64,000 bases of DNA from an uncultured Planctomycetota bacterium (GTDB lineage: Bacteria; Planctomycetota; Phycisphaerae; Tepidisphaerales; Tepidisphaeraceae). Within the stretch, counting starts at the first letter, position 1; the number at the start of each line of letters is the position of its first letter. The notes under the pieces are model-generated. The model ran no database searches, was not told the origin of the DNA, and saw nothing but the letters and a program-made list of their open reading frames with translations. Positions 1 to 64,000 of the stretch are shown in pieces. The DNA lies in assembly GCA_963841915.1 (NCBI GenBank), contig CAWJEN010000006.1, positions 1 to 64,000 of the forward strand, read 5' to 3'. A program made the translations under genes and the position numbers.

Positions 1-906
1 GCCAAGTTCCACCTGCTCACCGACATTCTCGGCGAAGAGGACGGCTTCGGTGACATGGACTTCAAGGTCATCGGCACCGAGGTCGGCATCACCGCGATCC
101 AGCTCGACATCAAAATCGAGGGGTTGCCGATCAAGGTCATCAGCGACACGCTGGAGCGGGCCAAGCAGGCTCGCCTCAAAATCCTCGAGATCATGAAGAA
201 GGAGCTGCCCGAAGCTCGCTCCGACCTCAGCAAGTACGCCCCGCGGCTTATCAGCCTCAAGATCGATCCCGAGAAGATCGGCAAGGTCATCGGCCCGTCA
301 GGCAAGACGATCCGCAAGATCCAGGAGGAGACCGGCGCTCGCATCGATATCGATGACGACGGCACCGTCTACTTCTCTTCGAGCACACCCGGTGCCGCCG
401 AGAAGGCACGCGACATCGTCGAGGCGATGACGCAACAGGTGCAAGTCGGCCGTATTTACAAGGGCGAGATCGTCAGCGTCAAGGACTTCGGCGCGTTCGT
501 CGAGATCGCCCCTGAGACCGACGGCCTGTTGCACGTCAGCGAGATCAGCGCCAACTACGTCGAGCGTGTCAGCGACCACCTCAAGGTCGGCCAGACGCTC
601 GACGTGAAGGTGATCCTGATCGACGACCAGGGCCGCATCAAGCTCAGCCGGCGTAAGGCACTGGAGGAAACCGGCGAAGAGGACAACATCGGCGTGCCGC
701 GTACGAAGAAGGAAGGCGACGAGAGCGATCGAGGTGACCGCGGCGATCGTGGTTCGAGCCGCAACAGTGGTGGCGGCCGGGGCCGTTCCCGCCGTGGTGG
801 TGGCGACTCGGTCGACGAAAAGCCCGCCGAGGCCGCCAAGAGCGACGACTCGGACGGCGACGACCAGCCGCGCCGTCGCCGCCGCCGCGGCGGTGACGAC
901 GACTGA
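1..906 (+). CDS. pnp: Polyribonucleotide nucleotidyltransferase, C-terminal part (5' end outside window)
   Basis: Frame open from base 1 (AKFHLLTDILGEEDGFGDMDFKV); ITAIQLDIK, KH domain (KIGKVIGPSGKTIR), S1 domain (FGAFVEI...GLLHVSEI). Confidence 0.97.
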   Translation, partial: AKFHLLTDILGEEDGFGDMDFKVIGTEVGITAIQLDIKIEGLPIKVISDTLERAKQARLKILEIMKKELPEARSDLSKYAPRLISLKIDPEKIGKVIGPSGKTIRKIQEETGARIDIDDDGTVYFSSSTPGAAEKARDIVEAMTQQVQVGRIYKGEIVSVKDFGAFVEIAPETDGLLHVSEISANYVERVSDHLKVGQTLDVKVILIDDQGRIKLSRRKALEETGEEDNIGVPRTKKEGDESDRGDRGDRGSSRNSGGGRGRSRRGGGDSVDEKPAEAAKSDDSDGDDQPRRRRRRGGDDD

Positions 907-933
907 TCGATGGCTTTCATGAGTTCAACAGAA

Positions 934-960
934 AAGCCCGGCAGCGTCGCTGCCGGGCTT
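934..960. terminator. Probable bidirectional intrinsic terminator
   Basis: Perfect 12-bp stem AAGCCCGGCAGC-gtc-GCTGCCGGGCTT between convergent genes. Confidence 0.8.
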
Positions 961-983
961 ATCTGTTGTCTGTACTGAATGTT

Positions 984-1742
984 TCAGGCGCGACGGCGAC
1001 GCAGGAAGGCAAGGCCAGCCAGACCGGCGAGCCCGGCCGTGGTCGGCTCGGGGACCGGAATCACCGTGACTTCGTAGATCGTGTAGAAGGGAGAGGCCAC
1101 GCCCATCGACGTGATGTCGTAGAAGCCGGCCGTGCCGCCGTTAACGGTGCTCGCGTCAATGTAAAGCTGATCGACGGCGGAGCCGACAGCGATCGGGTTG
1201 CTCGATACGACACCCAGGTTGTTGGCAGCTCCGACGATGTTCGTCAGCGACTGCGTTACAAGGACATCCTCAGGAAGGACGATGTCCAAGGCGTCAAGGC
1301 CAGTCACCGTCAGGCGGCTGAAGGAGTTGGGCGCCAGCGGGGTGTTGAAGTTGAAGCTCGACGTGAACCCACCGATGAATGTGCCGGTGTCTGGCTCAAA
1401 GAAGTTGATGTTGCCCGTGAAGGAGTTCAACGCGCCGGCGCTGGTGCTGCTGTTGAAAACGCTGAACCGGAACTCGCTGAGTTCTCCACCTTGGACGAGG
1501 TCGAGATCGTCACCAAAGGTGGCAGTGAGGTCGGTGGAGGCGAACGCGCGAAGCGCTCCACCGGTACCAGCGTTCGAATAAACAACGGTCGGGGTCATCC
1601 GACCGGGTGAAACGGCGCCGAGATCGACCGTGAGTTCTTGCGCCGTGGTGGCGGCGCTCAGGTCAACAGCTTCCAACGCGGCGGAAGCGCCGGCGGACAG
1701 GATCAAAGGGGCCGCCAGGGCGGCAAGGTACTTCATCTGCAT
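984..1742 (-). CDS. PEP-CTERM sorting domain protein
   Basis: Signal peptide (MKYLAALAAPLILSAGASA) and C-terminal VPEPTTAGLAGLAGLAFLRRRRA. Confidence 0.92.
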   Translation of the reverse strand: MQMKYLAALAAPLILSAGASAALEAVDLSAATTAQELTVDLGAVSPGRMTPTVVYSNAGTGGALRAFASTDLTATFGDDLDLVQGGELSEFRFSVFNSSTSAGALNSFTGNINFFEPDTGTFIGGFTSSFNFNTPLAPNSFSRLTVTGLDALDIVLPEDVLVTQSLTNIVGAANNLGVVSSNPIAVGSAVDQLYIDASTVNGGTAGFYDITSMGVASPFYTIYEVTVIPVPEPTTAGLAGLAGLAFLRRRRA

Positions 1743-1989
1743 GGTTGCTCTTCTCTTCGGGTAGACGGAAATCGGTAGCTCTGTCGGACGTTCCGATGGC
1801 TACCCCGTCGCAGACCCATTCTGCAGGCCTGCGTCACATCCGACAAGCCTATCGAGCAATTTCGTCAAAAGGAGAACCAACACTGGAAGGCAGGGTGGAG
1901 ATCTAGGTGCTTTGTCCCGATCGTGCAGCAGGTCGGGTCGCCGGAGCAGAAAGTCTCCCCGATGCCTGCAGAAATCTTGTCGTTGACAC

Positions 1990-2017
1990 TTGCATTGCCG
2001 GCCACTGCTCCCATAAT
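1990..2017 (+). promoter_or_regulatory. Possible sigma70-type promoter for the downstream PEP-CTERM gene
   Basis: TTGCAT-N16-CATAAT in the divergent intergenic region. Confidence 0.35.
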
Positions 2018-2189
2018 CCGCATGTCACCTGTGCCGGCCGCTCGGCCCGACATCGGTGGCAGGAGAGACTGGCTGTTCTTGTGAATGGTCGGTGGCAGGT
2101 CCCGCGGTCGCCTTGGCGGCTGCTTGCCGCACGTTGCGGTGTCCTGTCAGCCTGATTTAAAGTAGACCATCCCTTTGGGAGAGACACAC

Positions 2190-3014
2190 ATGACCCGTAT
2201 TGCCCTGACCGTCGCGGCTGCTGCCGCCCTTGCCATTCCGACCTTCGCCTCGGCCGCCCGTGGCACGTCCAACACCTCCGTGTTCGACGTCACCGGCCCG
2301 ACCGGCACCGCCAAGGTCAACAACGGCCGCTTCGCCAACGACATCCTCTTCGATGACCTCGAGAGCCTTACCCCAGGCCCGCTGGCTGGTCAGACCAGCA
2401 TTGCCGGCGTCACCTACGGCTCCTTCGATGCGACGGTCACCGCCGGTCCCGATCAGGAGATTCTGCAGACGAACACCTTCGCTGACGACTTCTTCTTCGA
2501 CGAGTTTGATGCCGACTACAGCGCAGTCGTTACGCCGGCTGCCTCTGACGGCTTCATCCTGTCGTTCGACTACGCGTTGAGCGATTTCGCGACCACCCGC
2601 CTGTTCCGTCCGACCTCGGTCGGCGGCACGTTCTTCACTGTTGCCGGTGACCAGGACGGTGACGGCGACCTCGACGTGCTCCAGAGTGACGGCGCCGGCG
2701 CCGCATTCTTCGTCGATACAGGTGTCGCCATGCCACTGGCAGCCAACTTCGGCATCCAGGTCGACGGCAGCGCCCTGACGATCCTGCTCGATGAAGCTCC
2801 GGTCTACACCGGCCTGATCCTTGGTGCTAACGACGCGACCATTGCTACGCCTGAGCTGTCGACGGGCATTCTGTTCTCGAGCGGCAACAACGTCGCCGGC
2901 CTCGGCTCGACGATCATCATCGACAACCTGTCGCTGAGCACGGTTCCCGAGCCGACCAGCCTGGCCGTGCTCGGCCTTGCCGGCATGGGCATGCTCCGCC
3001 GTCGCCGCGCCTGA
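2190..3014 (+). CDS. PEP-CTERM sorting domain protein
   Basis: GGAGAG RBS before ATG 2190, signal peptide, C-terminal VPEPTSLAVLGLAGMGMLRRRRA. Confidence 0.92.
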   Translation: MTRIALTVAAAAALAIPTFASAARGTSNTSVFDVTGPTGTAKVNNGRFANDILFDDLESLTPGPLAGQTSIAGVTYGSFDATVTAGPDQEILQTNTFADDFFFDEFDADYSAVVTPAASDGFILSFDYALSDFATTRLFRPTSVGGTFFTVAGDQDGDGDLDVLQSDGAGAAFFVDTGVAMPLAANFGIQVDGSALTILLDEAPVYTGLILGANDATIATPELSTGILFSSGNNVAGLGSTIIIDNLSLSTVPEPTSLAVLGLAGMGMLRRRRA

Positions 3015-3045
3015 ACGCGTCGCTGCGAACCTTCAAATCGGAGAG

Positions 3046-3080
3046 CGGCCGCTGCGGGTGAACCCCGCGGCGGCCGGTTT
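3046..3080 (+). terminator. Probable intrinsic terminator
   Basis: CGGCCGCTGCGGG-tgaac-CCCGCGGCGGCCG followed by GTTT. Confidence 0.6.
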
Positions 3081-3130
3081 CGTTCTATCTGGCCACTACC
3101 ACTTCCCGAACACGCGTCTACGCTTCTGCC

Positions 3131-4090
3131 TTGAATCTTTCGATCCCTCTCGACGATCCTGATCACGCCCTTGCCCTTAGCGGCCCGGGCGATGCACATC
3201 TTAAACGCCTCCGCGAGCTCTTCGACGTGTCGATGACCCTTCGGGGCGGTGAGCTGAAACTGTCGGGCGAGAGCAAGCCCGTCGCCGTTGCGGCACGTGT
3301 TGTTGAGCGGCTGCAACACCTGCTCCGTCGCAAAGAGTTCCTCTCCAGCGATGACGTCTCCGAGGCCGTTACCGATGTCCGCGAGGACGACCTTCGCCGC
3401 GAGAACGAGAGCGACGCCGTCGAGGTCTTCTCCCGCGGCACCCGCATCCGGGCCAAGACCGATGGCCAGCAACGGTACCTGCGGGCGATCCTAGACCACG
3501 ACCTGACGTTCTGCACCGGACCCGCCGGCACGGGCAAAACCTATCTCGCCGTCGCCGCCGCCGCGGCAATGCTTAAACGGCACACGGTCAAACGCATCGT
3601 CCTGGCCCGCCCTGCCGTCGAGGCGGGCGAACGGCTCGGCTTTCTGCCCGGCGACATGGCCGCCAAGGTCAATCCCTACCTGCGGCCGCTCCTCGACGCG
3701 CTGAACGACATGATGAGCCTCGACCAGGTCAAACGCTTCATGGTCGGCGACGTCATCGAGGTCATCCCGCTCGCCTTCATGCGCGGCCGCACGTTCAACG
3801 ACTCCGTTGTTATTCTCGATGAGGCACAAAACACCACCGTCAGCCAAATGCTGATGTTCCTGACCCGTCTCGGCAACGACTCCAAGATGATCGTCACCGG
3901 CGACCCGCGGCAGACCGATCTCGAGGACAACGTCGACAGCGGCCTCGGTGACGCCCTTGGGCGGCTCGAGCATGTGCCCGGAATCGCTCACGTTCACCTC
4001 GACAAGACCGACATCGTCCGCCACCCGCTCGTGCAGAACATCGTCGAGGCGTACGAGCACACCGGCTACGACAAAGTCGGCAGCGTCTGA
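3131..4090 (+). CDS. phoH: PhoH family ATPase (PhoH-like/YbeZ)
   Basis: GPAGTGKTYLA, RPAVEAGERLGFLPG, PLAFMRGRTF, ILDEAQN, GDPRQTDL, DIVRHPLV. Confidence 0.93.
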   Translation: MNLSIPLDDPDHALALSGPGDAHLKRLRELFDVSMTLRGGELKLSGESKPVAVAARVVERLQHLLRRKEFLSSDDVSEAVTDVREDDLRRENESDAVEVFSRGTRIRAKTDGQQRYLRAILDHDLTFCTGPAGTGKTYLAVAAAAAMLKRHTVKRIVLARPAVEAGERLGFLPGDMAAKVNPYLRPLLDALNDMMSLDQVKRFMVGDVIEVIPLAFMRGRTFNDSVVILDEAQNTTVSQMLMFLTRLGNDSKMIVTGDPRQTDLEDNVDSGLGDALGRLEHVPGIAHVHLDKTDIVRHPLVQNIVEAYEHTGYDKVGSV

Positions 4091-4091
4091 C

Positions 4092-5102
4092 TTACGACGA
4101 GCGTGCCCGCTCCATCGCCCTTGCCAGTCGCAGCGAGTCGTCGCGAGACATGAACGGATCGGCCTCGCCGCGTACGGCTTTGGCAAAGGCGTTGGCCTCG
4201 AGGGCGTATAGAGGAAGCGTCGCCTTCGTCTCGACAGACTCCGGCGGCGGCGGGTCGGCCGACTCGCCGGGCTTCAGTTCCTGCTTCGGCCGTGCGGCTC
4301 TATGCACCGTGTAGCCGGCCGCGTCACCAGGCTTCCAAGGCACTGCCGCCGTCAGGTAACCGCCGGTGCCGGCGACGAGCAGCGTGTTGTCGTGCTGCGT
4401 GTCTACGCCGCAGGTGAAGGTCGCCTGCACGCCGTTGTCGAGCTTGACGACGCCGCTCGTCATAGCGTCGACGCCGCGCTCGTGCATGCGCCGGGCGACC
4501 GACAACTCTGTTACGTCACCGCCGCCTAGCAGCATGATCGCGTCGAGGCAGTAACAGCCGACGTCCATCATCGCCCCGCCAGCGAGCGTCGGGTCGAAGC
4601 GTACGTTGCCGTCGATTTTCGTCGTCCTGTAGCAGAAACTGGCCCGAATGCTGGTGACATCGCCGATGACGCCGTCTGCCAAGGCTTGCCGAATCGCGAG
4701 CGTCTGCGGGTGGCAACGATACATGAATGCTTCGACGAGCACTCGCTTCGCCTTGGCGGCGGCGTCGAACATCGTCGTCGCCTCCTCAGTCGAAATGGCC
4801 AGCGGCTTTTCGCACAACACGTGTAGGCCGCCGCGAAGCATCTTGATCGCCCACTCGGCGTGCAGCGTGTTCGGCAGCGAGATGTAGACCGCGTCAATGC
4901 CCGGATCGTCGAGGAGCTCGCTGTAACCCGCGACGGCGGTGCCGCCCATGTCACGACAGAACGAAGCCGCCCGATCAGCACTGCGGCTAGCAACGCTTTG
5001 TAGTTCGTGCCCCTTGAGCTGCTTAAGATCGCGGCAGAACTGCCTGGCGATATTCCCGGTCCCGAGCACGCCCCACCGAAAGACGCCCGAAGTAGTGGCC
5101 AT
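4092..5102 (-). CDS. Gfo/Idh/MocA family oxidoreductase
   Basis: WGVLGTGNIA, HVLCEKP, EAFMYRCHP, GGAMMDVGCY; start placed at MATTSG. Confidence 0.9.
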   Translation of the reverse strand: MATTSGVFRWGVLGTGNIARQFCRDLKQLKGHELQSVASRSADRAASFCRDMGGTAVAGYSELLDDPGIDAVYISLPNTLHAEWAIKMLRGGLHVLCEKPLAISTEEATTMFDAAAKAKRVLVEAFMYRCHPQTLAIRQALADGVIGDVTSIRASFCYRTTKIDGNVRFDPTLAGGAMMDVGCYCLDAIMLLGGGDVTELSVARRMHERGVDAMTSGVVKLDNGVQATFTCGVDTQHDNTLLVAGTGGYLTAAVPWKPGDAAGYTVHRAARPKQELKPGESADPPPPESVETKATLPLYALEANAFAKAVRGEADPFMSRDDSLRLARAMERARSS

Positions 5103-5253
5103 GACTGACGCTATGGGCGTCGGTCGCATCAGCTTCGCTTGTCCGTCTTCCAAGAAGATTCCGGAGCCGGGGTCGCTGCACTGAAGAAGCCTGATCTGTC
5201 GCGGCCGTCTCACGAGGACGCTTCACCTCGCACGACAGCTCCTAACTTCTGAC

Positions 5254-6129
5254 ATGCTGCGGACGGGACGACTCAGCGACGCCGGCCTGTGGCCGTACGT
5301 CATGCTCACACCCTTTGTGGTGGCGTTCAGTCTCTTCGGCATCTGGCCAGTCGTGCGGACGGTCGGCCTGAGCCTCGACGATGGCACAGAAGCCTATCAG
5401 AGCGTTCTGACCGACCCGCTCGTGTGGCTGGCAACGGCGAACACAGCCGGGTTTGCCGTGATCTTCACCGTTGGGCAGGCCCTTGTCGCGACGGCGGCAG
5501 CCTTGCTCATCGACGCGCTGCCGCGACGCCTCGCCGGATTGCTGGCGACACTTTTCTTCGGCACGCACCTGCTCGGTGGCACCTTCGCCGGCGTCCTCTT
5601 CACCGCCTTGCTCAGCGGGCGCGGCGGGCTCGTCAACCAACTGCTCCTCGGCACAAGCCTCGTCGCCGAGCCTGTCGCGTGGCTGACCACGCCGAACCTT
5701 GCGATGCCGGTGCTGCTCGTCGCCGCAGTCTACGTCGGGTTCGGGTTCGGAACGATCTACCTGCTGGCGGCGCTCCGCCGGATCGACCGTGAACTGCTCG
5801 ATGCCGCTCGCGTCGACGGTGCGGGCCCGGTGCGGCGGCTGCTCATGGTCGCGATCCCGCAGCTGCGACCGACGCTGTCAATCCTGCTGATCGGCGGCCT
5901 GTTTTGGGGTTTGGCCGCCTTCGAGTTGCCGTACGTGCTATTCGACGGGCCAGGCCCAAGCTATCGTGTGCTGACCGTCGCGATGCTCGTTTTCTCCAGC
6001 GCATTCGAACGCGGCGAAGTAGCCTACGCGTCGGCTCTGGCGACGCTGCTCGCTGCGACAACGGCGTTGCTCGTTGCTTTTACCGCGTTGTTCCTTCGCG
6101 TCGGTCGCGAAGAGGTAACGGTCGCTTGA
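5254..6129 (+). CDS. Carbohydrate ABC transporter permease (MalF/UgpA-like)
   Basis: Multiple TM segments and EAA-like loop ELLDAARVDGA. Confidence 0.85.
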   Translation: MLRTGRLSDAGLWPYVMLTPFVVAFSLFGIWPVVRTVGLSLDDGTEAYQSVLTDPLVWLATANTAGFAVIFTVGQALVATAAALLIDALPRRLAGLLATLFFGTHLLGGTFAGVLFTALLSGRGGLVNQLLLGTSLVAEPVAWLTTPNLAMPVLLVAAVYVGFGFGTIYLLAALRRIDRELLDAARVDGAGPVRRLLMVAIPQLRPTLSILLIGGLFWGLAAFELPYVLFDGPGPSYRVLTVAMLVFSSAFERGEVAYASALATLLAATTALLVAFTALFLRVGREEVTVA

Positions 6130-6168
6130 GGTCTGGGTGACTGCTGCACTCGCTACCTTGCCCCGCCC

Positions 6169-6942
6169 TTGTCTCGCCGCTTGCTGCTCTTGCTTCTCGT
6201 GTTCGCCGCTGCCGTGCCGGCGGCGATGCCGCTGATCTGGATCGTGGTCAGCTCGTTGCGTCTGGGTGACGAAGGCGCACCGTGGTCCGCCTTTGCCGAA
6301 GTCGCCGCGGCCGCTCCATTGTGGCAATGGTTGCTCAACGGCCTGCTGATTGCCGGCGGACAGACGGTGCTGGCGGTCGTATTCTGCAGCCTCGCCGCCT
6401 TCGCCGTCACGAGCTATCGCTTCGTCGGCCGCTCAGTCATTCTGGTTGTCCTTGTGGCGACGGCTCTGCTGCCGGGGCCCGCCGCCATCACAGGCCTTTT
6501 CGAAGTCGTTGCCAAGCTGGGCGGCGTTGACACGTACTGGGCGGCAACATTACCGGGCGCGTTCAGCGTGATTGGCCTGTTCCTCTTTGCCGCCGCGATG
6601 CGTTCGACACCGCGATCAGTCATGGAAGCCGCCCGACTCGACGGGTGCGGCGAGCTTCGGCTTTGGTGGGACATTGCCCTGCCGATCGTCCGACCGGCGA
6701 CGTCGGCATTCGTGCTGCTGCACTTTCTGGCCGCATGGAACGCGTTGTTGTGGCCAACGGCCATACTCGCCGACGAATCCAAGCGTCCCATCGCCGCCGG
6801 CTTGGCCGGCGTGTCGAAAAGCGTCGCCTTCGAGGCCGACGTGAGCCTGCCGCTGACCGCGACGCTGCTGTCGCTCGTGCCTGTGATGCTGCTGTTCGCC
6901 GCGTGCGGCCGGGACATCTTGCGCCGACCGGCAGCGGACTAA
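6169..6942 (+). CDS. Carbohydrate ABC transporter permease (MalG/UgpE-like)
   Basis: EAARLDG, IALPIVRP, AWNALLWP. Confidence 0.85.
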   Translation: MSRRLLLLLLVFAAAVPAAMPLIWIVVSSLRLGDEGAPWSAFAEVAAAAPLWQWLLNGLLIAGGQTVLAVVFCSLAAFAVTSYRFVGRSVILVVLVATALLPGPAAITGLFEVVAKLGGVDTYWAATLPGAFSVIGLFLFAAAMRSTPRSVMEAARLDGCGELRLWWDIALPIVRPATSAFVLLHFLAAWNALLWPTAILADESKRPIAAGLAGVSKSVAFEADVSLPLTATLLSLVPVMLLFAACGRDILRRPAAD

Positions 6943-8414
6943 GCAGCTGCAATGCGGCCTTGTACCGCTGTCTTGCCGATCAGCGTCAGACCGCGGCTGC
7001 TCACGATGTCGACATCGATCAGCTCGCCCGCCAAGTTGCGGTCGCCGTCGAAGACGACGATCTGATCGCCACGGGTGCGGCCGACGAGTTGAACCGTCTC
7101 TGGCATGTGCCTTCGCCTGACGAAACCACTGCCGAGGCTCACGCCGTTGTTGGGTGAGGCCGGATAGGCTTTGGCGGTGTGGCGGCTTTCGCCCTCGACC
7201 ATCAGCTCGACCGTCTGGCCGATCATCTCTGCATTGACGGCTATACTCACTTCGTTCTGCACGGCAATGAGTTCGTTGCACCGCCGCCGCTTGTCGGCCT
7301 CATCGACGTCATCGGCATAGCGGTTGATCGCCACCGTGCCCGGACGCGGTGAGTACTTGAAGATGAACGAATTCTTGAACCCGCAACGGCGGATCACGTC
7401 CTTCGTCGACTGAAACTCGGCCTCCGTCTCCGTCGGGAAACCGACGATAAAGTCGCTCGCCAGCGACACATCCGGCATCCGCTCTTTGGCCCGGTCGATG
7501 AAGTCGTAATACTGCTCGATCGTGTAGCCGCGGTTCATCGCCTTCAGCACGCGGTTGTCGCCGTGCTGGGCCGGCACGTGCAAGTAACGGCAAATCCGCT
7601 CGCAGTCACGCATGGCATCGAGCGCCTCATCAGTAAAATCCCGCGGATAGCTGGTAACAAAGCGAAGCCGCGGCAGGTGCGGTACGGCCTCGTGCACCGC
7701 GTGCAACAACTCTGCGAACGAGGTCTGTCGACTGTCGCCGTGGTCGTAGGCATAGTGGTTAATCGTCTGGCCCAGCAACGTGACTTCCTGCACGCCCGCA
7801 TCGGCCAGACGCCTGACCTCATCGACAATGTTCTGTGGCGGCCTGTGCACCTCGGCCCCGCGCGTGTAAGGCACGACGCAGTATGTGCAGAACTTGTTGC
7901 ATCCGCGTGTGATCCGCACATAAGCCTGTTTGCCCGCGTCACCGGGCGAGATCGCTCGCGACAGATCCAGATGCTCGAGATGATCCTCCGCCGCCTCCAG
8001 CGTGGAGGATCGCCGGGCCGACGCACCGAGTAAGGCCGCCGTCTGTTCACCGCCCGTCAGCACGGCATTGTGGACCATGTTCGGCAGCTTGTCGAGCTCG
8101 CCCGGGCCGCATAGCAGGTCGACGTGCGGAAACTTCTTAAAGATATCGGTGCCATCCCGCTCGGCCATGCAACCGATGACGCCCACGACCAGGTTCGGCC
8201 GATCATCTTTAGCGTGCTTCATTTCGCCGAGTCGGCTCCAGACTTTCTGCTCGGCATGTTCGCGGACGCTGCACGTGTTGAAGATGACGACGTCTGCCGT
8301 CTCGCGGTCCGTCGACGGCTCGTAGCCCATGCCGACAAGCTGCCCCGTGACAAGCTCGCTGTCGAGCACGTTCATTTGGCAGCCGAAGGTTTCTAGGTAA
8401 AGCGTGCGCGGCAT
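6939..8414 (-). CDS. miaB: tRNA i6A37 methylthiotransferase
   Basis: ETFGCQMN, FNTCSVREHAEQK, radical SAM CNKFCTYC, C-terminal TRAM domain. Confidence 0.95.
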   Translation of the reverse strand: MPRTLYLETFGCQMNVLDSELVTGQLVGMGYEPSTDRETADVVIFNTCSVREHAEQKVWSRLGEMKHAKDDRPNLVVGVIGCMAERDGTDIFKKFPHVDLLCGPGELDKLPNMVHNAVLTGGEQTAALLGASARRSSTLEAAEDHLEHLDLSRAISPGDAGKQAYVRITRGCNKFCTYCVVPYTRGAEVHRPPQNIVDEVRRLADAGVQEVTLLGQTINHYAYDHGDSRQTSFAELLHAVHEAVPHLPRLRFVTSYPRDFTDEALDAMRDCERICRYLHVPAQHGDNRVLKAMNRGYTIEQYYDFIDRAKERMPDVSLASDFIVGFPTETEAEFQSTKDVIRRCGFKNSFIFKYSPRPGTVAINRYADDVDEADKRRRCNELIAVQNEVSIAVNAEMIGQTVELMVEGESRHTAKAYPASPNNGVSLGSGFVRRRHMPETVQLVGRTRGDQIVVFDGDRNLAGELIDVDIVSSRGLTLIGKTAVQGRIAAA

Positions 8415-8495
8415 CGGGCGGGTAGCTTACGCGCTTCGGCAACCGGTTGCCGACTTCTGAACGAGTCGGCAGGTCGCCGCGGGTAGACTTGCCCG

Positions 8496-9896
8496 ATGAG
8501 CGATGTGAACACGAACAACGCCGCAGCGCCCGCCGGGGCCACCGTGGAAGATCAGACGCCCGAAGTTGATGCCGTAGAGGAGGGACTGACGCTGACCAAC
8601 AGCGAAGAAGCTTTTGCAGCATCTTCAAAGGTCATGCCAGGCGGCGTCTCGTCACCCGTCCGCGCGTTCGGAGCGGTCGGCGGCACGCCCGTCTTTATCC
8701 GCTGCGCCGAGGGCTGCTGCATGGAAGACGTCGACGACAATGTCTACATCGACTACGTCGCCAGCTACGGCCCGCTGATCGCCGGCCACGCCAATGAGCG
8801 GATTCTCGCCGCCATCAGCAAAGCGGCCGGCCGCGGTACGACCTACGGCTGCCCAACGACGCTCGAGACCGATCTTGCCGAGACGATTATCGATTCGCTA
8901 CCGGGCCACGACATGGTCCGCTTCGTCAACAGCGGCACCGAAGCGGCTATGAGTGCCATCCGGCTTGCCCGTGGGGCCAGCGGTCGCGACAAGATCGTCA
9001 AGTGCGTCGGTTGCTACCACGGCCACGTCGATGCGCTGCTCGTCGAAGCAGGCAGCGGCGCGATGACGCACGGCACACCTTCATCGCCGGGCGTGACTGA
9101 AGCGCTGACCCGCAACACACTGCTTGTTCCGTACAACGATCTCGATGCTGTCCGTCGCGTCTTCGAGCAGCAAGGCGACGAAATTGCGTGCTTTGCCGTC
9201 GAACCAATCGCCGGCAACATGGGCCTCGTCAAGCCGGCCGAAGGCTACCTGCAGGGGCTTCGCTCGCTGTGCGACGAGTTCGGCGTGCTGTTGCTTTTCG
9301 ACGAGGTCATGACCGGGTATCGCGTCGCGTGGGGTGGCGCGCAGGTGCTGTACGACGTGCAGCCTGACCTGACGTGTCTCGGCAAGATCATTGGTGGGGG
9401 CCTACCGGCGGCGGCGTATGCGGGGCCGAAGAAGATCATGGACCAGATCTCGCCTGTCGGCCCCGTGTACCAGGCGGGCACGCTCAGCGGCAACCCGCTG
9501 GCTATGGCCGCCGGGTTGGCAACGCTCGACATTCTGCAGCAAGCGGGCACGTACGAGCAGCTCGAAGCCGCCGGGGCCAAGCTCGAAGCCGGCCTCATCG
9601 ACGCCGCCTCCAAGCACGATGTGCCGCTGACGGTCAATCGCGTCGGCAGCATGATCGGCGTCTACCTGCCCGACGCTCACGGTACGGCTATTGATAACTT
9701 CGATGCCGTTGTCGCCACTGACGCCGAGCGGTTCGCGACGTTCTTCCACGCCTTGCTGGAGCAGAAGGTGATGGTGCCGCCGAGCCGATTCGAAGCGTGG
9801 TTCCTTGGGCTGGCTCACGACGACGAGACGCTGGACGCGACAGTCGAGGCGGCGGAAGTCGCCTTTGCCGAGGTGTCGCGGGTTCACGCCGACTGA
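8496..9896 (+). CDS. hemL: Glutamate-1-semialdehyde 2,1-aminomutase
   Basis: PGGVSSPVRAF, VNSGTEA, YHGHVD, FDEVMTG, GKIIGGGLP, YQAGTLSGNP. Confidence 0.96.
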   Translation: MSDVNTNNAAAPAGATVEDQTPEVDAVEEGLTLTNSEEAFAASSKVMPGGVSSPVRAFGAVGGTPVFIRCAEGCCMEDVDDNVYIDYVASYGPLIAGHANERILAAISKAAGRGTTYGCPTTLETDLAETIIDSLPGHDMVRFVNSGTEAAMSAIRLARGASGRDKIVKCVGCYHGHVDALLVEAGSGAMTHGTPSSPGVTEALTRNTLLVPYNDLDAVRRVFEQQGDEIACFAVEPIAGNMGLVKPAEGYLQGLRSLCDEFGVLLLFDEVMTGYRVAWGGAQVLYDVQPDLTCLGKIIGGGLPAAAYAGPKKIMDQISPVGPVYQAGTLSGNPLAMAAGLATLDILQQAGTYEQLEAAGAKLEAGLIDAASKHDVPLTVNRVGSMIGVYLPDAHGTAIDNFDAVVATDAERFATFFHALLEQKVMVPPSRFEAWFLGLAHDDETLDATVEAAEVAFAEVSRVHAD

Positions 9897-9912
9897 CTAG
9901 GCTGGCGTGCCC

Positions 9913-10611
9913 ATGCCAGACGACGATTCACGAGACGCCCAGAAACGCCGTGCCGCCGACGCAGCGCTGGAGGTTGTGACGAGCTACAGCGTCGTCGGTC
10001 TCGGCAGCGGCTCGACGGCGGCCTTCTTCATCGAAGCCCTCGGCACCAAGCTCCGCAACGGCAGTCTTGTCAATGTCCGCGGCGTCCCGACGAGTCGCGC
10101 CAGCGGCGCTCTTGCCCGCGAACACGGCGTGCCACTCGTCACGCCTGAGGATGTCGACGGCTGCGACGTCGTGGTCGACGGTGCCGACGAAGTCGACCCG
10201 TCGCTCAATCTGGTCAAAGGCCTCGGCGGGGCGTTGCTGCGGGAAAAAGTCGTGGCCGTTGCGTCGAAGCGTCGCGTGATCGTCGTCGACGCCGCCAAGC
10301 GCGTCGAACGGCTTGGCACGAAGTCACCGTTGCCCGTCGAAGTTGTCGCCTGGTCGCACACTTGGGCTGCCCGGGCAATCGAAGCCGTCGGCGGCCGCCC
10401 CACCATCCGAGGCGGCCGGGATCCGTACATCACCGACAACGGCAACCTCATCTACGACGTCACCTTCGACGGCGGCATCGAAGACACTCACGCACTGCAA
10501 GTCGCCCTCCTCGCCATCCCTGGCGTCGTGGAAACTGGCCTGTTCCTCGGCATCGCAGACACCGTAATCGTCGCAACCGATGAAGGCGTCGAAACGCTTA
10601 CGCGTCAGTAG
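9913..10611 (+). CDS. rpiA: Ribose-5-phosphate isomerase A
   Basis: GLGSGST, DGADEVD, KGLGGALLREK, TDNGN, PGVVETGLF. Confidence 0.95.
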   Translation: MPDDDSRDAQKRRAADAALEVVTSYSVVGLGSGSTAAFFIEALGTKLRNGSLVNVRGVPTSRASGALAREHGVPLVTPEDVDGCDVVVDGADEVDPSLNLVKGLGGALLREKVVAVASKRRVIVVDAAKRVERLGTKSPLPVEVVAWSHTWAARAIEAVGGRPTIRGGRDPYITDNGNLIYDVTFDGGIEDTHALQVALLAIPGVVETGLFLGIADTVIVATDEGVETLTRQ

Positions 10612-10658
10612 TCTCTCCGTCTCTCGACGCAATCTGCTTCAGGTGGCTGCAGTAACAA

Positions 10659-12440
10659 CTACAAGAGCGCTCGCAGCATCGACGCCATATCCCGCGCCGC
10701 CGCGCCGATGGCAGCAACATTGGCAAGATCGCGTCGGGCCGAATGACGCCGGACCTCCACCTCGTCCATGCCGGCGATCTTGATCCGCAGGTCGGCCAGA
10801 ACACGGTCGCGTTCCGTTTGCTGCGTCATTGATGCACACAGGCCGTACGTCCGGTCGAGATCACGCTCAGTCGCGAATGGCTTACGCAGCCGGTCGATCT
10901 CGGCGACAGCCGTATTGACCGTCGACGCTTCGCCGGGTCGTTCAGCAATCGACTGCAACAATGGCACAGTCGCGTCCACAATTGCCACAATTTGTTCCGC
11001 CTCTGAGATCCGCTTCTTCAAGCAGGTGGCGGCGGCGTCCCACCGATCCTGCTCCGCATCGGACGCAAAGGCTGGCAGGTTGCCCCCTGGTCGTGCTTCT
11101 GCCAGCGCATCGGCAAGCCGCATCGCCTCGCTGTTCGCCTTGGCCACGCCACCCTCAGTGGCGTCGATCACCCGCATCGGCGAGGCGGCGAACATCGTTT
11201 CGAACTGACTCAGGTACGTCGCCAGTCGACGCTCGGTGTACGTCGTGTTGCCCCGCCAATCCTCGACGCGTAGAAGCGAGGCGCGGTCGCGGGCGATGTG
11301 CTCCCACTGCTTCATCTCGTAAGTGCAGAATCGACCGGTTTCCGGTCGCCAGGCGTCGTCGTAGCCGGTGCCCGGCGTGTAGGCGAGGCCGTCGCTGAAA
11401 CCCAGATCCTGGCCGACGAGAATGCACGTTGAGCAGCCGAGGTATCCGATGAGTTCGAACGCAAGGTGCGCAACCGTGGCCGAGGCGGGCAGTCGGGCGT
11501 GATCGAGCGACATCTCGCGGAGCAGGCCATCGGCAAAGTCGTTACCGAGAAGCGTGACCTTGCGGCTGGTATCCCGCGCCCACACGTCGAGTACGGCCGG
11601 CGACGCCTTAGGCTCTGCCACCATTCGCGTGGTCAGGTTGTCAGGCAAGCCTTCCATGAACCGCGTGCTGATTTCGCTGTGATCAATGCTGCAGATGAAG
11701 TCGGGCTCGACGCCTGCCGCCAGCAAAGGCTTGAGTGCCGTCTGCACGGCGACGATGACGAACTGACCCTTTGCAGCCTTGAGTTGCTCGACGTTGCGAC
11801 GCAGTGAAGGGCCGGCAGAGACAAGCACGGCGGGTCGGCCAGCACAAGCGCCCTTAAGCGATCCGACGCCATCACCGGCGACGTAGCGACGCAGGTTACC
11901 GATGAGGTTGTCGCACGTCCGGCGGCCGTATTCGACGGCCGTCACGATGTTCGTCTTGGCCCGCTCGGCCAACCGCTCGACGGCGGCGGCGAAGGTGGGG
12001 TCGACGTCGTCCAGTTGCGTCAGGCCGGCCGACAGCATGAGCGGGAACGGCGCAAGGCGGGCATCGATGTCGCTGCCGTCCGGCTTGCCGACGAACAAAC
12101 GGACTCGTGGTGAAGCCAGCACGTCGGCCACATCGGATGCAGCCAGAGATGTAGCCAGGGTTCGCTCATCAGGTGCGTGGTAGATGATGACGGCCGCCCC
12201 ATCACCGCCGCCGGTGGCGTGCCATGCGTGACTGGCAAGAGCCAGCGTGCCGGTTAAGACAGCAAGCGAATCGCGATCGACCAATGGCAAATCGACCGCG
12301 TCGGACTTAGCCGGCGCGAAGTTGTCGCACATAACTTCGACGCGAGCGGCAAGCTGCGGATTGCTCCGCCAAAGGGCGGGCAGATTGGCGAGAGCCGGCG
12401 CGTCTTCGGACAGGTCGAAACTGGCGTCGTCGTTGCGCAT
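10659..12440 (-). CDS. DUF115 / motility-associated factor (Maf) / MptE-like protein
   Basis: AVLVSAGPSL, GVEPDF, TVAHLAF, ILVGQDLGF, IDATEGG; start placed at MRNDD because the longer ORF overlaps the divergent gene. Confidence 0.8.
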   Translation of the reverse strand: MRNDDASFDLSEDAPALANLPALWRSNPQLAARVEVMCDNFAPAKSDAVDLPLVDRDSLAVLTGTLALASHAWHATGGGDGAAVIIYHAPDERTLATSLAASDVADVLASPRVRLFVGKPDGSDIDARLAPFPLMLSAGLTQLDDVDPTFAAAVERLAERAKTNIVTAVEYGRRTCDNLIGNLRRYVAGDGVGSLKGACAGRPAVLVSAGPSLRRNVEQLKAAKGQFVIVAVQTALKPLLAAGVEPDFICSIDHSEISTRFMEGLPDNLTTRMVAEPKASPAVLDVWARDTSRKVTLLGNDFADGLLREMSLDHARLPASATVAHLAFELIGYLGCSTCILVGQDLGFSDGLAYTPGTGYDDAWRPETGRFCTYEMKQWEHIARDRASLLRVEDWRGNTTYTERRLATYLSQFETMFAASPMRVIDATEGGVAKANSEAMRLADALAEARPGGNLPAFASDAEQDRWDAAATCLKKRISEAEQIVAIVDATVPLLQSIAERPGEASTVNTAVAEIDRLRKPFATERDLDRTYGLCASMTQQTERDRVLADLRIKIAGMDEVEVRRHSARRDLANVAAIGAAARDMASMLRALL

Positions 12441-12512
12441 GCGGTGGGGTGGGAATGCGGCAGATCGTCCGCCGCACCCTTGGAGTATCGGACGCCCCGT
12501 AGGTTCATCGCC

Positions 12513-13085
12513 ATGGACGCACTCAACGACTGGCTCTTCGCCCCTCCGATCTGGGCCCCGTTTGCCTTGGCAGCCAGTGCGGTGGCGGCGTTGCTGGTGG
12601 GGCTGACGCGTGGCAACAAGACGGCCCGCAACGGAGGAATGGTGCTCGTCGTCGCCGCGGCCGGCTGGATGGCGGCGTCGGCTCTCGTCGACACGTGGCC
12701 CGAGGCGGCAGAGAAGCAAGCACGCGAGCTCGTCGACGCGTATGACAAGGCTGATTGGCCTGCAATGCGACAGCTCGTTGATCGCGACACGCGACTGGAG
12801 AATCTTGCCGGCGACACGCTCGTGCTGGCGGCGCAACTGACGCATGAGAATCTCGGCCATAAAGAACTCGACATGAAGCAGGTCACGGCCGAGAAAGACT
12901 TGGCGGGCGTTCGCGTGCAATTCAACGTGACGTCGTTCCAGAACGCCGAGACCAGTCGGGTGACGACGGCGTGGCAGTTCGACTACGTCGTTCGAGATGG
13001 CAAGCTGATGCTAAAGACGATTGAGCCGTTGACGTCGCTGCTGGTCGATGCCGACACAATTCGTGGTCGCATTGTGCGGCCTTGA
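12513..13085 (+). CDS. Hypothetical membrane protein
   Basis: Two N-terminal TM segments followed by a soluble domain, possibly NTF2-like. Confidence 0.65.
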   Translation: MDALNDWLFAPPIWAPFALAASAVAALLVGLTRGNKTARNGGMVLVVAAAGWMAASALVDTWPEAAEKQARELVDAYDKADWPAMRQLVDRDTRLENLAGDTLVLAAQLTHENLGHKELDMKQVTAEKDLAGVRVQFNVTSFQNAETSRVTTAWQFDYVVRDGKLMLKTIEPLTSLLVDADTIRGRIVRP

Positions 13086-13171
13086 TCTGGGTGACGAATT
13101 CGTCAATCGCCAAGCTGCTGCACGACGGCTATTGCTTCTTCGTCACCAGCTTCCGCCGCGTTTTGGCGAGG

Positions 13172-16434
<3,263 letters not shown>

Positions 16435-16438
<4 letters not shown>

Positions 16439-17802
16439 GGCGTCGGCTGCGTGGTCGTTTCCCCTGCAATCTGCACGGGCATGCCCTCGGTGGCTATCTC
16501 GAGCCGCGTCGTGGCGACTCGATCCCCCGCCGCCACGCCGCGGACGAGAACGGTATCGCCGGTCTGCCTGACGACTTCGACCTGCACGATCTCGAGTCTA
16601 CCGTCGCCGATGACGTGGACGGTGTAGCCGCCGGTTGCTTCGTCGCGACGCAACACTTCACGAGGCAGCTCAGCCACGCCTGCGGCCGTCTCGCCGTCAA
16701 TCGTCACCTGGACAAAGCGGCCCGGCGCAAATGTGTCGGCCACTTGATCGGCATCGAGCGTGACGACGACTTCCACGAGCTGCGTCGCCCGGTCGATTTC
16801 GCCGCCCGTGCGGCTGACCGTGCCAGTCGCCGTCGTGTCACCGACGGCAACCGTGGCCGTCGATCCCGGAATGCGGACGAACGACAAGTCGCCATCTTCC
16901 AAAGGAACAGGCACTTCGAGCGATGCCGCGTCGTAAACCGTCGCGACCGGCTGGCCGGGCGTAACGGACTGACCGACGTCGACCGACTCGCTTGCGACGC
17001 GATAATTGCCGGCGGCATCTGGGAGCTTGATCTCGGTCCGCTCAAGCGAGACTTCGCTCTGCCGAAGTGCCGCCTTCGCCTGTCTGACGGCCGCTTTGCG
17101 TTCGGCGTCTTCGGCTTCGACCTCCTGGAGCTGCGCCTGGGCCGACTCCAGCGCCGCCTCGTCACGACGCAACTGTGGTGCCTTGCTCACGAGCGGCGGC
17201 ACCTCGCGGCCGGGGTTGAGTCGCTCGTACTCGCCACGCGATACTGCCGCCTCGGCACGCATCGTCTCCAGCGACGACTGACTTCTGGCCACCTCAGCGG
17301 CCGCCGCACGACGCTGGGCGTCGACCCGCGTCAATGCCGCCTCTGCCCGTTGCAGATCGGCTTGGCGTTGCTCGACGGCCAATTTATAATCGGTCGGGTC
17401 GATTGTCACGAGCGTCGCCCCGGCCTCAATCGTTCCGCCCGGCCGCAGGTTCGGGTGGATGGCAATGACGCGTCCGCCGACCTGCGGCACGACGCTGATC
17501 TGCGTCGACGCGCGAAGTCGCCCAAATCCCTCGACGACCGCGCCGGCGTCCTTGATGACTACGTCGCTGACCTGAACAACGGGGGCCGAGCGTGGTGGCT
17601 GAAGTTGCGACGGGGCTGTCTTCTGGCTGACGAGTAGCAGCGTGAGCCCGATGCCAGCGGCGACGATGACGACGGCAATGACGAGTTGCAGCACGATCGC
17701 CGCCGCCTTGAGTTGCGGCGGCTCGTCATCGGCCGGCATCTCGCGAACGAGCGAAGCGTCGGGAACCGGATCCGGCGGAAGTTGGCTCGATTGCTCGCTC
17801 AT
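16435..17802 (-). CDS. RND efflux membrane fusion protein
   Basis: N-terminal TM, VPQVGGRV...IDPTDY, long coiled coil; overlaps the RND gene. Confidence 0.92.
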
Positions 17803-19307
17803 CAGTCTTGTCCGTCGCTTTCGTTTACTGCCGGAATGGGCGGAGTCGGCCCTTCGGTCCAGTCACCGCCCAAAGCCAGGTGCAGGTTGACGCGTGCGTT
17901 CCAGACCGCCTGTCGCGTCAGCGCGAGCCGTTCCTCAGCCGCACGCCGACGCCGTTCGGCCTCGAAGACGCTCAACAGATCACCAACGCCTTGCCCGAAC
18001 CGATCACGTGCAAGCGTCTCGGCGGCGGTTGCTTCTTCCAAGGCACGTTCGACGGCGGCAGCTTCCTCCCGTGCGTACTGCTCACGGACGAGAGCTTCGT
18101 TGGCTTCGCGCATCGCCTCGAGCACGTCATTGGCATAGGTCGCCGCCGCCGCCTCGACAGTTGCTTCGCTTTGCCGAACTCGCGCCCGCAGACTGCCGCC
18201 CTGGAAGATCGGCTGTGCGAGCGACCCGATGATGCTGTAGACAAATGTGCCGGAATCAAAAAGATCTCCGGCATCACCCGCCGACGTGCCGGCACTGCCA
18301 TTGAGCGTGAGGTTCGGGAACAACGCAGCGATGGACGCACCAACCCGCGCTTGGTCCGCCCGGTACCGGAACTCGCTCGCCAGCAGGTCCGGCCGACGGT
18401 CGAGCAGCGTGGCCGGCAGCCCGATCGGGGGCAGCGCCAGAGGCGGCAGGTCGGGCAAGTCCGTCAAAATCTCCATCGCCTGCGTCGGCGGGCGACCGGT
18501 TAAGACCGCCAACGCGTACTGCGTTGAGGCCAACTCCGCCCTGAGCGACGGCAGCGCCGCCTCGGCCGTCGCCACGTTTTCGCGCGCAAGTCGCAGTTGC
18601 ACCGGGTCGCCAACGCCCGCCTCGTATCGGCCGTCGACGGTTGTAAGCGTCTCCTGCAGCGAATGCAGGTTGGCCTCTGCCAGGTTCAGTCGATCATCGA
18701 GCGTGGCCAGTGCAACGCGTGTGCGGATAGTCTGGGCGACGAGCGTGTGGGCCAGCGCCAGGGCGTCATAGCCGGTGGCAACCTTGTCGAGGTCTGCAGC
18801 CTGATTCAGCCTGGCGAGGCGTCCGAAGAGGTCGACCTGCCAGCTTACGTCGATCGACAGGTCGTAGAGCTCGATGAAATCGTCACCACCTGAGCCGAGC
18901 AGCGGCGTGCCACCACCGCCGCCGCCGATGCCGGGGACGAACGCTCCTGCGTCGCCGCGATCCTGCCCACTTGCCGAGGCATTGAGACCGATCGACGGGA
19001 ACCGGTCACCGCGTGAAGCGTTAGCGGCGAAGCGGCTTTGCCGAAGGCGTGCCAGTGCGGCTTTGATCTGGAAGTTGTCGCCGACCGTGTCCTCGACGAG
19101 CTGGTTGATCGCCGGATCGCCGAACCGCTTCCACCAAAGGGGCGAGGGTTCAGACTGATCCGCCGACATGCTGTTACCGGTCGACGCGGCGAAGGGTTGT
19201 GTCACATCGAACGGCAACGTCGGCCGATCAGGCTCTGGCCCGAACTTGCAACCGCTGCCGACGACGCAAGCAACGACGGCTAAAGGAACTCGCAGCAAGC
19301 GGGGCAC
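17802..19307 (-). CDS. Efflux outer membrane factor lipoprotein (NodT/TolC family)
   Basis: Lipobox VGSGC, WWKRFGDP, SWQVDLFG, LLDRRPDL, QPIFQGG, LHLALGGDW. Confidence 0.93.
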   Translation of the reverse strand: MPRLLRVPLAVVACVVGSGCKFGPEPDRPTLPFDVTQPFAASTGNSMSADQSEPSPLWWKRFGDPAINQLVEDTVGDNFQIKAALARLRQSRFAANASRGDRFPSIGLNASASGQDRGDAGAFVPGIGGGGGGTPLLGSGGDDFIELYDLSIDVSWQVDLFGRLARLNQAADLDKVATGYDALALAHTLVAQTIRTRVALATLDDRLNLAEANLHSLQETLTTVDGRYEAGVGDPVQLRLARENVATAEAALPSLRAELASTQYALAVLTGRPPTQAMEILTDLPDLPPLALPPIGLPATLLDRRPDLLASEFRYRADQARVGASIAALFPNLTLNGSAGTSAGDAGDLFDSGTFVYSIIGSLAQPIFQGGSLRARVRQSEATVEAAAATYANDVLEAMREANEALVREQYAREEAAAVERALEEATAAETLARDRFGQGVGDLLSVFEAERRRRAAEERLALTRQAVWNARVNLHLALGGDWTEGPTPPIPAVNESDGQD

Positions 19308-19392
19308 GATGCAAAGAGGTTAGGAAGCTGACATCGTTTCGTGGCCCGCTCCTGACTGAGGGTGCGACCGTTCGTACCCACGCCGTTAACGG

Positions 19393-20133
19393 GTGACGCG
19401 TACCGTCGCAACGATGCCAATGCCGACGCTTGTGCTTCTTCCCGGGCTGGGCGCTGACGCTGCCATCTACCGTCCGCAGATCGAGCGGTTCGGCGACCGC
19501 ATCATCGTGCCCCCTTGGATCGATCCCAAGCCGAATGAATCAATCGATAGCTATGCCCGAAGGCTTGGTCGGCGGATCGAGGTGCCGACGCCGTTCTACA
19601 TCGGCGGCATCAGTTTCGGTGGCATGATGGCGGCCGAGATTGCGCAAAGCCGTCACGACGACGTGGCCGGCCTGCTCATGTTCGGCTCGTGCACGCACCG
19701 CAGCCAGGTCACCGCCGCATTTCGATTTGCCGCGATACTCGGTCCACACCTGCCTCGCGGAATGGTCAAAGGACTGCTGAATCGCCTGGTGCCGCGCCTG
19801 TTCGGAGCGGTCGAGGGGCTGAGCGAGGAGCACGTACAACTACTCGAGGAGGTGGCGTATCGGACGGATGTCGACCTGCTCGCCTGGGGCGCGACGGCCA
19901 TCCGTTCGTGGACCGACGGGGCGCAGCCGACGTGCCCGACGTACTTCGCCCACGGTGCGGACGATGTCGTGATTCCACCAGGGCTCAAGCAGATGCGGCC
20001 TGGCGTCGACCTGCTCGTTCCTGGTGGCAAGCATCTGATTCACCTGAGCCATGCCGACATCGTCAACCGATGGGTTGCGTCGAAGATCGACGGTCCGAGC
20101 CTTCCGGCATCTCTCATCGGCAAGGCCGCCTAA
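19393..20133 (+). CDS. Alpha/beta hydrolase
   Basis: LPGLGAD, nucleophile elbow GISFGG, HGADDVVIP, GGKH; start may be 19414/19420. Confidence 0.85.
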   Translation: MTRTVATMPMPTLVLLPGLGADAAIYRPQIERFGDRIIVPPWIDPKPNESIDSYARRLGRRIEVPTPFYIGGISFGGMMAAEIAQSRHDDVAGLLMFGSCTHRSQVTAAFRFAAILGPHLPRGMVKGLLNRLVPRLFGAVEGLSEEHVQLLEEVAYRTDVDLLAWGATAIRSWTDGAQPTCPTYFAHGADDVVIPPGLKQMRPGVDLLVPGGKHLIHLSHADIVNRWVASKIDGPSLPASLIGKAA

Positions 20134-20164
20134 GTAGCTTTGCCAGGGTGCGTAACGTGCCCGC

Positions 20165-20665
20165 ATGGCAGACAAGTTCAGCTTCGATGTGGTCAGCGAG
20201 ATCGATTGGCAAGAGGTCAGCAACGCCATCGATCAGGCACAGCGTGAGATTACGACCCGCTACGACTTCAAAGGCACTGGGGCCGGCATCGACTACACCA
20301 AGCGGGAAGAACCGCTGACGCTGACAGCCGACAATGAAGGCCAGCTGGAGGCGGTCCGCCGCGTACTCATCGAGAAGCTCATCAAGCGGAACGTCGAGCC
20401 CAAGGTGATGGATCCGCAAGAGCCCGAAAAGGCCTCGGGCGGCACGCTGCGCCAAGAAGTCCAGTGGAAGAACGGCATCGACCGCGACACTGCCAAGAAG
20501 ATCACCAAGCAGATCAAGAACCTCAAGCTCAAAGTCCAGGCGAGCGTTCAAGGCGAAGTGGTCCGCGTCACCGGCAATAAGAAGGACGAGCTGCAGGCCG
20601 TCATGGCCGACCTGAGAGCGAACGGCCCGGACGACGTGCCGTTGCAGTTCAACAACTACCGGTAG
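20165..20665 (+). CDS. yajQ: YajQ family cyclic-di-GMP/nucleotide-binding protein
   Basis: [30 protein letters not shown]. Confidence 0.95.
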
Positions 20666-20729
20666 TCAAAGGGAGATACTTCATACTCTTGAAAATTCGC
20701 TTCGGTGCGCCCGTTGCTATCGGCAAGCG

Positions 20730-22388
20730 GTGCCGCCAAAGGATCTAGACCAACGCCTGCTAAAGATCGCCCGTGACCGCTTCGGATACGATCAGCTCTA
20801 TCCGGAGCAGGTCGAGGTTCTCAGGCTATTGATGGAGGGCCACGACACGCTGGCCGTCCTGCCGACCGGCAGCGGCAAATCGGCCATTTATCAGACCGCG
20901 GGTGTGCTCATGCCGGGCAACACGATCGTCGTTTCGCCGCTCATCGCGCTGCAGAAAGACCAGGTCGACTCGATCGTCGGTCGCAACCTGCCCGACGCTG
21001 CGGTCCTTAACAGCCATACAACAGCTGCTCGGCGTCGCGAGATCCTCGCCGGCCTCGACGACGGCACGATCGAGTACCTTTTCCTCGCCCCCGAACAGCT
21101 TGCAGGCGGAGAAACGCTCAGCCACCTGCAACGCGTCCCGCCTTCGCTTTTCGTTGTCGATGAAGCCCATTGCGTCAGCGAATGGGGGCACGACTTTCGG
21201 CCGGACTTCGGCCGCCTCGACAAGGTCATCGACTCGTTCTCGACCCGCCCACGCGTCCTGGCCCTCACCGCGACGGCAACGCTGCAAGTGCGTGAAGATG
21301 TCGTACGCCGACTCGGCATGCACAGCGTCCGCCAACACGTCGGTGACCTCGACCGCCCTGAAATCGACCTCGTCGTCGAGCACATGCCGGACGACGCGAC
21401 GAAGGATCGTCTCTTGCCCGATCGCGTCCATCAGCACGGCAACGCCAGCGGCATCGTCTACGTCAGCACACGCCAAAACGCCGAAGACGTCGCCGCCCTG
21501 CTCCGCGAGCACAACGTCGAGGCCGGGCACTATCACGGCGGTATGAATCGCGACGACCGAACGGCTGCCCAGGACGGCTTCATGAACGGCAGCGTTCCCG
21601 TCATCGTCGCCACCAACGCCTTCGGGATGGGCGTCGACAAGCCCGACGTCCGCTTCGTGATCCACTACGACGTCAGCGAGTCACTCGACAGTTACTACCA
21701 GGAAGTCGGCCGCGCCGCCCGTGACGGCCAGCCGGCGACGGCGACACTCTTCTACCGCGAGGCAGACCTGGGCCGCCGTCGGGCGATGAGCGCTCCGGTC
21801 CGACTCGAAGCCGTCGAAGTCGCAGACGTGCTCGAAACTATCATCGCTGACGGCAGCAGCATCGACAATGTGACGCTCAAGGACGAGACCGAACAGACCG
21901 GCGGCCGCCTGCGCCGTACGGTCGATCTGCTGGAACAAATCGGTGCAGTTCGCGTTCAACTCGACGGCGAGGCAATTGCCAACGTCAGCCCTGACGACGT
22001 TGCCGACGTGGCCGAACAGGTCATCGCCGAGCAAGACCGCTTTCGCGATTGGCGAACGGCCCGCATCGACGCGATGGGCCAGTTTGCCGAAACCCACCGC
22101 TGCCGCCGCAGCGTCGTGCTTGACTACTTCGGCCAGGAGTTCAAACCGCCGTGCGGCCACTGCGACAACTGCCTTGCCGGCCGAAGCGAAGAGGCCCGCA
22201 CGACCAAACTACAGGACGACGCAATGCACCCGTTCCCCGTCGGCGGCCACGTCAAGCACACGAAGCTCGGCTCAGGTCGCGTGGAGAAATACGTCGATGA
22301 CAAGGTCCACGTCCTCTTCACCGATCACGGGCTGAAGGAACTTGTCGTCAATTTCATCGTCGAGAACGAGCTGATGGTGCCTGCTTGA
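20730..22388 (+). CDS. RecQ family ATP-dependent DNA helicase
   Basis: [55 protein letters not shown], Zn site CRR...CGHCDNC. Confidence 0.93.
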
Positions 22389-22435
22389 GAACTTGCCCAC
22401 CGCAATATGCGAGGAATCTGCGACGTTGCACGGTC

Positions 22436-23749
22436 ATGAAGCATCGCATCGCCCTAGGTCTCATTCTCGCGTGCAATTCGTCTGCCTTGGCGGACGGCAT
22501 CGACTTCTCGCCCGTCACCGAGCCGATCGGCGACTTCCTCGACGGGCGGGCTGACATTTCCGGGGCAGGGCTCTTCATCGCAGGCTTCGACGGCACGATC
22601 CTTCACGAGCAGTACTGGGGCGACCACGACCGCCAGACGGCAAAGCCGATTGCGTCGGCGAGCAAGTGGCTGTCGGCGGCGGCGGCCATGAGCGTGGTCG
22701 ACGATGGCTTCGTCGGGCTCGACACGCCGCTCGAGCAGGTGCTGCCGGAGTTCGCCGGCAACGCCGACGGTCGCGGCGACGTGACGTTGCGGCAGATGTT
22801 CAGCCACACCAGCGGCATGGTCAGCACCTCTGCGACGATCAACAACCGCAACATCACCATGCAGCAGGCGGTCGCCACGCTGGCGCAAACGCCCAATCTG
22901 ATGGTCGCTACCCCAGGCGGCAGATACTCGTACGGCGGCGTGTCGATGCACGTCGGCGGGCGCATGATTGAGGTCGCCGCCGGAACCGATTGGGAGTCGC
23001 TGGTTAATGCCCGCATTGCAACGCCGCTCGGTGCGTCAGATCTGACTTGGGACGGTTTGGGCGAAACGACCAATCCACGACCCGCCGGCGGTGCGGCTAC
23101 GAGTCTCGACACCTACGCCAATTTCCTGATCCAGCTTGCCAATCACGGCGGCAATTTATTGTCGCCTGAAGCGGCGTGGGCGATGTTCACTGATCAGGTC
23201 GGCGACACGCCTCTGGGCTTTGTACCGGCCGACGCTCAACCGTTTCAGGGGTATGGGCTTGGCTCTTTCGTCCTGCGTCGTGACGCAGACGGAGTGCCGA
23301 TCGAGTTCGCCAGCCCCGGAGCTTTCGGCACGTTCCCTTGGATCGACTTCGAAAACGAGTATGTGGCCGTCTTCCATGTGGACAACCGTGGCGACAATCC
23401 TCGTGGGTTGATCAACGACCTGAGAGCCTTTGCACAGGACCGCATCGACCCCGAGCCTGACATCCGCGGCGACGCCAACCGCGACGGCGTGGTCAGCATC
23501 CTCGATTTCGCCGTCCTTCGCGGCAGCTTCGGCACGACGCCCGGCCGCTACATCGCAGGTGATCTGGACGGTAATGCGGTTGTGAACATCCTCGACTTCG
23601 CGATTCTTCGCGCCAACTTCGGTAACGCGACGGCGGCAGATATCGCGACGCTCGACGACTTTGCAGCGACCGTGCCGGAGCCCTCAACCGGCGCACTGCT
23701 GCTTCCCATCCTCAGCGGGCTGCGTCGTCGCCGTACTGTCGCGGCATGA
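22436..23749 (+). CDS. Serine hydrolase (beta-lactamase family) with dockerin-like repeat and PEP-CTERM
   Basis: Signal peptide, SASK (SxxK), SHTSG, YSY, GDANRDGVVSILDF duplicated, VPEP...RRRR. Confidence 0.88.
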   Translation: MKHRIALGLILACNSSALADGIDFSPVTEPIGDFLDGRADISGAGLFIAGFDGTILHEQYWGDHDRQTAKPIASASKWLSAAAAMSVVDDGFVGLDTPLEQVLPEFAGNADGRGDVTLRQMFSHTSGMVSTSATINNRNITMQQAVATLAQTPNLMVATPGGRYSYGGVSMHVGGRMIEVAAGTDWESLVNARIATPLGASDLTWDGLGETTNPRPAGGAATSLDTYANFLIQLANHGGNLLSPEAAWAMFTDQVGDTPLGFVPADAQPFQGYGLGSFVLRRDADGVPIEFASPGAFGTFPWIDFENEYVAVFHVDNRGDNPRGLINDLRAFAQDRIDPEPDIRGDANRDGVVSILDFAVLRGSFGTTPGRYIAGDLDGNAVVNILDFAILRANFGNATAADIATLDDFAATVPEPSTGALLLPILSGLRRRRTVAA

Positions 23750-24711
23750 GGACCACGGTCACAGACGGCGACTTCTCCTACGACTTTGTCGACGACTGGA
23801 TCAAGGTCGGCAGTGATGGCAGCCGGGCAGGTGGACCGACGCACGGCGTGCAGGTGCTGCCCGACGGCAACGTCATCGTCTTCCACCAGAACGCATCGGG
23901 CGACCCTGCCTTGCTCACCTTCGACGCCGACGGCCATCGCGTCGGTGGCGTCGGTGACTTCCCGGGTGCCCACGGCCTGACGCTCGTCGATCAGTCGCTT
24001 TGGGTGACGGACGAGAAGACGGCCAAGGTGCAACGGCTGACGCTCGGCGGCGACGTTTCGCTGTCGCTAAATCCGCCACCGAAGGAGATCATCGACGACC
24101 ATGCCGACGCCGACCGGCGTCGGTACATACCGACCTGGGCGGACCAAACGAGCGACGGGACGATCTGGGTCGCCGACGGGTATGGAACCCACCGCGTCTA
24201 CCGCTACGACGCCGACGCCCAGTACATCGGCTTCATCGACGGGACAGAAGGTGCTGGTCGCTTCCGCGAGCCGCACGGCTTGCGTGTCTCACCCGATGGT
24301 GAGCTCTGGATCACCGACCGCAGCAATCGCCGCGTCTGCGTCTACTCCGCGGACGGCAGGTATGTTCGCCACAGCGACACCGCCTGCCACAGCCCGGCCG
24401 CCTTCGCCTTCCACGACGGCCTTTGCTACGTCGCCGAGATTGCCGGCAGCGTCAAGATTCTCGACCGTGACCTGCACGTCCTGGCAGAACTCGGCATGAA
24501 CCCACACGTTACGCCCTTGCCACGCGACGCCGCGGCGGGCTGGGTGCCGGGTGCCGACAAGCGGCCGAGCGATTGGCCCGACGTGGCCGAGGCGAGCCTG
24601 CCCACCGGCCGCTTCCACACACCGCACGGGATCGATGTAGCGCCTAACGGTGACATTTACGTTGCCGAGTGGTACACGGGCGGGCGGGTCCTCAAGCTTG
24701 TACGACGCTAG
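23746..24711 (+). CDS. NHL-repeat beta-propeller protein (peptidylglycine lyase-like)
   Basis: Repeated PHG / WVADGYG / FREPHG / FHTPHGI...DIYVAEW motifs. Confidence 0.8.
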   Translation: MRTTVTDGDFSYDFVDDWIKVGSDGSRAGGPTHGVQVLPDGNVIVFHQNASGDPALLTFDADGHRVGGVGDFPGAHGLTLVDQSLWVTDEKTAKVQRLTLGGDVSLSLNPPPKEIIDDHADADRRRYIPTWADQTSDGTIWVADGYGTHRVYRYDADAQYIGFIDGTEGAGRFREPHGLRVSPDGELWITDRSNRRVCVYSADGRYVRHSDTACHSPAAFAFHDGLCYVAEIAGSVKILDRDLHVLAELGMNPHVTPLPRDAAAGWVPGADKRPSDWPDVAEASLPTGRFHTPHGIDVAPNGDIYVAEWYTGGRVLKLVRR

Positions 24712-25730
24712 TTCCAGATCAACTGCACGACCGCCCAGTAGAGCGGGATGCCGATGACGACGTTGAACGGAAACGTCAGGCCGAGCGACATCGGCACGTA
24801 CACACTCGCATTGGCCGACGGCAGGCTGAGTCGTAAAGCAGCCGGCACGGCAATGTAGCTGGCGCTGCCGGCGAGGACCGCGAGCAGCAAGGCGTCTCCT
24901 TCGCTGAGGCCAACGGCCCGTGCGACGCCGATGCCGATCATCGCGTGGATCGGTGGTGAGACGAGACCGAAGCCCATCGCCCAGATACCGCTGCGCCACA
25001 AATCGCCGAGCCGTCTCGCCGCGACGAGGCCCATGTCGAGCAGGAACAGGCACAAAACGCCCTTGAACGGCCCGACAAGCAACGGCGACAGGTCGGCCAC
25101 GCCCTCCTTACCGACAAGAAGACCGATGGCCATCGAGCCGACAAGCAGCATGACCGCACTGTTGAAGAAGGCTTCGTGCAGCAGATTGCCCCAGCCGCCG
25201 CTGTGGTGCGGCCGTTTCGACGGTGGCTCTTCTTCCGGGCCAATCCCGGGCGTGTCACTTGGAGCAAACGCCGCCTTCTCTGCGGGGGTGGCGAAACGAC
25301 GTGCCAGCACAATGCCGACAATGATTGCGGGCGATTCCATGAGCGCCATCGCCGCGACCATGTGGCCTCCGTGAACGATGCCGCGCGTATCGAGAAAATC
25401 AGTTGCGATGATGAACGTGACAGCCGAAATGGACCCGTACGTCGCCGCGACACCGGCGGCGGTGCTGGTGCCGAGTCGCTTACGCAGGATGAAGAACGTC
25501 CAGATCGGCACGACGGCTGACAATGCAATCGCCGCCCCGAGTCCCGCGACCACTTCAGGTTGAAGCCCCGCCGACTGAAGCTCGACGCCACCCTTGAGCC
25601 CGATCGCCACGAGCAGATAAAAGGACAGGAGCTTCGGAATCGGCTGCGGTAAGTCGAGGTCCGACCGCACCAGACACGCGATCACGCCCAGCAAAAAGAA
25701 CAGGACAGGCGCAGACAGCAGTTCGGTCAT
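24708..25730 (-). CDS. sbtA: Sodium-dependent bicarbonate transport family permease (SbtA/DUF897)
   Basis: IGLKGG, ATYGSISAVTF, ALMESPAI, FLLDMG, SASYIAVPA, TFPFN..GIPLY. Confidence 0.9.
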   Translation of the reverse strand: MTELLSAPVLFFLLGVIACLVRSDLDLPQPIPKLLSFYLLVAIGLKGGVELQSAGLQPEVVAGLGAAIALSAVVPIWTFFILRKRLGTSTAAGVAATYGSISAVTFIIATDFLDTRGIVHGGHMVAAMALMESPAIIVGIVLARRFATPAEKAAFAPSDTPGIGPEEEPPSKRPHHSGGWGNLLHEAFFNSAVMLLVGSMAIGLLVGKEGVADLSPLLVGPFKGVLCLFLLDMGLVAARRLGDLWRSGIWAMGFGLVSPPIHAMIGIGVARAVGLSEGDALLLAVLAGSASYIAVPAALRLSLPSANASVYVPMSLGLTFPFNVVIGIPLYWAVVQLIWN

Positions 25731-25818
25731 GGTCGGTGCGGCAGAAGTCGGCCGCACCGTAGCAGCAACATGCCGCGCGTCGCGTCACGCCTGACGCGTA
25801 CCGACAAGCTTGCCCGCG

Positions 25819-26169
25819 TCACGTCACCGCGGCGACGTTTTTGAGCGCTGTCCGCGCGTCGGGCTCGATCGTGAACATTTTGTCGAGCTTGACCATCTTG
25901 AGCAGCTGAGCCAGCTTGTCGTTGAGGCCACAGAAAATCGTTTTACCACCCTCCAAACCCGTCGCCTGGCGGGCGGCCAGCAGCGCATCGATCATGCTGG
26001 AGTTGATGGTCTCGACCTCGCGTAGATCGAGCACAATGTTGGCATTGCCGGCGTCGACCAGCGTTTTAATCCGCCCCGTCACCGCTACCAGCAACGGCCC
26101 GGGGCAGCGCAGCGACGGCACGGCCGTAGGAACATCCGACCCTGGGCTGGCGTCTGTCGAAGGGCTCAC
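25819..26169 (-). CDS. STAS-domain protein (anti-sigma factor antagonist-like)
   Basis: IVLDLREVETINSS...FCGLN...LLKMVKLDKMF; start (GTG 26169) uncertain. Confidence 0.72.
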   Translation of the reverse strand: MSPSTDASPGSDVPTAVPSLRCPGPLLVAVTGRIKTLVDAGNANIVLDLREVETINSSMIDALLAARQATGLEGGKTIFCGLNDKLAQLLKMVKLDKMFTIEPDARTALKNVAAVT

Positions 26170-26230
26170 GACCAGTCTGAACCCATCAGGATTAGTTACC
26201 GCAAGGGAAGGCTTCCGATATATTGCCGGC

Positions 26231-26710
26231 ATGGCCACCGTCACCGCCGAGCAGAACGTGGACGCACCAGCTCGCGACGTCTTCGAGTTGGTCACGAACC
26301 TCGACCGCTGCGCCGCCATCATCAACGGCATCGAGAAGATCGACGTGCTGACACCTGGCCCGTTCGGCCGAGGGACGCGGTGGCGCGAAACCCGCAAGTT
26401 CGGCGGCCGGGAGGCGACCGAAGAGATGACCGTCACGTTCTTCGACCCGCCCCGCCGCTACATCGTCAACGCCGAGAGTCACGGCGCCCGCTACCGGACC
26501 GAAGTGTCTGTCGAGGCGACGGGTGCGTCGTCGTGCTGCGTCACGCAAACCTTTGAAGCAACGCCTGTGTCGCTGCTGGCGAAGCTGATGTCACCGCTAT
26601 CGTTCCTGATGGCTGGCATGGTCCGCAAGTGCTTCGAAGCAGACTTGGCGGACATCGCCAAGGCGGCCGAAGCTACGCCAGCGTCGCAAGGCACTGGTCG
26701 ATCCGCTTGA
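26231..26710 (+). CDS. SRPBCC/polyketide cyclase family protein
   Basis: VDAPARDVF, GTRWRETRKFGGREATEEM.VT.FDPP. Confidence 0.85.
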   Translation: MATVTAEQNVDAPARDVFELVTNLDRCAAIINGIEKIDVLTPGPFGRGTRWRETRKFGGREATEEMTVTFFDPPRRYIVNAESHGARYRTEVSVEATGASSCCVTQTFEATPVSLLAKLMSPLSFLMAGMVRKCFEADLADIAKAAEATPASQGTGRSA

Positions 26711-28292
26711 GCGTCTCGTCCTTGCCGAGGAAGCTCAGCGTGTCGAAGATCGGCGGACTCACGGGCCCACCGGCAAGGGCAATGCGGGCGGGCTGGGCCA
26801 CCTTGCCAAGGCCGACACCGCGGTCGTCGCAGAGCTGCTTCGTCACAGTTTCAAGTGCAGTGGGCGACCAGTCGTGTTGGTTCGCCAGCACCACCCGGTA
26901 CGCCTTGAGGTTCTCCAGACCGCTGGGCTCGCCCTTCTTGAGGTGCTTGTCGACGGCCTTCTGCTCGTACTCTGTCGGTGCCTCGTAGAACAGCCGCGAC
27001 TTTTCGTCGACCTCGGCGAACACGTGGAAGCCCTCGCACATCGCGAGAAGCTTCGACAGCTCGTCGTCGGTCGCACCCTTCAACGGCGACGCCTCGTTCT
27101 GGGCGAGGTAATCTTTCATGCCCGCCAGCAGCCGATCCGCCGGTGCCTTGCCGAGGGCAATCGTGTTGAAGTTCGTCAGCTTCTTGTAATCGAACTTCGC
27201 GTTCGCCCGACCGACGCGGTCGAGGCTGAACTCACTGACCAGCTCGTCCATCGACAAATGCTCGCGGTCATCGCCTGTGCTCCAGCCGAGCAGCGCGAGG
27301 AAGTTGTTGAGCGTTTCCGGCAGGTACCCGATCCGCCTGAAGTCGTCGACGCTGATCTGCGGCAGATCGCTCTCCTTCAGGTTCACGTGGGCGAGCAGCT
27401 TCACGTGGTCGCCCGGATCGAGCTGGGCCTGCTTGTCGCCGAGCCACTTCTCGATGGCGTCGGTCTTCAGGCCGCTCTTCTCCGCCAGCTCTGCCGCTGC
27501 AAAGAGCTTGGCCGCCTCCTTGATCTGCTTGTCACGGTCGCGTTTGCCCATCTTGCTGCCGTCGGTCTTGAGTATGACCGGCAGGTGCGCGAACGTCGGC
27601 CGCGTGTACTCCAACGCGTCCATCAGCGCGATGTGCTGGCAGGTATTGAGCAAGTGCTCCTGCCCACGCAGCACGTGCGTAATGCCCATCGCGTTGTCGT
27701 CGACGACAACCGCGAAGTGGTACGTCGGCATGCCGTCCGCCTTGCGGATGACGAAGTCCTGTGCCTGGTTCCCCGGCAGTCCCTGTTTGTCGCCCAGCAC
27801 CGCATCATCAAAGTGGTAATCGCGGCTCGGGTCCATCTTGAACCGCAAGACCGGCTCCCGGCCTTCGTCCTTGAACTTCGCCAGCTGCTCGTCGGTGTAG
27901 CTCGGCCGGCGGTACATGAACGGCCGCTTGGCCGCCTGCGCCTGGGCCCGCTGGTTGGCCAACTCCTCACGACTTTCCCACGCCTCGTACGCCAGATCAC
28001 GCTCGATCAAGTCGTCGAACAGCTTGTTATAGATGCCCCCCACCCCCGCCCGCTTCGACTGGAACATCAGGTCGTCGGCATTGTCGTGCTCCAGCCCCAG
28101 CCAGCGGAGATCTTCCAGCACCGCATCGACGGCCGCCTCGGTCGAGCGGGCGGCGTCGGTGTCTTCGATGCGGAGCAGGTACCTGCCGCCGTGGTGACGG
28201 GCCAGCAGGTAGTTGAACAGCGCGGTCCGTGCCCCGCCGACGTGGAGGTAACCGGTGGGCGAAGGGGCGAATCGGGTGACGACCTCGGGCAT
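26673..28292 (-). CDS. gltX: Glutamate--tRNA ligase
   Basis: RFAPSPTGYLHVGG, LRIEDTD, PTYHFAVVVDD, THVLRG, KMGKR, anticodon domain VSPPIF. Confidence 0.96.
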   Translation of the reverse strand: MPEVVTRFAPSPTGYLHVGGARTALFNYLLARHHGGRYLLRIEDTDAARSTEAAVDAVLEDLRWLGLEHDNADDLMFQSKRAGVGGIYNKLFDDLIERDLAYEAWESREELANQRAQAQAAKRPFMYRRPSYTDEQLAKFKDEGREPVLRFKMDPSRDYHFDDAVLGDKQGLPGNQAQDFVIRKADGMPTYHFAVVVDDNAMGITHVLRGQEHLLNTCQHIALMDALEYTRPTFAHLPVILKTDGSKMGKRDRDKQIKEAAKLFAAAELAEKSGLKTDAIEKWLGDKQAQLDPGDHVKLLAHVNLKESDLPQISVDDFRRIGYLPETLNNFLALLGWSTGDDREHLSMDELVSEFSLDRVGRANAKFDYKKLTNFNTIALGKAPADRLLAGMKDYLAQNEASPLKGATDDELSKLLAMCEGFHVFAEVDEKSRLFYEAPTEYEQKAVDKHLKKGEPSGLENLKAYRVVLANQHDWSPTALETVTKQLCDDRGVGLGKVAQPARIALAGGPVSPPIFDTLSFLGKDETLKRIDQCLATLA

Positions 28293-28569
28293 GCCAGGTT
28301 CTAGGAGCGTCCGCGGACGGCCACCTTCCGGTCGCTGGCGGAACGCGTTCAACCGTCCGCTTTACGTCGTCTCCGCCGGATCGAGCAAGACGTGGTAGCA
28401 CTCGGTTCGAATCGTCTCGCCGAAGAACGGCCGACCCTCGGCGACGGCGTCGATCAAGGACGCCGCACCAGCAAGCCTGCCTCCGGCACCACGGGTCGAT
28501 GCGTGCGACCGCGAGCGTTCCTGCTAACGCCGAACACCGCCGCTTCCGCGTCGTTATACTGCACCACCC

Positions 28570-29796
28570 TTGACTGCCACCTCGACCCCAACACTACCCG
28601 CCGAGCTCGTCGCCGACGTCGAAGTCGCCGGCACGGTCGACGTGGTGCCGCGGATCCTGGATGTCGTGTGCCAAACGACGGGTATGGGGTTCGCCGCCAT
28701 CGCCCGCGTCACCGACGCGCACTGGGTCACCTGCGCCGCACGCGATGACATCGGCTTCGGCCTTCGCCCGGGTGACGAGCTCGACGTCACCAGCACGCTC
28801 TGCTACGAGGTCCGCTGCGACAGCCGCGCCATCGTCATCGATGACGTCGATGCCGACGACCACTACCGCAGCCATGAAACCCCGGCGAGGTACGGCTTCA
28901 AGAGCTACATCAGCGTCCCGATTTACCTGACGGACGGATCGTTCTACGGCACGCTCTGCGCCATCGATCCCGAGCCGAGGTCACTGACGAAGTCGGCGGC
29001 GCTGGAGACGCTCAGACTCTTGGCCGAACTCTTTGCCCGGCATCTGGAGGACCGCCAGCGGCTGGCAGAATCGCAGCAGACGCTGGCATCCGAGCGGGAA
29101 GTCGCTCGGCTGCGGGAACTGTTCGTCGCCATCCTCGGCCACGACCTGCGGAACCCGCTCAACGCCATCCAGATGAACAGCCAGCTCCTGGAGATGCTCG
29201 ACGGCGACGCGGACGCCGCAGAACGGCAAGAGGCGATCGCCTCCATCCGCTCCAGCGCCGATCGCATGACGGCCCTCATCAACGACACGCTCGACCTCGC
29301 CCGCACCCGCACCGACAGCGGCTTGAACCTCGCCATGGATCGCGTCGCGCCCGACGATCTGATCCAGCGGTTCCGCCACGTCATCGACGAGCTTCGCGCC
29401 GGCCACACGAATCGCAACGTCGACGTGACGCTCGACCTCCACCGCCCGGTGGCCTGCAACGCCGATCGGCTCGGGCAGGTCGTGTCGAACCTGCTCGCCA
29501 ACGCCCTGACCCACGGCGACCCGGCCGCACCCGTCACCGTCGTCGCCCGTCAACCCGACGACGCCGCCCTCCTCCTGTCGGTCAGCAACACCGGCCCGCC
29601 GATTCCGGCCGACGTCGTTGCGACCCTGTTCGAGCCGTTCCAACGCGGCCGCCTGCAGCACGACACGACCCGCTCGGGCCTGGGCCTGGGCCTGTTCATC
29701 GCCCACGAAATCGCCCTCGCCCACAACGGCACCCTGACCTGCACGAGCGACGACGACGCCACCACGTTCACCCTCCGGATCGCCAGTCCCGCATAG
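28570..29796 (+). CDS. GAF-domain sensor histidine kinase
   Basis: GAF (SYISVPI..GTLCAID), H-box LGHDLRNPL, N-box NLLANALTHG, LFEPF, GLGLGLFI. Confidence 0.93.
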   Translation: MTATSTPTLPAELVADVEVAGTVDVVPRILDVVCQTTGMGFAAIARVTDAHWVTCAARDDIGFGLRPGDELDVTSTLCYEVRCDSRAIVIDDVDADDHYRSHETPARYGFKSYISVPIYLTDGSFYGTLCAIDPEPRSLTKSAALETLRLLAELFARHLEDRQRLAESQQTLASEREVARLRELFVAILGHDLRNPLNAIQMNSQLLEMLDGDADAAERQEAIASIRSSADRMTALINDTLDLARTRTDSGLNLAMDRVAPDDLIQRFRHVIDELRAGHTNRNVDVTLDLHRPVACNADRLGQVVSNLLANALTHGDPAAPVTVVARQPDDAALLLSVSNTGPPIPADVVATLFEPFQRGRLQHDTTRSGLGLGLFIAHEIALAHNGTLTCTSDDDATTFTLRIASPA

Positions 29797-29949
29797 AGCA
29801 CGTGCGAAGGCTTACGAAGGTCGAGAGGGCTCATCACAACCGGCTTCATTCCGCGACGACGTGGACCGCCCGCGGGACGGCTACCGTTGACCTCGGAAGC
29901 AACCGCTCCCGTATCCAACCCCCACCACCCGACCGCGCAGGAGCAGACC

Positions 29950-30024
29950 ATGGGCAAAGGCAACAAAACGCCGAAGAAAGACGTCAAGAAACCCAAGCAG
30001 GACAAGCCGGCCCCCAAGAAGTAA
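29950..30024 (+). CDS. 24-aa lysine-rich small protein MGKGNKTPKKDVKKPKQDKPAPKK
   Basis: AGGAG RBS 6 nt before ATG, host-like codons, TAA stop; too short for the ORF track. Confidence 0.65.
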   Translation: MGKGNKTPKKDVKKPKQDKPAPKK

Positions 30025-30040
30025 CGGGCACCAAGCCACG

Positions 30041-30443
30041 CACGCCGCCAGTCGCCTCGGCTCGGTGCCACGGTTCGAGCCACCTTCCGAGGTGGGCAAA
30101 CCGTGTCGACAATCGGCCTTCGAACGTTGGTGTCTCAATGCAAAGGGCCGGAACCCGACACGGCTTGCCCGCCGCAGACGGCGGCTCAAGCCGTGGCACC
30201 AACCATCCCCCCGTACACCCGCTCACTCACGCCGCCAGTCGCTTCGGCTCGGTGCCACGGTTTGAGCCACCTTCCGAGGTGGGCAAACCGTGTCGACAAT
30301 CGGCCTTCGAACGTTGGTGTTTCAAGGCAAAGGGCCGGAACCCGACACGGCTTGCCCGCCGCAGACGGCGGCTCAAGCCGTGGCACCAATCATCCCCCCG
30401 TACACCCGCTCACTCACGCCGCCAGTCGCTTCGGCTCGGTGCC
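30041..30443. repeat. 187-bp tandem repeat (two full units plus 29 bp), each unit containing an inverted pair of GGTGCCACGG-type REP palindromes
   Basis: Units start at 30041, 30228 and 30415; ends GGTGCCACGGTT(C/T)GAGCC / GGCTCAAGCCGTGGCACC. Confidence 0.95.
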
Positions 30444-31820
30444 CGCCGTCGGCAGCCCAAGCGTCTCGCCCGCCGGAAGCATCGTCCGACGCACGTCGTG
30501 CTTCGGCGTCGGCAGTGCCGCCAACTCGGGGCGTTCGTGCCAGCGATCCCGCAGCTCGCGGGCCATGGCCGTCAGACGCGGGTCGATCGGCTTCTCGACC
30601 CTTCTGGCCGTCTTCCGCTGTTTCTTCGGCTTCACCACGACCGGCTCCGGCAACGCGTCGACCATGGTCGCATCGTCCGGGATGAACCACATGCTGCCGG
30701 TGCTGGCGTGCTGCTCCCGCAGGATCATCTCCCGCGTCATCAGGCGTTTGCCGTCCTGCCACAGGTGGCCGTCGCGGGCCTCGATGCCGTCGGGGTAACG
30801 CAACATCGGCGGCGAAAACGCTGGGTCATCGTCCTTCTGGCTCGCTGCGAGCCCTGAGCGTGAGCGAGGGGTCTGCGTCGATCCGCCAGAACCCGCTCGC
30901 TCACGCTCGGGGCTCGCATCGGTCAATTGCTTTGCGTCGAAGGTGCAATCTTCCTCCTCCGTCTCCGGCAACACGATCGGCAGCACGTCCTGCCAGCTCG
31001 TGCCCGGCGGCATCGGGAAGACCAGTCGGTCCGCCCGCAAGACGCCGCCGCCGGTCTGGTGCGGGAACCAGTGGGCGATCGGGTCGTCCTGCCCGCGGAT
31101 CTTCTTCTGCCAGAAGAGGTGCGGACGGCCGTCGTCGCCGCCGCTGCCGTCCTTCTTCTTGCCCTTGCGTTTGCCCGTGCGGAAGGCGATCGGCACGAAC
31201 CCCATGGCCTCCCAGAAATGGTTGGCCGCCAGGTCCTGGGCGCACCAGCACGAGTAGAGCCGACACCCGTAGGCACTGCGGTCGAACTGCGCCTGGAGCA
31301 ACGCCGCCGCCACGAGCGACCGCCGGGCCTGCGGGGCGACGCACAGCTGCGTGACGTACCCGACCTCGTCCCGCTTGAAGTACCGGTCGGCCGCGATGAG
31401 GTAGGCCAGCGGGGTTCGTGACGAACCGCGACCCTCACCCTCCGCCACCAGGATCTGCCGCAGCTCCAGCTTGCCCCGCAACGCCATCATCGGCAGGAAC
31501 GAGACCGCCGCCCGGTGCTGCTTCTGCAGCTCGTCGATCCAGGGCAGATCGGCCTCCGTCGCGGGGCGGATGTGAAAGTTCTCGCCCGCTTCCCCCCGCG
31601 GCACGATGGCCGTGCCCGGCGCCATCTCGCCCGCACGACGGACGTCCATCAGCCGCCCGCCCGCGTCGGCCGAGCCCGCCACCGTCGTCGTCGTCACGAG
31701 GACGTCCGACGCCACCCCGCCGTCGCCCGTTCCGTCAACCACGCCGGGAGCGGGACGCGGCGTGGCGTCGTCGCGGGAGCTTGGGCTGACGGGGGCGGGG
31801 ACGGGCGGATCACAACGCAT
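30414..31820 (-). CDS. GNAT family N-acetyltransferase with C-terminal extension (start uncertain, 31649-31970)
   Basis: IRPATEADL, TQLCVAPQARR, CAQDLAANHFWEAMGF. Confidence 0.8.
   Translation of the reverse strand: MRCDPPVPAPVSPSSRDDATPRPAPGVVDGTGDGGVASDVLVTTTTVAGSADAGGRLMDVRRAGEMAPGTAIVPRGEAGENFHIRPATEADLPWIDELQKQHRAAVSFLPMMALRGKLELRQILVAEGEGRGSSRTPLAYLIAADRYFKRDEVGYVTQLCVAPQARRSLVAAALLQAQFDRSAYGCRLYSCWCAQDLAANHFWEAMGFVPIAFRTGKRKGKKKDGSGGDDGRPHLFWQKKIRGQDDPIAHWFPHQTGGGVLRADRLVFPMPPGTSWQDVLPIVLPETEEEDCTFDAKQLTDASPERERAGSGGSTQTPRSRSGLAASQKDDDPAFSPPMLRYPDGIEARDGHLWQDGKRLMTREMILREQHASTGSMWFIPDDATMVDALPEPVVVKPKKQRKTARRVEKPIDPRLTAMARELRDRWHERPELAALPTPKHDVRRTMLPAGETLGLPTAGTEPKRLAA
30846..30918. 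repeat. REP-like palindrome lying in frame inside the GNAT gene
   Basis: TGCGAGCCCTGAGCGTGAGCGA ... TCGCTCACGCTCGGGGCTCGCA, 22-bp arms with 1 mismatch. Confidence 0.8.
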
Positions 31821-32296
31821 GTCCCCTCTATCGGCCAACCGACGTGCACCCACACACACACCCCCACACACCCGAAGCCACGCCACGCCGCCGACGACTC
31901 CCGCGCCCCCCCCCGCCTGCCGCCCGCCCGTCGCCCGGTCCGAGAAGATCGCCGCTGCCCGTACCAGCACCGGCGATGAACGGCCGAGCCCCGCCTCAAA
32001 CCGCCCGCCCGTCCGAGAAAAAGACCCTCGCCACCCCTGCCGCCCGCCCCCGCTGCGCCTTGTCGGACCCCGCCGCCCGACGTCGACGAAGTACGTCGCG
32101 CCTCCGCCCGACCTGCGCCCCTCGCCACACGACCGACCGCACCCGACATCGAGGCCAAAAACAGACCCGCGCCCCGCCCGACCTGCCCGCGCACCGCCCG
32201 CGCCGCTCCCCGCCTCAACATGATCGGACGCACCAAACCCGCCCCCGCCGCGCTATCGGACACAATGGGCACCCCAGACCGCGCGCATGACGGCTT

Positions 32297-32486
32297 AAAG
32301 AGCGCTCTTTCAACTTCAAAGAGCGCTCTTCGAAGTTGCAAGCGCGCTCTTTGAGTTCGAAAGAGCGCTCTTTGAAGTCGCAACTGCGCTCTTTTAAGTC
32401 GCAAGAGCGCTCTTTGAATCTCGAAGAGCGCCCTTCGAGGTCGAAAAGAGCGCACGATCGAGTCGAAAGAGCGCGCTTGCAACGCC
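32297..32486. repeat. Array of nine ~21-bp units with palindromic core AAAGAGCGCTCTTT
   Basis: Units at 32297, 32318, 32339, 32360, 32381, 32402, 32423, 32444, 32466. Confidence 0.92.
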
Positions 32487-32616
32487 AAAGATCGAACTTC
32501 AGCCGGCCATTCCCACGCATGGCACGATCGGGTGCCAGGTATAGCGACCCGACGTGTCGTCACACCCGGCGAGGATGCAGTCACACCCGGCCCAGCCGTT
32601 AAAGTCAAAGGAGAAG

Positions 32617-33059
32617 ATGGACGACCTGCGGCCGAGATTCGTCCAGCGGCTGTTCGCCGACGACCGGCCTTACCAGTGCCTCATGGCCATCGGAGCCGTC
32701 ACGCTCTCCGCTTGGACGGCGTTCGTTCTCGTCCCGACGCTCACCCTCTCGCTCTGGAGCATCGACCGCTTCATCTTCCTCATGCTCGTCGCGGTTAACC
32801 TCGGCGTCGTGCTGGCCCTCTTCCCGTTCAGCGTCGTCTTGATCCCGCTCATCCGGTGGGCAGAGCGTCGCAACGGGGCCCCCTTCCAGGAGGGCGACGA
32901 GGTCGTGATCCTCTCGAGGCGCTTCCCGGACCGCATCGGCGGGTCTACACCGTCTGGGCCGAACGCGATCAGGTCCGAGTCGACCTCGGCCAAGCCGAGC
33001 GTGACAGCGTGACCGACGTCTTCGCTTACACGGCCGTCCGCCGGCGTGCGACGCCGTGA
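32617..33059 (+). pseudogene. Two-TM membrane protein with C-terminal SH3/KOW-like strand pattern, frameshifted near 32940 (pseudogene or sequencing error)
   Basis: AAGGAG RBS; ...GAPFQEGDEVVILSRRFPDRIG continues as RVYTVWAERDQVRVDLG in another frame. Confidence 0.6.
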
Positions 33060-33070
33060 ACGGTGTAGTT

Positions 33071-33141
33071 GGGTGCCACGGCATCCTTGCCGTGCGGTGT
33101 GATCGCGACGCTCCCGCCACTACAGGGTTGCAGTGGCACCC
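33071..33141. repeat. Inverted pair of GGGTGCCAC-type REP palindromes
   Basis: GGGTGCCACGGCatccttGCCGTG ... CCACTaCAgggtTGCAGTGGCACCC. Confidence 0.7.
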
Positions 33142-33179
33142 GGCAAACAGCGACCGACTGAACGTCGTCCGGCGTAGTC

Positions 33180-33252
33180 GTAGGGTGTGCTTCAGCACAC
33201 CATGAGGCTCAAGCACCGCTCCCCCAGCGTGGTGTGCTGAAGCACACCCTAC
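33180..33252. repeat. GTAG-family REP doublet (REPIN)
   Basis: GTAGGGTGTGCTTCAGCACACC ... GGTGTGCTGAAGCACACCCTAC, perfect 22-bp inverted pair. Confidence 0.92.
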
Positions 33253-33346
33253 TTGGCTCCTGCGACGGAGCGACACCAGCCGTACGTCCCCCGCCGGTCC
33301 CCACCCACCTCCGCGGCCTCGACTGACCCGCCTCCCCGGAGTAGCT

Positions 33347-33415
33347 GTAGGGTGGGCTTCAGCCCACCATCCGAACCCCGCCACTCCGCCGATGGTGGGC
33401 TGAAGCCCACCCTAC
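33347..33415. repeat. GTAG-family REP doublet (REPIN)
   Basis: GTAGGGTGGGCTTCAGCCCACC ... GGTGGGCTGAAGCCCACCCTAC. Confidence 0.92.
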
Positions 33416-33435
33416 TTGGCTACAATGGGCGAACC

Positions 33436-33957
33436 ATGAGCTCCGCTGACGACCTCTCGTTCGAACACGGCGACATCAACGCACTCCGCAACCTCGGTGT
33501 TGATGTTGAACGTTTGAACGATTACGACTTCCTACTTCTTCCTGAGAACCTCCGAGAGGCTGGATCGAGGGAGGAACTGTATGATGCTGGCTCCAGCATC
33601 AATCTTGCCAAATCTCTTCGAGCTGAGGGAGCAAAGGTCGCAACGTCGTATGACCTGACTCCGGAGGCACGAACGCTGGAGCGGCGAGGTGCTGAACTCT
33701 GGTTCGGCACCGTATGGGTCATGAGCGCCGTCGCTCTCCCGCTCGCAATCTCTGTGCTCGCGAACATGATTACGGGGTGGCAAGCATCGCGCATCGCCAG
33801 CAAAGATGGGAAGGGGATCATGCGGACAAACGTCAAAATCCGCCTCAAACGAGGCGACAATATAGTCAACATAGACTTCGATGGTGATCCCGAAGCATTG
33901 GTTGATGTTTTGGAAGGGTTGAAATCAGGCAAGTCTTCTAAAAATGGCAGAGACTGA
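33436..33957 (+). CDS. Hypothetical single-TM protein, first gene of a lower-GC two-gene operon
   Basis: ATG 33436 preceded by TACAAT (33421-33426); hydrophobic LWFGTVWVMSAVALPLAISVLANMI; the upstream part of the listed ORF is REP sequence. Confidence 0.75.
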   Translation: MSSADDLSFEHGDINALRNLGVDVERLNDYDFLLLPENLREAGSREELYDAGSSINLAKSLRAEGAKVATSYDLTPEARTLERRGAELWFGTVWVMSAVALPLAISVLANMITGWQASRIASKDGKGIMRTNVKIRLKRGDNIVNIDFDGDPEALVDVLEGLKSGKSSKNGRD

Positions 33958-34678
33958 ATTCGACGACGTCGTGCGCTTCTTTGAGGAGTCTGCTAAAAAG
34001 TTCTGGAAGGAGATCGAGGCTGGAAATACGTGGCAAGCGCGGTTGGCGGCGTCATCTTTTGTCCAGTACATTGCAGACCGCGTTTCAATGGATACGTCGG
34101 AGACAAGCGAATATTGCCACGAGCACTTGCTCGCGGTACTCCTGGCTGCGCACCGCGATTTTGTCGATTGCTTCGAGGTGATCAAGTGTCCGAACGCTCG
34201 TCTTGATTTGATCGAGTTTGCTTGGTGTCGCCTAATGGACACGATGGATCGGATCGCAGTCGCGCGAAGTGGATTGGCAGGCTCCATGATTGACCGGATT
34301 GTGAAGCAGGCTGAATCAGCTCTCATTTACTTTGAAAAGCGATTCGGACGGGGCTTATTCGCAAGCCCCGAAATTTTTGCCGGAGTAGAAATTTGTACGA
34401 TATGCGGACGCGACTTTCGAGCTTGCGAGCATCAGGTTGGCTACCTCTACGATGGCAAGCGTTGCCGACGTAAAGCCGATGCAATCGAAGTTCGCTCCAT
34501 CTCGATCGTAAAGGTTCCGGTAGATCTTCGGTGTCGGATATGGCCGTGGAACTTCGACTACAGCACAGGCCGTTTCACAACCTGCGTATTAGCCGCTTTT
34601 GATCCCGACGATCTCTCGCCTCAACGCGACCGACCCGCTGGCTCATCGACAGAAGGCGTAAGTGCGTGCGATGGGTAG
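33944..34678 (+). CDS. Hypothetical protein with Zn-binding motif CxxC-x6-CxH-x9-C
   Basis: 14-bp overlap with upstream gene; helical N-terminus then FASPE...CTICGRDFRACEHQVGYLYDGKRC...SISIVKVP. Confidence 0.78.
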   Translation: MAETEFDDVVRFFEESAKKFWKEIEAGNTWQARLAASSFVQYIADRVSMDTSETSEYCHEHLLAVLLAAHRDFVDCFEVIKCPNARLDLIEFAWCRLMDTMDRIAVARSGLAGSMIDRIVKQAESALIYFEKRFGRGLFASPEIFAGVEICTICGRDFRACEHQVGYLYDGKRCRRKADAIEVRSISIVKVPVDLRCRIWPWNFDYSTGRFTTCVLAAFDPDDLSPQRDRPAGSSTEGVSACDG

Positions 34679-34779
34679 GTGGTACGTCAGCATCTTGGCG
34701 TGCGACGGGCCTCCTGGGGCCCAAGTCATGACGCATGGCGAGACTTGACGCCGCCCCCCCGCCCGGGCAACGCAATCTT

Positions 34780-34961
34780 ATGGAAGCCCCGCACGATCCG
34801 TTCGCCGACAAGATCGTCGAGCAGGCCAATACCTTCGATGACGTCCTCCTGCTGCCTCAACGCAGCGATTTCACGCCGGCCGACGCGATGTCCGCACCCG
34901 CCTGACGCGGCGGGTAACGCTCAACATCCCGCTCGTGTCGGCCCCGATGGACACCGTCACC
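34780..34961 (+). pseudogene. guaB: 5' fragment of IMP dehydrogenase (about 60 codons, frameshift near 34887)
   Basis: MEAPHDPFADKIVEQANTFDDVLLLPQRSDFTPADA / DVRTRLTRRVTLNIPLVSAPMDTVT matches the GuaB N-terminus (TFDDVLL.P, LNIPLVSA.MDTVT); homology then stops. Confidence 0.85.
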
Positions 34962-35026
34962 CATCATCGCGGTCTCCCGCCCGGATCGACGTCCAAACAA
35001 ACCATCTCGGTGATCGAATCGTTCCA

Positions 35027-35052
35027 CCACGACACTGCGTGTCGTGGCACCC
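35027..35052. repeat. Single GGGTGCCAC-type REP (reverse orientation)
   Basis: CCACGACAC-tgc-GTGTCGTGG followed by CACCC. Confidence 0.65.
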
Positions 35053-35169
35053 GGCACCACCGCCGTACATCGTGCGTCGGCACGACGCGACAGAGCACCC
35101 GTCGCGCCGAAGGAAGACCTACTGGACTAGCCAGCCGGCCGAGAATGCATTAACATCCTCTAACCTGCC

Positions 35170-36465
35170 ATGGCCAATGCTAAGAACCTATTCTTCATTC
35201 GTCGTCTGGAGCTAGAATCACTATGGGGCCATCAGGATTATGACCTTCATTTTCACGATGATGTGAATGTCATCATCGGGCCGAATGCGTCGGGCAAGAC
35301 TACTCTCATCAAGCTGCTTCACGATCTAATTAGTGGTAATGCAGATCGACTAGTCGTCATGCCATTCAAGAACGCAACGGTTGAGCTTGCGTCGTTCGAC
35401 GACGGATCAGCTCGTCTGTTGCGTGTCGACCGCAGCGAAGAGAAAACTACATTCCGGCTCGACGATCAGAAGATCAGTGTTCCCTTCGGTTGGTCAGATG
35501 ACCAGAGATTCCTGTTTGATAGCGATCCTGAACGCTTGCGGCGGCGAATGCCGAGGAAACATTATGAACTTCTGCATACGTTGAGGACGATGGTCAGGTC
35601 AGTATGGCTTCCGGTTTCGCGTCGGTTACCAATCAGCTACGAGGAAGACGGGGCCCGGGCGCCGCTACATCGTCGACCACTAGAGTCGGTCGATGAGTCT
35701 CTGTCTTCTCTTCTTAACGACCTTCGCAATTACGCACAAACCCTCAATTCGCGACTTGCTGATTTGCGGAAGGATTTTCAGCGACACGCCTTAGAAAATA
35801 TTCTGTATGACGAGAAGCACGACAAATTTAGTCACAAGTCAAACGCTACAACGCTCACTGAAGGGGACGAGAGGCAGCTTCTTCAGGCTTATCAAGACGT
35901 CGGACTTTCGACTACCGACATGACGGCGAGAGTGCGAAAACATTTCAATGCAGCCAGAGAGGCAGTCAAGAGCCTCGAACAGGAGAAGGAGGGGCTTGAC
36001 ATTGACGATGTACTTGTTCTCCCGCTCATCGCTCGTACAAGGGCTCTTATTGGTTACGCGCACGAGCTAGAAGAGCGTCGCCTTGAACTTTTCAAACCTA
36101 TAACCCTTTATGCAGAGACCGTCTCCGGCTTTCTTAGCGACAAAGCAGTATCAGTGACCGGCAACGGTGACCTGTTCGTTGTACCGCGCCGAGATGAGTC
36201 TGGCCCCGTCGATTGGCGTCACCTCTCTTCAGGAGAGAAGCAGATCCTCATCCTTTTAACTCAGGCGTTGATCTCGTCAGGCACGAACACGGTTTATGTA
36301 GCTGACGAGCCCGAGCTGTCTTTGCACGTGACCTGGCAGGAAAAGCTTCTGAAGTCGCTTACAAGTCTTGCTGGACGATGCCAGTTCATTATCGCGACGC
36401 ACTCTCCCGATGTCGTGGCAGGGTTTGGCGATAAGGTCATTGATCTTGCGGAGGTCCGTCGTTGA
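35170..36465 (+). CDS. AAA_15/AAA_21-type ABC ATPase, AriA-like
   Basis: Walker A GPNASGKT, signature LSSGEKQ, Walker B VYVADEPE, H-loop ATHSP; visibly lower GC than flanks. Confidence 0.9.
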   Translation: MANAKNLFFIRRLELESLWGHQDYDLHFHDDVNVIIGPNASGKTTLIKLLHDLISGNADRLVVMPFKNATVELASFDDGSARLLRVDRSEEKTTFRLDDQKISVPFGWSDDQRFLFDSDPERLRRRMPRKHYELLHTLRTMVRSVWLPVSRRLPISYEEDGARAPLHRRPLESVDESLSSLLNDLRNYAQTLNSRLADLRKDFQRHALENILYDEKHDKFSHKSNATTLTEGDERQLLQAYQDVGLSTTDMTARVRKHFNAAREAVKSLEQEKEGLDIDDVLVLPLIARTRALIGYAHELEERRLELFKPITLYAETVSGFLSDKAVSVTGNGDLFVVPRRDESGPVDWRHLSSGEKQILILLTQALISSGTNTVYVADEPELSLHVTWQEKLLKSLTSLAGRCQFIIATHSPDVVAGFGDKVIDLAEVRR

Positions 36466-37337
36466 GCTTTACCCGAACGCCAGCTGGTCTAGTCGAGAAG
36501 TGGCGGTTTCATCAGCTCCCCACGGTCTGGGTGGAGGGAGACGATGACTTGGCTTTCTACGAATTACCGTTACGCGGCGCAGGCTGTCGGATGGAGCGTT
36601 TGCACGGGAAGGAAAATGCCGATGCGCTCATTAAAGGCTTAAAGACGTTCAATTATCCTTACGTAGTTGTTCTCGACGGCGACTATGCTTTCCTAGACCG
36701 CCAGCGCACGCCGCATCGACGGGTCGTCAGACTTCAGCGTTATGCTGTCGAAAACTACCTTTGGGAGCCGGATGATGTCAATCGGGCCTGTTGCCGTTTC
36801 GCTCGCAGCGAGGTTGAGAAGGACTTATGTCTCGATCTGATGAAGGATGTTCAAAAGCAAGTCGATGAGCATTTGCGAGAGTGTGTTGAGCTTGACATCG
36901 CCGCACGCTTGATGATTACGCCACCAAAAGTTCTCCCAGATCGTATCGAGCCACTTCTCGAAAATCAGAGTGTCTCAAAGATCAGCCAGACTCGTGCCGA
37001 CCAAGCTCGGTTGGCAGCGAAGACGCTCGTTGATAATTCGCTAGCTGAACAGACCCGCGAACTTCTCACGCGTTTTCTGTCGTCTCGATCAATAATGCAC
37101 ATCTTGCGAGGTCATCTTGTATTAGGCCTTCTTCGACGGGTCATTTCAGAGGCGGTCAGAAGCGAGTCTACTTCAGCTCCTGTCCTTCACGAGAAAGCAG
37201 TGTTTGAGATTCTGATCGACCGTGTCTGGACGCTACCGCTTTCAGCTGACCATCGGAAGCTCAGGAACAATCTGCGTCGTAAGGTTCGAGAGGCACGCCT
37301 TGAACTTCAAAAGCAGCGAGAGAGCGGCATGAGCTAG
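36462..37337 (+). CDS. DUF4435/TOPRIM-like putative nuclease, AriB-like
   Basis: VWVEGDDD, VVVLDGDY, RYAVENYL, LRGH; start overlaps the ATPase stop (TTGA). Confidence 0.82.
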   Translation: MSFTRTPAGLVEKWRFHQLPTVWVEGDDDLAFYELPLRGAGCRMERLHGKENADALIKGLKTFNYPYVVVLDGDYAFLDRQRTPHRRVVRLQRYAVENYLWEPDDVNRACCRFARSEVEKDLCLDLMKDVQKQVDEHLRECVELDIAARLMITPPKVLPDRIEPLLENQSVSKISQTRADQARLAAKTLVDNSLAEQTRELLTRFLSSRSIMHILRGHLVLGLLRRVISEAVRSESTSAPVLHEKAVFEILIDRVWTLPLSADHRKLRNNLRRKVREARLELQKQRESGMS

Positions 37338-37341
37338 TCGT

Positions 37342-37410
37342 GTAGGGTTACCTACAGACCACCAGCGGAGGTGCTTCGGCCGGCGGTTGATGTGCTGAAG
37401 CCCATGCTAC
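37342..37410. repeat. Degenerate GTAG-family REP doublet
   Basis: GTAGGGTtacCTaCAGaCCACC ... GaTGTGCTGAAGCCCAtgCTAC, starting 5 bp after the DUF4435 stop. Confidence 0.75.
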
Positions 37411-37559
37411 TTGAGGTGCCTGGCGGTTGGGGGAGGTGATAAATCGAAGGGACGCCGCAGGCTCATGCAACGATCCGCATGGGCCGACTTGTCGTCTTGA
37501 GGCGATGGACCGGCCTTGGGGTCGCGTCGCCCGACCCTCCGTTACTCAAGGAGTGCTCC

Positions 37560-37616
37560 GTGGCGACACGAAACTATTTGCCCCAGGCCGATGAAGCCCT
37601 CAGCCTTGTGGCCTAG
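37560..37616 (+). pseudogene. Truncated gene start MATRNYLPQADEALSLVA*
   Basis: AAGGAG RBS, GTG start; resembles the N-terminus of the family of the 38531 gene; interrupted by a 25-bp duplication and a REP. Confidence 0.45.
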
Positions 37617-37660
37617 GCCGATGAAGCCCTCAGCCTTGTAGGGTGGGCTTCAGCCCACCA
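37585..37660. repeat. 25-bp direct duplication abutting a single GTAG REP
   Basis: AGGCCGATGAAGCCCTCAGCCTTGT at 37585 and 37615; GTAGGGTGGGCTTCAGCCCACCA at 37638-37660. Confidence 0.88.
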
Positions 37661-37673
37661 GTTAATCGGACAA

Positions 37674-38171
37674 TCAATCTGACTCCGCGACCGCCACGCC
37701 GACCGTGCCGCGGCAGGCGGGGAAGCCGGTGCAGCCCCAGAAGGGGCGGCCGGCGGTCGGGCCAGAGCGGGCGACGCGGCGGGCCATCGGGCGGCGGCAG
37801 CGGGGGCAGGCGGGAACCTCCGGCGAGGCGGTCGCCACCGCACCCGACGCGGGAACGGCCGCACGGGGAGCCGGCGACGCTTCGACGCGTTTCCGCTCGC
37901 GGCCGAGCAGGTCGCGGCCGGTCGCGAGGCACCGGACGGCCCCGACGCCGCTCATCAGAAAGGCCACAGCCGACAAGCAGCCGACGAGCGTTGCAAAAAC
38001 GACGGAGAGCGGCCCGGTGCCTTCCGGCATCAGGTCCGGGCCGAACAAATGGAGGGCGAGGGCGAACAACGCGAAGAAGACACCAAGGACGCCGCCGAGG
38101 ATCGGCGACGCCATCGCGATGTCCGTCACTTCACCGATCACGCCGCCGTCGTCGTCGTCCCGCCTACCCAT
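37674..38171 (-). CDS. Membrane protein with C-terminal topoisomerase-type C4 zinc finger
   Basis: Two TM helices then CPRCRRPMARRVARSGPTAGRPFWGCTGFPACRG. Confidence 0.8.
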   Translation of the reverse strand: MGRRDDDDGGVIGEVTDIAMASPILGGVLGVFFALFALALHLFGPDLMPEGTGPLSVVFATLVGCLSAVAFLMSGVGAVRCLATGRDLLGRERKRVEASPAPRAAVPASGAVATASPEVPACPRCRRPMARRVARSGPTAGRPFWGCTGFPACRGTVGVAVAESD

Positions 38172-38530
38172 GGGCGGCACGATATCAACTGCGTGCTGCG
38201 TCTGCCAGAACCCGTCAAGCCGCGTCTGGGTGTCACCACAGGCGTCGGACGCCCGGTGCCGCACGCGGCGACGCCGAACGGCGTGGCCTTCTTCGTGACG
38301 ACGGTGAGCAGCGGCCGTCGTGTCCATCTTTTTTTGCTACGTCTTCAAGCCGCTGTGGTGTGGGGCCGATGTCGGTGGTGAACGTCGGCCGCGGCGTGGC
38401 TCGAACCGTTCGGGCCGCCCGGCCTCCGTTCCGCCTCCAGCACCCCTTCGGCTGCCCCCGGCATCTATGAGACCCCGTTCCCCACCACCCCCACCACCTC
38501 CACCACCTCCACCTCTCCGCCCTCCCAGCC

Positions 38531-39240
38531 ATGGCACGTAGCACCATTCCCACGAAGATTGCGGCCCAGGTCGCATGGTCGGCCAACCTCGCCGGCCAGA
38601 TCGCCCGCGATCCGACACTGGGCGTCCCTGAGCCGCTCGCGACGAGCTTCGCGACGGCCAACACGAACGTCCAGACGTCCTACGGCATCTCCGAGACGCC
38701 CGAGACGCGGACGCGGGATGCCATCAAGGGCCGCAACGACGACCTGAAGGAGATGCGTCGCATCGGGTCGTTCGTCATCAAGGCCATCGAGGCCAACCCG
38801 GACCTGACGAACCAGCGCCGCGAGCAGCTGGGCCTGCTGCCGGTCGATTCGTCGCGGACCGTCGTGCCGCCGCCGTCGGTCGCACCGATCGTCGAGATCA
38901 CTCGCATCGATGGCCGCACGGTCTACGGCGAGCTGCGTCAAGAGGGCACGCGTCGCGGCCGCCCGGCAGACGTTGCGGGTGCCGTCATCTTCACGCACGT
39001 CGGCCCAACTTCCCCGATGTCGATGAGCGAGTGGACGTTTGCCCAGAGCACGACCACGACGAGCTTCGACTCTCCTTCGGCCCGAGCGAGACGGGCGACA
39101 CGGTTTGGATTAGTTGCTACTGGCAGAATGCCAAGGACGAGTCAGGCCCAGCTTCGCGGCCGATCAGTCTCAACCTGCCGGCGGGCGGCGTCCGGCCGAC
39201 CGAGATGGAAGAGCCGACGCCGATGCGGATCGCGGCGTAG
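38531..39240 (+). pseudogene. Helical-bundle plus FN3-like protein, frameshifted near 39070 (pseudogene or sequencing error)
   Basis: MARSTIP...EQLGL...PPPSVAP...GRPADVAGAVIF...WTFAQSTTTTSF continues in another frame as LSFGPSETGDTVWISCYWQNAKDESGPAS...MRIAA*. Confidence 0.65.
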
Positions 39241-39263
39241 CGCACCATCCAGCCAAGGACCAG

Positions 39264-39297
39264 ACGGCGGCGAGGCTTTCGAGCCCGCCGCCGTTTG
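39264..39297. terminator. Probable intrinsic terminator between convergent genes
   Basis: ACGGCGGCG-a-GGCT-ttcg-AGCC-CGCCGCCGT-TT. Confidence 0.7.
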
Positions 39298-39325
39298 CAT
39301 GGGTGTCGGGCTCAGCGATGGCGCG

Positions 39326-41431
39326 TCATTCCGCCGTCACAGCCGAGGCGGCGTCGAAGGGGACGAGTCGGGCGTCATCCTGCAGCGTCGCGCGGATGTG
39401 TCTCGGGCCGGCGTCGTAGAGCCACGGGCCGAGGGCGGCGTCCATGTCGAGCAGGAAGATTGTGTCTGCGTCGGTCGGAAGCTTCCGCTCCGGAGCAAAG
39501 CCGCTTCCGGTGTAGCGGGCGGTATTGGAGAGGCGAACGGTGTCGATGTGGCCGTCGAAGCCGCTGTCGATGTTGCCCGAGCCGTCGACATCGGCACCGA
39601 TCAGGAGCGGCAGCGGACGCAGGCCACGCAAGCCGGAACCGGCCAGTGCTGCGACCCGTTTGCCATCGACGTAGAGACGCACTTCGCTGCCGTCGAAGAC
39701 GCCGGCGATGTGGTGCCAGGTGTTGGGCTCGAGAACAGCGTCGGCGGCGCGAGCGGTGACGTATTGGGTGCCGAGAAAGACGCTGAAGCTCGGTCGGCCG
39801 TCGCTGACGAAGATGCCGTACTCGCTCAATTGCGTCTTGCACGCGAGCCCGCGTCGGCCGGCGTAGTCGTTGCCGTTGATCCACGCCTCGAGCGTGAGCG
39901 GAGCGTCGGCGGCAATGGGAATCTGGTCGCTGTCGATGCGGACGGCGCCGTCTCCGTCAACGGCAAGCGAGCGGTTCTCGCCGTCACCAGGCTTCCAGGT
40001 CGACGGCGGTTGCGACGGGACGGCCACGCGTCGCTCTGGGATGGCGTAGCGGGTCGACTTGCCGAGTAGATCGCTCTTGACGAGGAGGTCGACCGGTCGA
40101 AACGCGGCGTCGAGCGAGTCGGCCATCCGCGTGGCGCGGAACGTGAAGGTCGCCGTCTCGCCCGGATCAAGGTGAAAGTGGTCGTGGTCCGGCGAAAAGC
40201 TCCAGCGGCTGTCGCGACTGTCGGGCACGAGTTCGAGATCGATCGCGAAGCGGGTCGGGTTCTTCATGGTGGCCGTCACGTCCTGCACGGCCGCACCGGT
40301 CTCGTCGAGCTCGATGATCGGCGTGACGGCGACGGGTGCACTGGCGAGGGTGTCGGCGTCTGCGGAGAGTTCGTTCGTGATCTCGCGAACATCCATCGCA
40401 GCACCAACCGCAAAGGCGGCCATGGCGACCTGGTCGTCGCGGACGGTGACGAGGTGATACTGGTGGAGCATGCCCGCTTGTGGGGCGGCCGCGTTTTGCC
40501 CGCCGCCGACGGTGGCGAGGGCGACGTACTCGATGCCGTCGCGCACGCCGTCGTGCCGCATGCGATGGATGTGCCCGCCGAAGACGGCCGTCACGTTGCC
40601 GGCCGCGGCGAGGATCTGGTGCGTTTCTTCCCATGAATCGCCGTACATCTTGCCGTGACGCTTGTCTTCGCCGACCCAACGCGGGTGGTGAAGGAAGACG
40701 AAGATGTGCTTCGCATCCTTCGCCATGGTGAGCGTCTGCTTCAGCCAGTCGCGTTGCTCCGGCGACATGACGTGACTCTCGGGTTTGTTGAAGTTCTTCT
40801 CTCCCGTCCACGGGTTGCCCTCGTCGCTGTAGAGGACGAGGAACCAGCTGTTCTTGTGCTCGAACGCGTACCACAGCGGGCCGAAGTGGATCTCGTAGGC
40901 CGCTTCGTGCTCACCCTCGGGCTTCTCGTCGCCGGGTTCGCCGCGGTCGCGCCAGTAGATGTCGTGGTTACCGGCCACCGGAAACCATGGACTGATGAGC
41001 CCGTTCATGATGCCCTTGAACTCGCGCATCTGCTCGAGCCATTCGGGATGTTCGTTGTAGCCGTTGATCATGTCGCCGACGGTCATGACGAGGTCGGGCT
41101 CGATCAGGTTGACGTCGCGGACGGCATCGGCCAGCACGCTGACGCCGTCGGCGGGTCCGCCGGTCCGATCACCAAACACGGCAAAGACGAAGGCGTCCTC
41201 TTCGTGGGGCAGCGGTAGCTGGAGCGCGTCGGGGCGACTCGTGTGGAAGCGAGAGGCGTCGGGCGTGCGCGGGTGCGGCGGGTTGTGCGGGTGCAGGTGC
41301 CGTTCGTGACCGACGTTGGGCGTCGTGGCCGGGTAGTCGACGTCGGCGGGCTGCGTAGCGGGCGCTTGTGCCGCCGTCGCAGGGACGGGGACAAGCGCGA
41401 GCAGCAAAAGCGCGAGGTGGCGAGACTTCAT
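39326..41431 (-). CDS. Secreted calcineurin-like metallophosphoesterase with C-terminal LamG domain
   Basis: Signal peptide, FGDRTGG, VGDMI, AGNHD, FLHHP, GHIH; LTLEAWI...WHHIAGVFDG..VRLYVDG. Confidence 0.88.
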   Translation of the reverse strand: MKSRHLALLLLALVPVPATAAQAPATQPADVDYPATTPNVGHERHLHPHNPPHPRTPDASRFHTSRPDALQLPLPHEEDAFVFAVFGDRTGGPADGVSVLADAVRDVNLIEPDLVMTVGDMINGYNEHPEWLEQMREFKGIMNGLISPWFPVAGNHDIYWRDRGEPGDEKPEGEHEAAYEIHFGPLWYAFEHKNSWFLVLYSDEGNPWTGEKNFNKPESHVMSPEQRDWLKQTLTMAKDAKHIFVFLHHPRWVGEDKRHGKMYGDSWEETHQILAAAGNVTAVFGGHIHRMRHDGVRDGIEYVALATVGGGQNAAAPQAGMLHQYHLVTVRDDQVAMAAFAVGAAMDVREITNELSADADTLASAPVAVTPIIELDETGAAVQDVTATMKNPTRFAIDLELVPDSRDSRWSFSPDHDHFHLDPGETATFTFRATRMADSLDAAFRPVDLLVKSDLLGKSTRYAIPERRVAVPSQPPSTWKPGDGENRSLAVDGDGAVRIDSDQIPIAADAPLTLEAWINGNDYAGRRGLACKTQLSEYGIFVSDGRPSFSVFLGTQYVTARAADAVLEPNTWHHIAGVFDGSEVRLYVDGKRVAALAGSGLRGLRPLPLLIGADVDGSGNIDSGFDGHIDTVRLSNTARYTGSGFAPERKLPTDADTIFLLDMDAALGPWLYDAGPRHIRATLQDDARLVPFDAASAVTAE

Positions 41432-41558
41432 GGTGAGTGACTTTGGCGATGGAGAAGCTGCAAGTGCAAAGAGAACGTTTGCCTCCGGCTAACGGTCGCT
41501 GACACAGTTCCTACCCAGCATTAACGCTTGCCGTCGGCGGTCCATTTAGCTTCTGGCG

Positions 41559-42548
41559 ATGCCAAATAAACACTGTCTTCGAGGGTTCACCCTGGTCGAG
41601 CTGCTCGTCGTCATCGGGATCATCGCCCTGCTCGTGGGAGTCCTGCTGCCGACGCTGAGCCGCGCCCGGCAATCGGCCCAACAGGTCAACTGCGCGAGCA
41701 ACGTCCGCCAGTTGCTGAGCGGCGCGATCACGCGGGCCAGCGAGACGAAGCGCGGCATCCTCTTTCCGCAGGGCCTGAACTTCGCGGATCGCGGCGACTA
41801 CGGAAGCAACGACAGCCTCGACCACATCGTGCCGACGTACATCGCCTCGGTCGATGTCACCGTCTGCCCGGAAACAGAAAATGTCGTACGGCCAGAGACG
41901 GTTCAGGACGTGGTCGCCACCATCGCCGACCCACGCCGACGCGCCAGCCTCGAGACGGCGATGGTCGGGTACGAGGAAGAGATCAACGACATGTTCAATG
42001 TCGCACCCTCGCGGAACGGACCCGACGGCAACGACAACCGCGGTGACGGCTTCGACTACGGCCACAGCTACGAAGTCTTCGGTTGGTACAGCGGGCCGAC
42101 GATCTTTCCCGACGGCACGTTGATCGACATGCAGTCGCAGGCATCGGCCAACCAGCAGCTGGGCCTTTCACCAAGCGATCGCGATTTCGATCCCATTGAT
42201 CCGCGGATCTCGCAGGAGCTCAAGCGGCTAGGCAAACTCCGCAGCCCGACGACCACGATTCTCATTCTCGACTCCGATCAGGATCCGGGCGGCGGTGACG
42301 GCAATGGAAACTGGAACAACTACCCGACCCCGCTCAATAACCACCAGGAGCGCGGCGGCAACATCGGCTTCGGCGACGGGCACGTCGAGTTTCGCACGCC
42401 CGGTCCCGACTGGGTCGACATGTACATGAAGGCGTACCAGAGCATGGCGCTCGACTTCACCTTTATCCGCACGGTGCGCCCGGAACTGACCCAAGGCAGT
42501 CGCAACATCGGTGGACGGTCCTTCACCGTGTACGGCTACCGCAACTGA
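41559..42548 (+). CDS. Prepilin-type N-terminal cleavage/methylation protein with H-X9-DG motif
   Basis: [29 protein letters not shown]...[19 protein letters not shown]. Confidence 0.9.
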
Positions 42549-42651
42549 GTCTGCCAGGTCGCCAGACCACCCCTTCGGCCACATCGACCACGGCCATTTG
42601 GCGATGCTCGACAGCTCGAGCATCGTCATCACTCCTCCTCTTCAAGCACCC

Positions 42652-44290
42652 ATGAACAAGAACCACCTCCTCGTTGCCGCCGTCGCAGCGGCACTGCCCG
42701 CCTCGCTTGCCACGGCGCAAACGACACCGACCTCCGTCAGCTTTCAGGAAGGTGTCGGCGGCTACAGCGGAACGCTCGACATCACCGTCAGCGAAGACGC
42801 CAACTTCGAACTCAGCGGTGCATTCAACGATTACTACTTCCTTGACGGCAACCCGACGCCCGGCGGCTCGCCTGACACGCAGAAGCTGCTCCGCTTCGAC
42901 GGCCTCATCGGCAGTGGCCCCGGCCAGATCCCGACCGGTTCCTACATCACCAATGCCTCGCTCTCGCTGACCACAGCTCCGGGCAGCTTCAATGAGAACA
43001 GCCAGTCCGGCGGGCCCTTTGGTGTCGCCCAACTCTTGCAACCCTTCGACGGCCTGACTTTCTATAGCGACTACCCCGTCGACAGCGACACCGGCATCGG
43101 TGGCCCGCAGGTGACTAACGGCAGTGTCGGGCGTGCCGTAGGCGCGTTCGGCAACACCGACGGCGATGGCATCGCTCAAGGCGAGAAGGCCTTCGCCAAC
43201 GCCACGCAGATCGTTCAGGCGTGGGCCGACGGACAAGACAACAACGGCTTTGCAGTCCAGACCGGACTTGAACGGCACCGCCAATGGCTGGGCCGTCGCC
43301 ACCAGCAGCAACCCGAACCTCGCCGAGCGACCGCAGCTCAACGTCAGCTACATCTCTGGTGACGACATTCAGCGGACAACCTACCAGCCGGGCCTCGGTG
43401 GTTACGACGCTGTCGACAGCACCGTCATCTTTGAACTGCCCGACGGATCGACCGGCATCATCGATGGCGAAGCAGACCCCTTCGTCTTCCTCGACGGCCC
43501 CAACGACACCAGCGCTGCCGGCAGCGCTGACTCGCAACTCAACATTCGCTTCGGCGACCTCTTCGTCAGCCAAGGCGGTAGCGTTCCGGACAACGCCGAC
43601 ATTATCAGTGCGAAGCTGGTGCTGACGACCACGATCGGCGAAAGCGTCAATGCCGAGAGCGGCGAACCCTTCGACGCCAGTCAGCTCCTCGTCCCGTTCG
43701 ACGACCTGACCGCCTTCGAAGACTTCGGCGGCAACGGTCCGGACGAAGTCGACGGTGAGGTCGGGCCGATTCTCGGCCAGGAGCTCGGTGGCATCCTCGG
43801 GAGCCAGACCTACTTCGACGTCACGCAGGCCATCGAAAACTTCCTCGCCGGCGACGCCAATTTCGGTTTCAACGTCCAGGCCAGCGACATCAACGAAACG
43901 ACGACCAACGACGGCTGGCAGATCTACCTGCCCGGCTTCACCGACGTGTCGTTGCGGCCTCAGCTGTTGATCGACTGGGTGGTCGACCTCGACACCCGTC
44001 TGCCGGGTGACGCCAATGGCGACGGGACCGTCTCCATCCTCGACTTCGCCATCCTGCGGGCGAACTTTGGCAATTCGGACATGGTGACCTTCGAGCTGGG
44101 CGACTTCAACGAGGACGGTGTCGTCAGCATCCTCGACTTCGCCATCCTGCGGGCCAACTTCGGCACGAGTGCCACCTCGGCACAGCTCGCGTCGATCGAC
44201 GCCTGGTACGCCAGCGTCGTCCCAGAGCCGACCTCACTGGCCATCATCGGACTCGGCGGGCTCACGCTGCTGCGTCGCCGACGCGCCTGA
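42652..44290 (+). CDS. PEP-CTERM protein with two DNRLRE/CBM96-like domains and a dockerin-like repeat; frameshift near 43267
   Basis: Signal peptide; SFQEGVGGYSGT.D...LLRFD...NASLSL...VQAWADG..NNGF repeated as YQPGLGGY...IRFGD...SAKLVL...NFGF; GDANGDGTVSILDF duplicated; VPEP...RRRRA. Confidence 0.8.
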
Positions 44291-44315
44291 TCCATTCACC
44301 AACCCTCTCTCCCTC

Positions 44316-44344
44316 GGTCCCGGCACCTTCTGCCGGGGCCGTTT
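44316..44344 (+). terminator. Probable intrinsic terminator
   Basis: GGTCCCGGCA-ccttc-TGCCGGGGCC-GTTT. Confidence 0.55.
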
Positions 44345-44369
44345 AGCATTAAGACGAAGCCAAATCAGA

Positions 44370-45320
44370 ATGAGCCCGATATACCTGTTAATTGCACTTC
44401 TCATCGTTGCCATGACTCCCGCTGCGGCTTGGGCGGAGCCGCTTGTCATCGGCCACCGTGGCGCATCGGGTGAACGACCGGAACATACCGCCGCCGCCTA
44501 TCGGCTCGCCGCCGACCAAGGCGCTCACTTGCTCGAGACCGATCTCGTCATGACCCGCGACGGCGTCTTGATCTGTCGTCACGAGCCGGCGCTAGCGATC
44601 GTTGACGAGGCGACGGGCAAGCTGAAGTACCGCACGACCGACGTTGCAGATCGTCCCGAGTTTGCTGATCGGCTTCGCACGGCTGAAATCGACGGCAAGT
44701 TGATGACCGGATGGTTCGCTCAGGATTTCACGGCGGAAGAATTGCAGTCGCTACGGGCTGTCGAGCCCTTGCCCGACCTTCGCGCTGCGAGCGCTGCCTA
44801 CGACGGCAGGTACGCCCTCGTCACGCTGAGCGAGTTCCTGGAGCTTGCAGAGGACGTCGGGGTCGGCGTATTGATCGAACTCAAGCACCCTCTGTACTTC
44901 CGCGAGATCGGCCTGCCGATGGAGGAGGCGGTTGTTGAAGCGCTAGAAAACTTCGAAGGCGAGGCGATTCTGCAGTCGTTCGACGCCAGCTCACTGAGGC
45001 GACTCGACGCATTGACGACGTTGCCGCTCGTGTTGCTCACGTCGAACGAGCGGCACGTGACGCCCGCCGCGTTGGCCGACGCCAGCGCCTACGCGGACGG
45101 CGTGGGCGTGCACAAGAAGCTCGCGAGCAGGACGCTCATCGAGAACGCCCGCCTGCATGGGCTGGGCGTGTACGTCTGGACGCTGCGGGCAGAGCAGACA
45201 TACTTGCCCGCAGGACTTCCCGACATCGAGACCGAAGCCAAACGGCTAGTGGCAATGGGCGTCGACGGGCTGATCACCGATCATCCCGCTCGAGTCGTTG
45301 CGGGCATCGCGAGCCAATAG
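44370..45320 (+). CDS. Secreted glycerophosphodiester phosphodiesterase (GlpQ-like)
   Basis: Signal peptide, IGHRGASGERPEHT, ETDLVMTRDG...RHE, IELKHP, LQSFD, VWT, GVDGLITDHP. Confidence 0.92.
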   Translation: MSPIYLLIALLIVAMTPAAAWAEPLVIGHRGASGERPEHTAAAYRLAADQGAHLLETDLVMTRDGVLICRHEPALAIVDEATGKLKYRTTDVADRPEFADRLRTAEIDGKLMTGWFAQDFTAEELQSLRAVEPLPDLRAASAAYDGRYALVTLSEFLELAEDVGVGVLIELKHPLYFREIGLPMEEAVVEALENFEGEAILQSFDASSLRRLDALTTLPLVLLTSNERHVTPAALADASAYADGVGVHKKLASRTLIENARLHGLGVYVWTLRAEQTYLPAGLPDIETEAKRLVAMGVDGLITDHPARVVAGIASQ

Positions 45321-45373
45321 CTCCACGCACTCGAAGCAACGGCACCACCAAATCTGCTTCAAGGTCCGATGCT

Positions 45374-46318
45374 TCAAGCCTGACTGACTCGACTTTGCTT
45401 CGCCCGCCATTGGCTGATCGGACCGCTGACGAGGAACCCGAGGCCGACGATTGCGAGCACGAATTCGTGGGCGACGACGAGGGCCAAGGCAATGGCGATG
45501 GCAACGACCAGGCGGCTGATGCGTTTGTTGCCGCGGCCGTAGCGGTTGACAAGGTGCGGGTAGCGAATGCCGCTGACCATTAAAAGCGCCGACACACCGA
45601 GGATGACGGGAATCAGCAGCGTCGCTGCGAAGTAGAGCCAGGCCAACACCTCGCGGTAGGTGCCCGGATTGGCGGCGGCGGCGGCGTGGGAGAAGGTCTG
45701 TTGCACGAGCACAAGTGACAACACCGCACCGGCAGCGCCAGGGCTGGGCATGCCGAGGAACGACTGATGATTTTCCTCGCCGTGTTCGTTGCTGACGTTG
45801 AAGCGTGCCAGGCGGATAAGCGTGCAGGCGACATACAGGCCGCCGATGCCCCAGATGAAGCGATCGACGTAATCGGGAACGTCCACGCCGTCGAACTTGA
45901 AGACGTGCAGCGCGATGAACGCCGGTGCGGCACCAAAGCTGATGGCGTCGGCGAGGCTGTCGAGTTGGCCACCGAAGTCGGTGGTGTGCCGGGCGAAGCG
46001 GGCGAGGCGGCCGTCGACGGCATCGAGGATCATCGACACGGCGATAAGGTAAACGGCTGCGACGTACCGATAGTCGACCCGATCGGCGGCGAGCAGGCCG
46101 GCGCCGAAGGCGTCGCGATCGAGCGTCGCGACGTAGATCGCGGCGAACCCGCACAAGGCATTACCAAGCGTGGCCAACGACGGTAGAAATTGAACGCTGC
46201 GCACGTACGCCCGGCGGCCGCCCCGCCTCATGCGACGTCGGCGGAGCTCGCGAATCCGCCGACGGCGACGCAGGTCGCTGGGCAAGTCGATCGAGTTGGT
46301 CCCGTTGCTGCTCGGCAC
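45374..46318 (-). CDS. pssA: CDP-diacylglycerol--serine O-phosphatidyltransferase
   Basis: LPSLATLGNALCGF, DAVDGRLAR...FGGQLDSLADAISFG, RLARFNV, FLGMPSP; downstream of psd. Confidence 0.88.
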   Translation of the reverse strand: MPSSNGTNSIDLPSDLRRRRRIRELRRRRMRRGGRRAYVRSVQFLPSLATLGNALCGFAAIYVATLDRDAFGAGLLAADRVDYRYVAAVYLIAVSMILDAVDGRLARFARHTTDFGGQLDSLADAISFGAAPAFIALHVFKFDGVDVPDYVDRFIWGIGGLYVACTLIRLARFNVSNEHGEENHQSFLGMPSPGAAGAVLSLVLVQQTFSHAAAAANPGTYREVLAWLYFAATLLIPVILGVSALLMVSGIRYPHLVNRYGRGNKRISRLVVAIAIALALVVAHEFVLAIVGLGFLVSGPISQWRAKQSRVSQA

Positions 46319-46371
46319 GATGGAACGTTAGCGGCTTGTCGCGCAGGAGAGCCGGGATCTATGAGTCACCG

Positions 46372-46415
46372 GGACAGCTTGCCCGCCGCAAACGGCGGCT
46401 CACGTCGTGGCGTCG
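46372..46415. repeat. Degenerate single REP of the GGTGCCACGG family
   Basis: CAGCTTGCCCGCCGCAAACGGCGGCTCAcgtCGTGGC resembles the right arm at 30160-30200 and 47263-47307. Confidence 0.6.
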
Positions 46416-46424
46416 CTTCGTCCT

Positions 46425-47162
46425 TCAGTTCGGCGTCGCAGGGATGAGCGGCTGCGTCTCGGTGTCGTCGACGACGACCTCGCCCAACGACTCCACAACG
46501 GCCAGCACGTCTGCACCGCCGCGGACCTTTTGGCCCGGCTCGACCTTGATCTGCGGGTTGAGCCGCTTGGGAATGGTCAGTTCCGTCCGGCTGCCGAACT
46601 TGATCATGCCGATCCGCTCGCCACGCTCGACCGCGTCGCCGACGTGCTTGGTGCTGACGATGCGACGGGCGATGAGGCCAACGATCTGCTTGATCACGGC
46701 AACGGCGCGGCCCTGCTCGTCTTCGATGACGATGGTGTTGCTCTCGTTGTGCTCGCTGGCCTGATCGTGGTCGAGGGCGTTGATGAACTTGCCCTTCTTG
46801 TAATGGACGCTTCGCACGAAGCCGTCGCACGGGCTGCGGTTGACGTGGACGTTGAAGACGCTCAAAAAGATGCCGATACGCACCGCCGACTCACCGGTGA
46901 CGGGATCAGGGTCGAGCTCGGTGACGTCGCTGACTTTGCCGTCGGCCGGTGAGACGTAGGCGACCGTGTTGGGCCCCCCACTCTCGCTCTGTGGAATCGG
47001 CCGCTCGGGATCGCGAAAGAAGGCGAACAGCCAGATCAGCACCGGCAGACAGATCACGATGGCCAGCCACCACGCGATGCCAACGCCGAGCGCCGCCGCG
47101 AGGCCGACCAGCACGACGGTGCCGATGAGCAGTTCCCAGAATCCGTGTCGAGTCAGTGGCAC
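46425..47162 (-). CDS. psd: Phosphatidylserine decarboxylase proenzyme
   Basis: FFRDPER, SPADGKV, IFLSVFNVHVNRSP, GLIARRI, GMIKFGSR (pyruvoyl cleavage site); start at GTG 47162. Confidence 0.93.
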   Translation of the reverse strand: MPLTRHGFWELLIGTVVLVGLAAALGVGIAWWLAIVICLPVLIWLFAFFRDPERPIPQSESGGPNTVAYVSPADGKVSDVTELDPDPVTGESAVRIGIFLSVFNVHVNRSPCDGFVRSVHYKKGKFINALDHDQASEHNESNTIVIEDEQGRAVAVIKQIVGLIARRIVSTKHVGDAVERGERIGMIKFGSRTELTIPKRLNPQIKVEPGQKVRGGADVLAVVESLGEVVVDDTETQPLIPATPN

Positions 47163-47201
47163 GGGGCAGTCTACGGGTGTGGCTCGCGGAGCCGCCCATC
47201 T

Positions 47202-47307
47202 GGTGCCACGGTTTGAGGCACAATCTGATGGGGCAAATCGTGGCACCAGATCGGGACGCGCCCGACACAGCTTGCCCGCCGCAGACGGCGGCTCAAGCCG
47301 TGGCACC
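47202..47307. repeat. GGTGCCACGG-family REP doublet related to the 187-bp unit
   Basis: GGTGCCACGGTTTGAGG...GGGCAAATCGTGGCACC ... CGACACAGCTTGCCCGCCGCAGACGGCGGCTCAAGCCGTGGCACC. Confidence 0.88.
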
Positions 47308-47331
47308 AGACGTCGTACCTTCCTCAACACG

Positions 47332-47359
47332 TTGACGCCGCCGAGCGGCTGCCTACCGT
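47332..47359 (+). promoter_or_regulatory. Possible sigma70 promoter of tRNA-Leu
   Basis: TTGACG-N16-TACCGT about 33 bp upstream of the tRNA. Confidence 0.45.
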
Positions 47360-47392
47360 GTCGGCCCGTCGCCATCCGCGGCGGACTCCGTC

Positions 47393-47474
47393 GCCCACAT
47401 GGCGGAATTGGCAGACGCGCTGTCTTCAGGTGGCAGTGTCTTCGGACGTGCAGGTTCGAGTCCTGCTGTGGGCA
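47393..47474 (+). tRNA. tRNA-Leu(CAG)
   Basis: Acceptor GCCCACA/TGTGGGC, D-loop GGAATTGGCAGAC, anticodon arm CTGTC-TTCAGGT-GGCAG, long variable arm, GGTTCGAGTCC; CCA not encoded. Confidence 0.96.
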
Positions 47475-47481
47475 TGAACGT

Positions 47482-47518
47482 AAGAAAGCCCGAGGCCTTG
47501 GCCTCGGGCTTCTTCTTT
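47482..47518. terminator. Bidirectional intrinsic terminator
   Basis: AAGAAAGCCCGAGGCC-tt-GGCCTCGGGCTTCTTCTTT. Confidence 0.85.
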
Positions 47519-47542
47519 GCAATCGATGTGATCCCGATCGCC

Positions 47543-49438
47543 CTACGGCTGGGGCTGGAACTCGGGCGGCAGGTCGCCACCATCAGGTCCCGGCATGCCG
47601 GGGCTCTCTTCGCCCTCGTCGCCTTCCATGCCGTCGTCGTCGCCGTCTTCGCTCTCGTCACCTTCAGCGGCGTCGCCGCCTTCCTGCTCGGACTCTTCCT
47701 TAGTTGCCTCGAGCTCATCAGCCTCGCCGGCGAAGATCAGCACGAGCAGCGTCATTGGCTTCGTGTCCGCCGCAAGCGTGACGGGGTCGAACGTCGTGTC
47801 GTCGGGTGAGGCGTACTCAAGATCGGGTGCACCTTCGACGTCCTTCAGGAAGTCGCGGATCTGACGCGGCCCGATGGCCATGACAATGATCGAGTCGATG
47901 ACCTTGCGGTACGCGCTCAGAATGCCAATGACATGGCCGTCCTTATCAACCACCGGGCCACCCGAGTTGCCCTGCGTGCCCTTGATATCCATGTAGATGT
48001 CGAACGCCTCTTCGCCGGCCGGGTCGGTCGTCGTGACAGCGCCACGCGAGACCTGGAGGTTGAAGCCGTCCATCAGCGTCGTCGGGTAGCCCAGCGTCAG
48101 GATGTCGCTCTGGATCGGCGGGTAGTCGTCGGCGATGACTTGCAGGTACGGCACGGTCTCGCCTTCAGGCAGCTCGATCTTGAGCAGCGCGATGTCATAC
48201 GCATCGTCGGAGGCGATGAAGCGGGCCGGGTACTCGATGAAGGTGCCGTCTTCGTTCTTACCTGCCAGGCGGACGCGGTAGTAGAAGCCGTCGTCGGTTT
48301 CGGCAACGTGCTTGTTCGTCAGCAGGTAACCGTCAGCGGTGACGAAGAAGCCACTGCCGTTGCCTCGAAGTCCGGGCGGGCCGTTGTCGGGGTCGTCGGG
48401 ATTCGTCTGGTCGGTGCCGTGGGCGAAGTCTTCGATCCAGGTCAGTTGACCGGCCGAATACTCTTCGCGAAGCAGCTCGCCTGTGAGCGACATTTCGCGG
48501 ATCCGCGGGTTAGCCCGCTTGAAGTTCTCGGGAATGCCGTCGATGGCCGCCAGGAAGTTACCGACCGTGAGTTCCGTCGGAGCAATTTCTACGGCATCAA
48601 GCATATACTCGAGGCCCTCTTCATACTTGTCACGAACGAACAGGCACGCTCCCATGCTGCTCAGCACGGCCGGCAGACGCGGCTGCAGGCGAAGGGCCTG
48701 ACGGGCGTGCCCCTCGGCCTCGGCGAGCTTGATGTTGCCGCCCTCGACGCCGTTGCCTTGGTGGAACTTCACGTACGCCAGCCGGTAGTGCGGCCGGAAC
48801 GCGTTGGGGTAGATCGCCAGCGCCTGACCATACTTCCGCATGGCATCGGTCGGGTTGATCCGTTCGATGCCGATGGCCTCGTCGACGAGCTCATTGGCCT
48901 TGTTCTTGATCTCGCGCAGCTCGTCGCCACCGACCCACGAACCGCGGATCCGCTCAGCGTCGCTCTGGTACCGTTCCCGCCACGTCTGCAGCTCCAGCAG
49001 GCCCAGGTCACGCTCGGACTGCGTGAGATCCGTTCGGCCGAGGTACCGCTCCCACAAGTCGACAGCCGTCACCGGCTCGGTCACGCGGTCGGCCCGCTCC
49101 TTGCAGATCTTCCAGTCGCGACGCAACGCGCCGGCAGCGCCTTCGACCGGCTTCCCGTCGGCATCGACGGCCGGCCCTTCGGTCTCGTAGGGCATGCCGT
49201 CGACCGTCTTGATCTTGTCCTTACCGACCAGCATCGATCGACCATCGTCGGTTTTGATGCGGACGGTTCGGCTGCTGAGCGGATGGATGGTGCCCGTGAC
49301 GAGCGTGCCGTCCTGAAGCTCGATCATGACGGGCGCGTCGTCATCGGCCGCCAAAGCGGTCGAGACGGGCAACGCCAAGGCGAGCAGGAGCAACAAGAGT
49401 GCGGACAAAACCGCGACCGGTCGAAAGTAGTGACGCAT
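47543..49438 (-). CDS. Secreted trypsin-like (S1C) serine protease with TPR-like region
   Basis: Signal peptide; GSGFFV..DGYLLTNKHV, DIALLK, GNSGGP catalytic triad; acidic tail. Confidence 0.88.
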   Translation of the reverse strand: MRHYFRPVAVLSALLLLLLALALPVSTALAADDDAPVMIELQDGTLVTGTIHPLSSRTVRIKTDDGRSMLVGKDKIKTVDGMPYETEGPAVDADGKPVEGAAGALRRDWKICKERADRVTEPVTAVDLWERYLGRTDLTQSERDLGLLELQTWRERYQSDAERIRGSWVGGDELREIKNKANELVDEAIGIERINPTDAMRKYGQALAIYPNAFRPHYRLAYVKFHQGNGVEGGNIKLAEAEGHARQALRLQPRLPAVLSSMGACLFVRDKYEEGLEYMLDAVEIAPTELTVGNFLAAIDGIPENFKRANPRIREMSLTGELLREEYSAGQLTWIEDFAHGTDQTNPDDPDNGPPGLRGNGSGFFVTADGYLLTNKHVAETDDGFYYRVRLAGKNEDGTFIEYPARFIASDDAYDIALLKIELPEGETVPYLQVIADDYPPIQSDILTLGYPTTLMDGFNLQVSRGAVTTTDPAGEEAFDIYMDIKGTQGNSGGPVVDKDGHVIGILSAYRKVIDSIIVMAIGPRQIRDFLKDVEGAPDLEYASPDDTTFDPVTLAADTKPMTLLVLIFAGEADELEATKEESEQEGGDAAEGDESEDGDDDGMEGDEGEESPGMPGPDGGDLPPEFQPQP

Positions 49439-49685
49439 AAGGAGTTCCGGGTGCGTGCGAGGCGGGTCGGAAATGTCAGTGTCCCCGCCCGGCGGTGACA
49501 GCTTAATAAAGTCGAAGCCGGTCGTCTAGCGAACTCGATGTAACGCAAATAGACCGCCTGCTTCTGCCCGTGCTGTCTTGCCGGGCGACCAAGCGACGCC
49601 TACCGTGGCCGTCCCACCGCCCGGCAATTGTTGCCGGTCGGACCCACTTTGCCACGCGCGATCCTCACACAAGAGCCGCCGACCG

Positions 49686-50057
49686 ATGCCGACGATCAAC
49701 CAGCTGATTAAAAAGCCCCGCAAGCCGCTTGCGGCCATCAACAAGGTCAAGGACCTTGAGCAGTCCCCGCAGAAGCGCGGCGTTTGCGTCCAGGTCAAGA
49801 CCCTGACGCCTAAGAAGCCAAACTCGGCGCTTCGCAAGATCGCCCGCGTTCGTCTCAGCAACGGCAAAGAAGTCACCGCCTACATCCCGGGCGAAGGCCA
49901 CAACCTCCAGGAGCACAGCATCGTGCTCGTCCGCGGTGGACGCGTCCGTGACCTGCCGGGTGTTCGTTACCACATCGTCCGTGGCGCACTCGACACCCTC
50001 GGCGTCAACGATCGTAAGCAGAGCCGTAGCAAGTACGGCACGAAGAAGGGCAAGTAA
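49686..50057 (+). CDS. rpsL: 30S ribosomal protein S12
   Basis: [41 protein letters not shown]. Confidence 0.99.
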
Positions 50058-50102
50058 GCCTTAGTCCCTTAGTTTCAGCACCAACGACCCACAGAATAAG
50101 AC

Positions 50103-50579
50103 ATGGCTTACAAGAAGTTCACTGCAAGCGTCGCCCAGCTCAAGCCCGACCCACGGTTCAACAACCTGCTCGTCAGCAAGTTCATCAACTGCCTGATGCT
50201 CAGCGGTAAGAAGCTCACCGCCCAGAAGGTCTTTTACGACGCGATGGACATCGTGCAGACGAAGATCGCCGACACCCCGCCCGTCGAGGTGTTCGAGCAG
50301 GCGATCAACAACGTCAAGCCCTACGTCGAGGTCCGCTCCAAGCGGGTCGGCGGTGCCAACTACCAGGTGCCGATGCAGGTCAACAAGAAGCGTCAGCAGT
50401 CATTGGCCATCCGCTGGATGCTCGACGCCTGCCGCGCCGAGAGTGGCCGCCCGATGAGCAAGATCCTCGCCGACGAAATCGCCGGCGCCTTCAACAAGGA
50501 TGGCAAAGCCATGAATAAGCGTGAAACCACGCACCGCATGGCCGAGGCCAACAAGGCGTTCGCGCACTTTGCCTTCTGA
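50103..50579 (+). CDS. rpsG: 30S ribosomal protein S7
   Basis: PDPRF...[37 protein letters not shown]. Confidence 0.99.
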
Positions 50580-50594
50580 TCACTCATCGGAAAC

Positions 50595-50732
50595 GCGAAG
50601 AAGCGAAGCCGGAGCGAAGGCTGATATCAGAGGGTGGTCGCTGTCAGAAAGCGATCACCCTCTTCTCGTTTCTCTTTCAGGCTTCTCCCACACCGCTCCG
50701 ACTTCGCTTCTTCGCTTCTTCACTTCTTCGCG
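50595..50732. terminator. Terminator hairpin nested within a longer inverted repeat made of GCGAAGAA units
   Basis: Inner GAGGGTGGTCGCT/AGCGATCACCCTC plus T-rich tail (50630-50678); outer 22-bp arms 50595-50616 and 50694-50715 with 1 mismatch. Confidence 0.75.
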
Positions 50733-50763
50733 ATTCTGACCAGGATTATTCTAAACTTTCCGC

Positions 50764-52035
50764 ATGAGCGACCTCAACCACTACGCTGCTGAACTTGCCC
50801 GTGGTGCCCGTGAGGCGTCGCTGGTCCTCATGAAAATGAGCGGCGAGAAGCGGTCTGCCGCCATTCGGCTCGCGGCCGACCTCATCGACGAGCGCGTCGA
50901 CGCTATCGTCACCGCCAACGCCAAGGACCTCGACGCCGCAGCCGATCTGCCTGCTGCAACCGTCGGCCGGCTCAAGCTCGACAAGGCCAAGATCGCCAAG
51001 ATCGCCGTCGCCCTCCGCGAGATTGCCGCCCAGCCCGACCCGCTCGGCCGCGTCCTGCACGGCGAGGTCAGGCCCAATGGCCTGCGGCTCGAGAAGCGAA
51101 CCGTCCCGCTCGGCGTGGTGCTGTTCATCTACGAGAGCCGCCCGAACGTCACCGCCGACGCTGCCGCCCTGTGCCTCAAGAGCGGCAATGCCGTCATCCT
51201 GAGGGGCGGCAAAGAGGCGGCCAACTCTGCACGTGCCTTGTACGGGTGCATGAGCGACGGCCTGGCCGGCTTCGGCTTACCGACCGCCGCAGTGCAGCTC
51301 GTCGACCGCCCCGACCGCGAGCTCGTGCCGATGCTTTTGGAGCACGGCGACTTGATCGATGTCGCCATCCCACGTGGCGGCAAAGGCCTCATCAAAGCCG
51401 TCACACAGGCGGCAACGATGCCCGTCCTCAAGCACCTCGACGGCAACTGTCACCTGTACGTCCACGCAGACGTCGCCTCGTGGGACGACGGCGTCAAAGC
51501 AGTCGCCGACATGCTCGTCAACGCCAAGACGAGTTACCCCGGCGGGGGCGTGTGCAACGCGGTCGAGCATGTCCTGTTCCACCGCGACGCGACGGGCCTG
51601 CTGCCTGCCGCGTGCGATGCCCTCGCCGCGGCAGGCGTCGACGTGCGGGGTGACGAAGCGGTGCAACAAGCATGGCCGAAGACCAAAGCCGTCGAAGCGG
51701 CCGAGTGGGATGAGGAGTATCTGGATCTCATTCTCTCGATCAAGGTGGTTGATGATCTCGATGAAGCAGTCGCACATATCAATCGGCACGGCAGCCGACA
51801 CACGGACGGTATCCTGACCCGTGACACCCAAGCTGCAGAGGCATTTGTCGCTTCGGTCGACTCGGCCAGCGTGACCGTCAACGCCTCGACCCGGTTCGCC
51901 GACGGGGGCGAGTATGGACTAGGTGCCGAGATAGGCATCAGTACCGACAAGCTCCACGCCCGCGGCCCGATGGGGGCGGCCGACCTGTGCAGCTACAAGT
52001 GGATCGTCACGGGCGATGGCCATCTTCGCCCGTAA
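50764..52035 (+). CDS. proA: Gamma-glutamyl phosphate reductase
   Basis: VPLGVV.FIYESRPNVT, KSGNAVILRGGKEA, IPRGGKGLI, VCNAVE, NASTRFADG, GAEIGISTDKLHARGPMG. Confidence 0.97.
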   Translation: MSDLNHYAAELARGAREASLVLMKMSGEKRSAAIRLAADLIDERVDAIVTANAKDLDAAADLPAATVGRLKLDKAKIAKIAVALREIAAQPDPLGRVLHGEVRPNGLRLEKRTVPLGVVLFIYESRPNVTADAAALCLKSGNAVILRGGKEAANSARALYGCMSDGLAGFGLPTAAVQLVDRPDRELVPMLLEHGDLIDVAIPRGGKGLIKAVTQAATMPVLKHLDGNCHLYVHADVASWDDGVKAVADMLVNAKTSYPGGGVCNAVEHVLFHRDATGLLPAACDALAAAGVDVRGDEAVQQAWPKTKAVEAAEWDEEYLDLILSIKVVDDLDEAVAHINRHGSRHTDGILTRDTQAAEAFVASVDSASVTVNASTRFADGGEYGLGAEIGISTDKLHARGPMGAADLCSYKWIVTGDGHLRP

Positions 52036-52464
52036 GAGGCGCATGCTGTTCAGATTTCTTTCGCGACCTGTACCGCATTGCACGATCGTTCATCTGCACG
52101 ACAGCGATCGCGAAACGCAACCGGCCCCGCAGAGCAATGCTCTAGCGAGGCCGGGTGGAGGAGGAATCGAATCTGTCTGCAGCCCATCTTGGCAAGTGGC
52201 GGACCACACCTGACAATTCCATCGAATTGCTAAGCAATCTTGTCGTATCCTCTTGATCTGTAACGTCTTGCACGTGACGCCGCGACGTTGGAGGGTTTAG
52301 CCCGCAGCTTGCATGCTGACGTTGCCGATGCATTGTTCTTGTGCACTTGGCGAGCTTGTGCACGTCGGCTGCGCATTGGTCGACGCGGGTGGTCGTGGAG
52401 ATGAACCTGCACACTTGGCCCCGGCGTAGTAAGCTCGCCCCACCGGCGGCTGCCGGTCCTCTTC

Positions 52465-55062
52465 ATGGTGCCACGCCGTTTTTGCCAGCTCGTCGTCCTG
52501 ATCGGCACGGTCGTCCTGCTCGGCCTCGTCGTTGGTTGCACCTGGTCCACGCCTGGTCGCATCGAGCGGCTTCAAGTGGTTAACGGCGGGACGACCCTCG
52601 TCACGACGACGCCCCGCATCGTTCGCCTGGCAGGCGGTGAGACAGACGGCGTGCTGCTGCGACCAGACGAGCGGACGCGCCAGCTGTCGGTCGAGTCGGC
52701 CGGACCCGTCGAGGTCACGCTCTACGAAGTGGTCGAGGCATCGATCGACCGGCGTGATCCGGCCGTCGTGAGGCGGACCGGGCGCGCAGACGGCGTGGTC
52801 GACATGCCGATCGGGCTTGTCGCGCTGGATGCAAGGGGCACGTTTCCTGCGACTGCTGCTGCGTGGGTCGACATCACATTGCCCCGCGGAACGACACGGC
52901 AGCAGGTCGTCACCGTCGTCGCCTTGGACGTTGGCGGCAAGGAGGTGGCCCGGCACAACGTGATCGTGCAGCCGCGTGGCCTTGACCTGCCTGACGACAT
53001 GCCGCTGGCGATGGCCGGCCGTGTGACGTGGGCCGAGCTGACGGCCGCCTGGCCCGAGGCGTTTGCCAGTGCCACGCCGACGACGATCGGCCGCGATATC
53101 GCGAGTCATCGGGCAGCCGTCGAGGTGCTCGACGCGATGATGGCCCGCAATCTGCCGCCGGGCGTGGAGGTGGCCGTCGAGGGCCTTCGCCCGCGGTTCC
53201 CGGCGGCATTGTCCGGTGCCGCGACGACCGATTGGCAGCGGTATGACGCGCTCATCGGGCCGTGGCTCGACGGTGCCGTTGCATTCCCGATGCCGCGACC
53301 GGGCGATTTGTGGCGGTACGGCAGTGAGCGACGCGCCCGCATCTGGCAAGGCGTGCTGGCTCACTTCTCTGAGCGGCAATGGCTCGACCATGCGACGTTG
53401 ACGCTTGAGGGCAGCGATGTGTCGCGAGCATTTGCCGACCCCAACACGCCTGGCCTGTCGTCGGCCCTTGCCCGCGAGGTCGATGCCGTGCTGACGATCG
53501 CGACGCGGGCGAGGGTGTTGCTCGACGCCCCCGCAGCGACATTCGACGACTTGCCGCCGAACGCGATGCCGCGGGCGGCCCGGCTTGTCGAGGTGTCTCG
53601 GCACGATCCCAGGCGGCTGGCGACGTGGCTGGCGATCGATGCGCGGGAGACAGACACCGCCGCATGGCTCGCCGCCGAGCGTGGTGCTCGTGTCGCCCTC
53701 GTTCGCGGCATCATCGAGCCGGGCGATGCCGACGCGTGGTTCCACAACGGTCGCTCGATCGGACGTGGCGAGCCGGTGGTGATCGGTTTCGGCCTGATTC
53801 GTGCCAGGCGAGCGTCGTTCGACGCCGCCTACGCCGCTGCCGCTGCGACAGTTGATGCGAACGCAACTGCGGCGATCGTTGACGCATTCGTGCGGCCGAT
53901 CGTGGTACCGACGGTGCACGCGTCGGTCGCCGTGGTCGATCTGCTCGCCGGGCCACAAACTCACGACGCCGCGGCCGCTCGGGAGCAGCTTGCCGTCATC
54001 GCGCAAGGGAGCAGCGGCAATGCCGTTGCGACAGTCGTTGCCGATCCGACGCCGCGGATGATGCGGCTGCGGTGGGATCTTGTTCAAGAGTCGATCGCGT
54101 CGGGTTCGACGCGGCTGGACGACCGCCGCCTGATCCTGCGGGCCGACGCGATCGCTCGTCAAGCCTCTCCGCCCGAACCTGAGGGCCTGCGGCTGATCCT
54201 CGACAAGCTTCCGGCCGGGTGGCAGGCTGATCCGCCGTCGATGCCGACGTCACCGCCGCCTCTGGGTCATGCCGTGGTTCTGTCGGCGACGGGTTCGGTG
54301 GCCGTGGACGACCTTCGCGGTGCGGGGCCGGCGTCGCTGCGCATGCAGAATCTGCACGACGCATCGCAACACGCAACGGAGGTCGCGGCCCCGGCGTCTC
54401 GTCTGGTGCCGTTGCTTCGGCCTGTCACCATCGACGGCACGTTGGGCGACTGGTCTTACGAGGCGGCGGTGCACCGTGGCCCGCTCGTGCCGTTGGCGTC
54501 GAGAATCGAGGCGGCGACGATTGGCCCCGCTGCCGACGTGTTAGCGGGTGTGACGAGCGACAGTCTTGTGCTCGCCTTCAAGACCGACGCTTTGGCCGAC
54601 AATCCCGCATCGGCGGGCGTCACCCGCACGCTCGGCCGCGTCACGGGTGAAGACGCCGTGGAGTTCGTGCTTCGACCCGTCCGCTACACCGCCGGCGACA
54701 GCCGTCCCGGGCCGGCCACACGCGTCATCGTCAAGCCCAACGGCGTAGCGTTCGTCGAACGTCTCGTCGACGTCGGCCAACTCTGGCGGCCTGTCGCCAT
54801 CCGACTCGACTATGCCACCACGCTCGGCGACGACGGCGTGTGGCGGGGCGAACTCCGGTTGCCCTTCATCGAACTTCTGCCACCCGAGCCGGGCAGGCGG
54901 ATCAACCTCGATCGGCCGGGCCTGATCCTGTTCAATGCGACCCGCTACGACGCCTCGACGGGTAACGCCGGCTCGTGGGCCGGCCCCACCGACGAGCCCG
55001 GTGAGGCCGACCTGTTGGGGGCACTGATTCTGCCTAGTGGCGAAATCGAGATGTTCCGATAA
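52465..55062 (+). CDS. Large exported/lipoprotein-like hypothetical protein with C-terminal CBM9/DOMON-like domain
   Basis: N-terminal hydrophobic segment ending VVGC; TIDGTLGDW, EDAVEF, WRGELRLPF, FNATR. Confidence 0.65.
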   Translation: MVPRRFCQLVVLIGTVVLLGLVVGCTWSTPGRIERLQVVNGGTTLVTTTPRIVRLAGGETDGVLLRPDERTRQLSVESAGPVEVTLYEVVEASIDRRDPAVVRRTGRADGVVDMPIGLVALDARGTFPATAAAWVDITLPRGTTRQQVVTVVALDVGGKEVARHNVIVQPRGLDLPDDMPLAMAGRVTWAELTAAWPEAFASATPTTIGRDIASHRAAVEVLDAMMARNLPPGVEVAVEGLRPRFPAALSGAATTDWQRYDALIGPWLDGAVAFPMPRPGDLWRYGSERRARIWQGVLAHFSERQWLDHATLTLEGSDVSRAFADPNTPGLSSALAREVDAVLTIATRARVLLDAPAATFDDLPPNAMPRAARLVEVSRHDPRRLATWLAIDARETDTAAWLAAERGARVALVRGIIEPGDADAWFHNGRSIGRGEPVVIGFGLIRARRASFDAAYAAAAATVDANATAAIVDAFVRPIVVPTVHASVAVVDLLAGPQTHDAAAAREQLAVIAQGSSGNAVATVVADPTPRMMRLRWDLVQESIASGSTRLDDRRLILRADAIARQASPPEPEGLRLILDKLPAGWQADPPSMPTSPPPLGHAVVLSATGSVAVDDLRGAGPASLRMQNLHDASQHATEVAAPASRLVPLLRPVTIDGTLGDWSYEAAVHRGPLVPLASRIEAATIGPAADVLAGVTSDSLVLAFKTDALADNPASAGVTRTLGRVTGEDAVEFVLRPVRYTAGDSRPGPATRVIVKPNGVAFVERLVDVGQLWRPVAIRLDYATTLGDDGVWRGELRLPFIELLPPEPGRRINLDRPGLILFNATRYDASTGNAGSWAGPTDEPGEADLLGALILPSGEIEMFR

Positions 55063-55099
55063 ACTCCCCGCGTTGCCTGACCGGGCGACGCTCTCGCCC

Positions 55100-55855
55100 A
55101 TGCAGACCAAGCTCCCGCGCCGCAAGTCCTCCGCCCGCCACGCCCGCCTCGGCAAGCGGTCCCGTGAGCCGATCATGCGCGACACGAACGGCCCGCGCCC
55201 GCGTGGCCTGCAGAAGCACCGCACCATGCGGGACGAGTCGACGCAGAAGATTTACGACCTGCACAGCCGCTTCTACGACGCCACCTTCGGCCGCTTGGTG
55301 CGTCGCCGCATCGGTACTGCCATCGTTGAACAAGTCCAGCTTGCCGAAGGTCAAGTCGCCCTCGACGTCGGTATCGGTACCGGTGGCTCTCTCGACTTCT
55401 GGCCCGCCGACCGCGGCACCGTCGTCGGCGTCGACCTGTCGGGCGGCATGCTCGACAAGGCGGCCGAAAAGATCGATGCCTCGGGCCGCACGAACACGCA
55501 CCTGAGCCGCACCAACGCCCTCAAGCTGCCCTTCGCCGACAAGGCCTTTGACACCGTCTTCGTCAGCCACGTCATCAGCGTCGTCAGCGACCCGGCTGCC
55601 GTGCTTCGCGAGTGCCTGCGGGTCGCCGCCCCTGGCGCACGCGTCGTGCTCGTCAACCACTTCCAGAGCGAAAACAAAGTTGTCGGCGCGATCGAGAAGC
55701 TGCTTTGCCCCATCTGCACGAAGCTCGGCTGGAAGAGCGACCTCGCCCTCGAGGACCTGCTCCGCGACGTCGGCATCGAGGTCGAGCACCGCTACAAGCT
55801 CACCAAGCCCGACCTCTGGGAAACCGTTGTGCTTATCAAGCCTGACGCGGCTTGA
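55100..55855 (+). CDS. Class I SAM-dependent methyltransferase, phospholipid N-methyltransferase (PmtA)-like
   Basis: FYDATFG, LDVGIGTG, GVDLSGGML, HVISVVSDP, VLVNHF; start could be 55226. Confidence 0.8.
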   Translation: MQTKLPRRKSSARHARLGKRSREPIMRDTNGPRPRGLQKHRTMRDESTQKIYDLHSRFYDATFGRLVRRRIGTAIVEQVQLAEGQVALDVGIGTGGSLDFWPADRGTVVGVDLSGGMLDKAAEKIDASGRTNTHLSRTNALKLPFADKAFDTVFVSHVISVVSDPAAVLRECLRVAAPGARVVLVNHFQSENKVVGAIEKLLCPICTKLGWKSDLALEDLLRDVGIEVEHRYKLTKPDLWETVVLIKPDAA

Positions 55856-55911
55856 CGTGACCGACGCCGGCCTGATTTGCCAACGCTAACGCAACCCGTA
55901 CGCTGGCGGCG

Positions 55912-57147
55912 TTGAAGGTTCTGCTCGCTGGTGACCTCCACATCGGCCGCGCCTCGTCGCGGGTGCCGGGTGGACATGACGTCTCGGCCACCGATGCGTG
56001 GCGGCGATTGGTCGATGTCGCCTTGCGAGACAGCGTCGATGTCGTCCTGCTCAGCGGTGACGTCGCCGACCAGGACAACAAGTTCTGGGAAGCAGTCGGC
56101 CCGCTCGAGGCCGGGGTGAACAAACTCGCCGCAGCCGGCATTGAGGTCGTCGCCGTTAGCGGGAACCACGACCACGACGTCCTGCCACGCCTGGCCGCAC
56201 AGCTGCCGGACGGCTTCACCTTGCTCGGCAAAGGTGGCACCTGGCAGCGGCACACGCTCCGGCGCGACGGCCGTGCGGTACTGCACGTCGACGGCTGGTC
56301 GTTTCCCGGCCGCTACGTCGAGCGTGATCCGACCCTCGACTACCACCTGCCCCACGCCGACGACGCCCCGACGATCGGCCTGCTCCACGGCGATCTCGAC
56401 GACGCCGCCAGCCCGTATGCCCCGCTCGCTGCCGCCCGCCTCCGCTCGCTGGGGCCTGCCGCGTGGTTGCTGGGTCACCTCCACACCCCGCGCCTGCTAA
56501 GCGATCACGCCTGCTGGCTGCTCTACCCCGGCTCGCCACAGGCACTCGACTTCGGCGAGACCGGCGTCCATGGCCTTTGGCTGCTCGATGTCGACAGTCA
56601 CCTCCACACGCCCCGACAGGTGTCGTTGTCGTCGGCGCGGTACGTGCTCTCGACGCTCGACCTGACAGGCGTCGACACGATCGACGACGCCAACAACGCG
56701 GTGCTGAACCATCTGACCGACGTCGCCCGACAGGCCATCGACGCAGGTGGTGGCGAGTTGAAAGTCCTGGCGATGCGGCTGCGTGTGACGGGCGAGACGT
56801 CGCTGGCCGACAAGCTGCCTTCGATGCTGACAGAGCTTGTGCAGGACTACGACGCGACGGTTGACGGGGTCAGCGTCGGCGTCGACAGGTTCACCTGCGA
56901 CGCCCTGCCGCCGCTGGATCTTGACGAGCTCCGCACCAGCCACACACCACCCGGCGTGTTGGCTGCCGTGCTGCTCGACGCCTCGCCCGACCACCCGGCC
57001 GCCCGGCGAGTCGCCGCAGCGTTGAACCGCATCGATCGCTCTGCCGTCTTTCGCCCGCTCGACGACGAACCCGTCGCACCGACCGATGCGACGGCAGACC
57101 GCGCCCGTGAGACGTTGCGTCAGCTCCTGGCGGAGGCTGCGTCGTGA
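55912..57147 (+). CDS. Mre11/SbcD-like metallophosphoesterase nuclease (YhaO-like)
   Basis: GDLHIG, SGDVAD, GNHD, GLLHG, LGHLH, YPGSPQ. Confidence 0.9.
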   Translation: MKVLLAGDLHIGRASSRVPGGHDVSATDAWRRLVDVALRDSVDVVLLSGDVADQDNKFWEAVGPLEAGVNKLAAAGIEVVAVSGNHDHDVLPRLAAQLPDGFTLLGKGGTWQRHTLRRDGRAVLHVDGWSFPGRYVERDPTLDYHLPHADDAPTIGLLHGDLDDAASPYAPLAAARLRSLGPAAWLLGHLHTPRLLSDHACWLLYPGSPQALDFGETGVHGLWLLDVDSHLHTPRQVSLSSARYVLSTLDLTGVDTIDDANNAVLNHLTDVARQAIDAGGGELKVLAMRLRVTGETSLADKLPSMLTELVQDYDATVDGVSVGVDRFTCDALPPLDLDELRTSHTPPGVLAAVLLDASPDHPAARRVAAALNRIDRSAVFRPLDDEPVAPTDATADRARETLRQLLAEAAS

Positions 57148-60100
57148 CCGGCCGCGCCGTCAAGCTGACGCGCCTGCAGATCGATCGTGCGCCCGGCATC
57201 GAGCGCGGCCGCGGGTGGGTGCTCGGCAACCTGTCACCAGGCTTCAACCTCATCCACGGCCCCAACGGCTCGGGCAAGACCACCACGGCCCGCACGATTC
57301 AAGCGCTCCTGTGGCCCTCGCTGGCCCAGGGCCAGCCGACCGTCAGCGGCAGCTTCGACTTCGACGGCGAGCCGGCGACGATGCAGATCGAGGCCGGCAC
57401 GCCCGTTTCACGCGTCATCGAGTGCGGCCCGAGTGAGCGGGCATCGCGGTACCTGTTGGCGTTTGACGACTTGCTGAAGTCGAGCGACAGCGACATGGCC
57501 AAGACGCTGCGGGACGAGATGGCCGGCGGGTACGACCTCGATGCCGCCGCTTCGTCTCTCGGCTACGCGCCCGATCCGACGCTGCCACGCGGCGCGTTAC
57601 GTGATTACGACGCTGCCACCAAAGCCGTCGCTGCCGAGCAACGCAAGCAAGAGCAGCTTCAACACCGGGCGGGTGAATTGGCCACGCTTCGGCTCGACCG
57701 CGCGACGGCCGAGGCGGCAGCGAAGCAGCGGCGGTCGCTTGACCTTGCGATGCAGGTGCAGGCCAAGGCGGCCGAATTGCAGGCCATCGAAGCCGAGCGT
57801 GCTGCGCTACCGCCGGAGGTGGCGAAGCTGTCGGGTGACGAGGCGGCTGAGGTAGCCGCGCTGGAGCAGGCGGCCATCGAAGCCACCGCCGATCGCCGGG
57901 CGGCCGAGACGTCGCGTGCCAAAGCCGTCGACAAGCTGGCGAGCCTGAAGCTGCCCGACGACAACGTGCCACCTGCCGTGCTGGCGACCTTGAACGGGCT
58001 GGTGCGAGAGGCCCGTGAGGCGGCGACGCAACTGGCGACGCAGCGTCGCGAGGCTGTCAAAGCGAGCGCCGCCGCGACGGAGGCCAGGCGTGTCATCGGC
58101 CATGCGATCGAGGTTCCGCTGACGGTGACCGACGGCGACGACTTCATGGCTCACGCTCGCCGCGCCGACGCCCTGCGGGCAGAGCGGGCGGTGCTCGATG
58201 CACAAAGGCAACAACTTGCCCGGCCACACGACCCGACACCGACGGCGACGGTGGAGCAGCTTCGCGACGCGGCCACGTCGCTGGCCCGCTGGCTCGCCGC
58301 CACGCCCGCCGGTGGTGACGCGGCAAAGCCGACGGCTTGGGCCGCGCTCGCAGCTGTCTCAGCCACCTTGTTTCTGATCCTCGGCATCGTGCTCGCCGTC
58401 AGCGTGCACGTCGCGTGGCTGGCCTTGGGACTTATCGGGGTCGCAGTCTTTGTGTCGTCCTGGTTGCTGTGGCGTCGGCCGACGTCGGGAGCATTAAACG
58501 AGCAACCGATTCGGGAACGAGAGTTTGCCGCCACGGGTGTTGCATCGCCCGACGCATGGGACGTCGCGACGGTCGCGTCGCGGCTGACGGAACTTGCCAC
58601 CGATCTGGTGACGCGGCGTGCGGCCGACGCGTCGGCCGAGGCGGCGTCTGCGCTTCAGTCGGCGGCGCAGCGGCTCGACGCCGATGAAGCAGCGCTCGAT
58701 GCGGCCCGCAACGCCTTGCAGCAGCGGCTCGGCGTGACGTTGCCGGTCGAGGACGCGTGGTTGCCTGTGCTGGTCGGAAATCTTCGCGACTGGCAAGGGC
58801 GTCACGCAGATGCCCTTGCCGCCGACGCTGCGGTCGTGCAGCAGGAACGTGAACTCGCGGCCGTCCTGTCGCAGGTGGTCGAGGTGGCCAGAGCGTTCGG
58901 ATTTGCCGCGTGTGAATCGGCCGAAGTGGCGGCAGAGATCGTTCCCGACCTGTCGCGTCGCCAAGCCGCAGCCGACGAGGCTCGGCGGGAGATGAGCGAC
59001 GCCGACCGGCAGCGACGCGAGGCCGACACGGCTGCGAGGCGAGCGAGCGATGCACTGCAGGCGTTGCTCGAGCGGCTTGGCACTGACGCCGACGAGATTC
59101 ACCTGCACCTGAGTGACTGGCTGCGACTCCGAGGTCGCTTCGTTCAGCTCGACGAGGCCACCCGCGAGGCGGAGCTGGCGAAAAAACTGCTGGTGTCGCA
59201 GCTGGGTGACGACGCGTCGCTCGTGGAGCTGACGCCGGACGCGTTGGCTGAGCAGATGACTGACGCCGCCGACGCGGAGGATCGACTGGAGGGTGTTCGC
59301 AAACAGATGGCCGACATTGAGGCAGAGATCCGGCACGCCAAGCAAGGCGGTGACCTGTCGGCAGCGTTGGCGGAGCAGGCGACGGCACGGGAGAAGCTCG
59401 AGGGCGAACGCGAGCGTTGCCGACGCGCAGCGGCAGGGGCGGCTTTGGTCGACTGGCTCAAAGAGCAGGCCCAGCGTGACCGCCCGGCCGTGTTCGAGCG
59501 GGCCAACGCGTTGCTCGTCCGCGTAACGAGCGGGCGGCTCAAGCTCGAGCTCGAAGGTGACGGCTTTGCGGCCGTCGTCGACGGTGACAAGCGGCCGCTG
59601 AACAAGCTGTCGCTCGGCGAGCGGACGCAGGTGCTGACGAGTGTGCGGCTGGCGTTCCTGACGCACGATGAACCGGCGAAGTTGCCGTTGATTCTTGACG
59701 AAGTGCTGGCCAACACCGACGACGAGCGGGCGGATGTGCTCATCGACGTGCTGCTGGATCAGGCGAGTGTCGAGGGGCGACAGGTGTTCTGCTTCACCGC
59801 CCAGCGGGACGAGGCGGGCAAGTGGCTCAGCCGCTTGGAGAAGCGCGGGATGGTGTTCGAGACGATCGATTTGGCGAGCGTGCGGGGCCTCGGGGCGACG
59901 GTGCCGCTGGCAGTCGCGGCCGTCGACAAGGCACCGTTGATGGAGCCGGAGAATGACGACCGACACGCGTACGCCGCAGCACTGAACGTGGGCCGCTTCG
60001 ACCCGGCGAAGGGGCTGGCGGCGACGCACGTGTGGCACGTCTCACCCGACAATGCAACGACGCTGGCCCTGCTGCGCCACGGCATCGAGCGGGCGTCGCA

Positions 60101-60533
60101 GCTGGTGACGCTGCTGGAGGTGCCGGGGGCGACAGACCTGGCGTTTCTGCACGATCGGCCGCGTATTGAAGCGTCGCTGCGGGCGCTACAGGCGGCGATC
60201 GAGGCGTGGCAGGTCGGGCGGGCGACCCCGTTGGACCGAGGCGTACTCGACGGCTGCGAAGGCGTGAGCGAGCGGTATCTCCAACGCGTCGCCGACTGCG
60301 CCGCTGGCGTGTCGTGGGACGGCGAGCGGTTGATCGAGGCGCTGAAGGCGGGCGAGGTGAAGGGCTTTCGCGAGAAGCAGCGGGATCAGCTCGAGGCCGA
60401 ATTGCGTGACCGCGGGCACATCAACGAGGAGCCTTTGCTCGACCGCGAGACGGTCCGCGGGCGGATGCTGGTCGCGGCATCGCCGACGGTGCTCGACGCG
60501 GCGTGGGTGGAGGCGGTCTTGGCGGCATGTTGA
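57144..60533 (+). CDS. Rad50/SbcC-like coiled-coil ATPase with internal TM hairpin (YhaN-like)
   Basis: Walker A GPNGSGKT, long coiled coil, LSLGERTQ signature, LPLILDE Walker B; GTGA overlap with the nuclease gene. Confidence 0.85.
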   Translation: MTGRAVKLTRLQIDRAPGIERGRGWVLGNLSPGFNLIHGPNGSGKTTTARTIQALLWPSLAQGQPTVSGSFDFDGEPATMQIEAGTPVSRVIECGPSERASRYLLAFDDLLKSSDSDMAKTLRDEMAGGYDLDAAASSLGYAPDPTLPRGALRDYDAATKAVAAEQRKQEQLQHRAGELATLRLDRATAEAAAKQRRSLDLAMQVQAKAAELQAIEAERAALPPEVAKLSGDEAAEVAALEQAAIEATADRRAAETSRAKAVDKLASLKLPDDNVPPAVLATLNGLVREAREAATQLATQRREAVKASAAATEARRVIGHAIEVPLTVTDGDDFMAHARRADALRAERAVLDAQRQQLARPHDPTPTATVEQLRDAATSLARWLAATPAGGDAAKPTAWAALAAVSATLFLILGIVLAVSVHVAWLALGLIGVAVFVSSWLLWRRPTSGALNEQPIREREFAATGVASPDAWDVATVASRLTELATDLVTRRAADASAEAASALQSAAQRLDADEAALDAARNALQQRLGVTLPVEDAWLPVLVGNLRDWQGRHADALAADAAVVQQERELAAVLSQVVEVARAFGFAACESAEVAAEIVPDLSRRQAAADEARREMSDADRQRREADTAARRASDALQALLERLGTDADEIHLHLSDWLRLRGRFVQLDEATREAELAKKLLVSQLGDDASLVELTPDALAEQMTDAADAEDRLEGVRKQMADIEAEIRHAKQGGDLSAALAEQATAREKLEGERERCRRAAAGAALVDWLKEQAQRDRPAVFERANALLVRVTSGRLKLELEGDGFAAVVDGDKRPLNKLSLGERTQVLTSVRLAFLTHDEPAKLPLILDEVLANTDDERADVLIDVLLDQASVEGRQVFCFTAQRDEAGKWLSRLEKRGMVFETIDLASVRGLGATVPLAVAAVDKAPLMEPENDDRHAYAAALNVGRFDPAKGLAATHVWHVSPDNATTLALLRHGIERASQLVTLLEVPGATDLAFLHDRPRIEASLRALQAAIEAWQVGRATPLDRGVLDGCEGVSERYLQRVADCAAGVSWDGERLIEALKAGEVKGFREKQRDQLEAELRDRGHINEEPLLDRETVRGRMLVAASPTVLDAAWVEAVLAAC

Positions 60534-60651
60534 GTGGTGCGCACGGACCGCGGCCGCCGAACTTCGGGCGGCCGACGTGCGAGATGCATCGGCCGATCAA
60601 CATGTCGCACGGCGGCGGACGACCCACAACCGCACTGGCCGAGCCGCAGAA

Positions 60652-60667
60652 TGTTCCACGTGGAACA
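60652..60667. promoter_or_regulatory. parS centromere site (ParB binding)
   Basis: Perfect palindrome TGTTCCACGTGGAACA (extends to 20 bp), matches the parS consensus TGTTNCACGTGNAACA. Confidence 0.9.
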
Positions 60668-60905
60668 TTGCACGCCTGCACTCCCCAAATCGGCCGCCGA
60701 CCCGATTTGGTCGCCGCGGCGCAACGCGAAGCGTCGGCCGCACCATTCGGCGACGCCTGTCGTACAAAGGCCCATCGGTCGACGTGTCGCGGCGTGGCGG
60801 TGACGGCACGGCTAAGCTCGCGAGACGGCACCCGCCGGAGTCATGGCCGATCTGGCTGCCTGTGCCGCAGCTCGCACGCCTCGGTGGGTCTTTGTGAAGG
60901 TGCTC

Positions 60906-63008
60906 ATGGCAGACGAATCCAATCAATCTCCAAAGAAGCGCGGGCCTGACAAGTCTCGCGACGGCAAGCAGCCCGAAGGCCAACGCAATGGCAAGCCCGG
61001 TGCAACCGGCACGCCCGGACAACCCAACGGCATGGGCTTTCGTCGTGGCATGGGTGGGCTCGTCATCCTCATCCTCGCCGTCGTGGCGGTCTTGTTCTTC
61101 ATTCTGGAGAGTCAAGCAGTCCGCTATAGCACGGTCGACCTGAGCCTGTTCCAGGCTCAAGTCGATGCCGACAACGTGCAGAAGGTCACGGTCAGCGGCA
61201 ACGAGATTCGCGGCAAGTTCAAAGAAGCCGTCGCCCTTGATGGTGTGCCGGAAGTCCAGAATTTCACCGCCACAATCCCCAATGGCGTCGCTGCCGATTG
61301 GGCGTTCATCAAAGACCTCCTCGGTGGCGGGTACGAGGTCAAGGCAGAGGTGCCCAGCAATTGGGCGCTGTACCTGCTGCCGCTGATCCCATGGATCCTG
61401 TTCATCGCGCTCATCTACTTCTTCTTCATTCGTCCCCTCCGCACGGGCGGCGGAGCGGCGGGCATGCTCGGCAACTTCGGTCGATCCAAGCACCGCATGA
61501 GCCAGAAGGAACAGACGAACGTCACATTCGACGACGTCGCAGGTGTCGAAGAAGCCAAGGACGAAGTTCAGGAAATCGTTGAGTTCCTCCGAAATCCCAA
61601 GAAGTTTCAACGCCTCGGCGGACGCATCCCACGCGGCTGCCTGCTCGTGGGCCCTCCTGGTACCGGCAAGACGCTGCTCGCCAAGGCCATCGCCGGTGAG
61701 GCAGACGTGCCGTTCTTCAGCATCTCGGGTTCCGACTTCGTCGAGATGTTCGTGGGCGTCGGTGCGTCTCGCGTTCGCGACCTGTTCAAGCAGGCCAAGG
61801 AGAACTCGCCGTGCATCATCTTCCTTGACGAAATTGACGCCGTCGGCCGCAAGCGCGGCAGCGGCTTCTCGTCGGGCGGTCACGATGAACGCGAGCAGAC
61901 GCTCAACGCCATCCTCGTCGAGATGGACGGCTTCGACTCGAACGACCAGGTCATCATCATCGCGTCGACGAACCGCGTCGACGTGCTCGACCCGGCCCTG
62001 ACCCGCCCCGGCCGTTTCGACCGTCAGGTGCAGGTGACGCTGCCCGACGTCAAGGGCCGCATGGAGATCCTCAAGGTCCACGCGCGCAAGATCAAGCTGG
62101 GCCCGGACGTCGACCTGTCGCGTATCGCCCGGGCCACGCCCGGCTTCAGCGGTGCGGACCTCGCCGCGTGCATCAACGAGGCGGCGCTCATCGCAACGCT
62201 CGCTGAGAAGGATCACGTCGAGCAGGAAGACCTCGAAGAGGCTCGCGACAAGGTGCGCTTCGGCCGCGCCCGCAAGAGCCGTGTGATCGACGACAAGGAG
62301 AAGAAGGCGACCGCATACCACGAGGCCGGTCATGCGGTCGTGCAGGCGTTGCTTGAGGACGCCGACCCGATCCACAAGGTGACCATCATCCCGCGTGGCC
62401 CGTACGGCGGCGCGACCATGACGCTGCCGGAAAAGGACCGCTACACGACGAGCCGCAGCTGGTGCATCGCCTTCATCAAGGTCTGCTTCGGCGGACGTTT
62501 GGCAGAGGAAATGTTCACCGGCGACGTCAACAGCGGCGTGGCGGGTGATATTCGTCAGGTCACCAGCGTCGCCCGGCACATGGTCACCGAATGGGGCATG
62601 AACGACCGCATCGGCTTCGTCTTCTACGGCGAGGACGACAACCAGATGCAGGCCTTCGACTTCGGCGGGACCAAGGCGTATTCCGAGGAAACGCAGCGAA
62701 TCATCGACGAAGAGGTCAAGAAGCTCATCGATGGCCTGTTCAGCGAAACGCAGCAACTGCTGGCTGACAACCGGGACAAGGTCGATGAAGTTGCCCGGGC
62801 GCTCATCAAGCACGAGACGCTCGACGCAACCGACATCGATCGCATCATGCGTGGCGAGCGGGTGACGAAGCCGACCGTCAGCGACCTGCTCGAGCAGGAG
62901 CGTGGCAAGACGCCCGACGAGGCGAAGCGTGGCACCGTCATCGCCCCCGGGCAGGACGGCGACCCGGACGTCAAGGTCGGTGCCGGCCCGCTGCCTACCC
63001 CCGGCTGA
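60906..63008 (+). CDS. ftsH: ATP-dependent zinc metalloprotease FtsH
   Basis: Two TM helices, [39 protein letters not shown]. Confidence 0.98.
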
Positions 63009-63021
63009 GCTCGGCTAGCGA

Positions 63022-63489
63022 ATGTTCCACGTGGAACCGCCTACACGAAGCCGTACGACAGACACCGTCGCCGCTGCCCTTCTAGCAGCGGCGAATGTCA
63101 TGGCGGCGGCGGCGTTGTACGGTGCCGCCCTTGTGCTTCGGCCGGAGCAAGCAATGTTCGCCGATCAGGCGACGCGACTGCTGGCCGTGTCGTGGCTTCC
63201 GCTGGGACTGGCGGCGATGCTTCTGATTGCAGGATCGCTGCTGCCGCTCGCGTGGCGTCGTCCGCTGGTTGTTCTGGCCGCGTTGAGCGTTGGCTTGGCA
63301 ATGTCTCACGCCGCCCGCCACGGGTTGGCGGCAAGCGATGGTCACGTCGCCGGCTTGTGGTGGATTGCGACGTGCGGCCTGCTCGTGCAGTGCCCGATCG
63401 CCTTGTTCGCCCGCGGCCGATGGGTCGGGCTCGTCGTCGCTGCCCTGCTCGGTCTGCTGCTGGCGTCGCTTTGGCTTTTCGGCAGCTGA
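63022..63489 (+). CDS. Hypothetical multi-pass membrane protein (start uncertain; the listed ATG lies in parS, alternative 63100)
   Basis: Four to five hydrophobic segments. Confidence 0.5.
   Translation: MFHVEPPTRSRTTDTVAAALLAAANVMAAAALYGAALVLRPEQAMFADQATRLLAVSWLPLGLAAMLLIAGSLLPLAWRRPLVVLAALSVGLAMSHAARHGLAASDGHVAGLWWIATCGLLVQCPIALFARGRWVGLVVAALLGLLLASLWLFGS
63023..63038. promoter_or_regulatory. Second parS site
   Basis: TGTTCCACGTGGAACC (15/16 match), 15 bp after the ftsH stop. Confidence 0.85.
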
Positions 63490-63561
63490 CGGTCCGCGCA
63501 GCCGAGCGGCACGACGTCCTCAAGAGGACCCGTGCCACTGAACCGTATCGATCAGATGCAG

Positions 63562-63632
63562 TTGGCCCTCAGGGATTCGAACCCCGACTAACTGGACCAG
63601 AACCAGCCGTGCTACCGTTACACCAAGGGCCA
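63562..63632 (-). tRNA. tRNA-Gln(CTG)
   Basis: Reverse complement TGGCCCTTGGTGTAACGGTAGCACGGCTGGTTCTGGTCCAGTTAGTCGGGGTTCGAATCCCTGAGGGCCAA folds as a cloverleaf with anticodon CTG. Confidence 0.96.
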
Positions 63633-63687
63633 GGCGTGCGGCGGAGGGCAGTGTAGTCGCCTCCACAGGTCGCCGTCGACTCGTGAT

Positions 63688-64000
63688 CTACTTGTCTTCC
63701 AGACGCTTCAAGAAACCTTCGACCTGCGACGCCATCCCGTCGGCGGCCTGCGGATACGTCGGTTTTGTGCTACGCATCGCGCCCAGCGTGATGCCGGTGA
63801 TGAGGTAGTCCCGCAGCCATTTGTTGTCGGCTGGAATGGCGTACCACGGAGCCGCAGCAGTGCTTGTCGCAGCAAGTGCGTCACGAAAAGCTTCCTGGTA
63901 CTCGTCCCATCGGTCCCGCTCGTCCAGGTCGGCCTCGCTGAACTTCCACCACTTCTCGTCCCGCTCAAGGCGATCGCGAAAGCGTTTGGCCTGCTCGTCT
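63688..64000 (-). CDS. ppk2: Polyphosphate kinase 2 family protein, C-terminal part (5' end outside window)
   Basis: Manual translation DEQAKRFRDRLERDEKWWKFSEADLDERDRWDEYQEAF...TSTAAAPWYAIPADNKW; absent from the ORF track. Confidence 0.92.
   Translation of the reverse strand, partial: DEQAKRFRDRLERDEKWWKFSEADLDERDRWDEYQEAFRDALAATSTAAAPWYAIPADNKWLRDYLITGITLGAMRSTKPTYPQAADGMASQVEGFLKRLEDK

Follow-up and report, generated by a model that had tools for sequence, protein, structure and literature searches.

A major theme in bacterial immunity is the death effector gated by a protease, and the proteases of such effectors named in the portions of the literature examined here are caspase-, trypsin-, subtilisin- or Lon-type. 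Among the closest described systems is EACC1-caspase (Kaur et al. 2020, PMC7159879; Evans et al. 2025, 10.1101/2025.11.14.688446), which, going by the parts of those reports available, has a small 5' gene encoding one hydrophobic helix and a 3' protease gene, an arrangement that it shares with the pair of genes described here. A single cut by the partner caspase takes off an inhibitory segment at the N-terminus, leaving a C-terminal fragment that is toxic, permeabilises membranes and leaks liposomes (Evans et al. 2025, 10.1101/2025.11.14.688446, in the part available). Defence keyed to a late phage protease, also a shared feature, is reported in the accessible part of a preprint on CBASS activated by the phage prohead protease (10.64898/2026.03.04.709575). 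Finally, the zinc-knuckle phage prohead proteases (Peptidase_S78-like; phrog_16951), a clade exemplified by the ORF123 protease/scaffold of Bacillus phage 0305phi8-36 and by gp19 of phage G, have the same serine strand, CxxC..CxH..C knuckle, return strand, P loop and spacing as the second gene of the pair. Here we describe a real, widespread and apparently undescribed module, the best reading of which is a protease-gated membrane effector.

The two genes lie in the window, by which we mean the whole stretch of 64,000 nucleotides that was analysed, from an uncultured Planctomycetota bacterium. Gene 1 (33436-33957, +) encodes 173 aa and gene 2 (33944-34678, +) 244 aa, with an overlap of 14 nt; their GC contents of 0.536 and 0.533, against 0.642 for the whole window, bear out an earlier note on this DNA that had described two overlapping lower-GC genes. 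The same note had put them about 500 bp ahead of a PARIS-like operon, which does begin 491 bp downstream of gene 2 and comprises an AriA-like ABC ATPase (35170-36465, +; PADLOC AriA E 1e-38) and an AriB-like DUF4435/TOPRIM protein (36462-37337, +; AriB E 3e-8). PARIS adjoins the pair in the window but is a separate system, and the neighbours of the pair's homologs are varied. The genes had also been said to follow REPINs directly, which stands in part: GTAG inverted doublets are found at 33180-33252 (23-nt arms, 100% complementary) and 33347-33415 (25-nt arms, 100% complementary), the second ending about 20 bp before gene 1, and more copies lie at 37341-37660, the right edge of the low-GC island, but the repeats are rare, with seven copies at no more than two mismatches in the 3.63-Mb assembly, five of the seven around the island holding genes 1 and 2. 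A motif search, a weak test, found no RAYT transposase. Because the repeats are rare and there is no RAYT motif match, 'REP-like' is a safer label than 'REPIN'. It may be that doublets of this kind flag places where foreign genes have been captured.

Between the pair and the PARIS-like operon lies a frameshifted 5' fragment (34780-34975, +) that in three-frame translation resembles the start of an IMP dehydrogenase gene (guaB, named from the motif); similar DNA is present elsewhere in the same genome and in relatives, and the fragment is possibly an insertion scar. DNA of the pair itself was not among the matches listed in 30 relatives. Other features of this region are a second repeat of 13 nt (six exact genome copies) at 33133-33145 and 35044-35056, ahead of the pair and of the PARIS-like operon; an intergenic stretch at 32297-32500 in which a 21-nt unit with a palindromic core is repeated imperfectly in tandem about nine times; and a GNAT-domain ORF (30414-31970, -), parts of whose DNA have many similar copies in the genome and genus. 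The sole close copy of the REP-like doublet outside the island is in the region G000:C3:37454-38133, and about 110 bp past it is a 166-aa ORF with a GC content of 0.50 and hydrophobic stretches.

Gene 2 contains, exactly as it had been written down earlier, the motif FASPE-x7-CTICG-x5-CEH-x2-G-x2-YDG-x2-C...SISIVKVP, and a degenerate version of the pattern has one match in the window and none in 100 shuffles. A likeness of this segment to tailed-phage prohead proteases, proposed in the earlier note, proved well founded: in hhalign, gene 2 aligns with a set of 69 phage sequences at 98.7% (E 3e-16), over residues 122-199 only. Searches of gene 2 against Pfam, NCBIfam and PADLOC gave no match, and it matches phrog_16951 over residues 149-193 (E 4e-5). 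We aligned 125 gene-2 sequences (two queries and 123 near-full-length sequences among 150 matches listed); 101 of these match phrog_16951, and a few match PHROGs named 'head maturation protease'. A two-sequence gene-2 profile retrieved 660 representatives at E ≤1e-3, a number that may include phage proteases. When viral contigs were searched with a pattern of the gene-2 spacing, at least 120 matched, and a gene-2 helical profile had no hit on these contigs among the matches listed. A His motif occurs 40-85 residues before the Ser in 96 of the 107 viral matches listed that have room for it, the Ser context is SVG or SIG in 106 of the 120 viral matches listed, and the match in a Moorella phage lies in the gene after the portal, its segment matching 'prohead protease' and 'protease/scaffold' genes among 17 phage records. 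At L010, L015, L022, L042 and similar viral loci, some prohead-protease-like ORFs keep the Ser and knuckle, apparently without the Asp-His motif.

Profile comparison indicates that gene 2 keeps the Ser half of a prohead protease, with a helical bundle replacing the His-bearing half. Gene 2 does not appear to be a whole protease; its kinship with the prohead proteases extends to the Ser hairpin, the complete fold seems to be lacking, and the window's subtype has no conserved catalytic His. An AlphaFold model (pLDDT 92.3) has five helices over residues 3-134 (33950-34345, +), in agreement with the helical N-terminus noted previously and in the place of the His-bearing half, followed by only two long strands, at residues 138-151 and 176-189, which flank the Cys/His knuckle. 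By conservation and hhalign, residues 138-199 (34355-34540, +) span the Ser141 strand (Ser141 codon, 34364-34366, +), the knuckle, the return strand and the P192 loop; the predicted zinc knuckle, within 34355-34540 (+), is made of C151, C154, C161, H163 and C174, and from these residues would bind zinc. Fold matches of the helical bundle are generic, TPR- and Bro1-like (Z ≤11.3), and are not discriminating. With Foldseek, the gene 2 model has no PDB match at E 1e-3, which says nothing for a new fold, and its matches to BFVD prohead proteases are weak and partial (E 0.05-0.6). PDB sequence searches gave nothing significant, the best match (E 0.031) being to designed helical proteins, and there is no caspase family among the Pfam matches of the 125 gene-2 members. 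Weak matches to PDC-S12 or CBASS E2 models (best E 6e-9; PADLOC-DB 2.0) are seen for 32 of 71 homologs, and are perhaps due to a SEC-C motif in those sequences. One protein of 497 aa (P0118) consists of the gene-2 unit twice in tandem.

C151, C154, C161, H163 and Y169 are invariant in the 125-sequence alignment of gene 2, where 123 sequences have Ser141 and 123 have W94. All 71 aligned genome-locus rows, gathered with a search pattern that excluded Ser141, also carry this serine. At the third triad position, 185, on the return strand, 16 of the 125 sequences have E and 10 have H (E 18 and H 6 in the 71-row set). No conserved His precedes Ser141 in the window's subtype, where the region is all-helical in the model, and there is no conserved His besides H163, the next best column reaching 19/125. 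One explanation is that gene 2 is a self-sufficient if unusual serine protease, with its base hidden in its own chain or in the substrate, that infection switches on only allosterically, via the helical bundle. This agrees with the invariance of Ser141, with the two His columns of the SEC-C subtype (in 30 and 48 of 71 rows), with His being the commonest residue at the predicted P1 position of gene 1 (37 of 71), and with the complex model described below, whose interface includes gene-2 residues 105 and 216; the window's subtype also commonly has acidic residues near 102 and 222-223. However, no candidate base is common to all subtypes and the window's own subtype lacks those His residues, and we regard this explanation as unlikely.

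Gene 1 is predicted to encode a latent membrane effector with, in order, an N-terminal domain, a predicted cut site, a hydrophobic helix, a hairpin and a helix (33436-33957, +). The hydrophobic segment spans residues 90-108 (33703-33759, +), with a Kyte-Doolittle 19-residue mean of 1.98, and the mean is at least 1.6 in 62 of 71 gene-1 homologs. The description of gene 1 as one TM helix with a short beta-rich tail needs amending: there is one hydrophobic segment, but about 85 residues precede it, and it is followed by a predicted hairpin plus a helix. Gene 1 has no match in Pfam, NCBIfam or PADLOC, and PADLOC-DB 2.0 has 0 families for either window protein. The suggested comparison with EACC1-like TM components yields no profile match: none of 72 gene-1 family members matches EACC1 (PF19953) at E 0.05, and hhalign gives 2.3%, over the hairpin only, against an EACC1 set of up to 28 Streptomyces-order sequences with at least one in the wrong frame. 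Membership of gene 1 in the EACC1 family is not supported by these profile results. An Atlas score of 0.80 links gene 1 to a cluster with 22% EACC1, and is a lead only. A different proposal, that gene 1 supplies the N-terminal strands missing from the protease, is unsupported (hhalign 0.2%). Gene 1 does have the EACC1 layout, namely a single hydrophobic helix flanked by alpha/beta parts and encoded by the 5' gene of two, and by analogy the pair may work like EACC1-caspase while not being an EACC1 member by profile. Because there is no EACC1 profile match, pore formation by gene 1 is proposed by analogy.

A one-gene form of the system was found at six genome loci (L139, L157, L159, L179, L196 and L206), which encode proteins of about 270 aa. 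The N-terminal part of this fusion family matches gene 1 (hhalign 94.3%, E 1e-7, 96 columns). We found 38 relatives, five of which are labelled Peptidase_S78, and in an alignment of 39 sequences (five loci and 34 matches, with one duplicate and three short matches left out) all 39 have H160, S204 and E248, and K56-G57, just before the hydrophobic stretch, are conserved at 90% or more. In PDB searches with a model of the fusion (pLDDT 86.6, pTM 0.82), herpesvirus assemblins occupy ranks 1-3 over residues 150-267, with weak scores (Z 5.2, 4.0 and 3.5; rmsd 3.0 over 77 aligned residues for the top match), T4 gp21 is rank 7, and BFVD has 11 entries at E ≤1e-3, named prohead proteases among them; part of the hydrophobic stretch is modelled as strand, not helix. 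Through this family the gene-1 domain is tied to a protease with an intact triad. On the split-enzyme reading given below, the fusion, with all three triad residues, would represent the self-cutting ancestor. At L139 the gene after the fusion is a TIR-like PDC-S35, and the genome of L157 also holds a separate two-gene copy.

The two-gene form was modelled as a complex of gene 1 (residues 1-166) with gene 2 (residues 1-228), which scored 0.70, the best of three controls scoring 0.01; for these alignments, and roughly, a score of 0.70 is reached by 116 of 157 solved complexes and by two of 215 mismatched pairs. Between runs, 91% or more of the contacts are shared, and the partners have a pLDDT of 84 or higher. 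In the model, gene-1 residues 79-86, the predicted substrate strand (33670-33693, +), touch gene-2 residues 141-147 and 189-197, the contact pairs 80-146, 81-145 and 82-144 (gene 1-gene 2) define an antiparallel register, and gene-1 residues 55-63 and 70-72 lie under the zinc knuckle. In the cytomegalovirus protease, Ser135 pairs with P3. Because the register resembles that of the cytomegalovirus protease, gene-1 E82 would by extrapolation be P3, R84 would be P1 and G85 would be P1', and the predicted scissile bond of gene 1 is R84|G85, immediately ahead of the hydrophobic helix. The available part of a report on the cytomegalovirus enzyme describes a bound peptide that pairs with Ser135, at +3 from the catalytic Ser132, and with Arg165 (PMC11544290). 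The pose of our complex may reflect a resemblance to assemblin-peptide complexes already solved. A small residue (S, A or G) occupies position 85 in 66 of 71 gene-1 homologs, with only the G150 column more strongly small in the gene-1 alignment, and K56-G57 of the fusion aligns at or within one residue of R84|G85. The P1 residue varies (H 37, R 14, Y 6 and N 5 of 71), a width that is unusual for a strict protease site. We consider cleavage near 84|85 likely.

Given the fusion family and the complex model, gene 2 seems to relate to gene 1 as enzyme to substrate rather than by plain mimicry; the earlier note had proposed that gene 2 mimics or senses capsid maturation components and triggers the membrane protein as effector. 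A competing account is that gene 2 is a non-catalytic guard or decoy that masks the cut site like an antitoxin until a phage protein displaces it, whereupon the phage protease, or release itself, activates gene 1. The complex model, with gene 2 covering residues 79-86, is compatible with such masking, as are the absence of the catalytic His and the lack of conservation of the third residue, and phage prohead proteases are known, from the accessible portion of the CBASS preprint (10.64898/2026.03.04.709575), to be triggers that cut a host tripwire. A mask need not, however, keep a serine in 123/125 and 71/71 sequences, and the fusion keeps a full triad beside the same site; we consider a guard of this type quite unlikely.

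A pattern search of GTDB genomes returned at least 119 stretches, of which 80 with flanks were counted; those listed are one phage-type protease (L189), six fusions and 73 loci of the gene-2 type. After two of the 73 that begin at a contig edge were left out, gene 1 lies directly upstream of gene 2 in 69 of the 71 loci with room, among the matches listed, and the two exceptions (L135 and L142) match gene 2 only in the C-terminal part. At L184 the pair is present but its gene 2 is frameshifted. Another set of 37 viral matches consists of 35 phage-type proteases and two pairs. The reciprocal search, with a gene-1 profile alone on samples of 301, 401, 401 and 301 genomes plus five others, found 13 new loci, with gene 2 directly downstream in all 13, one of them frameshifted and one cut by a contig end. 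Pairwise identities of gene 1 and gene 2 are correlated (rho 0.75), with kin not being independent. The two genes, which the earlier note had put forward as a two-gene system, therefore co-occur in both directions (69/71 and 13/13), and gene order indicates that they are one conserved unit.

Carriage of the pair is patchy, at about 1% of sampled genomes, and spans bacteria and archaea; record titles include Methanobrevibacter, Halosimplex, Cenarchaeum, Bacteroidota, Bacillota, cyanobacteria, actinomycetes and proteobacteria. A pair is also present in the pleolipovirus provirus Humcor2, and its two locus tags do not occur in the available part of the Humcor2 paper (PMC7911831). Two IMG/VR viral contigs (L267 and L276) carry the full pair, and viruses may therefore spread it. 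The SEC-C-tailed subtype occurs in 211 plasmid records, 182 of them conjugative and mostly from Enterobacteriaceae, and gene 1 is present in both of the two SEC-C plasmid records checked. On an IncHI2 plasmid (L363:6091-12414), the pair comes after TPR and FRG-domain genes, is bracketed by two ISNCY transposases and adjoins an S-4TM putative pore-forming effector.

Genomic context was sampled at 64 of 68 pair loci, four near-duplicate or truncated loci having been dropped, with ORFs taken longest-first and cut at 520 aa. At E 1e-8, PADLOC families match 42 of 203 neighbouring ORFs within two genes of the pair (22/113 nearest and 20/90 second-nearest) and 18 of 140 sampled from the 189 ORFs at 4.5 kb or more. 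The background, 140 ORFs sampled from 182 in 15 spaced regions of the window's own genome, has one match in 140 (p 9e-10 for near versus background, with the ORFs not independent and the background being one genome). The surroundings of the homologs are enriched in defence genes, as had been anticipated for the pair (42/203 against 1/140 in one genome). A match is present within two ORFs at 33 of the 64 loci, and neighbours include ThsA, restriction-modification genes, GajA, LmuA, AbiEi, HerA, PD-T7-1 and PARIS, some of the matches being generic (radical SAM, kinase or ATPase). The fusions have less rich surroundings (4/50 ORFs; 2/6 loci). There is no significant difference between the nearest ORFs and the far ones (22/113 versus 18/140, p 0.17), and the lack of a significant fall-off with distance fits a further explanation, namely a mobile toxin-antitoxin or stress module that serves plasmid or element upkeep and has island neighbours only as co-mobile cargo. 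The plasmid records of the SEC-C homolog (182 of 211 conjugative) and the copy between two ISNCY transposases lean the same way. Yet the core of the module derives from a virus-specific enzyme, and the neighbours include restriction enzymes, ThsA, GajA, LmuA, AbiEi, PD-T7-1 and PARIS; we find a role solely in maintenance very improbable, and have good confidence that the pair is an anti-virus defence.

How the pair would act can be outlined from these observations. At rest, gene 2 would hold gene 1 in its substrate groove and be idle, as it seems to have no general base. Upon infection, a phage protein might complete or license the active site, in the simplest case the His-bearing half of the phage's own prohead protease, or else some other protein caught by the helical bundle. 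Gene 2 would then cut gene 1 at R84|G85, and the freed C-terminal fragment would insert in the membrane, like EACC1, so that the cell dies before progeny mature. We give somewhat better than an even chance to this overall account, an anti-virus self-destruct switch in which gene 2 grips gene 1 and cuts R84|G85 upon infection, freeing a likely membrane-damaging fragment. Against it is the absence of a conserved catalytic His in the window's subtype, with the third residue being Glu in only 16/125, and gene 2 may for these reasons never cut. The missing base may be provided in trans by a phage protein, be hidden in gene 2 or its substrate, or be needless if gene 2 is a guard. The most specific version, a split-enzyme sensor in which the cell keeps the serine half preloaded on a latent membrane toxin and the virus brings the histidine half, is doubtful, and it is difficult to see how strands could be exchanged with a phage barrel that has already folded; if this version is true, infection assembles the protease that kills the cell. 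There is thus a chance of a new sensing principle, and the residue-level predictions (Ser141 and 84|85 for the pair; H160/S204/E248 and K56|G57 for the fusion) make the self-destruct switch directly testable. The SEC-C subtype on conjugative enterobacterial plasmids could affect phage host range.

Full-text literature searches found no account of the pair, and large-screen tables, subscription papers or DefenseFinder models could carry it under another name. Rugutis, a single gene with an N-terminal SEC-C motif in the available part of its report (PMC11381338), was set aside by description alone. Neither 'prohead' nor 'assemblin' is used in the main text, as available, of Kaur et al. 2020 (PMC7159879) or of Evans et al. 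2025 (10.1101/2025.11.14.688446). The module seems to employ the head-maturation protease fold of the virus itself, mostly halved, with an effector family unmatched in the libraries searched. Gene 1 is longer than the EACC1 effector, at about 160-200 aa rather than about 107, and matches it neither in Pfam nor by profile, and the origin of its partner is an assemblin-type (prohead) serine protease instead of a caspase, usually without the His half and with no large sensor fusion. Unlike the phage proteases, gene 2 has a helical bundle instead of the N-terminal strands and His, and it adjoins gene 1 rather than lying between portal and capsid genes. Finally, in CBASS as described in the available part of that preprint, a host enzyme is a mere substrate and the signal is a cyclic nucleotide, whereas the pair has no cyclase and the host has taken up part or all of the protease itself.
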